DNA of 64,000 nt from Schmidtea nova (Eukaryota): positions 193,998,001 to 194,062,000 of the forward strand of contig CM097882.1 of the NCBI GenBank assembly GCA_044892505.1. Direction: 5' to 3'. The translations under genes were made by a program, and so were the position numbers. Under the pieces are notes generated by a model that saw nothing but the letters and a program-made list of their open reading frames with translations, ran no database searches and was not told the origin of the DNA. Below, piece after piece: positions 1 through 64,000 of the stretch (positions within the stretch are counted from its first letter, which is position 1; the number at the start of each line of letters is the position of its first letter).

Positions 1-5
1 GTGTT

Positions 6-428
6 CAGAACCGGTTTTACTCTAGAGGGGCTCAAGGCCTTAAGTTTTATGGGGCCCTTTTATAATTTTTTAAGCAAAAAGCTTAATTTGTTAACGTTAT
101 TTTGTCAGACTTTAAAAGAGCAATCACTAATCTGTAGCAATGATTTTATTTTAATGTTTTTTTTAAACAGTTGAAGAAAATCTAGGCCAAAAATGTTTTT
201 TTAAATAAAAATTTGAAAAAAATATTGTGCTTTCATGAAATTTTTACTTTAGGAAGGTATTATATTAAATATAATGTAATATAATTAAATAGTTTTACTT
301 ATATTACATAAATATAATAATCTACAAATAATTAAAAGATGTAATAATTTTTTATATCAGTAATACAAAATTTGGGGCTCCCACCAGTCGGGGCCCTAGG
401 CTTCAACCTAAGGATAAATCCAAGCCTG
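6..428. mobile_element. Non-autonomous hAT-type MITE (degenerate CAG..CTG termini, internal GGGGCCC motifs)
   Basis: Ends cagaaccggtttt / aaatccaagcctg. The right flank gaagtgtt (429-436) ends in gtgtt, identical to the 5 visible left-flank bases (1-5), consistent with an 8-bp hAT TSD. Confidence 0.55.
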
Positions 429-782
429 GAAGTGTTAACTCAGTGATTAGCTCTGATCAATGAACTTAGATTTTATTACGAAGTTAACTCTAAATTGGGT
501 AGTGTGATTTCCATTTATCTATTGATTGGCATTTCAGCTACTGGGATTCGTATCATCAAATCGATTATAATAGATAAATTTTAGCCTATCGTCATCTCGA
601 AATTTACTCGCTAGGACCATTTGGGGAATTATGGCCAGTCGAAGCCTACTTCTCTTTAAATGAATCCCGAAAGAGAAAAATAGAGCCTAGAAGCCCTGAT
701 TTTCTCCAAAAGTCGAATAGATAATTTTAAATGAGTGAACGAATGTAAACTAAACAAAATAAATCTTACTTCAGAGTTTTAT

Positions 783-1314
783 TGTTACAAATCCTGAGCC
801 AAATGATTGTTAAAACTGTTAAATAATAAATGAGCTGTAGTAAAAAATAAGCTTCAAAATTCCAACATTACTTACAATAAAAATTGTTGTTAAATAAATG
901 CCGATGAGTGTAGGTTGAGCCTGTCTTATTTAGTTGTTTTGGGCGGAGGCATTCTAACCAATCAGGATTACCGCCCACAACTTTTACTATTTTTCTTTGT
1001 TCTCTTAACCGATTAATTTTTTAAATTATTTTGGTTTAATTTTCAATTCTCATTGGTCAATTTAAATTATTCTTAGTTTTATTTTAATTAATTTTTGGTT
1101 CTATTTTGTTTCTTGGCGCCATGATGGATTTTGATCCGATTTTTATCGAAAGTTATATTTCATTAACCTATTCTGCTGAGTTTTTTTTATTTCCTATTTC
1201 TTTCGATACTAATTTTTTCTTTTGCTTTCCTTTGTTAGTTATTTAACCCATTTTGGTTCCTTTTACGGACCCTTTGAATTACTCGTCTCCATTTTATTTT
1301 GTGCTATCATCACA
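783..1314. repeat. LTR-like dispersed repeat copy (TGT...ACA)
   Basis: Begins tgttac, ends atcaca, contains GGGCGG/CCAAT motifs and a T-rich half like other copies in the window. No TSD found. Confidence 0.3.
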
Positions 1315-1791
1315 AAAAACCATACAAATGTGAGCTCAATAGTTTTTTAAAGACTGTTGTTAAATCCATTAGCGAAACATAATAGAAAATCGCTGACGGA
1401 TCATAATCACTTATTTCATTTTACATTTCGAAACATTTATTTAAAATCTGGTAATTTTTGTGAAGTGTTGTAGAAATTTTGATATGCTCCTATAAGGAAA
1501 TTATGAAACGAAATTATAGTTTATATCTCAAAGACAATTTTAAATTAAAAACTTGCATTTTTATTAATTAGGATAATGTAAATTTTTAAATAACCTTTAA
1601 TTTATACACTTAAGTTTATACTCCAACAGAACTTTTCAATGAATAAGCGATATCAAACTTTATTAATAACAAGATATACATAATTTTCTAATGACTTAAA
1701 ATTTTTATTAAAGAAAAACATTTTAGCTACCGTACAAATCTTCCAAATCATAGTCTTTGTGGAAATTTCCACTGAGCAGTCCACTTATTAA

Positions 1792-1973
1792 CACGTTGAC
1801 TATCACGTCATCCATATATGGATAAATCATCTTTTATTATTTTAGAACTCTGTACGAAATATTATATGCTATTTCCCATATGTCTCTTGATAGACAAGCT
1901 GGTATATGATTGGTAGAATCCAATTTTTTGGCCTCTTAGGAAGTTTCTTAAAATGAGGTGGGCAGTCAACTTG
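1792..1973. mobile_element. piggyBac-like MITE
   Basis: TTAA on both sides (1788-1791, 1974-1977). TIR cacgttgact vs reverse complement caagttgact (9/10). Confidence 0.5.
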
Positions 1974-2398
1974 TTAAAAGAACCGTAATCGCGATCACCA
2001 TGTTAGACGCAATTATATTTAAATCTCTTTCATTAAATTTATTTAAGAAATTACCAAATTCGAATTTCCTAAGTTTGATCTTTAATATTCAAACAACCGT
2101 AGCATTTGCAATGTGGTAATAATAAAAATATTTATCACATATTTTAAAATTATATCAATAGACAATATATAAAATATAAATAGTTATTTAAGTTAATTTA
2201 GTTTTAATTTAAAATATTTTAGAAACTCCTTATAAAAGTCTTTTCCGGTTGAACTTTTGAAGGCTGTGGCGAAATAAGTTCTAAAACCTGATCTGTATAA
2301 ACTCCATGTTTACTAACTATAACATCATTTTTGTAAATTTTTTTCTTTTTATACGATGAATGATAAGGATAATTATTTTTTTAATTGTTCATTTTCAA

Positions 2399-3686
2399 TA
2401 AAGCTTGACCGATTGCACTTTTTCCAAATTGTCAATTGTGAGAACAGCCGATTGTGGAGCTGATACTGATTGTCTAAGAATTATAAATATTTTAATCATT
2501 GCTCTGTTTTTTGTGTGTTAAGTTCTCATACTGTTTCATTACCAGTCAGCTCAGTCACTGATGACATGCATTTACAGACTATTAATCAACGAAGCAATTT
2601 TAATAGTAGTCTAGTATTTAAAACTTTTTATTTACTTTACTATTCAGTATTGTTGGGTTATAATGAAATAGTTGACTTCTCTTGTCCTTCCTTAAAAATC
2701 AAATGAAAAAACCCAGCACATTACAAATTTATTAATTTTTCAAAAACAAATTACAATTGTTACTTTATTTGCACTCCTCTTCGGCAACTATGTTTTGACG
2801 TAAGGCAGGTAACCAAAGGGGAAATCGTCTTTTCTGGGCGTCAATATAGTTAATATTTTACATAAGAATTTGTTTCTCTTCTAATTTTACCAACCTCTAG
2901 TTAGTTGTTTATCAATGGTATACACTCCATCTCTGTTAACAGGTTTTAGGAGTGACTAGTCTTTCAACAGCTCTCCTTTTCATACTGTTGCTGTAACAAC
3001 ATTTAAGTTGCGGTTTCACAACTATTTCTGTAATTCCGGAACAATTTACCTGGGCCGGCTCTTGGGTTAATTTACTCTAAAAAATAATTAGCTTATTGAC
3101 TACACTGTCTTTCTATACGGCTCGGCTTTCTTCACATCCTGGGGTTCTCACACTGCTCCGATTTTCCATTAGCTCGAGTTTCCCATTGGCTAGGATTTTC
3201 CATTAGGGAATTAATTTATTTTAATTAACTTATTTTTTCGAATTATTTTCTTTCGGAACCCTTTACTAAATTTTTATTATTATATTTGGAATCATCTCTC
3301 GATTCGGTGTTCAACCATATCTGTTTCTCCCGGAAAATATAGCTTCTTTATTTTTTTAAAATTTAATTAATTTTTGTACTTTAAATATGTTGATATTTTT
3401 AACGATTTATTTTGGTTTTCCTCACTTTTATTTTCATCATTTTATAACAACCCCAACAGTATATGTCCAGTTTTTTATTTGGACATTTTTTGACATAACT
3501 AATCACATAAAATTAATATATTTGTTGGTTTTGGAATTTATATTTTGTTGTCGAGTCAGATAAATGCTAGATTCAGTTAGTATTCTGAATTCCCGATCTT
3601 CAACAATCGGCACTGGATGTGCGGCCAATTATTGTCCTGATAATCAGCCCGATTGTGAATATTAAGAATTAATCGGTCAAGCTCTA
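2399..3686. mobile_element. hAT-type non-autonomous element with a nested LTR-like repeat
   Basis: TIR ta(a/g)agcttgaccgatt at both ends. Perfect 8-bp TSD attttcaa (2391-2398, 3687-3694). Confidence 0.8.
2758..3459 (-). repeat. Solo-LTR-like repeat (family also at ~42.2k, ~54.9-55.4k, ~60.2k, ~63.5k)
   Basis: On the - strand reads TGTTGGGG...AATAAAGTAACA. Shares the tttcccatt(g/a)g block and downstream motifs with the other copies. Confidence 0.5.
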
Positions 3687-6600
3687 ATTTTCAAAATTAG
3701 AATTAACTCATAAATAATATTTGAAAATTAAAATGTTAATAAAATATAATAAATATATACTTTATCTGTATGAAGACTATAACTAAGTTCACCAAAGATA
3801 TCTTTAAACGAAAAATAACTCTTTTGCCACTCAAGTGAAAAACTTTGCTTCAAACTTCCATAAGTTAATTGGCGCAATCCGGCTGCTAATTCAGGATTTA
3901 TAGGCATAAAACCTAAATTTTTATCAATTTTTACACCAGCTTGGACGATATTCCTTAAATCGTGATAGTTTATTCGACTTTTGCTTCCTTAATTACAAAA
4001 ATAATATAGTAAAAATAATTTCAAAGCGTGATTTTGAATAAAAAAATTTTAAATTATAGTAAAACGCCCAATTAATTTGAAAGTGGATATTTTTTGGGGA
4101 AAAGTTATTTAGAAAGCACATTTATTTTATTGATTTTTATCAAAAAATTATAAAAATTGCATAAAAAAGGCTTTATTAGTGTTTTAGGATGTACGCTTCT
4201 TCTATTACGCTTCTTTATTCTATGACTTTCTGATTTGAATTGAGCTTTATTATCTCTCTCAGACTCAATATTTTCATGGAGGCTTTGTGAGTTAAATTTT
4301 TCTTTTATAACATCAAAGTCTATAGTGAGAAAGTGGAGAATTTAATATTTTAACATGACTGCTTTCTTAAGTTTCCTCTGTAATTTTAAAAATACCGATC
4401 AGTATCCGTTTAAATAAAATTGTTTCTTCAATAAATATAATGTCGTTTTGTGACGACAATGACAAAACGCCAGAATGGGACAAGATGGAGAGAGTAATGA
4501 CTTATCACTAAATTATTTTGTTTATTTGAAAGATAGCAATATGGTAAGGTAAATTATTCTTCTTTCAATCTGTATTGCTAATAATTATTGCTAATTAATT
4601 ATAATTATTTTAAATTACGTATCAATTGTTTAAATTAATTTTTAATATATTTTATATTTAAATTTAAATTGATGATTTTCTCGAAAGCAATAACCAATTG
4701 TATTCTCAGGGTCAAATATTTTATCTCATTGTTAAATTTTTAAAATAATTACAGTTTTAAAATAAACTTAATAAATTCTTACTCGTTAAATAATTTTCAT
4801 TTGGCACAAAAAAAGACTTTTTAGATTCTAAATCAATTACATTCAGATTTTGATTGACTAAAAAACTTTTATGAACAATATTCGGAAGTAAGACATGACT
4901 CTAAAATAAAAATAAACACTGAAGCCCCAATAACTTTGAGAATTATTATTACAAATTGAAATAACATTCATTACCTTAGAACTACTTTTTATAAATGAAG
5001 GTATTTCAACGAAAGTCAATAGCTTTTGTAAATTATACAAATCTTTTTCACTTATAACATTATTTCCTTTATTGTTATCATTTAATTTATTTTCTTCCTT
5101 TTTTTCTAAATTGTATTTTGTTAAAATAGTCTCATCATTATTACTTTTTATCATTTTAAATAAGACTCCGTCTGAATCTATGCATTTAAGAAGTTCTCAA
5201 ATACTTAAACAAAATAATTTATTTTTGATGATATTTTCCAATTTTATCAAATTTCAAGTTAATACTATAATTTAAATTGTAAATAAAATTCTAATACTAA
5301 AAAATCATATTCGTAATATTATGATCAAAATTTTTATTTATTCATATATACAATCAATGTATTAAAATGATGACTAAAATAATTTAATATTGAAATTATT
5401 TTGTTGGGCTGGTGGAAGTGAGGTTCAATCGTTGTTTTAATACATCAAATAAAATTAAAATCCCACGATAACACATAAGAAAATTAAACATGAAAATAGC
5501 ATGAAAAATATCGGATATTAAAATATAAATAATAGTCATACGAACCGCTTTTCATAAGTCTGTCGAGTTATTGAGAAAACGATACAGAGGATATATCTTA
5601 GGAGAGAGCGCACAATTTGAGTGGAAGTTAAATTTATTCACGAAAAACAGTACAAGAATTGAATGGGGAAGGTCATTGCTAGTAAAAAGCATGATCGAAA
5701 AATAAAATTTAGTACCAAAATAAAAAAGAATAATTTATTAAAAATTATTGAAAAAACCCCCATTAAAATATCGTCAAAACAGCAAATATAGGAATGAAAA
5801 TAGAATTGAAATTAAATTTTATTGTTTTAATCAATCAATTAACGCGCCTAAAATATGGATACACACATATATTTAATAGAATTAAAAATAAATATTTAGG
5901 AATAAAGAAAATAAATTATAATATTAAATTTAAAGAAAATAAATAAATAATCATTCGGTAAAACAAATAAGTTAAATGCTAAAATAAATAGATGAATTAA
6001 ATTTTAAATGTTCTTGTTTTATTAAACAGGATGCGTAGGTGTCAAGCAAAAATAGTATAAATGGACGCTGAAAAATCATAATTTTAACACGCTTGAACAA
6101 AATAACACAATTATTCACGACCTTCTATCGGTAGCAGAAACCCGAAAGAGAGGATACAGTGAGGAGTAGTTTTGGCAGGAAGCTCACCTACTCACTGGAT
6201 TAAGGCCTAAATGTAGAAAACCAACATAGTTCGCCAAGGAGTGCATGGGTGAGGTTGATAATATTTATGATGGATTATGGGTAGTATTTATCCTTAAAGT
6301 CAATAATAAATTTTGTAACAACACCCATACATACCAGCAATCTATAGAGTGTGTCATATGTCGTATAAGTACGTGGAAGTATTAAATCAACAACACTAAA
6401 AATTTATCGTAATATGTCTAAATTGTAATCATGCATGTTCAATGAAAAGTACATTCTGATGGTTTATGGTGGTTAAACTTTTACTCGACTTTATAGACTG
6501 TTGCTTCACAGCTAAACTACATATAACGACATGAAAATAACTAATCACTCATGCTTGACAACGATGGTTCTTATCAAGTAGTAGAATATGTCTGCAAACG

Positions 6601-9600
6601 TCGAACTGTGTCTCCAAGACTGCTATTGCCCAGATGATCCATTGGGTTCAATTACCATTGATAGAAGGTTATTGGTACTCTTAATACTCGTTCCATCTCT
6701 GTGTATCTAATTTTCATTATTCCTCATTATTCTCCAATAAGCATTTTCAGTTGAATTTAATTGAAACCGTTTAATATAAATATTTTTTCCTTTAAAATTA
6801 TTCGATATCCTTCCTAAGCTTAATCATTTATACCCTCATAACTCCTCTCAGTGCTTACAATTTGTGAATCAAACAAACAAAAAAAATAAAATTTTCGTAA
6901 CAAAATATTCATTATATATTACAAAAAAAATTATTTTAAAACATTCAACTCAATTTCTTCTTTAGTCGCCAATGCGTCCAGCTATACGAGTCATCTTCCT
7001 TAGGCGACGTCTTATTTCAGCTCTTCCGGCATTTGGCGACTTCACTGGTTTTTCCGATTATATTCCTTGTTGAATGGCCTGATTATCGCTCAGAAACAAT
7101 TCAATTTCGCCATAATTTAACAGACTTATGGCTTTTGTGATTATCTGGCGTACCATCGCTTAGTTTCGTGCGTACTTCTGTTCCCTAAGCCATACCTTTA
7201 ATGCTCGAATTTCCTCCTGCTCTTGTGCCACTGGTTCTTTGAGTGTTCTTATATGTTGTTGTGCTTTCTTCATTCTTTCCATGTTGAAACAAGTATGTTC
7301 AAGCTTCCGGCATCTCTGCATAAAACTGTTGGCTCTCTGTTCTGCCTCGTATTTAAGTCGAATACTTGAGTCTCCTATTTTGGCTGATTTGTAATTATTC
7401 ATCTAAAAGTTAAATAATTTAATTTCACATTTCTTCGAATGTTTTTATATTTTGCCATTGTGATTCAAATAAAACTTTCTCACTGATTTGCCTTATATTT
7501 ACTACGGTAATGAAAAACACAATTAAAAACACTCATGGCAAAACGTTTATTGAATAAAAAACAAATAAATAAAGAACAACGAAGTGCCAATATTCCTTCT
7601 CCACTATCTGTCTTTTAAGCATCCGATAAATCCGATATTATCTGTGCCAAATCCAAATACAATGGCAAAAATGTCCCTAACCAAAAGAAATTCAATCACA
7701 GTATTCGAGCCACTGAAAAATGAAACCCAACAACTCCTTAATTTACAAATTTTCCCAATGAAGAAAAACAATATTCAACTAAATAGAACACTAGAAAACC
7801 AAACATCCTTCAAACAATTAACAACAGAACTGAAAATTAAACAACCTACTAGAAAAATCTCAACAACAAAGACGAATCAAATAAAGAAAAAACATCCCTG
7901 ATGGAAGAATTGAATCGAAAAATAAAACTACAAGTCAAATAAACTGAGAAAATAATAAAACAACTTATATCTTCCGAAAACAAAAAAACCCTCCAAGACA
8001 AGAACCAATAAATGAAGACGTAAGAGAGAAACAGCAATTACAGTCGTCCTACAAGGTATCAGCCTTTTTTCAGTCCTACTGATTTTTAGTATCATCGAGT
8101 AAATCAAACTCGAAAAGATGAAAATGGAGAAGGCCAAAATTCTATTAAGTACCCTCAAAAGAATCACCTACGAAAACGCAAATCCATCATTAAATTTCCT
8201 AAGATATATATTCGAAGATCCAATCAACAATGATTAACCCAATATCGAGATTCCTACTGCAATCATTCAATTAAATCAATTCTTCAAACAATAATGAGTG
8301 TTATTTGATGAACCATGAACGATTCTCATAAACTTTTCGTAATTTTCATACTCATCACTCAAATTTCATTACATTATAATCAAATCTCCTATCTAACAAT
8401 CTATTTTACTTAAAAATGGATCAGAGAATAATCGATCAAACGACGACCAAATCAAATATCAAAAAATCTTAATCCAAAATTTACCATTGACAAAGCATTA
8501 AATTAAAACTTTAATCCGAACTACTATAGGTTCATATATATTTTAAACCAAACCGCTGTAGGTTCATTCTATTTTTTTTGTTATTCGAGTCAATATAGAC
8601 TCTTTGATGTATATGTACGAAATTAATTATTATTATAGGATACTTATTTCTCCCTTGCATTTTCGTGGGAGCTACAACAAAATTGATAGGAGCAAGTAAA
8701 TTCAAAGAGCATCTACAGCTGGAGTTGATAGCATCTCGATTGGAACTAAAGAATTGTAAGGCAGCATGTCCAAAACATTCATGAAGAAATAATAGGTTAG
8801 GAGAATCCAATCTTTAGCGTTCAGAGAATTGTACCCAAATGTGGATTACAAGTCTCTAATAAAAATATCTTCACCGCAACTGATAGAAACTCCGAAACCT
8901 AATAAGAAAGCCCTGATAATTTCTAAACAGCGAAAGAAGTTGAAAAAAAACAGAAAGAACAATTCAAGGCCCAATTAACAAGACATTTAGAATACCTTGA
9001 TGGACTATCAGAACTGGAATTACTTAGTGAAGTTTATTCTGTATATAGTAAATACATGTTTTCTAAGAGTTAACATTTCTAATCGGTCTTTTCTTTGGAG
9101 AAATGACAAATGTCTACTTTTGGCAGAATGGGGAATGAAAAATTCGGATCATGTAAAAACTAGGCCACGCTGGGACCTACTTTTTACACGTTAATTCGGT
9201 TGTTTAAATAAAGATAAAATTAAATATATAATTAATAATTAATATTAATAATTAAATATTAATAAATTAATAATAAATATTAATAAATTAATNNNNNNNN
9301 NNNNNNNNNNNNNNNNNNNNNNNNNNNNNNNNNNNNNNNNNNNNNNNNNNNNNNNNNNNNNNNNNNNNNNNNNNNNNNNNNNNNNNNNNNNNNNNNNNNN
9401 NNNNNNNNNNNNNNNNNNNNNNNNNNNNNNNNNNNNNNNNNNNNNAAATAAGCCCTTGCTGCAAAAGTAATTTTATTAAGTGAGAAAATTTTCGATTATA
9501 AAATAATCCTCGTCAATCTCTAATTCGGCAAATAACTGGTATCTTCATTCATTCTGTTGTTTCTTTTTTCTTGATTTCTCTTCCTTTTCATTGGATATTA

Positions 9601-9924
9601 ATCTGATTCATATAAATTTTTTAAATTCTTAATTGTTTTTAAATGTTTTTTTTTAAAAATTTTAAAAATATAAAATAAAAACTAAAAATTTTTTCTAAAA
9701 TTTTTTCTAAAATTTTTTTCGAATAAATAAATTTATCCATTTTAAAATTTGAAAATTTTTAAATTTTCATTGTCTGTGTTCTACATTTTAAATTTTCCAA
9801 CCATTTATATTTGAATGTTATATTTTTTTGATAAATTCTCTGTACTATCACTTTTCTTTCTTCCTTTTTTATATTTTATCTTCCTTTTACTTTTATACTT
9901 TCATCTTTGTAGAACCACATTTCT

Positions 9925-11950
9925 TTAACAAGATAACAAGTGGGCGATTTCGCATACTTCCTCTTTAGAGTTAATTTTTGGGTGTTTGTCTCTAATGAGA
10001 ATAGCTTCTTTAAGTCTAAGATTTTTTTCGTCGTTTTCATTTGTCAATATTCTCACTGATATTAATTTTTCCTTATTTTCTGTCTGACATTGGTGAAGAT
10101 GTCTATATACAAATGAATTTCCACTAGGATCAAGACGTTCTTTAATTCTCTGATGCAAAGTCCGAAGGGTGCTTCCGATGTAAATTTCTTCGCATTTATT
10201 ACACATGATGCTAAAGACAATGTTCTTGCGAAAGCATAATTTCTTTGGTGTTTGGAAATTTTCCATCCTACATGTATTTTCCTTTCTCGTGTTGTTAGCT
10301 AGAGCTTGCCTTAATGTCTTAGATCTATGTGCCAAACGAATCGGAAGGCCAGTGAGATTAAGTTCTTTGATGATCATGAAATTTATTCGGTCACTGATGA
10401 AAGGAATTCGAAGGTAGAAATATTTCTTTTCCTTTTGTAGGTCTTTCTGCCTTCTCTGGTTGAATTTTACTTTGTTGATCTCGTTAATATTATGGTATCC
10501 GTTACGATGCAGGACTTCTGTAAATATTCTTTGTTGTACTGAATTGTTCTCTTCATTTGTGCATCGATTAGCTATCCTTTGTCTCTCATTTCTAATGACG
10601 TTTACCTTCTGCAGATGAGGAAGTGCTGATCTTTGGTGCATAAATATTTCTTTGTGGGCTGATTTTCTGTAGAACCCATATGCTGGTGTGTCTGAGTTGA
10701 TATTTATTCTCAGATCCAATATTTCGAGGGATCCGTCTTCTTTCGGGTATTCAATCTCGAATTCTATGTCATTGTGTGCCGCGTTGAAGATACGAAATAT
10801 TTCTTCCGCTTCCATTTTGCTATTTGTCGTAATAAATATATCGTCTACATATCGTGCGTATATACCAATGGTATTTATGGTTATCAGTATTTGTTGTTCG
10901 AGATAATCCATGAATATAATCGCTAGTATGGCTGAAATACTAGAGCCCATTGACAGGTCTCTCACTTGATGGTATACTTTCTGTTCAAATGTAAAGTAGG
11001 TGTTTGCGAGAACTACAGTTAGAAGTTCAATTATGTCTTCTGTCTGCATCTCATTTATTGTAAGTTTACGTTTTTGTAACTTTCTTTCTAAACAATCTAT
11101 AGCATCTTTAGGGTGGATAGAGGTGTATAGGGATACCACATCGAGGCTAAAGGGATATTTGAATTTTGCATGGGTGTTTTTATCTGTTTTATTCAATTTT
11201 GACATAAGACAGTCACTGCTTTGAAGATGGTGTGGTACTTGGTCTAGCAGCGGTTTCAGAATTTTGGAAAGAAGCCAACTTACTTTGGTTGTTGGACGTT
11301 TTGTATTGGATACAATTGGTCTAATCTTGATCGCGGGACCTGTTTTGTTGGTTTTAATTAAACAGTAAAATTTTGGAAGGTCTGAGTTTTTTGTTATGAA
11401 ACCTTTGATAGAACTTTCTTTGATACCTCTTTTCCTGCTGATTCTTTTGAATACTTTGTTAATCTTTCCTTTAATGGTGTTTGCCGACATACGTTTCGTC
11501 TCTTTATATGTATTTGTATCGTTAAGGTGTTCGTAGGCTGCTTCACAATAACGGCTTTTCTCAATTATGCAAAATCACCTCCTTTGTCGCTTGGTAGGTA
11601 GATGTTTGGTTTGAGTTTAAGGGATTTCAAGGTAGCCTGCTCATAGGTCGATAAATTTAATTTGTATGGATTCATTTTCGCTTTTTCTATAATGCATACA
11701 ATTTTGTTGCAAACCTTTGATAGAGTCGAATCAAGTTCTGCATTAGGATAGGGAGTGTACACTCTATCTGTGTTTATATAGACAGGGAACTTATTCTGAT
11801 TATCAGTCTCAGATATGTGATCGTACCATTTGATTTGGTATGCTAATCGACATATGGCGGCTTTGATATTAAGTAGGATTTCATCAGTGATTTTGTTGTT
11901 TAAACTGAATTTTGGACCGAGTGATAGTAATCCTTTGTCATTGTTATCTA
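9925..11950 (-). CDS. Penelope-like reverse transcriptase + GIY-YIG endonuclease (one frameshift at ~11572)
   Basis: Motifs LLSLGPKF, PSDKG, PKFYCLIKT, RPIVS, SLDVVSLYTSI, MGSSIS, RYVDDIF, then CxxC-YIGST. A 1-nt loss in a T-run links ORF 11565-11950 to ORF 9925-11490. Confidence 0.9.
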
Positions 11951-12923
11951 ACAACAAACACTGATAACCATAAATACCATTGGTATACACGCACGATATG
12001 TAGACGATATATTTATTACGACAAATAGCAAAATGGAAGCGGAAGAAATATTTCGTATCTTCAACGCGGCACACAATGACATAGAATTCGAGATTGAATA
12101 CCCGAAAGAAGACGGATCCCTCGAAATATTGGATCTGAGAATAAATATCAACTCAGACACACCAGCATATGGGTTCTACAGAAAATCAGCCCACAAAGAA
12201 ATATTTATGCACCAAAGATCAGCACTTCCTCATCTGCAGAAGGTAAACGTCATTAGAAATGAGAGACAAAGGATAGCTAATCGATGCACAAATGAAGAGA
12301 ACAATTCAGTACAACAAAGAATATTTACAGAAGTCCTGCATCGTAACGGATACCATAATATTAACGAGATCAACAAAGTAAAATTCAACCAGAGAAGGCA
12401 GAAAGACCTACAAAAGGAAAAGAAATATTTCTACCTTCGAATTCCTTTCATCAGTGACCGAATAAATTTCATGATCATCAAAGAACTTAATCTCACTGGC
12501 CTTCCGATTCGTTTGGCACATAGATCTAAGACATTAAGGCAAGCTTTAGCTAACAACACGAGAAAGGAAAATACATGTAGGATGGAAAATTTCCAAACAC
12601 CAAAGAAATTATGCTTTCGCAAGAACATTGTCTTTAGCATCATGTGTAATAAATGCGAAGAAATTTACATCGGAAGCACCCTTCGGACTTTGCATCAGAG
12701 AATTAAAGAACGTCTTGATCCTAGTGGAAATTCATCTGTATATAGACATCTTCACCAATGTCAGACAGAAAATAAGGAAAAATTAATATCAGTGAGAATA
12801 TTGACAAATGAAAACGACGAAAAAAATCTTAGACTTAAAGAAGCTATTCTCATTAGAGACAAACACCCAAAAATTAACTCTAAAGAGGAAGTATGCGAAA
12901 TCGCCCACTTGTTATCTTGTTAA
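11950..12923 (+). pseudogene. 5'-truncated inverted copy of the PLE ORF (YVDD, thumb, GIY-YIG)
   Basis: Translation is near-identical to the C-terminal ~300 aa of the - strand ORF (e.g. PSGNSSVY vs PSGNSFVY). Confidence 0.9.
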
Positions 12924-13476
12924 AGAAATGTGGTTCTACAAAGATGAAAGTATAAAAGTTAAAGGAAGATAAAATATAAAAAAGGAAGAAAGAAAAGTGA
13001 TAGTACAGAGAATTTATCAAAAAAATATAACATTCAAATATAAAGGGTTGGAAAATTTAAAATGTAGAACACAGACAATGAAAATTTAAAAATTTTCAAA
13101 TTTTAAAATGGATAAATTTATTTATTCGAAAAAAATTTTAGAAAAAATTTTTAGTTTTTATTTTATATTTTTAAAATTTTTAAAAAAAAACATTTAAAAA
13201 CAATTAAGAATTTAAAAAATTTATATGAATCAGATTAATATCCAATGAAAAGGAAGAGAAATCAAGAAAAAAGAAACAACAGAATGAATGAAGATACCAG
13301 TTATTTGCCGAATTAGAGATTGACGAGGATTATTTTATAATCGAAAATTTTCTCACTTAATAAAATTACTTTTGCAGCAAGGGCTTATTTTCTTACTTAT
13401 TTACTAAGTAATTTAATACTTAATGCTGCTACCAAGGAATCACCATTTTATACTACTACTAATAATAATAATATAC

Positions 13477-13509
13477 ACACTTGATAAAGGCTGTGCCGAA
13501 ATATTGTGT
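13477..13509 (+). ncRNA. Minimal type I hammerhead ribozyme motif (PLE pLTR), U3:A8 core variant
   Basis: acac|TTGATAA|A|GGC-tgt-GCC|GAA|ATAT|T|gtgt. Helix I acac/gtgt, helix II GGC/GCC, palindromic ATAT helix III, AUU cleavage triplet. Lies ~560 nt downstream of the PLE stop. Confidence 0.7.
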
Positions 13510-15285
13510 TATTGTTTAAAGAAATTTTGATCTATAGTCATCATTATGGGAATTATTGATATTATTATTAAAAAAAGATCAAANNNNNNNNNNNNNNNNN
13601 NNNNNNNNNNNNNNNNNNNNNNNNNNNNNNNNNNNNNNNNNNNNNNNNNNNNNNNNNNNNNNNNNNNNNNNNNNNNNNNNNNNNNNNNNNNNNNNNNNNN
13701 NNNNNNNNNNNNNNNNNNNNNNNNNNNNNNNNNNNNNNNNNNNNNNNNNNNNNNNNNNNNNNNNNNNNNNNNNNNNNNNNNNNNNNNNNNNNNNNNNNNN
13801 NNNATTAGTTAATCTTTAATTTAATTTATTTTTTATTTTTAATTTATTTTTTGTTAATATTTTGGGAGCTACTTTTTACATGAGCACAAAAACGTGCGTA
13901 TTTTTTACATGATCCAAAAATTCTGCAATAATTTTTTTACAAAAGATAATTTAATTTTAGAAAAAGCTTAATTACAAAAACAAATTTATTAAAACACCTT
14001 GCGATCGGTTTATTATTCGTTTTTTTATTCGTAAATTTTACCTATAAAACTTTTGTGATATTTTGTTCTGCTTGTAATGCCTAGAAAAATAATCAATGCA
14101 ATTCGGCAAATACAATAAATAATACTATTTTCATTAAATACAAATCTTCCAAGATTTTGAATTTAAAGATTTTTGGGAAGATGCTAAATTCGATTAGAAC
14201 ATAATTGAAAAAACAAAAAAAATTAATATTTATTTGTTTTCACTATTTATTTCCATATCTTAGTTGAATTAAGTTAGAAACTCAACATATTCATCAGCAC
14301 TGACTGAATGTGGTCCGTGACGTCAGCAATTGAAAGTTGTGGCTACCCATTTTATAATGAATTTGATAAGTTTTAGGGAATCAAACTTTTGGCCTTATAT
14401 AATGTTAGTACTGTTATGTGTAAGTTTTTAGATTATTTTAGATAATTAACTTCATATTAATTTTGTTAAGAAATTTATTAAGAAAAACATTTAGAAAAGT
14501 AAAAAACTAACGTTTGATTGTTATCAAACTTAGAAAATTTAATCATTAAAGTTTTGCATTAGAATTCTTTTTATATTTTTAATTTAATCTATCGATTTGT
14601 AAATATTTTTAATTATAAAGTGAATAATAACTCGTCTATATATATTTGACATCGTAAATTAACAATTGACTCATGGTTAATTTATTTTTATTACCTTAAT
14701 TAATTAATGACTGAACGCACTTTTTTGAAATATTTATGAAAAATTGTTTACTTACATTAACGTAGGCGTTGTGAAAAAATATTCTTAAAATTTCAGTTAC
14801 AAGTAACTAAACTATTTAGCCACAAAAAATGTCAAAGAGCCGCAATTTGAGCACCCATGGTATATAGTTATATAGTATACATATCATTCTTTTATAATTT
14901 GAAACACCGCAGCGGTTTCAAATACAATCTTATGTATTTTACAGATGCCTTAAAACTACAATTATAAATCATACATTGGCACGATAGATAATGTGGCCAC
15001 CAACTAAGTAACCAGAAGCCTTTCAGGGATTTGATTGGGATGTCAAATGCGAACTTGTATATTCTTGCATATTCTTGTATATTCTTCAAATTTTATAAAT
15101 ATTTATATTTAAAGAAATAAAAATTTTCAAGATATTTCCTTATTTAACCAACTATAATAAAAATAGTTTAATATTTCAAAAAATTTAAATTTAAAATAAG
15201 ACTGACTAAAATTTATCAATTGTTATATATTATTTAAAATATTTTATCTACTAAAACAACAAAATATTTATTTTAAAAACCTCAT

Positions 15286-16002
15286 TTAGTCATCAAATAA
15301 ATGGCTTATATCTTCAAAATTTAAACGTGACTCAGAACTATTTATTCCCAGGATATTTTCTAATGAAACAGATTCGTGAGTTTCTTGGTTTTCAAAAAGA
15401 AAATTTATTGGAATAAGTTTATGAGCGGTAGCGAATTTGCAGGCCAAATTAGCTAAAATACCTGCTCTTGCTAAATCTTCGGTAATAATTTTAATTCTGC
15501 CGCTATTATAAAAGATGACTGTTTCTTTAAAATCACCATTTTTTAAACCTTTGCTGTTAGGATCTGCTTGATAAACAACGTAGTGAGGTGCTTCTGTGTC
15601 GAAACTAAACTTATATGGATCAATTTTGCTTAAACTGTCTAGGTTTATTCTATGATTAACACTGAAAGTAGTGAAAATATTCGTTTGACGATAGTCTCTC
15701 AGCATTACCGGGATTCCATTTTTCTGAAGTCTTCTTGCTACCTTCCTTGCAATTTGCTTAGCAATATCTAAAGATTTGGCCCCTCTAATTATTAAAGCCC
15801 CAGATCTAAATATAATAACTTCTTTGCACTCAGGATAATAGATATTAGAATTTGTTGAAACAAATTCAATTTTAGCGTACGGTTGGTTAGAATTATAGGT
15901 GACGTTTCTGAAATGTTCAATTACGTTTTCCAGCTCAATCGATTTATAAGATAGTTTCGCTGCTGCATTGACGCAGTAAATCTTCAATTTTATTGTTTCC
16001 AT
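15286..16002 (-). CDS. TBP-like: Divergent TATA-binding-protein family protein (TBP-related factor), 238 aa, intronless
   Basis: Two TBP repeats: IIFRSGALIIRGAKS...ARKVARRLQKNG (cf. LIFSSGKMVCTGAKS...ARKYARVVQKLG) and TNIFT...VIFYNSGRI. Uninterrupted ATG-to-stop ORF with an acidic C-terminal extension. Confidence 0.85.
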   Translation of the reverse strand: METIKLKIYCVNAAAKLSYKSIELENVIEHFRNVTYNSNQPYAKIEFVSTNSNIYYPECKEVIIFRSGALIIRGAKSLDIAKQIARKVARRLQKNGIPVMLRDYRQTNIFTTFSVNHRINLDSLSKIDPYKFSFDTEAPHYVVYQADPNSKGLKNGDFKETVIFYNSGRIKIITEDLARAGILANLACKFATAHKLIPINFLFENQETHESVSLENILGINSSESRLNFEDISHLFDD

Positions 16003-16269
16003 TTATTTTAATATTTAAATTGTTGGAAAATAAATCATATCTTGATAATAATTTATATTTGTCTGAAACATGATTGGCTAGAAATAAAAAATAATGAAAT
16101 CAAAAATTATAAATTAAAACATTATTTGATCAGTAAATTAATAAGAGTTTCATTTAAAACTATATTTATAATTTAAAATGAATAAGAAAATTATAAAATG
16201 AAATTTTAATAAAGTTAAAGTTAATTTTAACAAATTTTAAATTATTGTTTACTTAAAATTAAAAATATT

Positions 16270-16720
16270 TCAATCTGGGGTTATTCTCCTGGGTATCCCT
16301 TCAGCACTATTTTTGAACCAACACTGGTTTGTATAATGACCAATTTTCTTGCAATGTTCACACTGAATAACTCCAGATCTCTCAGCGCCTTGAAGATTAC
16401 GGCTTGATCTATTTACATTTACCTCGTTTCTCCCTTTGGGTGATGGGCTTTTCGAACATCGGAAATTTATTTTCTGGCTCCCAACTGTTTTGGGTTGGGT
16501 TAATTGATTTTTCTATTTGAACTGGAATAACCGCGAATACATCAGATTTGTTTTAGTGCTCTTTAATTTAATTCAATTTTCATTGCCTTTTTAACTAATT
16601 CATCAAAATTGTCATAATCGACACAGAATAATACCATTTTTATCTCTTTATTTATTCCGGACGAAAATTGGTCTTGAATTAGCTCCTGCATATGTTGGGC
16701 AAAAACTGAGAGTTGTTTGA
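16270..16720 (-). pseudogene. LTR-retrotransposon gag relic with CCHC zinc knuckle
   Basis: LIQDQFSSGI...FDELVKKAMKIE, then after stops/frameshifts CEHCKKIGHYTNQC (16321-16362). Confidence 0.65.
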
Positions 16721-17728
16721 ATGAAGCGGTAACACAGCACGTTGAGAGCGCGCAAGAAATATTTTTAAAATTCTGAGTTAAAACACAAAGTAAAACACAG
16801 TAATCACAAAATACCGAAATAATTAAATAAAACACGTTTAAAAATTAAAATGAACAAAAGCGCATCAAAGATACACGTGAAATACACATATATAACATAA
16901 AACATCAATAATGTAATAAAATTAAAAAGTAGTAAAAATTAACATTTTTAGAAAAAATTTTCGATTTTTATTCAAAAAATTTATAAAAATATGAAAGAAA
17001 ATTATTTTAGTTAAAAATTTAGCAAATTAAACTAAATTAGGAAAAATTAAATTATTTAAAGTTTTATTAAAACTTTATACAAAAATAATAATTCAGTTTT
17101 ACTTAAAATTGTTAAATTTAATTTTGAAATAATCGAAAATTCTTTCTAGAACAATTTGTTTTAATGCATCAGCGAAAATAACAGTCTGAAATAAGTTTAT
17201 ATACCGCCATCAAAATCATTAAATTCAGAATTTGTGACTACCAAAAGTTTACAGAAATTTTTTACTAACAACTCGGTACTATTTCTAAAAGCGGCCCCTA
17301 GATAAAAATTAGGCTTCGTTACAACTATAGTCAATTCCCACAGCACCGATATACATCCTCAGTAGATCACCTAAATCAAAGAGCTCTTGTTAAGAACGGC
17401 ATCTGAATTTATCATCCCGATTGGAAGAACGATCTGAAAAAATGTAAGGGCTATTTTCTAATTCGGTGTGAGACTTTCGAGATCAAGCCTTGATCGTCTC
17501 ATACCAAGTATCTTTTATTTAATTATTGATTTATTATTCACAATTTGATTTATTTATGCATAGGTTATTCAGTATGTGTTGAAATTATTTTTTTACTTTT
17601 AATTTTTTTTCTTTTTATCTATTCTAGACCGATTTGTATTAAGAGCAAAAGTGAAAATCCTATCACATCACTTTATAAAAATTGTAAAAATAAAACCAGC
17701 ATTTACCATATAAATTATATAAATATGA

Positions 17729-17729
<1 letters not shown>

Positions 17730-17788
<59 letters not shown>

Positions 17789-17805
17789 TTATTTATTTAT
17801 TTATA
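17730..17805. repeat. (TA)n followed by (TATT)n microsatellite
   Basis: Direct reading. Confidence 0.95.
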
Positions 17806-18417
17806 AATTAAAGTTTCCATACGTCTGATGATGGTCTAGCAATAAGTTGTACCATCGTAAGTCGCTTTGGTAAATCATCAGTCAGCTGGGGTTTGTTCAG
17901 CTTTCTGATCCATTTTTTATCGAAGTCAGCACAAACATCCAATAACACTTCATTTCATACCTGGCTGTATGAGGAGTAGTGGTTTGGCCAAGCGCAAAGT
18001 TGTTCAAATTAAAATTATTTATATTATATTACAATAACTATATATATATATAGAGAGAGAGAGAGAGATAGATATATATATATATATGAAGCTCATTAAT
18101 TATTCACAACTATACAAAAGATCTGACTATGTATCCACCTCGTAAATCACCTTCACTCACATGAACTTCTTTTTCACTTCGTCACAAAAGAAATCCTAAA
18201 GTCATTTAGAAAATCGAATTGATAAAGATCGTCTAACTAGAAACTCAAAAATTAATAAGAATATCTAGATTTAATAAAGAATATAGATTGTATCAGAGTA
18301 TATAAAATTATATTTGATTTTATTCAGCTAAATTCCACTTTAATCGGAAAGAGTTATATAAATTGTTGAGTGTTTAAATAATCTAAAGAGAGGTGTATTT
18401 TTAAATAAATAATTATC

Positions 18418-19560
18418 TTGCAATTTGTATTTTTAATAAATTCAGAAGGAGTCATAACTGGCTTACCACGCCAAGAAATCAATGCCGTAACTAGACAGCA
18501 GACGACTAAAAGTATGTCGGAGTCATTATCAAAGCAGGCTCGAGAAATATTAAATTTTAACGTGAGGAAGTTCGATGGAAAAGTTGGTTGTGAGGCCGAA
18601 TTATGGCTAAAAGATATTTCAGAATGGTTGAAGATAGAAGACCAAAGTTTAGTCAATGCATTTGATCTTTTATTGACCGATGCAGCAGCTCTATTATGGG
18701 GAGCAGTCAAAGGAGAGGAAATGACAGATTTAATAGCGAAAGAATGGTTCAATGAAACGTTTACTGTAAAGAAAACAATTACGAACAAGATCATGGAACT
18801 TGCCCAATTACATCAAGAAGGCGATGAGAGATTTCAAGTTTTTGAAATATGAGTTAGAACGTTAGTAAAAAGCGTATTCAGCTCGAAAATGTCGTAAGAA
18901 CAAATTTTCCGGGATATAATCTAAAACAGAGAAAAAAAACGATCGGGGAAAAGAGATATTTATGTCAGGAAAATTAACTAGTTTTGAAGAAGCAAGAGAT
19001 ATGGCGAAAATTCAAGAAAAAATTGAAATGACAAATGGAAACAATTCTAATATATGCGCCATATAAAGAGAATCCTTTGCATCTATTGCAAATAAAGGTA
19101 AATTTAACAGACGTCCGCAATAGAGCATGACAGAGAAATTGAGATACATTCGCGAAGAACGACGAGATCTAAGTTATATATCAGCAAGACCCAAAAATAA
19201 TCAATATGTACCAATAAAGAGGAGGAAAAAACTAAGAACGAACAGTATTTTAAAGGAAAGAATAGTTTTTCAGAAACAGAAAGGAAGATTCCAACAGTAT
19301 CACTGAAAGATATCGCCAGAAGAATATTTAATGACAGTAAGTCGAGAACGACACCAACACCAGAGAAATTAGCTCCTGGTCAGTGTTTCTGTTGTGAAGA
19401 AAGAGGACATCGACGTTTTGAATGCCCAATGAAAGATAGATGTCTCATTTGTGGTAAGGAAGGCCATCGATTCAGAGACTGTTATTTATTGAATAAGAGA
19501 AACAATTACAAGAAAAGAGTAGCATATATATCAAGAAAATCTTACAAATAACAACAACGA
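18418..19560 (+). pseudogene. gypsy gag remnant with two CCHC zinc knuckles
   Basis: FDGKVGCEAELWL; CFCCEERGHRRFEC and CLICGKEGHRFRDC at 19384-19482. Confidence 0.85.
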
Positions 19561-19755
19561 AGACACCAAAGATGCCTATAGTAATTACGACGAAAGGATA
19601 CAAAAGTCAATGGACAAAGCAAAAAACAGAGACGATACCGTTGCTTTCATTTCGTCAGTGAGATCGGCACAATAGAGAAGAGAGAGAATCGAAATGAAGT
19701 CAAGAAGCTGAAAATGTACGAAACGGATGATTAAAGAAAGTGGAGTAAGATTATT

Positions 19756-20016
19756 TTGAATGGAACAGAAATTGATATGTTGTGGGACTCTGGGGCATCA
19801 GTGTCAATGATGAGCAAGAGCAGTTGGACAAAAATAGGAAGACCAAAGCTGACAGTAAGTAATATCTCATTATGTGGAGTGTTTTCATCTAGTTCGGAAA
19901 GACCACTAGGAGAAAGGACGATAGAAGCAGATTGGAAAGGCAAGAGGAGAAAGATAAGTGTGATTGTAGTTACAGACATACGGCCGAATTTTATTGGTGG
20001 TGTAGACACGATGTAA
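19756..20016 (+). pseudogene. gypsy aspartic protease
   Basis: MLWDSGASVSMMS catalytic motif and IGGVD (IxGxD-like) motif. Confidence 0.85.
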
Positions 20017-20680
20017 AAGTTTGGAATTCAGCTGGTAGAGATCAATAATATCGAAGCATTACTTGTGAGGAAGACATATCAGAATGCACAACGAGAAATT
20101 AAATCGCTGGAGATGTTATGGAGTTGTAGACGAAGATTTGGGAAGAATTAAACGGAAATTCAGTGAAATTTTATGGCATCAACCTTTGACTTGGGATTCA
20201 CTGAAATGGTAAAACATGAAATGGATATAACAGGAGTTCCAGTTAGAATACAGTCTAGAAGACAACCAATGCATCTGGAACAAAAACTAGACGAGTTAAT
20301 TATCAACTTACTGGAAGCAAGTCATTAGGAAATATAAAAGTGCATGGAACTCACCGCTGGTGATAATCGCAAAGAAAGACAATTCCATTAGAATGTATGT
20401 AGACTACAGAGGATTGAACGCCATTACAAAAAAGTGTCGTTTCCAATGCCAGATACTTGATTCCTGTTGGATGGCCTGGTAGATTCGAAGTATTTTACTT
20501 CCATTGATCTAGGACATGCCTATTACCAGGTCGGGATGGCGGAAGAAATACAAGACGTCACAGCTTTTAGTACAAGGCAAGGACAATTTTGCTTCAACAG
20601 TTTATCTTTTGGACTGGCAACAGCGCCAGCAACATTCCAGAGGATGATGCACTCAATGCTAGAAAGAATATTGTTTAAAG

Positions 20681-23526
20681 CAGCGGTTCTTAAACTTATT
20701 GAACCCTTTGAGACAAAAAATATCTTGGCGGACCCCAAAGTTCATTCATCAATAAACCAATTAAGACAGTGTTTATAAGAAAAATTAAAATTTATTTACT
20801 GTATTTTTATAATTCACTGAGATACAACACAATATATAAATAACAAATAAAAAAAGTAATCAAATATTTGGATATAACATATAAAATTATGTATGTTTTT
20901 AATTTTTACCATGTGAAGGATAGTGTTGCTTTTGTGACACTAGAATTGCAATATTAGGATCTATATTTGATATGTTTATCCTTAATTCTGGTTCAACATC
21001 CAACCGATTTCGATATTTATTCTTCATGTATAATAGCATCGAGAAAGCTCTTTCACATAAATACGTTGTACAAAATGGAAGTAAATATTTAATTGCTTTT
21101 TCAGCTAATGTTGGATATACATTTTTAACTTTCAACCAAAACTCTTCAACAGTATGTTCATTAAAAGCCAACCTGTAGGAGCTGTCGCATGATAATTCTG
21201 CAAGTTCATCTTGCTCTGAAATTGTCAAATTTTGTACTTCGATATTTTTATCCTTAATTCTGGTTCAACATCCAACCGATTTCGATATTTATTCTTCATG
21301 TATAATAGCATCGAGAAAGCTCTTTCACATAAATACGTTGTACAAAATGGAAGTAAATATTTAATTGCTTTTTCAGCTAATGTTGGATATACATTTTTAA
21401 CTTTCAACCAAAACTCTTCAACAGTATGTTCATTAAAAGCCAACCTGTAGGAGCTGTCGCATGATAATTCTGCAAGTTCATCTTGCTCTGAAATTGTCAA
21501 ATTTTGTACTTCGATATTTTTGCAACAAAATGGATCTCGAACCCATTCATGGTCTGATGTGATAGAAGGAAAATAATTTCTAAAAGATTCTTTTAACATT
21601 TTTATATGTTCAATTAAAATCTGAATTTCTTCGACAGACAGTTTGTTATCAGAACTTTCTACAAATTCATGAAGTGTTGGAAAGGATTCAATAATTCCTT
21701 TTGTTAATCTGCTTATCCACAAATCCATTTTCTTCATTATTGCTTTTATTTTATCTTCTACTTTAAAAATATTTATTGAAGTACCTTGTTAACTTAAATT
21801 TTATTCATTTAGGTAAGAATGAATATCAGCCAAATAACCCACCTTAGCTAGCCAGGAAAAGTCAAAAAAACGATCTTTTAAATAGAAATTATCATTCTCC
21901 ATCAAAAATAATCGTACTTCATCTCGCAGTTCAAAAATTCTATTTAATACCTTTCCACGAGACAACCAACGTACTTCTGCAAGAAGAAGAAGATGTTTAT
22001 GCTGACTACCCATTTCTTCGCATAAAACTTGAAAAAGACGAGAATTTAATGGACGCGCTTTAATAAAATTTACCACAGATACAATTTCAATTAAAGTAGT
22101 TTTTAAAATATCTGACATTTTCTTTGCGGCAAGTGCTTCGCGATGTATGCAACTATGTGTCCAAACTACATTGGGCGCTACAGTTTTAACAAAATTCTTA
22201 AGACCCTTAATTGTTCCACTCATAGGTCGAGCACCGTCCGTGCTCATTCCAATACATTTTGACCACTCCATTTTATTGTTTGTTATAAAGTTGTTCAAGC
22301 AACGAAATATTTCAGCACCAGTTGTCCGTGTTGGAAGCAACTTGCAAAACAAAAAATCTTCATAAATCTTACCGCTAAATTCATATCGAATGAATGAGAG
22401 CAAATTTGGGTTGCTCGCAATATCTGTAGTTTCATCCAGTTGCAATGAGTAAAATTGACTCTTCAAAACACGTTCAATCAATTGGTCCTTAATATTTTGA
22501 GACATCTCACTGATTCTATTTTTAACTGTGTCGTTTGAGAGCGAGATTAAGTTAAGGTCTTGGGCAGCTTTGCTTCCTATCATTGTTGAGACTATTGCTT
22601 TAGCAGCTGGAAGAATTAAATTTTCAGCGATAGTGTGGGGTTTTCCAGATTTGGCTACTAGGAGAGACACTTGAAATGATGCATGTACCGCTTGTTCATT
22701 ATTACTTCCTGTGACGGTTTTTTTAAATCAATTTTTGGCTTGCTTGTAGTTCATGTAATTTCATTTTAAAATATTCAACCGGTTTGTTTACATAATCCTT
22801 ATGTTTCGATTCTAAATGTCGGCGAAGTTTTGCTGGTTTCATCGATTCGTTTGACAAATGGCAGTGACAAATAACACAAAGAGGTTGCTCCACATTTTCA
22901 ATTAATGTAAATGTAAATCCCAATGATAAGTATTCGGCAGAATATTTTCGTGTTTTGCACATCAGTGTCTTCTTCGCCTTGGAACATGATGGGATATCAT
23001 GTTCATCAGAATCAGAATCGTCTCGTTGGTCGTTTTTGCGTTTTGGTAACTTACCGAATTTCAACCATTGATCCATAATTACTAGGAAAACATAAAATTA
23101 TAATTATAGTACCGAATAACTAATAAAAGTGATTATATTTATAAATTTCTTACCCTTTATTTAAAACAATTACTTGTCGTCACTTTTATTATAGTTGGTA
23201 AACTGATTTCACTAGAAAATTAACTTAAAGAAAAATCAATTTAAAGAATAACTAGTTTTTAACGCAGATGGTTGTTCTTTTTAAAGAATTTATTTCCGTG
23301 GTTACTATTACTATTTTTTTTTCAAATTTAAATGGAAAATCAACGATTTTATTTCGATTTGATTTATGCCAATTTGCAAATCTATTAGAATTTAGAAAAA
23401 ATAAAACCAAAAACTTGAAAAAATTTCCGTATTTTTAAATATAAATGTGAGTCATATGCTCGCGGACCCTCTGCCAGCAGCCGGCGGACCCCCAGGGGTC
23501 CGCGGACCACAGTTTAAGAACCGCTG
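20681..23526 (-). mobile_element. Buster/Charlie-type hAT DNA transposon (2846 bp)
   Basis: Perfect 16-bp TIR cagcggttcttaaact. Perfect 8-bp TSD gtttaaag (20673-20680, 23527-23534) with the central TA typical of Buster elements. Confidence 0.95.
20899..23076 (-). pseudogene. Buster-type hAT transposase (BED finger, DETTD, CIHREAL, VRWLSRG, TTYLCERAFS dimerisation domain)
   Basis: Frameshift at ~22720, two tta>taa stops (~21790-21803) and a 272-bp tandem duplication at the 3' end. Confidence 0.92.
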
Positions 23527-24424
23527 GTTTAAAGGAGTTGTGGTTTATCTAGACGATATATTGATTTATGGAAAAGACAGAAAAGAACATAATTTACGGC
23601 TAGAGGAAGTATTCAAAAGGATACAAATAGCAAGGTTGAAGATTAATCCTGGTAAATGCGATATTTTTAAAGAAGAATTGACATTTCTGGGACACACTGT
23701 TAGTTCCAAAGGGATAAAGACGAATGACAAGAAGATCAAAGAAATTAAAGAGGCAGAGATACCGAAATGCGCTAAACAATTGACGTGTTCCTGGGCATGA
23801 CTAACTACTACAGGAAGTTCATAAAAGATTACGCAAAGATTGCTGAACCGTTGTACGCAGCCACTTCCGGATGCGGGAAAATGATTAATTGGTCAGAAGA
23901 TTGCAATAAAAGTTTTGAATTGCGTAAAACAAAATTATGTGAAGCCCCAATCCTGGATTATCCAAGAGTAGAGGACAAATTTATTCTTGACACAGATGCC
24001 AATTTTGAAGCCATTGGAGCCGTTCTGTGTCAAGAAAAAGGAAGCCATACATTAGTGGTTATTGCGTATGGATCAAGACATTACGGCACATGAAAAAGGG
24101 TATTGTGTGACAAGGAAGGAATTGCTTGCAATACATGAATATGTCTTATATTTCAGACAATATCTATACGGGAAGGCTTTTGTAGTGCGAACAGATCACA
24201 AAGCACTAGTCTTCATGAGATACACCAAGAAAGCAATAAGCCCACAGTTTCAGACATGGCTAACCGACCTTTCCGGATATGACTTCGACATGTAATATAG
24301 GAATGGAGAAGAACATGGGAATGCAGACGGTATCTTAAGGATCAAGGGGATGTTATGTGCTCAATGCCAGACACAACATGAAGACGCGAAAGAGGCAAAA
24401 ACCAGAGTGAGAAATATTAGTATA

Positions 24425-24943
24425 TGTTGAGGTTCCCAGAATCTCAACTTGGTATCTTATATAAATAAATAATATAACACTGGTTCAAAGAATTTATTCA
24501 AATACAACAAATACAAATTACCTAAAAAGATTATTACAGATTCACAATTATGTTCCTTTAATGTGTAAATATATATGTATGCGTGAATGCCTTCTGAGCT
24601 CGATATCTTGTTTGCTCGAAATTATTATTTAAATAGTCGATAACAACTATGAAATTCTTCTTTCGCAAAGATTTTATGGGTGATTTGACTGAAAAATCAG
24701 TCAGTTTATATACTAAATTTAAAGGTACTTAATCTGTCAATAATGATTGTTATTTTGCTTCTTGAGTTGATTGAAATTGTTTTGAAAATAGAGTTGCTTT
24801 CAAAACAGAATTTTTTTCAAAATTATTTTTTAACATTGGGATATTATTTCATTTTTCTGACATTAGTAGGTCATAAATATAATTTATTTAAACAAACAGT
24901 AATTTATTTATTTTTAATTTATTTAAACAATCTGTATTATTTA

Positions 24944-24989
<46 letters not shown>

Positions 24990-25504
24990 TATTGAATTAA
25001 AATATTAAAATATAAATGAAAATATAATCCATTTTCCAAATAGTTAAAAAATTAATTTACATAAAATATTTTCAAAACAAAATATTCTTTCAAAATTATA
25101 TAAAATTTTGTCCATCACCATAAAAAACGTCAATAAATGTTAGCAATATCACAAATTATAAATTGTCATTACAAAAATTAATTGTCAACAATATTTTATT
25201 AACAGAAACAAAATAAAATTATCCCATAAAATAAAAATTGCCAGATAGTCACAGCTTAATCACATAATTTTCATGAATATACAATAGATAATTATCATCA
25301 TAAAACAAAAGTCAAATAAGATAAACAGTAAAATATCATCATATAGAATCACTAAAATCATAATGTCATTGGAGTTGATATTTTCCATTGATTATTGAAT
25401 TGTCATTGCCATCCGATCCACATGTATATTTATTATGTACCTTCCGTTTCCCACTGCATAATATTTTAATTTTAAAACCCTTATTTTACGCCTATCTTCT
25501 AACA
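24425..25504 (-). mobile_element. Solo LTR (1080 bp) inserted into gypsy pol
   Basis: TGTT...AACA ends and a 4-bp TSD TATA (24421-24424, 25505-25508). Excision restores the frame TRVRNISI|LQKTGSMTRLL. AATAAA near the 3' end on the - strand; internal (TAT)n. Confidence 0.8.
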
Positions 25505-25508
25505 TATA

Positions 25509-26436
25509 TTACAGAAGACTGGATCAATGACAAGACTATTAGGCAAAGAAGAGGATGACGTAGACTTCATACACATGTCAAGGGTATTACTGGGAAAAGA
25601 GAATGGAGAAAATCTGAACAAGAAGAAATTCCCTTTTAATTTGCTGAAGAACACAAAATACGAAAACGGATTATTACTGCTTGAGAAAGACGGAAAGGAT
25701 GTAATATTAGTACCATTTGACTACACTAATACATTAGTCAAAGATATAGATAGAGAAATGTGTCATATTGGAGTGCAAGGAAACAATTCAAAGCTGTTTA
25801 AGATCATGTGAAATATGTTGTAAACGGAAGATAGTACAAGAGAAAACAAAGAAACGACTGATACCGATAATGAGTTCAGATATCTTAGAACAACTGGTTG
25901 TAGATTTAACCCACATGAAACCTCAAGGAAGTTACAGATATTTATTAGTTATTATTGACCATTAAAGCAAGATAGTTAGTCTAACTGCACTGGAATGACA
26001 AGATGAGAAATCGTTGTTCAAAGCCATATTAGAGATGTGGATATATAGATTCCGTAAACCACGAAGTATTTTATCAGACAAAGGTAAGAATTTTGACAGC
26101 ATGTTCGTGAAGACACATCTAGGAAAGTTAGGCATCGAACAACACCTGAGCTCACCATACCAACACCAATCGAATGGGCTGGTGGAAAGGACTATACGAA
26201 CAGTCAGAGACTTATTAACAACTTCTATATTCAGTGGATTAGGGGAGAGAAATTGGGTAGATTTACTCCCACGTAAAGAATTTTGTATCAATGCAACACA
26301 GAGTACAACAGGATTCTCACCATTCGAAAATGTTTTCGGGAGGAAAATTAATCTACATTCAACACTACCACGGACAAATTTGAGAGCTAACCGAAATACG
26401 CAAGCAGGTTCAAGCAGGTTCTCCTTGATGAACTGA
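25509..26436 (+). pseudogene. gypsy integrase (frameshifted)
   Basis: MCHIG / CEICC zinc-binding remnants, VVDLTHM, ILSDKGKNF, SSPYQHQSNGLVERTIRT, TGFSPFE. Confidence 0.85.
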
Positions 26437-27037
26437 TTAATAGATTTTTCCCCACTTCACCAGCAACTTGCGAATTTCTCTACTATTCTTGGATAATTAA
26501 TTGCCGTTGAAAAATCCATTCTGGCTGGTAATTGTTAAGTTATTTTAAGTAATTTTGTAAAGTTATAAAGTCTAACTTTAACCATTTTAGATACAGGGGA
26601 AATGGGTTATATTAATCGATCGAAACTTTATTAAACGCAGTATTTTTCGGATTTCGGTTGGCTACATCCCATCGTTCGATGTTGTTGGATTACTGATTTT
26701 AGACTTCACATGTCAACACTGGCATTCCGGAACCGTCATTTTGATTTCACACACTCTACGTTCATATCGGCATCGACGTTCTCTTCGTACAGTCTACACC
26801 TGGGGCAGACCTAATGAATAGACCATCACAAGGTTGGTGACCCTATTGGCTGTCCACAACTTCGAAAACTAAGCATCATTAATATTTTTACTCGTACTAA
26901 ACATGTAAGGAAAAACACAGTAAAACAAAACGATAAGTTATGGTTAAAACATATATTATGAATTACTACAAATACTTACAACTGGATTCTGGAATACACG
27001 ATTCTTTGCTACTTGGATGATAGACTCGGTCAGCGGT

Positions 27038-27573
27038 TGTTGGTTATTTTTAACTTTTGATCTTAAGCCTTTAAAACAAGATGAAAATAAACAGTAGTTG
27101 TTAACTGAAAAACGAGATTTTTAATAAACCAAGATTTTTAACTAAAACGAGTGAGATGATTGCGATTACGATTATGATGACTATTATTTTAACTGATTGA
27201 GCGTCCCTTTATTTTGGTGCTCAATCAGCCAATCAAAGCCGATCTAGGCCTTTAATTAGCTAGATTATTTAATTCAATATTTTTTATTTGTTTTCTTTAA
27301 TTTTCTGTTTTCCTTTTATTAATTTAATTATTTTTATAATTAGATCTTTCTTTTTCTAATTTATTGTTTTCTTTTTACTATTTCGTAATTGTTACGGATT
27401 TTATTTTTTTATTCCGTTTAATTGTCTTTTATTCCTTTTTAATTCGCTATAACCACTGTTCAATTTATTTCTCGATCGTTTTTCTTTTATTTACATTATT
27501 TTTTCTTAAATTTCTTATTTTTTCTACTAATTCTTATTTTCCACCGATTTCCGCTTACCGTGCAATACTAACA
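27038..27573. repeat. LTR-like repeat (TGTTGG...CTAACA)
   Basis: Short inverted termini, CCAAT motif, T-rich half. No TSD and no partner LTR seen. Confidence 0.35.
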
Positions 27574-28162
27574 AATTGTTGATAGGAGCTACAGCAACGT
27601 CAGGTCATATTGATAAAAATAACAAATTTAAATTATCTTATTGCGACGCGTTTTTATTTTCAACTCATATAATCAAATAAGAAATTCCAATTCTGTTGTC
27701 CCAACACTTATAAATCAACAAGTAACTTAACACGTGTTGTCTTTATTTTGAGTGAGTTGATGTGTAATTATGTAGTTTAAATTATCTTAGTATGGTTACG
27801 CGTGCATTCTTGACACATTTAAACAATCAGAAACTGTCTCTTGTCGGATTAACATTAGTTACCCAAAATTCAAAAAAATTTTTAAATTAAATTATACTTA
27901 ACAAAATTGATTTTCTGTTTGAAAAAATTACTTACTGATTAATAGAACTTTATATATTTAAATTTGATATAAAATTTATTAAAAATTATTGCTTTACTTT
28001 TCCATACTTTCAAGTCTTGTTTAAATACTCTATTCTTTATCAATTATTTGCTATAAACAATTGATGTGGTATATTTTATGACTTTTTAATTATTTAGATA
28101 TTTCTAATATTTTAAATTTGAAAATAGTTAAAAGAACCTATCGCATCTTAGATATTATCACA

Positions 28163-28756
28163 ATGAATGGTCATTCGAATGCCTCAAATTTTAATCAAAC
28201 ATATGAAACTTCTAATTCATATATAAATTCACATAACCAGGGTGTTTTTTATCCTCATAACTATCACGATAATACCGCTAGCAATGATCAAATCAATGTA
28301 ATTAATTCACCATATTCCGGTGTTCAAAACTATGGATTACCTACCGTACCGAATAATTACCCACCAAACAGCTATGGAACGATTTATAATAATACCAATA
28401 ATCCATCATACAATTTTGAAACACCAGTAAATGTTGCTAGCTCAAATGCTTTTACGAATTCATATCTTCCGAATATTTCCTGCAACACAGCGCCGAATGA
28501 ACAATTTCAAAACTTGCCTAATTTACCACAAACCATAAACAATTCACAATCAGATCATGTTTTAAAAAAACCTTTAAATGAATATCAAAACTATTATCCA
28601 ACAGGATCTCTAAATTCTACACTACCAGACAATTTCAGAACTATGCAAATAAACAGTTCTTTTCAAGAAAAAAGTGTTGACTTAATGCAAAAGAGAAATT
28701 TGTTCACCGATGATTGCAATTCAGATTTTTCTTGTGGTCCAAAAACGAATTTCCCG
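28163..28756 (+). CDS. SEC24: SEC24 exon 1 (N/Y/P/Q-rich N-terminus)
   Basis: ATG at 28163, donor gtaatt at 28757, phase 0 matches the next exon. Low-complexity N-terminus is typical of Sec24A/B. Confidence 0.7.
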
Positions 28757-31613
28757 GTAATTTATAAAAAATCTTTAGCTTAATTTATTTTAAAATATGT
28801 TAGCAAAATTTTTGAATTTTACCACTAACATTAATGATTAAAAGATTGATTTTAGATGTTTTTTACAAATTTAGATAATATTTTTATTTTGCTACATTTT
28901 AAAATGTTTATTATAAATTAACAATATTTTATTTAAATTTTATATTAATAATTATTTAAAAATAATATTTATACACAATTAATCACTTCGAATGAAAATG
29001 GTTGACTCTTTTCTCTCCAATGTTGACTCTAATGAATGATCAATCCAGCACAATTTTTATCTATATTAAATAAGATTAAAATATCAAAATTTATAGATTA
29101 ATTTTTACAAATATACAAAATATGATTTGATTATCAAAACTTGACGAACTTATAGACTTTCGCGGGTGAATTGTTCCAAAAATACTATTTCATTTGCTAG
29201 AAAAAATTAAAATTTTTCAAAAATTAAATTTAAACTGATACAATCCTTGTTATCCATAATAATCTTAGCTCCAATTACAATTTTTTATGTACGACAAAAT
29301 GATTTAACATTTTTAAAGATGTCTTATTGAAAAACCAAAGATATTTATGTTCCATTCGAAATTAATGTAACATAAACCCAAATTTATTCGTGTATCTTTC
29401 TAAAAAAAATTTGATCTAATCTTTAAAAAACTTAAAATTTCTGAAAAAGAAACGAAAAGATTTTGAGCATTGAGATATTTTTTGTGACATTTTGCGGATA
29501 GCTTTCTCATTTCCAATTTCTTATGATCGTATCGTTTAACGTTTTATATAAAATATTCTTTCTGATGAGTTTTAATCTGCTTCTTCTATTATCCACAATC
29601 AAATCGTGGACAGTAGCAATGTTTCCTTTCATTGATTCAGGAAACGGTTTTCAAAGCATCTTCTCGTCCGTAACATTCTTTTTCACCTTTTAAATTAGCA
29701 ACACAGTTTTAATGGTTGAATTGATGTTGATTATGTATCATCAAAACTTTCTTTACTAGACAGTGTTTTAAAAATTATATTTTACTGAAGTTACGATATT
29801 TATTTGAATACTCTAAAAAAGCTCCTAATAAGATGCCTTTAATCACAATTTCAAAATGAAGTATTTATTTTTACTATTAGAAATATTTAAGGACCAGTAT
29901 TTTTCCATACCTTGTATACCCAGTATTGCACAAATACAAAACAAATAACAATTAATAAATTTCGATAACGACAAATTTAAATATTGTAAAGCTAGCTTCT
30001 TTATTTTTACAAAAATGACCCATACGTAATTGTAAATGCGATAACGGAGGTAAATGCTAAACAATTTAATGGAATACGCGAAAAAAATTATATTTGGATT
30101 TATTTAGAAAATTTAAATTTTCTATATTCTCGAAATTTTGGAGAAATCAACATTAAAAATTTTGAGAGAAATAGGAAAATATATTGACAGAAAATTCTCC
30201 AAATCAATCTTTAATTACAATTCCCTAATTCATATATCAAGTTTTGAGAAGCAAACATGTTTTGATTGACGTTTGTTTCAGCAGCTAGGTCCTCTTATTG
30301 CGACAGGATCTCATATCCGTTTAATAAATAGACATTGGAATGGATTCATTTTTATTTTGGATTGATAGTTTTTCCTTACTAATTTTTTTTTATAATTTAC
30401 ATTCAATAATAATTTATTGTACCTTTTCAAAAATGAAGCTTTTTATTTGAAATTTAAACAAAGACATAATTTTGTTGATTACAATTTTTATTCAAATACA
30501 AAGTTCAAGTATTTTTATGTTAAGCAACAAAAATAGCACATTAGAAGATTCCAAAATCTGACGTTGATTATAATAGTGCTTTTGCTTTAATAAAGTTATT
30601 GACTGAGTACAAAGCATTTATTGAATCACTCTGAAAATCACGGTTATTTTCCGCCGTTTCTATTTTTATTCACTATCCAGTGAACCGGGAATTTCTTGAA
30701 ATATTTGCTTTTTATTGCCAAAGTTCACTAACTTAAGTCCAGTCTATCATTTTCCAAACAGAATTTGGTATTTAGTTCTTATATGACTCATCCAATTATA
30801 AGTCGCAGGTTTTTGGGGTTTCAGTATAACCAAATTATATAACTCTTCCTCACATAAGATGCTCCAGGTTGATGGTTTGAATTGTTATAGTTCACTGTAT
30901 TACAGTATTTCTATTTTACTCGTGTTAATGTTATTTAAGCTTATCATGATGCACTAACGACTCGATGTTAAAAATTTAAGACCTGCCAATACAGTCTTCA
31001 ATATCTTCTGGAGTTTGCTTCCTTTCTTAATATATATTTATTCATATAGCCGTATTAAAGAAAAGAATATTTAAATAATACGCAGTGTGGATTTTAAATA
31101 AGCAAAAAAGTGTATAGGTCTTATATGTGCGATAATACTATACGATTTAAAATTATTTCTACCAAATTTAGTATTTTATTATGTTTTAGAAGACCATTTA
31201 TTACAGAATACACATGAGTCATCCAATGTTTTACGAAAACTGAAAGTATTTTGGATTTAATTGAGGCCGAATTTTGTTTTATTTGTTTTATATGGTTTTT
31301 GTCCATGCAAATAACGCATTTCCATTTTCGACCATAACATTTATTTAAGTTCTCAATTTCAAATAAGAAATAATCAATTTATTTCGTTTTCTTGATTGCT
31401 TTATAATGATTTCATTAGAATTCATCATTGAATTTATAACAGTTATTACTTATTTGCCGTGATAGTTTTATTATTATTATTATTAATATTATTATTATCA
31501 TCATCATCATCATCATCATCAATAATTCTCATAATGATGACTATAGATCAAAAAAATTTTTATCAACAATAACACAATATTTCGGCACAGCCTTTATTAA
31601 GTGTGAATTATTA

Positions 31614-31652
<39 letters not shown>

Positions 31653-31889
31653 TTTACATATTGCGTATCTACCTTCAGTACATTTAGAGATCTAACTACG
31701 ATATCATATATTCTTAAGCTAGACTATTAAATATCGAATAAGATAACTCGAAGCAGGTAAGATAACCTACTTTTTGTATTAGATGGGATTAACAAATTGA
31801 TCGGCATAATAACTCAGATCACATCTAATACAAAAAATATGAATATAAAGAAACAGCTAAATTTAAATATTAACACTTAATCGGTTGGC

Positions 31890-31932
<43 letters not shown>

Positions 31933-34900
31933 GTGTCTATTTCATTTTTTGGTTAAATACATATTATCTCCAAGAGACGTCACAAGTTAACTATTAATTT
32001 TAAAGCACAGAATAATCTGGTAATAAACGCATGACATTTATAAATTAAAGAAAATCATTAAATTTCCGCAGTGAATCACAACGTATGCAGGACCAGTAAT
32101 ATGAATAATGATTACTTTAAACATTAGTTAAATCTAATTATTTTTTGTTTTTGTTATTGCTATTATTATTATATTTCAATACTGCAAACTTTAAAAGATA
32201 CACAAATAAATTGTTGATTTTACTTCAATACGATGCAGATGTGATGAAATATTACTTTTTATTTTAAATGTTAATATAAGTAGTTTCATTAATTCATTAA
32301 AAATGCTTAAATTCTATCATCTGAACTTGAAAATGTTAAATATTTATATTATGAAAACCAGAATTTAGTGTATTTAATATCAAGATTTTTAAAAGGGATT
32401 TACATAGTTAGTGATGTCTCATTTTCTATATTTAAGTCATTATTATTATTATTGTTATTGTTATTGTTATTATTTCTTATTTAGATAAACATTGATCCAA
32501 AAATAATGCAGTGTACGCTTAATACTTTACCAGTTGAAGCTAATTTGCTTTCAAAAAGCAGATTACCTCTCGGAGTTCATATCCAACCATTTAAAGACAG
32601 TGATATTATCACCGTTTCTACAAATTCCGTAGTCAGATGCAGACCATGTAGAACTTATATAAATCCTTATGTTACTTTAACTGATAATCAAAGACGCTGG
32701 CATTGTAACGTCTGTGGTAAAGTAAACGATATACCTGATGAGTTTATGTACGATCCAACCACCAAAGTAAATTGAAATTCAATTTTTAGTAAATTACTGT
32801 TTATGATGTTAAATTTTTTTACAATAATGTTACATTTACCACTTTTTAATTCACCGGATGATGTATTAGGTTGGAAGGAAAGTTCTGTCGTATTATAAAT
32901 AGGCGTGGCTGATGAGCTATTTTCTGAATTTTATTTATTAAAAAATTTAATTTTATATAATAAATCAGTTTATTATTTGTTTTATGATATAAAATTAAAT
33001 TTTTAATAGCGTCCGTTAGTTACTTGTGATATTTAAAGTGAAAATGATGTCAGTGGATAAAGTGCAATTACGACATTGTATTTTCTGAGTTCGAAGAAAA
33101 AAACAACGCTACGATTGCAAGTGAAAATATTTGTGTAGTATTTGGACGAGATGTTGTAAATGTTCGTACTTGTCAACGATGGTTTAGAAAATTTTGTTCC
33201 AAAGACTTGAGTCTAGAAGAAGATACTCGATCTGGACTACCATCTAAGATCGATAATGAAGTTTTGCGGTCTATGTTGGATCATAATCCACATCTAACAA
33301 CAAGACTAATTGGGGAATAACTCAGGATTTCTCATACAGTTGCTGGAGATCACATTACAGCAAGCCATTTGGATTCTACACGAAATGACTGAAAAAACTT
33401 GTTTGACCGTATAGGGATATGTTCATCACATCTCATAGAAACAATATGGTGCCGTTTCTGGATAAGCTGATTACTGGAGATTAAAAGTGGGTTCTTTTCG
33501 AAAATATCAAGAAGAGAAAAGTTTACTGCAAACCTGGAACATCATCAGCAACTCTTGCAAAACCAGATATTCATCAAAAGAAAGATCTGCTCTGTTTGTG
33601 GTGGGATAGAAAAAGACCAGCGTATTATGAGTTGTTAAAACAAGGACAAACGATTAATGTGAATGTATACTGCAACCAGCTCGATAAATTAAATGCAGCT
33701 ATCAAGGAAAAAAAGACTTGCATTGGCATCCAGAAATGGAATCTTGTTTCACCATGATAATGGTAGACCACATAATGCAATTTTGACATAAAAAAACTTA
33801 CTGCGTTGGGATGGGAAGTTCTTAGTCAGCCACCACATTCACCTAGCATTGCACCATCTGACTTTTACCTGTTCAGATCTCTGCAAAATTATCTAATGGG
33901 AAAAAAGTTAAATTCTTTCAAAGGTGTTTCTAAAGCAGTGGCTGAGTATTTTCAATCCAAGAACGAGAATTTTTATAGAAGCGGGATCGACTGGCTACCT
34001 GAAAGATGATAACAAGTGGATACAAATAATGGAAATTATATTATTGAAAAAAATTAAATATATATTTTTTAAAATTGATTTAAATGTTTTCTTGAAAATG
34101 CGACAGAACTTTTCTTCCAACCTAATAGTTTTCGTACTTAGATGATGTCACATATATTAGGAGGAGTCTAAAAGTTGAAAAATGTGACAAAGGGAGGAAG
34201 TTTTATCAAATGTGATGTCACATTTTTTTAGTTTTTTTTTTGGAAAATAATCGTTCCGATTTCGGCATTGAAGAATAAAAATTTATACCATTAGAAAATA
34301 TATTAGGGATAATGATGTGACGACAAATGATCAATTTCCTGTCATTATTGTTATTGCGAAGACGAAATTAAAAGTATTTGTCATTGGCATTTCAATTCTC
34401 TTATTTATTGAAAATGTAAGTAAAGTGTGTATTTTTCAGTTCCAAAAAGAATAAAAGAACAATATTATAATTCCTCTTAATTACAGAACGGACAAAAATG
34501 AACGTTTTCAACCATTCATATGAGTACTATTTTTTCATATATAAATGTTAATTTTGCTGGATTCGTACCTGTTAGAAGGGTAATCCCAAATAAATTCTTA
34601 CCAATAAAAATATGATGTCACAAAGGTGTCGGGGTTGTTGAGAAAATGACTTGAAAAAATATTGATTACCAAGATAAAAAACTTTCATAAAAACTTTCGC
34701 ACAAAAAGAAACGCTGTTTAAGACTAATAAAGGTTAATTAAAGTTGGTGGAGGTGTTAAAATTAATATTTATTGCGAAAACATGTTTTAAAAAATTATTA
34801 CATTTAATAATAATAATAATAATAAAAAGTTCGATTTTTAATTAATTTATGAAATAAGTTTTCTCTCCGCTTATAAGGGAATTTCTTTTATAAGGAAGAG

Positions 34901-37900
34901 TAAAATATACAATCATAATTTATTTAGAGTTTTTAAAATTAATCAAAACAACATTACCATAATAATATTACTATTATATAAAGTAAATTAATCATATTAG
35001 ATGGTTTAATATTCACTATTTTGTTGTCTTGCGACATTTTTATTTGAATTTATAACTTCTTTAATATTTTTTTGCTATCGCTTATAAGAGAATTATCATC
35101 CTTCTAATTCAGCTTGATTTATTTAAGTTAGTAAATGCATAAATGGGATGGAAACTAAAAAAAGTATATTGAAGTAGACAACAAAACAGTATGTGTGGAA
35201 ATATTGCTTGTAGATAGTTTAACATTGACTAAAGACGAGAATACAATTATGAAAGACCCTCATAAAAAATTTGAGTTGTTAAAAGCGAAATTGATAAAAC
35301 TGAAAAATGAATTTTATATTGTGTCACCGGAAATAGTTCAGATCTTTATGAAGGTTGAAAATGGATGTAATGAAGAGATAAATAAATGGTTTTATAAGTT
35401 CAACCTGTTTTTATTCCATTTTTTTAAATCGACTATAAAGGAAATCTCTTATAAATGGAAAGATTTTATTTGTCCTTAAGTTCCATTATAAGCAGGAAAC
35501 ACTGTATTAACAAAAATATCAGATATTGATGAGTATATTATTTCTGAAAGTGAGGAAGATAGTGATGAAAGTGATATAGAATTTTTTTCAAAGGATGGGA
35601 CGGAATTGAAAAAGGAAGAAATCTTCACTACTAGACCACGCATAACAAATAGTTAAAGAAAACAAAGGGCCAACATCTTGCGTAAATACATCACTGTTCC
35701 ACTCAAACTGATCGTGAAAAAGTTTTTATAGCCATTTTTGTCTAATTTTTCAATAATTCAAATGTTTTTGTTACATTTGTATCAGTCTTTGTAATCCGAG
35801 TGTTAACAAAACTACTGTAATACTTAATAAAATCTGTCATTAAATACTTTATCTTTATCCGTCCCTTGGCCTAATTGGACCAAAGAAAAATTTTTCTCAT
35901 TGAATTTATGTGGAATATTTTATTTTCTATTTGAACTTATAAAAAAATAAATCACCAAGAAAAACTTATAATACATTGCTTTTTAATAGAAATCCATATT
36001 TGGGTGTATTTTCACTCAAGGACTATACAGTTATTTATTTTAAAGGACGGATGAAGGTTAATAACCTAATAATTTTAGTAAGTTTAACTATGTTCGAATT
36101 AATTGAAAACAAAGAAAAATTCGGAGTCAATTTTCTTTTGAGTGTTTAAAGCAATTAACACGAGATAAAGATTATTTTAAAACAATGAACAGAATATTTT
36201 GATGATTTGAAATACCAACAAAACATTTAATTTAATTTTGTCATATAATTCTCAGTCATAATATCAACTAATATTTATTGAATTCCTTGACCTTTTCAAT
36301 TGAATATTATGTGAATCATATTTAGATGCTATAGTTCACTGTTAACAATTATTTTCACGTACTGTTTCATAATAATGATAATGAATACTATGCAGTATTT
36401 AGTTTTTAAATCGTTCAGGATAAGGTTTTCTCTAATTTACAAATTTTTTTATAAAGATTTATGCATAAATGAAAAATTAATTAATTCGCAGTCATACGGT
36501 AATCCTTCTCAAAGACCGGAACTGAAATATAGTAGCATTGAATATACAGCAAATTCAGAATACACGGTTCGTCCACCAATGTGTACTATGTATGTATTCC
36601 TGTTAGACGTGAGCAAAGCTGCAATCTCTAGTGGTTATTTAAGTCATGCTTGCAAAATTATCATTGAAAACTTAAAAAAAATGCCTGGTGATAGTAGAAC
36701 TCAAATAGCATTTTTTACTTATAGCTCAGTTTTAAATTTTTATCAAATAAGGGGTTAGTGCTAATAATTTTATAAATAACTTTTTCAATATATTATCAGA
36801 TAATTCTTATAAAACTCTCATTTGGACTGATATCGATGAAATAGATTTACCACTATCAGAAGATTTATTGGTAAATCTTCAAGATCGAAAAGATATTATT
36901 CTAGAATTTCTTGAAAACTTACCTTCAAATTTCCTTGCTACGAATGATTCCGGAAATTGTTTGGGATTTGCGATTCAGGTATTGCATTTTTGTTTGATTC
37001 GAGAATTCATGTTTCTTATAATATAGCTTTTTATATATTTCGTTTATTTTCATTCTTTCAGATTATAGATCAAAATTTATTCTATTTAACACAAATTTTC
37101 GACACTGCCTTCAAATAATAACATTTAGAAAAAGGTCACATTGAAAATATTTTTGATCGATTATCTGAAAGAATGATAATAAACGATATCGTAAATAATT
37201 GATCAAATGTGTAGATTAAAGATTTTTTTTATGTAGATTAATTTGGTCCATAAAACTACAAATATCCGAATCGCTCTATGGTTCACCTATTATTCAGTTC
37301 GTTTCTTTAAAAAAATTGTAACTGAGAAATCGTAAATTTTCGTCGCTTTTATTTTTTTCAGACATTAGATTAAAATCTTTTCTATTGAAATTAAAAATTG
37401 GCTATGAAAATGAAAATGATTCAAACTTAAAAACAACTAAATCTAATAGTTTATAAAATAGTCTCACGGTAAAGTAACATTTTGTATTTGAAGCAATACG
37501 ATTACTTAAAATTGATTCATTGAATTGAAATTTACAGACAAAAAACGTTTTTCAGTATGGGTTTTTGGTTTTTTAGGGTTTTTCAGCCAGGATTATGTCA
37601 TTGATATCCTAAAACATAATCAACATGAGCGCCTTTTGGTGACTTGTTGATGACTTTATCTTCTTAGAACATACCTCTTCAGACAGTTTTCACTCTTCAG
37701 ATTCCCGCTATACTATAGACGTCGATTTAGCGTGTTAGCAGTCAAAAAACTTTGCACGAAGCGAGAGCATAATTTTCTTATGCCACTTTCACTGAGTAAA
37801 ATAAATAAATAATGCCTTTACTTACATTCAAACGAATTGTTAGCTCTCTGCTTGTAATTTTCCTCTCAGCCTTAACAATTATTTCCAGGTCTTCCGTTAT

Positions 37901-38183
37901 TTCTTCTTTGATTTCACAAAGCCTTCCTGGCTTTTCCTTATCCTAAACTGAGGTTCTATCCCTATGGAAGTAATTGTACCTACGGTAAATTGTTGCTTTT
38001 GATAGGCACTCACCACCATAAACAGCAATCAGCTCTGTATTGGCTTTTTCTCTACTCTTGCCTTTCATAATGAGAAAATGATATTGCGATATTTCACGCT
38101 TTCTATGGACATTTTAAAATAAGTACTAAAATTTCTTAACTAAGTAATAACAAATGTCATTATATATTACCTATATACACGAC

Positions 38184-38254
<71 letters not shown>

Positions 38255-63492: not shown

Positions 63493-64000
63493 TGTCGGAG
63501 TTGTTAAATAAACAGAAAATAAAATTAAAAGGCACAATAAATGGCGAATCAATAAAAATACAAAATTGGAAAAATAATAATTAAAGTGCAAACATTAATA
63601 AATATTTACAAAAATTCAAAAATAAAGATTTAGAGAGGCAAACTGGTATGAGAGATTGCAAAATGATGGGAAAAATTCAAATATGGTTATATAAAATTAA
63701 AGAAGGGCCCAAAGAAGAAAATATTAAGAAAAACAAACTAATTACCCAATAAAAAACCTGAACTAATGTGAAACCTGAGCTAATGGAAAGCCCTAGAAAT
63801 ATAGGAAACCCAGGGCATCAAAAAATTCATATAATTAGAGGAATAAATTGATTCATTGAAGGGTGTCCCGGTAGAGTCACAAATCAACTTAGCGGCCGAT
63901 TCCAAATGCAATTATTTTTGATAGGTCAAATCAAGGCATGGTAGGACCAAAAGGGCAAGCCTCTATAAAAACCGAAGCAGACTTACCATAATTGCTAGTA
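63493..64000 (+). repeat. LTR-like repeat copy running off the window
   Basis: tgtcggag start; aaagattta..aaactggtatg..aattcaaatat..ctaatggaaagc motifs shared with the 60226 copy. Confidence 0.5.

What the first reader, a model, noticed from the sequence alone, without database searches (positions are those of the whole stretch)
15286..16002. Intronless, strongly remodelled TBP-family protein
Seen by manual alignment to canonical TBP: three of the four DNA-intercalating Phe are replaced (KRF>NQP, ELF>EAP, IFVSG>FYNSG) and only the repeat-1 IFRSG Phe is kept. The first conserved Asn (QNIV) is Cys (YCVN). Both repeats carry ~8-9 aa insertions at the equivalent loop, and there is a ~40 aa acidic tail. 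The basic helix ARKVARRLQK and the acidic stirrup (DTE) are retained. Established: TRF2/TLF also lack most Phe and do not bind TATA, but they retain the repeat-2 Phe, a different pattern. Inference: a lineage-specific TBP paralog (possibly a retrogene, since neighbouring SEC24 has introns) with altered DNA recognition. The ORF is intact in a TE graveyard, which suggests selection.
Basis: partly seen in the sequence, partly recalled or inferred. Interest (0 to 1): 0.75.

Follow-up and report, generated by a model that had tools for sequence, protein, structure and literature searches.

The report
Very divergent TRF2-like TBP gene
An intact, intron-free gene in a transposon-rich stretch of an AT-rich animal genome encodes a complete but heavily altered TATA-binding-protein fold that is most likely a fast-evolved member of the known TRF2/TLF (TBP-like 1) branch, not a new kind of TBP.

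Summary
It is predicted to fold into a complete two-repeat TBP saddle (pLDDT 84; TM 0.84-0.90 to solved TBPs). The four DNA-kinking Phe positions read P41 / F65 / P139 / Y165. The first minor-groove Asn is Cys10. Both repeats carry an extra loop (+7 and +9 residues), and a roughly 40-residue acidic tail follows.

This Phe pattern is the TRF2/TLF pattern with aromatic swaps; a rotifer TRF2 has exactly lost/F/lost/Y. ML trees put the protein and its one close relative (P0001, 41% identity, also intronless) inside the TRF2/TLF clade (98/99). A TRF2 profile outscores a TBP profile for every family member. The two rare loop insertions are each shared with a TRF2-type protein. An AU test, however, cannot reject a TBP-side placement (p 0.38).

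No Polinton or viral neighbours or affinity were found. This scan has noted Polinton-borne mini-TBP genes elsewhere in the genome; I could not compare them.

Verdict: a strongly derived variant of a known kind, of moderate interest.

The parts
15286..16002 (-). Complete single-exon CDS (238 codons plus TAA) of the TBP-family protein
15718..15990 (-). TBP repeat 1 (about residues 5-95): S1 with C10 in place of the first minor-groove Asn; P41 at Phe1; F65 at Phe2; basic helix H2 (ARKVARRLQK)
15823..15861 (-). Repeat-1 insertion in the S3-S4 loop (about residues 48-60). It contains YPECKEV, which is identical in P0001. A +7 length is seen only in the query, P0001 and P0013 among 108 rows
15424..15708 (-). 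TBP repeat 2 (about residues 99-193): N108 kept; stirrup D135-T136-E137-A138; P139 at Phe3; Y165 at Phe4
15523..15564 (-). Repeat-2 insertion in the S3'-S4' loop (about residues 147-160; motif P..K.G.K..[DE][FY]K), shared with P0001 and P0010
15289..15408 (-). Acidic, low-confidence C-terminal tail (about residues 199-238). P0001, P0010 and P0134 also have an acidic-hydrophobic C-terminal tail
16052..16077 (-). Candidate core promoter, by inference only: AGCCAATCA at -75 and TATAAA at -55 from the ATG. L001 also has a CCAAT, at -92
   Evidence: about 0.35 CCAAT expected per 440 nt at this composition, so weak
15267..15272 (-). AATAAA 13 nt after the stop codon (candidate poly(A) signal; common in AT-rich DNA)

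Best explanation
The ORF is a functional, single-exon gene for a highly derived member of the TRF2/TLF (TBPL1) branch of the TBP family, in a fast-evolving, AT-rich animal lineage. It keeps the TBP saddle, the basic H2 helix and the N-terminal stirrup strand, which are the surfaces TBP and TRF2 use for TFIIA. It has lost the two outer DNA-kinking Phe and one of the two central Asn.

I therefore infer that it does not bind TATA boxes. Like TRF2, it would be brought to TATA-less promoters through protein partners (TFIIA or ALF, perhaps TFIIB) and nucleate a Pol II pre-initiation complex there. The two conserved extra loops and the acidic tail are probably added partner-binding or regulatory surfaces.

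Shown here: the fold, the residue states, constraint on the ORF, and affinity to TRF2-type sequences. Inferred: all the biochemistry, expression, and whether this is the genome's only TRF2 or an extra (retro)copy.
For: - Fold.
- TRF2 affinity, trees: the quick 108-row tree puts the family with named TBPL1/TLF proteins (SH-aLRT 90). The 54-row tree gives 100 (quick) and 98/99 (careful, PMSF C20) for the clade of 12 TRF2 rows plus the 3 family members.
- Names for clade members come from sources: TBPL1 of Mesocestoides, Schistocephalus and Notodromas.
- Profiles: TRF2-HMM vs TBP-HMM bits are 77.8/61.2 for the query, 83.7/38.4 for P0001 and 107.1/63.0 for P0010. Leave-one-out controls separate true TRF2s from true TBPs cleanly.
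- BLASTP: after P0001, the best pairwise hits are flatworm TLFs (P0007 1.6e-16, P0016 2.4e-15) and Brachionus TRF2.
- Rare indels: the +7 loop in repeat 1 is shared only with P0001 and P0013. P0013 is exon 1 of a two-exon TRF2-like gene with cellular neighbours (L002). The +9 loop in repeat 2 is shared with P0001 and P0010, and P0010 has the TRF2 Trp.
- The Phe pattern equals the TRF2 pattern with aromatic swaps (signature as defined in PMC4180970).
- Constraint: ORF chance is 1.6e-8. P0001 has the same start, both loops and a tail. dN is 0.51-0.58 with dS saturated. GC3 of 0.26 matches the host SEC24 exon at 0.29.
- TRF2 is known to evolve about 5x faster than TBP (PMC4180970) and is only 40-45% identical among metazoans (PMC3142196).
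Against: - The AU test does not reject query+P0001 grouped with eukaryotic TBPs (delta lnL 4.4, p 0.38). The 98/99 support therefore mostly reflects the TRF2 core, and the pair sits on a very long branch (6.6 plus 1.7-3.8), so long-branch attraction is possible.
- Of 14 TBP-vs-TRF2 diagnostic columns, the query has 3 TRF2 states, 3 TBP states and 8 other.
- Phe2 is F, not the TRF2 Trp.
- The TFIIB-stirrup acidic pair is kept here but not in P0001.
- At 78 bits against the TRF2 profile, it lies far below bona fide TRF2s (105-300 bits).
- Expression is untested.
Confidence: 0.62

Rival explanations
1. It is a lineage-specific extra TBP-family paralog, possibly a retrogene copied from TRF2 or TBP mRNA. 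It coexists with ordinary TBP and TRF2 and has taken on a specialised role, for example in the germline. It overlaps with the best explanation if the parent was TRF2.
For: - The gene is intronless, while relatives of the family have introns. L002 has a roughly 70-nt intron between the repeats. L003 shows a splice acceptor just before helix H2'.
- The neighbouring SEC24 has at least 4 introns.
- It sits alone in TE debris, about 12 kb from the nearest host gene.
- Its divergence is extreme compared with TRF2s.
- AU cannot exclude a TBP-side origin.
Against: - No poly(A) tract or target-site duplication was seen on reading the flanks; no dedicated search was run.
- P0001, from another species, is also intronless with the same architecture. 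Any retroposition is therefore old, and the copy may simply be the lineage's TRF2.
- No second TRF2 from this lineage turned up, though the genome itself could not be searched.
Confidence: 0.25
2. It is a TBP gene of viral or mobile-element origin (Polinton/Maverick or a giant virus), either left behind by a decayed element or domesticated.
For: - Earlier notes of this scan report many Polintons in this genome carrying their own roughly 155-159-aa TBP-like gene.
- A Polinton polB fragment lies in the same window.
- Public data do contain a Polinton-like element with a TBP gene (L005).
Against: - No Polinton genes lie within several kb. The neighbours are retroelement and hAT fragments.
- The region 13851-16560 is single-copy in the window.
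- The public Polinton TBP P0049 prefers the TBP profile (150 vs 87 bits), the opposite of the query, and is not near it in the tree.
- Viral fold matches are weaker than cellular TBP: E 3e-9 and TM 0.5-0.7 against E 3e-12 and TMt 0.84-0.90.
- No IMG/VR relative was found.
- Family relatives sit in spliced cellular genes.
- At 238 aa with a tail, it differs in length from the roughly 156-aa element genes.
Confidence: 0.08
3. It is a recent, not yet decayed pseudogene copy with no function of its own.
For: It lies in a TE-rich intergenic region.
Against: - The complete ORF has a start right before S1, as in P0001, and a confidently folded core.
- Codon composition is host-like.
- A candidate CCAAT/TATA pair and an AATAAA are present.
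- The family has kept the same architecture across saturated synonymous divergence.
Confidence: 0.05

Closest known systems
TRF2 / TLF / TBPL1 (TBP-related factor 2) of bilaterian animals
   Same: - The two-repeat TBP saddle.
- Loss of Phe1 and Phe3, with aromatic residues kept at Phe2 and Phe4.
- An AR[KR]VAR.LQK-type H2 helix (9 of 10 residues identical to ostracod TBPL1 P0091).
- A Y-R at the start of S1'.
- A better fit to the TRF2 profile, and ML placement inside the TRF2 clade.
- A fast evolutionary rate.
- Acidic C-terminal extensions also occur in flatworm TLFs.
   Different: - Only 21-30% identity to any TRF2.
- Phe2 is F rather than W (as in Brachionus P0009 and P0013).
- Asn1 is Cys.
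- Extra conserved loops in both S3-S4 hairpins.
- Intronless.
- The TRF2 profile score is far below that of ordinary members.
- AU cannot exclude a non-TRF2 position.
Canonical TBP (TFIID subunit)
   Same: The fold, the second central Asn (N108), the N-terminal stirrup N..YN, F at the Phe2 position, and the D/E pair in the C-terminal stirrup.
   Different: Two of the four intercalating Phe are replaced by Pro and one by Tyr. One central Asn is replaced by Cys. Core identity is about 22%. Both repeats carry insertions.
Polinton/Maverick- and giant-virus-encoded TBP-like proteins
   Same: A TBP fold in a divergent, intronless gene. The same genome is reported to hold Polinton TBP genes.
   Different: There is no element context. 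The profile preference is opposite to the one public Polinton TBP examined (P0049). The protein is longer and has a tail. Its relatives lie in spliced cellular genes.
Protist TBPs with lost Phe (trypanosome TRF4/TBP, dinoflagellate TLF)
   Same: Independent loss of TATA-intercalating Phe residues (PMC4180970).
   Different: Those are the sole TBP-family gene of non-animal lineages. This gene comes from an animal: its SEC24 is of the SEC24A/B type.

Membership tests
TBP superfamily (PF00352 fold) | Two tandem TBP repeats forming the saddle | tested here: met
   Pfam E 3.8e-12. AF2 pLDDT 84 with a full S1-H1-S2-S5-H2 x2 topology. Foldseek TMt 0.84-0.90 to TBP structures.
Canonical TBP | Four conserved DNA-intercalating Phe and two central Asn | tested here: not met
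   The states are P41, F65, P139, Y165, C10 and N108.
TRF2/TLF/TBPL1 | Phe1 and Phe3 altered (signature of Duttke et al. 2014, PMC4180970) | tested here: met
   Both are Pro; signature text.
TRF2/TLF/TBPL1 | Phe2 replaced (typically Trp) and Phe4 retained | tested here: not met
   F65 is kept and Phe4 is Y165. The same F/Y states occur in Brachionus TRF2 P0009. P0010 has W and P0001 has F/F. The strict signature fails, but the aromatic pattern is the same.
TRF2/TLF/TBPL1 | Groups phylogenetically with TRF2 to the exclusion of TBP | tested here: inconclusive
   ML support for the clade is 90, 100 and 98/99. AU does not reject a TBP-side placement (p 0.38) or a position as sister to TRF2 (p 0.46).
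TRF2/TLF/TBPL1 | Fits a TRF2 profile better than a TBP profile | tested here: met
   +16.6 bits for the query, +45 for P0001 and +44 for P0010. Controls separate cleanly.
TRF2/TLF/TBPL1 | Absence of the Leu208 equivalent (TAF1 inhibition site) | tested here: inconclusive
   Ile63 here, Gln in P0001 and P0010. Leu is gone, but a hydrophobic residue is kept in the window protein.
TRF2/TLF/TBPL1 | Binds TFIIA and TFIIB, does not bind TATA, and acts at TATA-less promoters | not testable with these tools
   Only the residue states at the stirrups and H2 could be read.
TRF2/TLF/TBPL1 | Orthology: the single TRF2 locus of the genome | not testable with these tools
   The genome outside the window cannot be searched. 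The findings look-ups gave no TRF2 or TLF note.
Polinton/viral TBP | Lies inside an element with integrase, capsid, ATPase and polB genes | tested here: not met
   Neighbours are retroelement and hAT debris. Compare L005, a real Polinton-like context.
Processed retrogene | Intronless copy of an intron-bearing parent, with a poly(A) tract and target-site duplication | tested here: inconclusive
   It is intronless, while relatives L002 and L003 have introns. No poly(A) tract or TSD was noticed on reading, but no dedicated TSD search was run. The parent copy is not searchable.

The most novel reading that the evidence does not exclude
A small, previously undescribed subfamily of TBP-fold factors (window gene, P0001; possibly P0010/P0134). 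Both S3-S4 hairpins have grown conserved loops (YPECKEV and G.K..[DE][FY]K) opposite the classical stirrups, and an acidic tail has been added. This would give a TATA-independent initiation factor with new partner or DNA-flank contacts. It may have replaced TRF2 in its lineage after retroposition, or it may work beside TRF2, for example in the germline.
Probability: 0.25. Interest if true: 0.6.

Novelty: new variant of a known kind. Interest (0 to 1): 0.4.

Why it matters
TRF2/TLF shows how animals built a second, TATA-independent Pol II initiation system from a TBP duplicate. This gene is one of the most derived versions seen. About 15 billion public proteins contain one clear relative (P0001, 41% identity) and two more distant putative members (P0010, P0134), linked by a shared insertion and tail. 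It keeps the saddle and helix H2 but rewires the DNA face and adds two conserved loops.

If expressed, it marks which parts of the TBP fold are truly indispensable. It could also reveal new contact surfaces. The same genome is noted to hold Polinton-borne TBP genes, which raises the question of exchange between host and element transcription factors. If instead it is simply the lineage's fast-evolving TRF2, it is an annotation point of modest interest.

Tried and rejected
- Word-index protein search with the ORF found no hit. The same search with the family alignment found only P0001, P0010 and P0134.
- Exact-sequence look-up of the ORF found nothing on record.
- The IMG/VR scan and the JGI metagenome scan found no relatives.
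- The Rfam scan of the window found nothing that could hint at the organism.
- The look-up of earlier findings by sequence was blank.
- Paper searches for the accession numbers and for Polinton plus TBP gave nothing useful.
No run ids were available, read laying was not used, and there is no expression evidence.
- A flank comparison between the window locus and L001 found only short AT-rich chance matches.
- The count of diagnostic columns was indecisive for the query.
- Pairwise dN/dS is unreliable because dS is saturated.
- The organism could not be named. The SEC24 exon is 65% identical to a contig of run SRR33002330, which also holds the P0010-like P0134. That contig has GC3 0.93 against 0.29 here.
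- Spliced models (the SEC24 exons and the two exons of the L002 gene) were examined exon by exon and were not joined.
- I considered and rejected a chance ORF, a Polinton cargo gene and canonical TBP.

Full report
**1. What is there**

The minus strand of 15286-16002 carries a 238-codon ORF. It starts at an ATG directly preceded by an in-frame TAA, and an AATAAA follows 13 nt after the stop.

The window has 27-29% G+C and a stop-codon frequency of 0.072 per codon. An open stretch of this length has a chance of 1.6e-8 per start, so about 0.002 are expected in the window. No shuffle of the local 2.7 kb exceeded 166 codons.

The ORF's G+C (0.325, GC3 0.26) resembles the neighbouring SEC24 exon (0.344, GC3 0.29). 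The stretch 13851-16560 has no second copy in the window.

**2. Fold**

- Pfam TBP scores E 3.8e-12.
- The best solved relatives by sequence are plant, yeast and human TBP, at E about 1e-10.
- An AlphaFold2 model built on a 58-row alignment (A2) has mean pLDDT 84.1 and pTM 0.76. It shows the full S1-H1-S2-S3-S4-S5-H2 topology twice.
- Foldseek aligns about 196 columns to TBP structures at rmsd 2.3-2.6 A and TMt 0.84-0.90.
- Viral TBP-like models match less well: E 3e-9, TM 0.5-0.7.
- Confidence drops only in residues 47-60 and 146-160 and in the tail after about residue 205.

**3.

The alignments and the model's strand positions give these states:

| Canonical position | State here |
|---|---|
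| Phe1 | P41 |
| Phe2 | F65 |
| Phe3 | P139 |
| Phe4 | Y165 |
| Asn1 | C10 |
| Asn2 | N108 |

One automatic alignment shifted Phe1 onto F47. The model's S3 strand (Y42-E46) supports P41.

The loop between S3 and S4 is longer in both repeats. Anchor-to-anchor lengths are 33 and 35, against a mode of 26 in 108 family rows. The tail has 9 acidic and 2 basic residues.

**4. Relatives**

The exhaustive phmmer search of 1.84 billion representatives found 133 hits, but only one close one. That hit is P0001: 251 aa, 41% identity, E 2e-33. It lies on a 1.9-kb, 25.5% G+C metagenome contig (L001) and is likewise a single uninterrupted ORF.

P0001 shares several features with the window protein:
- a start just before S1;
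- both loop insertions (YPECKEV is identical in the two proteins);
- an acidic-hydrophobic tail.

P0010 (UniParc only, N-terminally truncated) and its partial ortholog P0134 (Logan run SRR33002330, L003) share the repeat-2 insertion and the tail. In L003 the match to P0010 starts just after a splice acceptor (...ttcag), so an intron precedes the codon of the matching Ser.

P0013 is the first exon of a two-exon TRF2-like gene, with a roughly 70-nt GT-AG intron between the repeats. It sits among cellular genes (SID-1, an acyltransferase) on an NCBI assembly contig. It alone shares the repeat-1 +7 insertion, the NVNAA start of S1 and the NVTY...AK.E stretch.

**5. TRF2 or TBP?**

Source names identify TBPL1/TLF proteins among the better hits: Mesocestoides, Schistocephalus and the ostracod Notodromas. 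Trematode, rotifer, acanthocephalan and moth proteins cluster with them.

*Evidence for TRF2*

- In a 108-row quick tree the three family members join these proteins (SH-aLRT 90).
- In a 54-row tree the clade of 12 TRF2 rows plus 3 family members gets 100 (quick) and UFBoot 98 / SH-aLRT 99 (careful, LG+C20 PMSF).
- Within that clade, query+P0001 (100/99) sit next to P0013 (56/90), and P0010 sits next to the flatworm TLFs (82/78).
- HMMs built from the two labelled sets favour TRF2 for all three members. The bit scores are 77.8 vs 61.2, 83.7 vs 38.4 and 107.1 vs 63.0. Leave-one-out controls are clean.
- After P0001, the best BLASTP partners are flatworm TLFs and the Brachionus TRF2.
- The Phe states of TRF2-clade proteins are lost / W (F in Brachionus P0009 and P0013) / lost / F (Y in Brachionus). 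The window protein therefore has the TRF2 pattern with conservative swaps.
- Duttke et al. define TRF2 by alteration of three Phe, with Phe2 changed to Trp, and report a rate about 5x that of TBP (PMC4180970). In a genome this AT-rich, a TGG-to-TTT change at Phe2 runs with the mutational bias. That last point is my inference.

*Limits*

- The pair sits on a very long branch.
- AU tests do not reject TRF2 alone as a clade (p 0.46).
- They do not reject the family grouped with the flatworm TLFs (p 0.405).
- Importantly, they do not reject query+P0001 grouped with eukaryotic TBPs (delta lnL 4.4, p 0.381).
- Of 14 diagnostic columns, the query has 3 TRF2, 3 TBP and 8 other states.
- Its 78 bits on the TRF2 profile lie far below ordinary TRF2s (105-300 bits).

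I therefore put TRF2 descent at roughly 0.6-0.7, not at certainty.

**6. Mobile-element rival**

Earlier notes of this scan report many Polintons in this genome with their own TBP-like gene of 468-480 nt. I could not obtain those sequences.

- *Context:* no Polinton gene lies near the ORF. Its neighbours are a Penelope pair (9.9-12.9 kb), a decayed gag with a CX2CX4HX4C knuckle (about 16.28-16.83 kb, same strand), an LTR-element protease and RT (19.7-20.8 kb) and hAT (20.9-21.7 kb).
- *Sequence:* one public Polinton-like element does carry a 170-aa TBP next to an rve-chromo integrase, a double-jelly-roll capsid, an A32-type ATPase and PC4 (L005). That protein prefers the TBP profile (150 vs 87 bits) and is not near the query in the tree.

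**7. Host context**

SEC24 runs on the plus strand. A probable N/P/Y-rich first exon lies at about 28.16-28.78 kb. Mapped exons are at 32485-32766, 36486-36981, 40035-40707 and 45161-46069. These exons were searched singly and were not joined.

The gene is of the animal SEC24A/B type: E 1e-41 to human SEC24A against 1e-18 to yeast. The TBP-like gene lies about 12 kb upstream of it on the other strand.

Its proteins are absent from the collections. The nearest SEC24 exon (65% identity) comes from run SRR33002330, but that contig has GC3 0.93.

**8. Selection and retrogene question**

Against P0001, dN is 0.51-0.58 and dS is saturated (1.3-5). The ratio is below 1 but not reliable.

Conservation of the ORF, the start, both loops and the tail across that divergence argues for long-term constraint on the gene lineage.

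The retrogene idea rests on two facts. The gene lacks introns, while relatives (L002, L003) and the neighbour SEC24 have them. No poly(A) tract or target-site duplication was seen on reading the flanks. P0001 is intronless too, so any retroposition is old. The copy may simply be the lineage's TRF2.

**9. Function (inferred)**

Phe1, Phe3 and one central Asn are gone, so TATA recognition is unlikely.

Several surfaces are retained:
- the basic H2 helix;
- the N-terminal stirrup strand (N33..Y36 N37), which is the TFIIA side;
- D135 and E137 in the C-terminal stirrup, which is the TFIIB side. These two are not kept in P0001.

The best-supported mechanism is TRF2-like. Partners such as TFIIA or ALF would recruit it to TATA-less promoters. 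The conserved extra loops and the acidic tail would act as added interaction or autoregulatory elements. A germline role is a guess by analogy with TRF2 (PMC3142196).

**10. Not done**

- The genome outside the window could not be searched.
- N runs were left untouched.

Noticed in passing
L005:1-9452 (Logan SRR29986445): A public Polinton-like element carries a compact 170-aa TBP gene (P0049). Its neighbours are a PC4-domain gene, an rve+chromo integrase, a DJR capsid-like gene and an A32-type ATPase. This independently shows that Polinton-type elements can encode TBP.
   Followed up: partly
L002:3577-4330 (NCBI GCA_029979625.1): A two-exon TRF2-like gene with a roughly 70-nt intron between the repeats. 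Its repeat-1 S3-S4 loop has the same +7 insertion as the window protein. Its repeat 2 has no insertion and reads Gly at Phe4. The annotated product (P0013) stops at the exon 1 end.
   Followed up: partly
window:28160-46072 (+): A SEC24A/B-type gene with large TE-filled introns. A probable N/P/Y-rich first exon lies at about 28.16-28.78 kb, and mapped exons lie at 32485-32766, 36486-36981, 40035-40707 and 45161-46069. The last exon is 65% identical to a contig with GC3 0.93 from run SRR33002330. That is a striking difference in composition between related organisms.
   Followed up: partly
window:9925-12923: Two Penelope-like ORFs lie head to head: RT+GIY-YIG on the minus strand at 9925-11490 and GIY-YIG on the plus strand at 12033-12923. 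This suggests inverted or nested Penelope copies.
   Followed up: no
window:20966-21509: A 272-nt unit is duplicated in tandem at 99% identity inside a hAT transposase remnant, within its C-terminal dimerisation region.
   Followed up: no
window:16280-16835 (-): A decayed gag-like remnant with an intact CX2CX4HX4C zinc knuckle lies directly upstream of the TBP-like gene, on the same strand.
   Followed up: no
P0008, P0056, P0110 (teleost proteins): Three fish proteins labelled 'TBP-like' or 'TBPL1' by their sources do not fall in the TRF2 clade. They sit on long branches outside it, two together and the third nearby but unresolved. They may represent a separate teleost TBP paralog or mis-predicted genes.
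   Followed up: no
L001:1440-1885: The contig carrying P0001 ends in what looks like a transposase-like (mariner-type) fragment. The closest relative may therefore also sit in TE-rich, AT-rich DNA. This comes from reading the sequence only and was not scanned.
   Followed up: no
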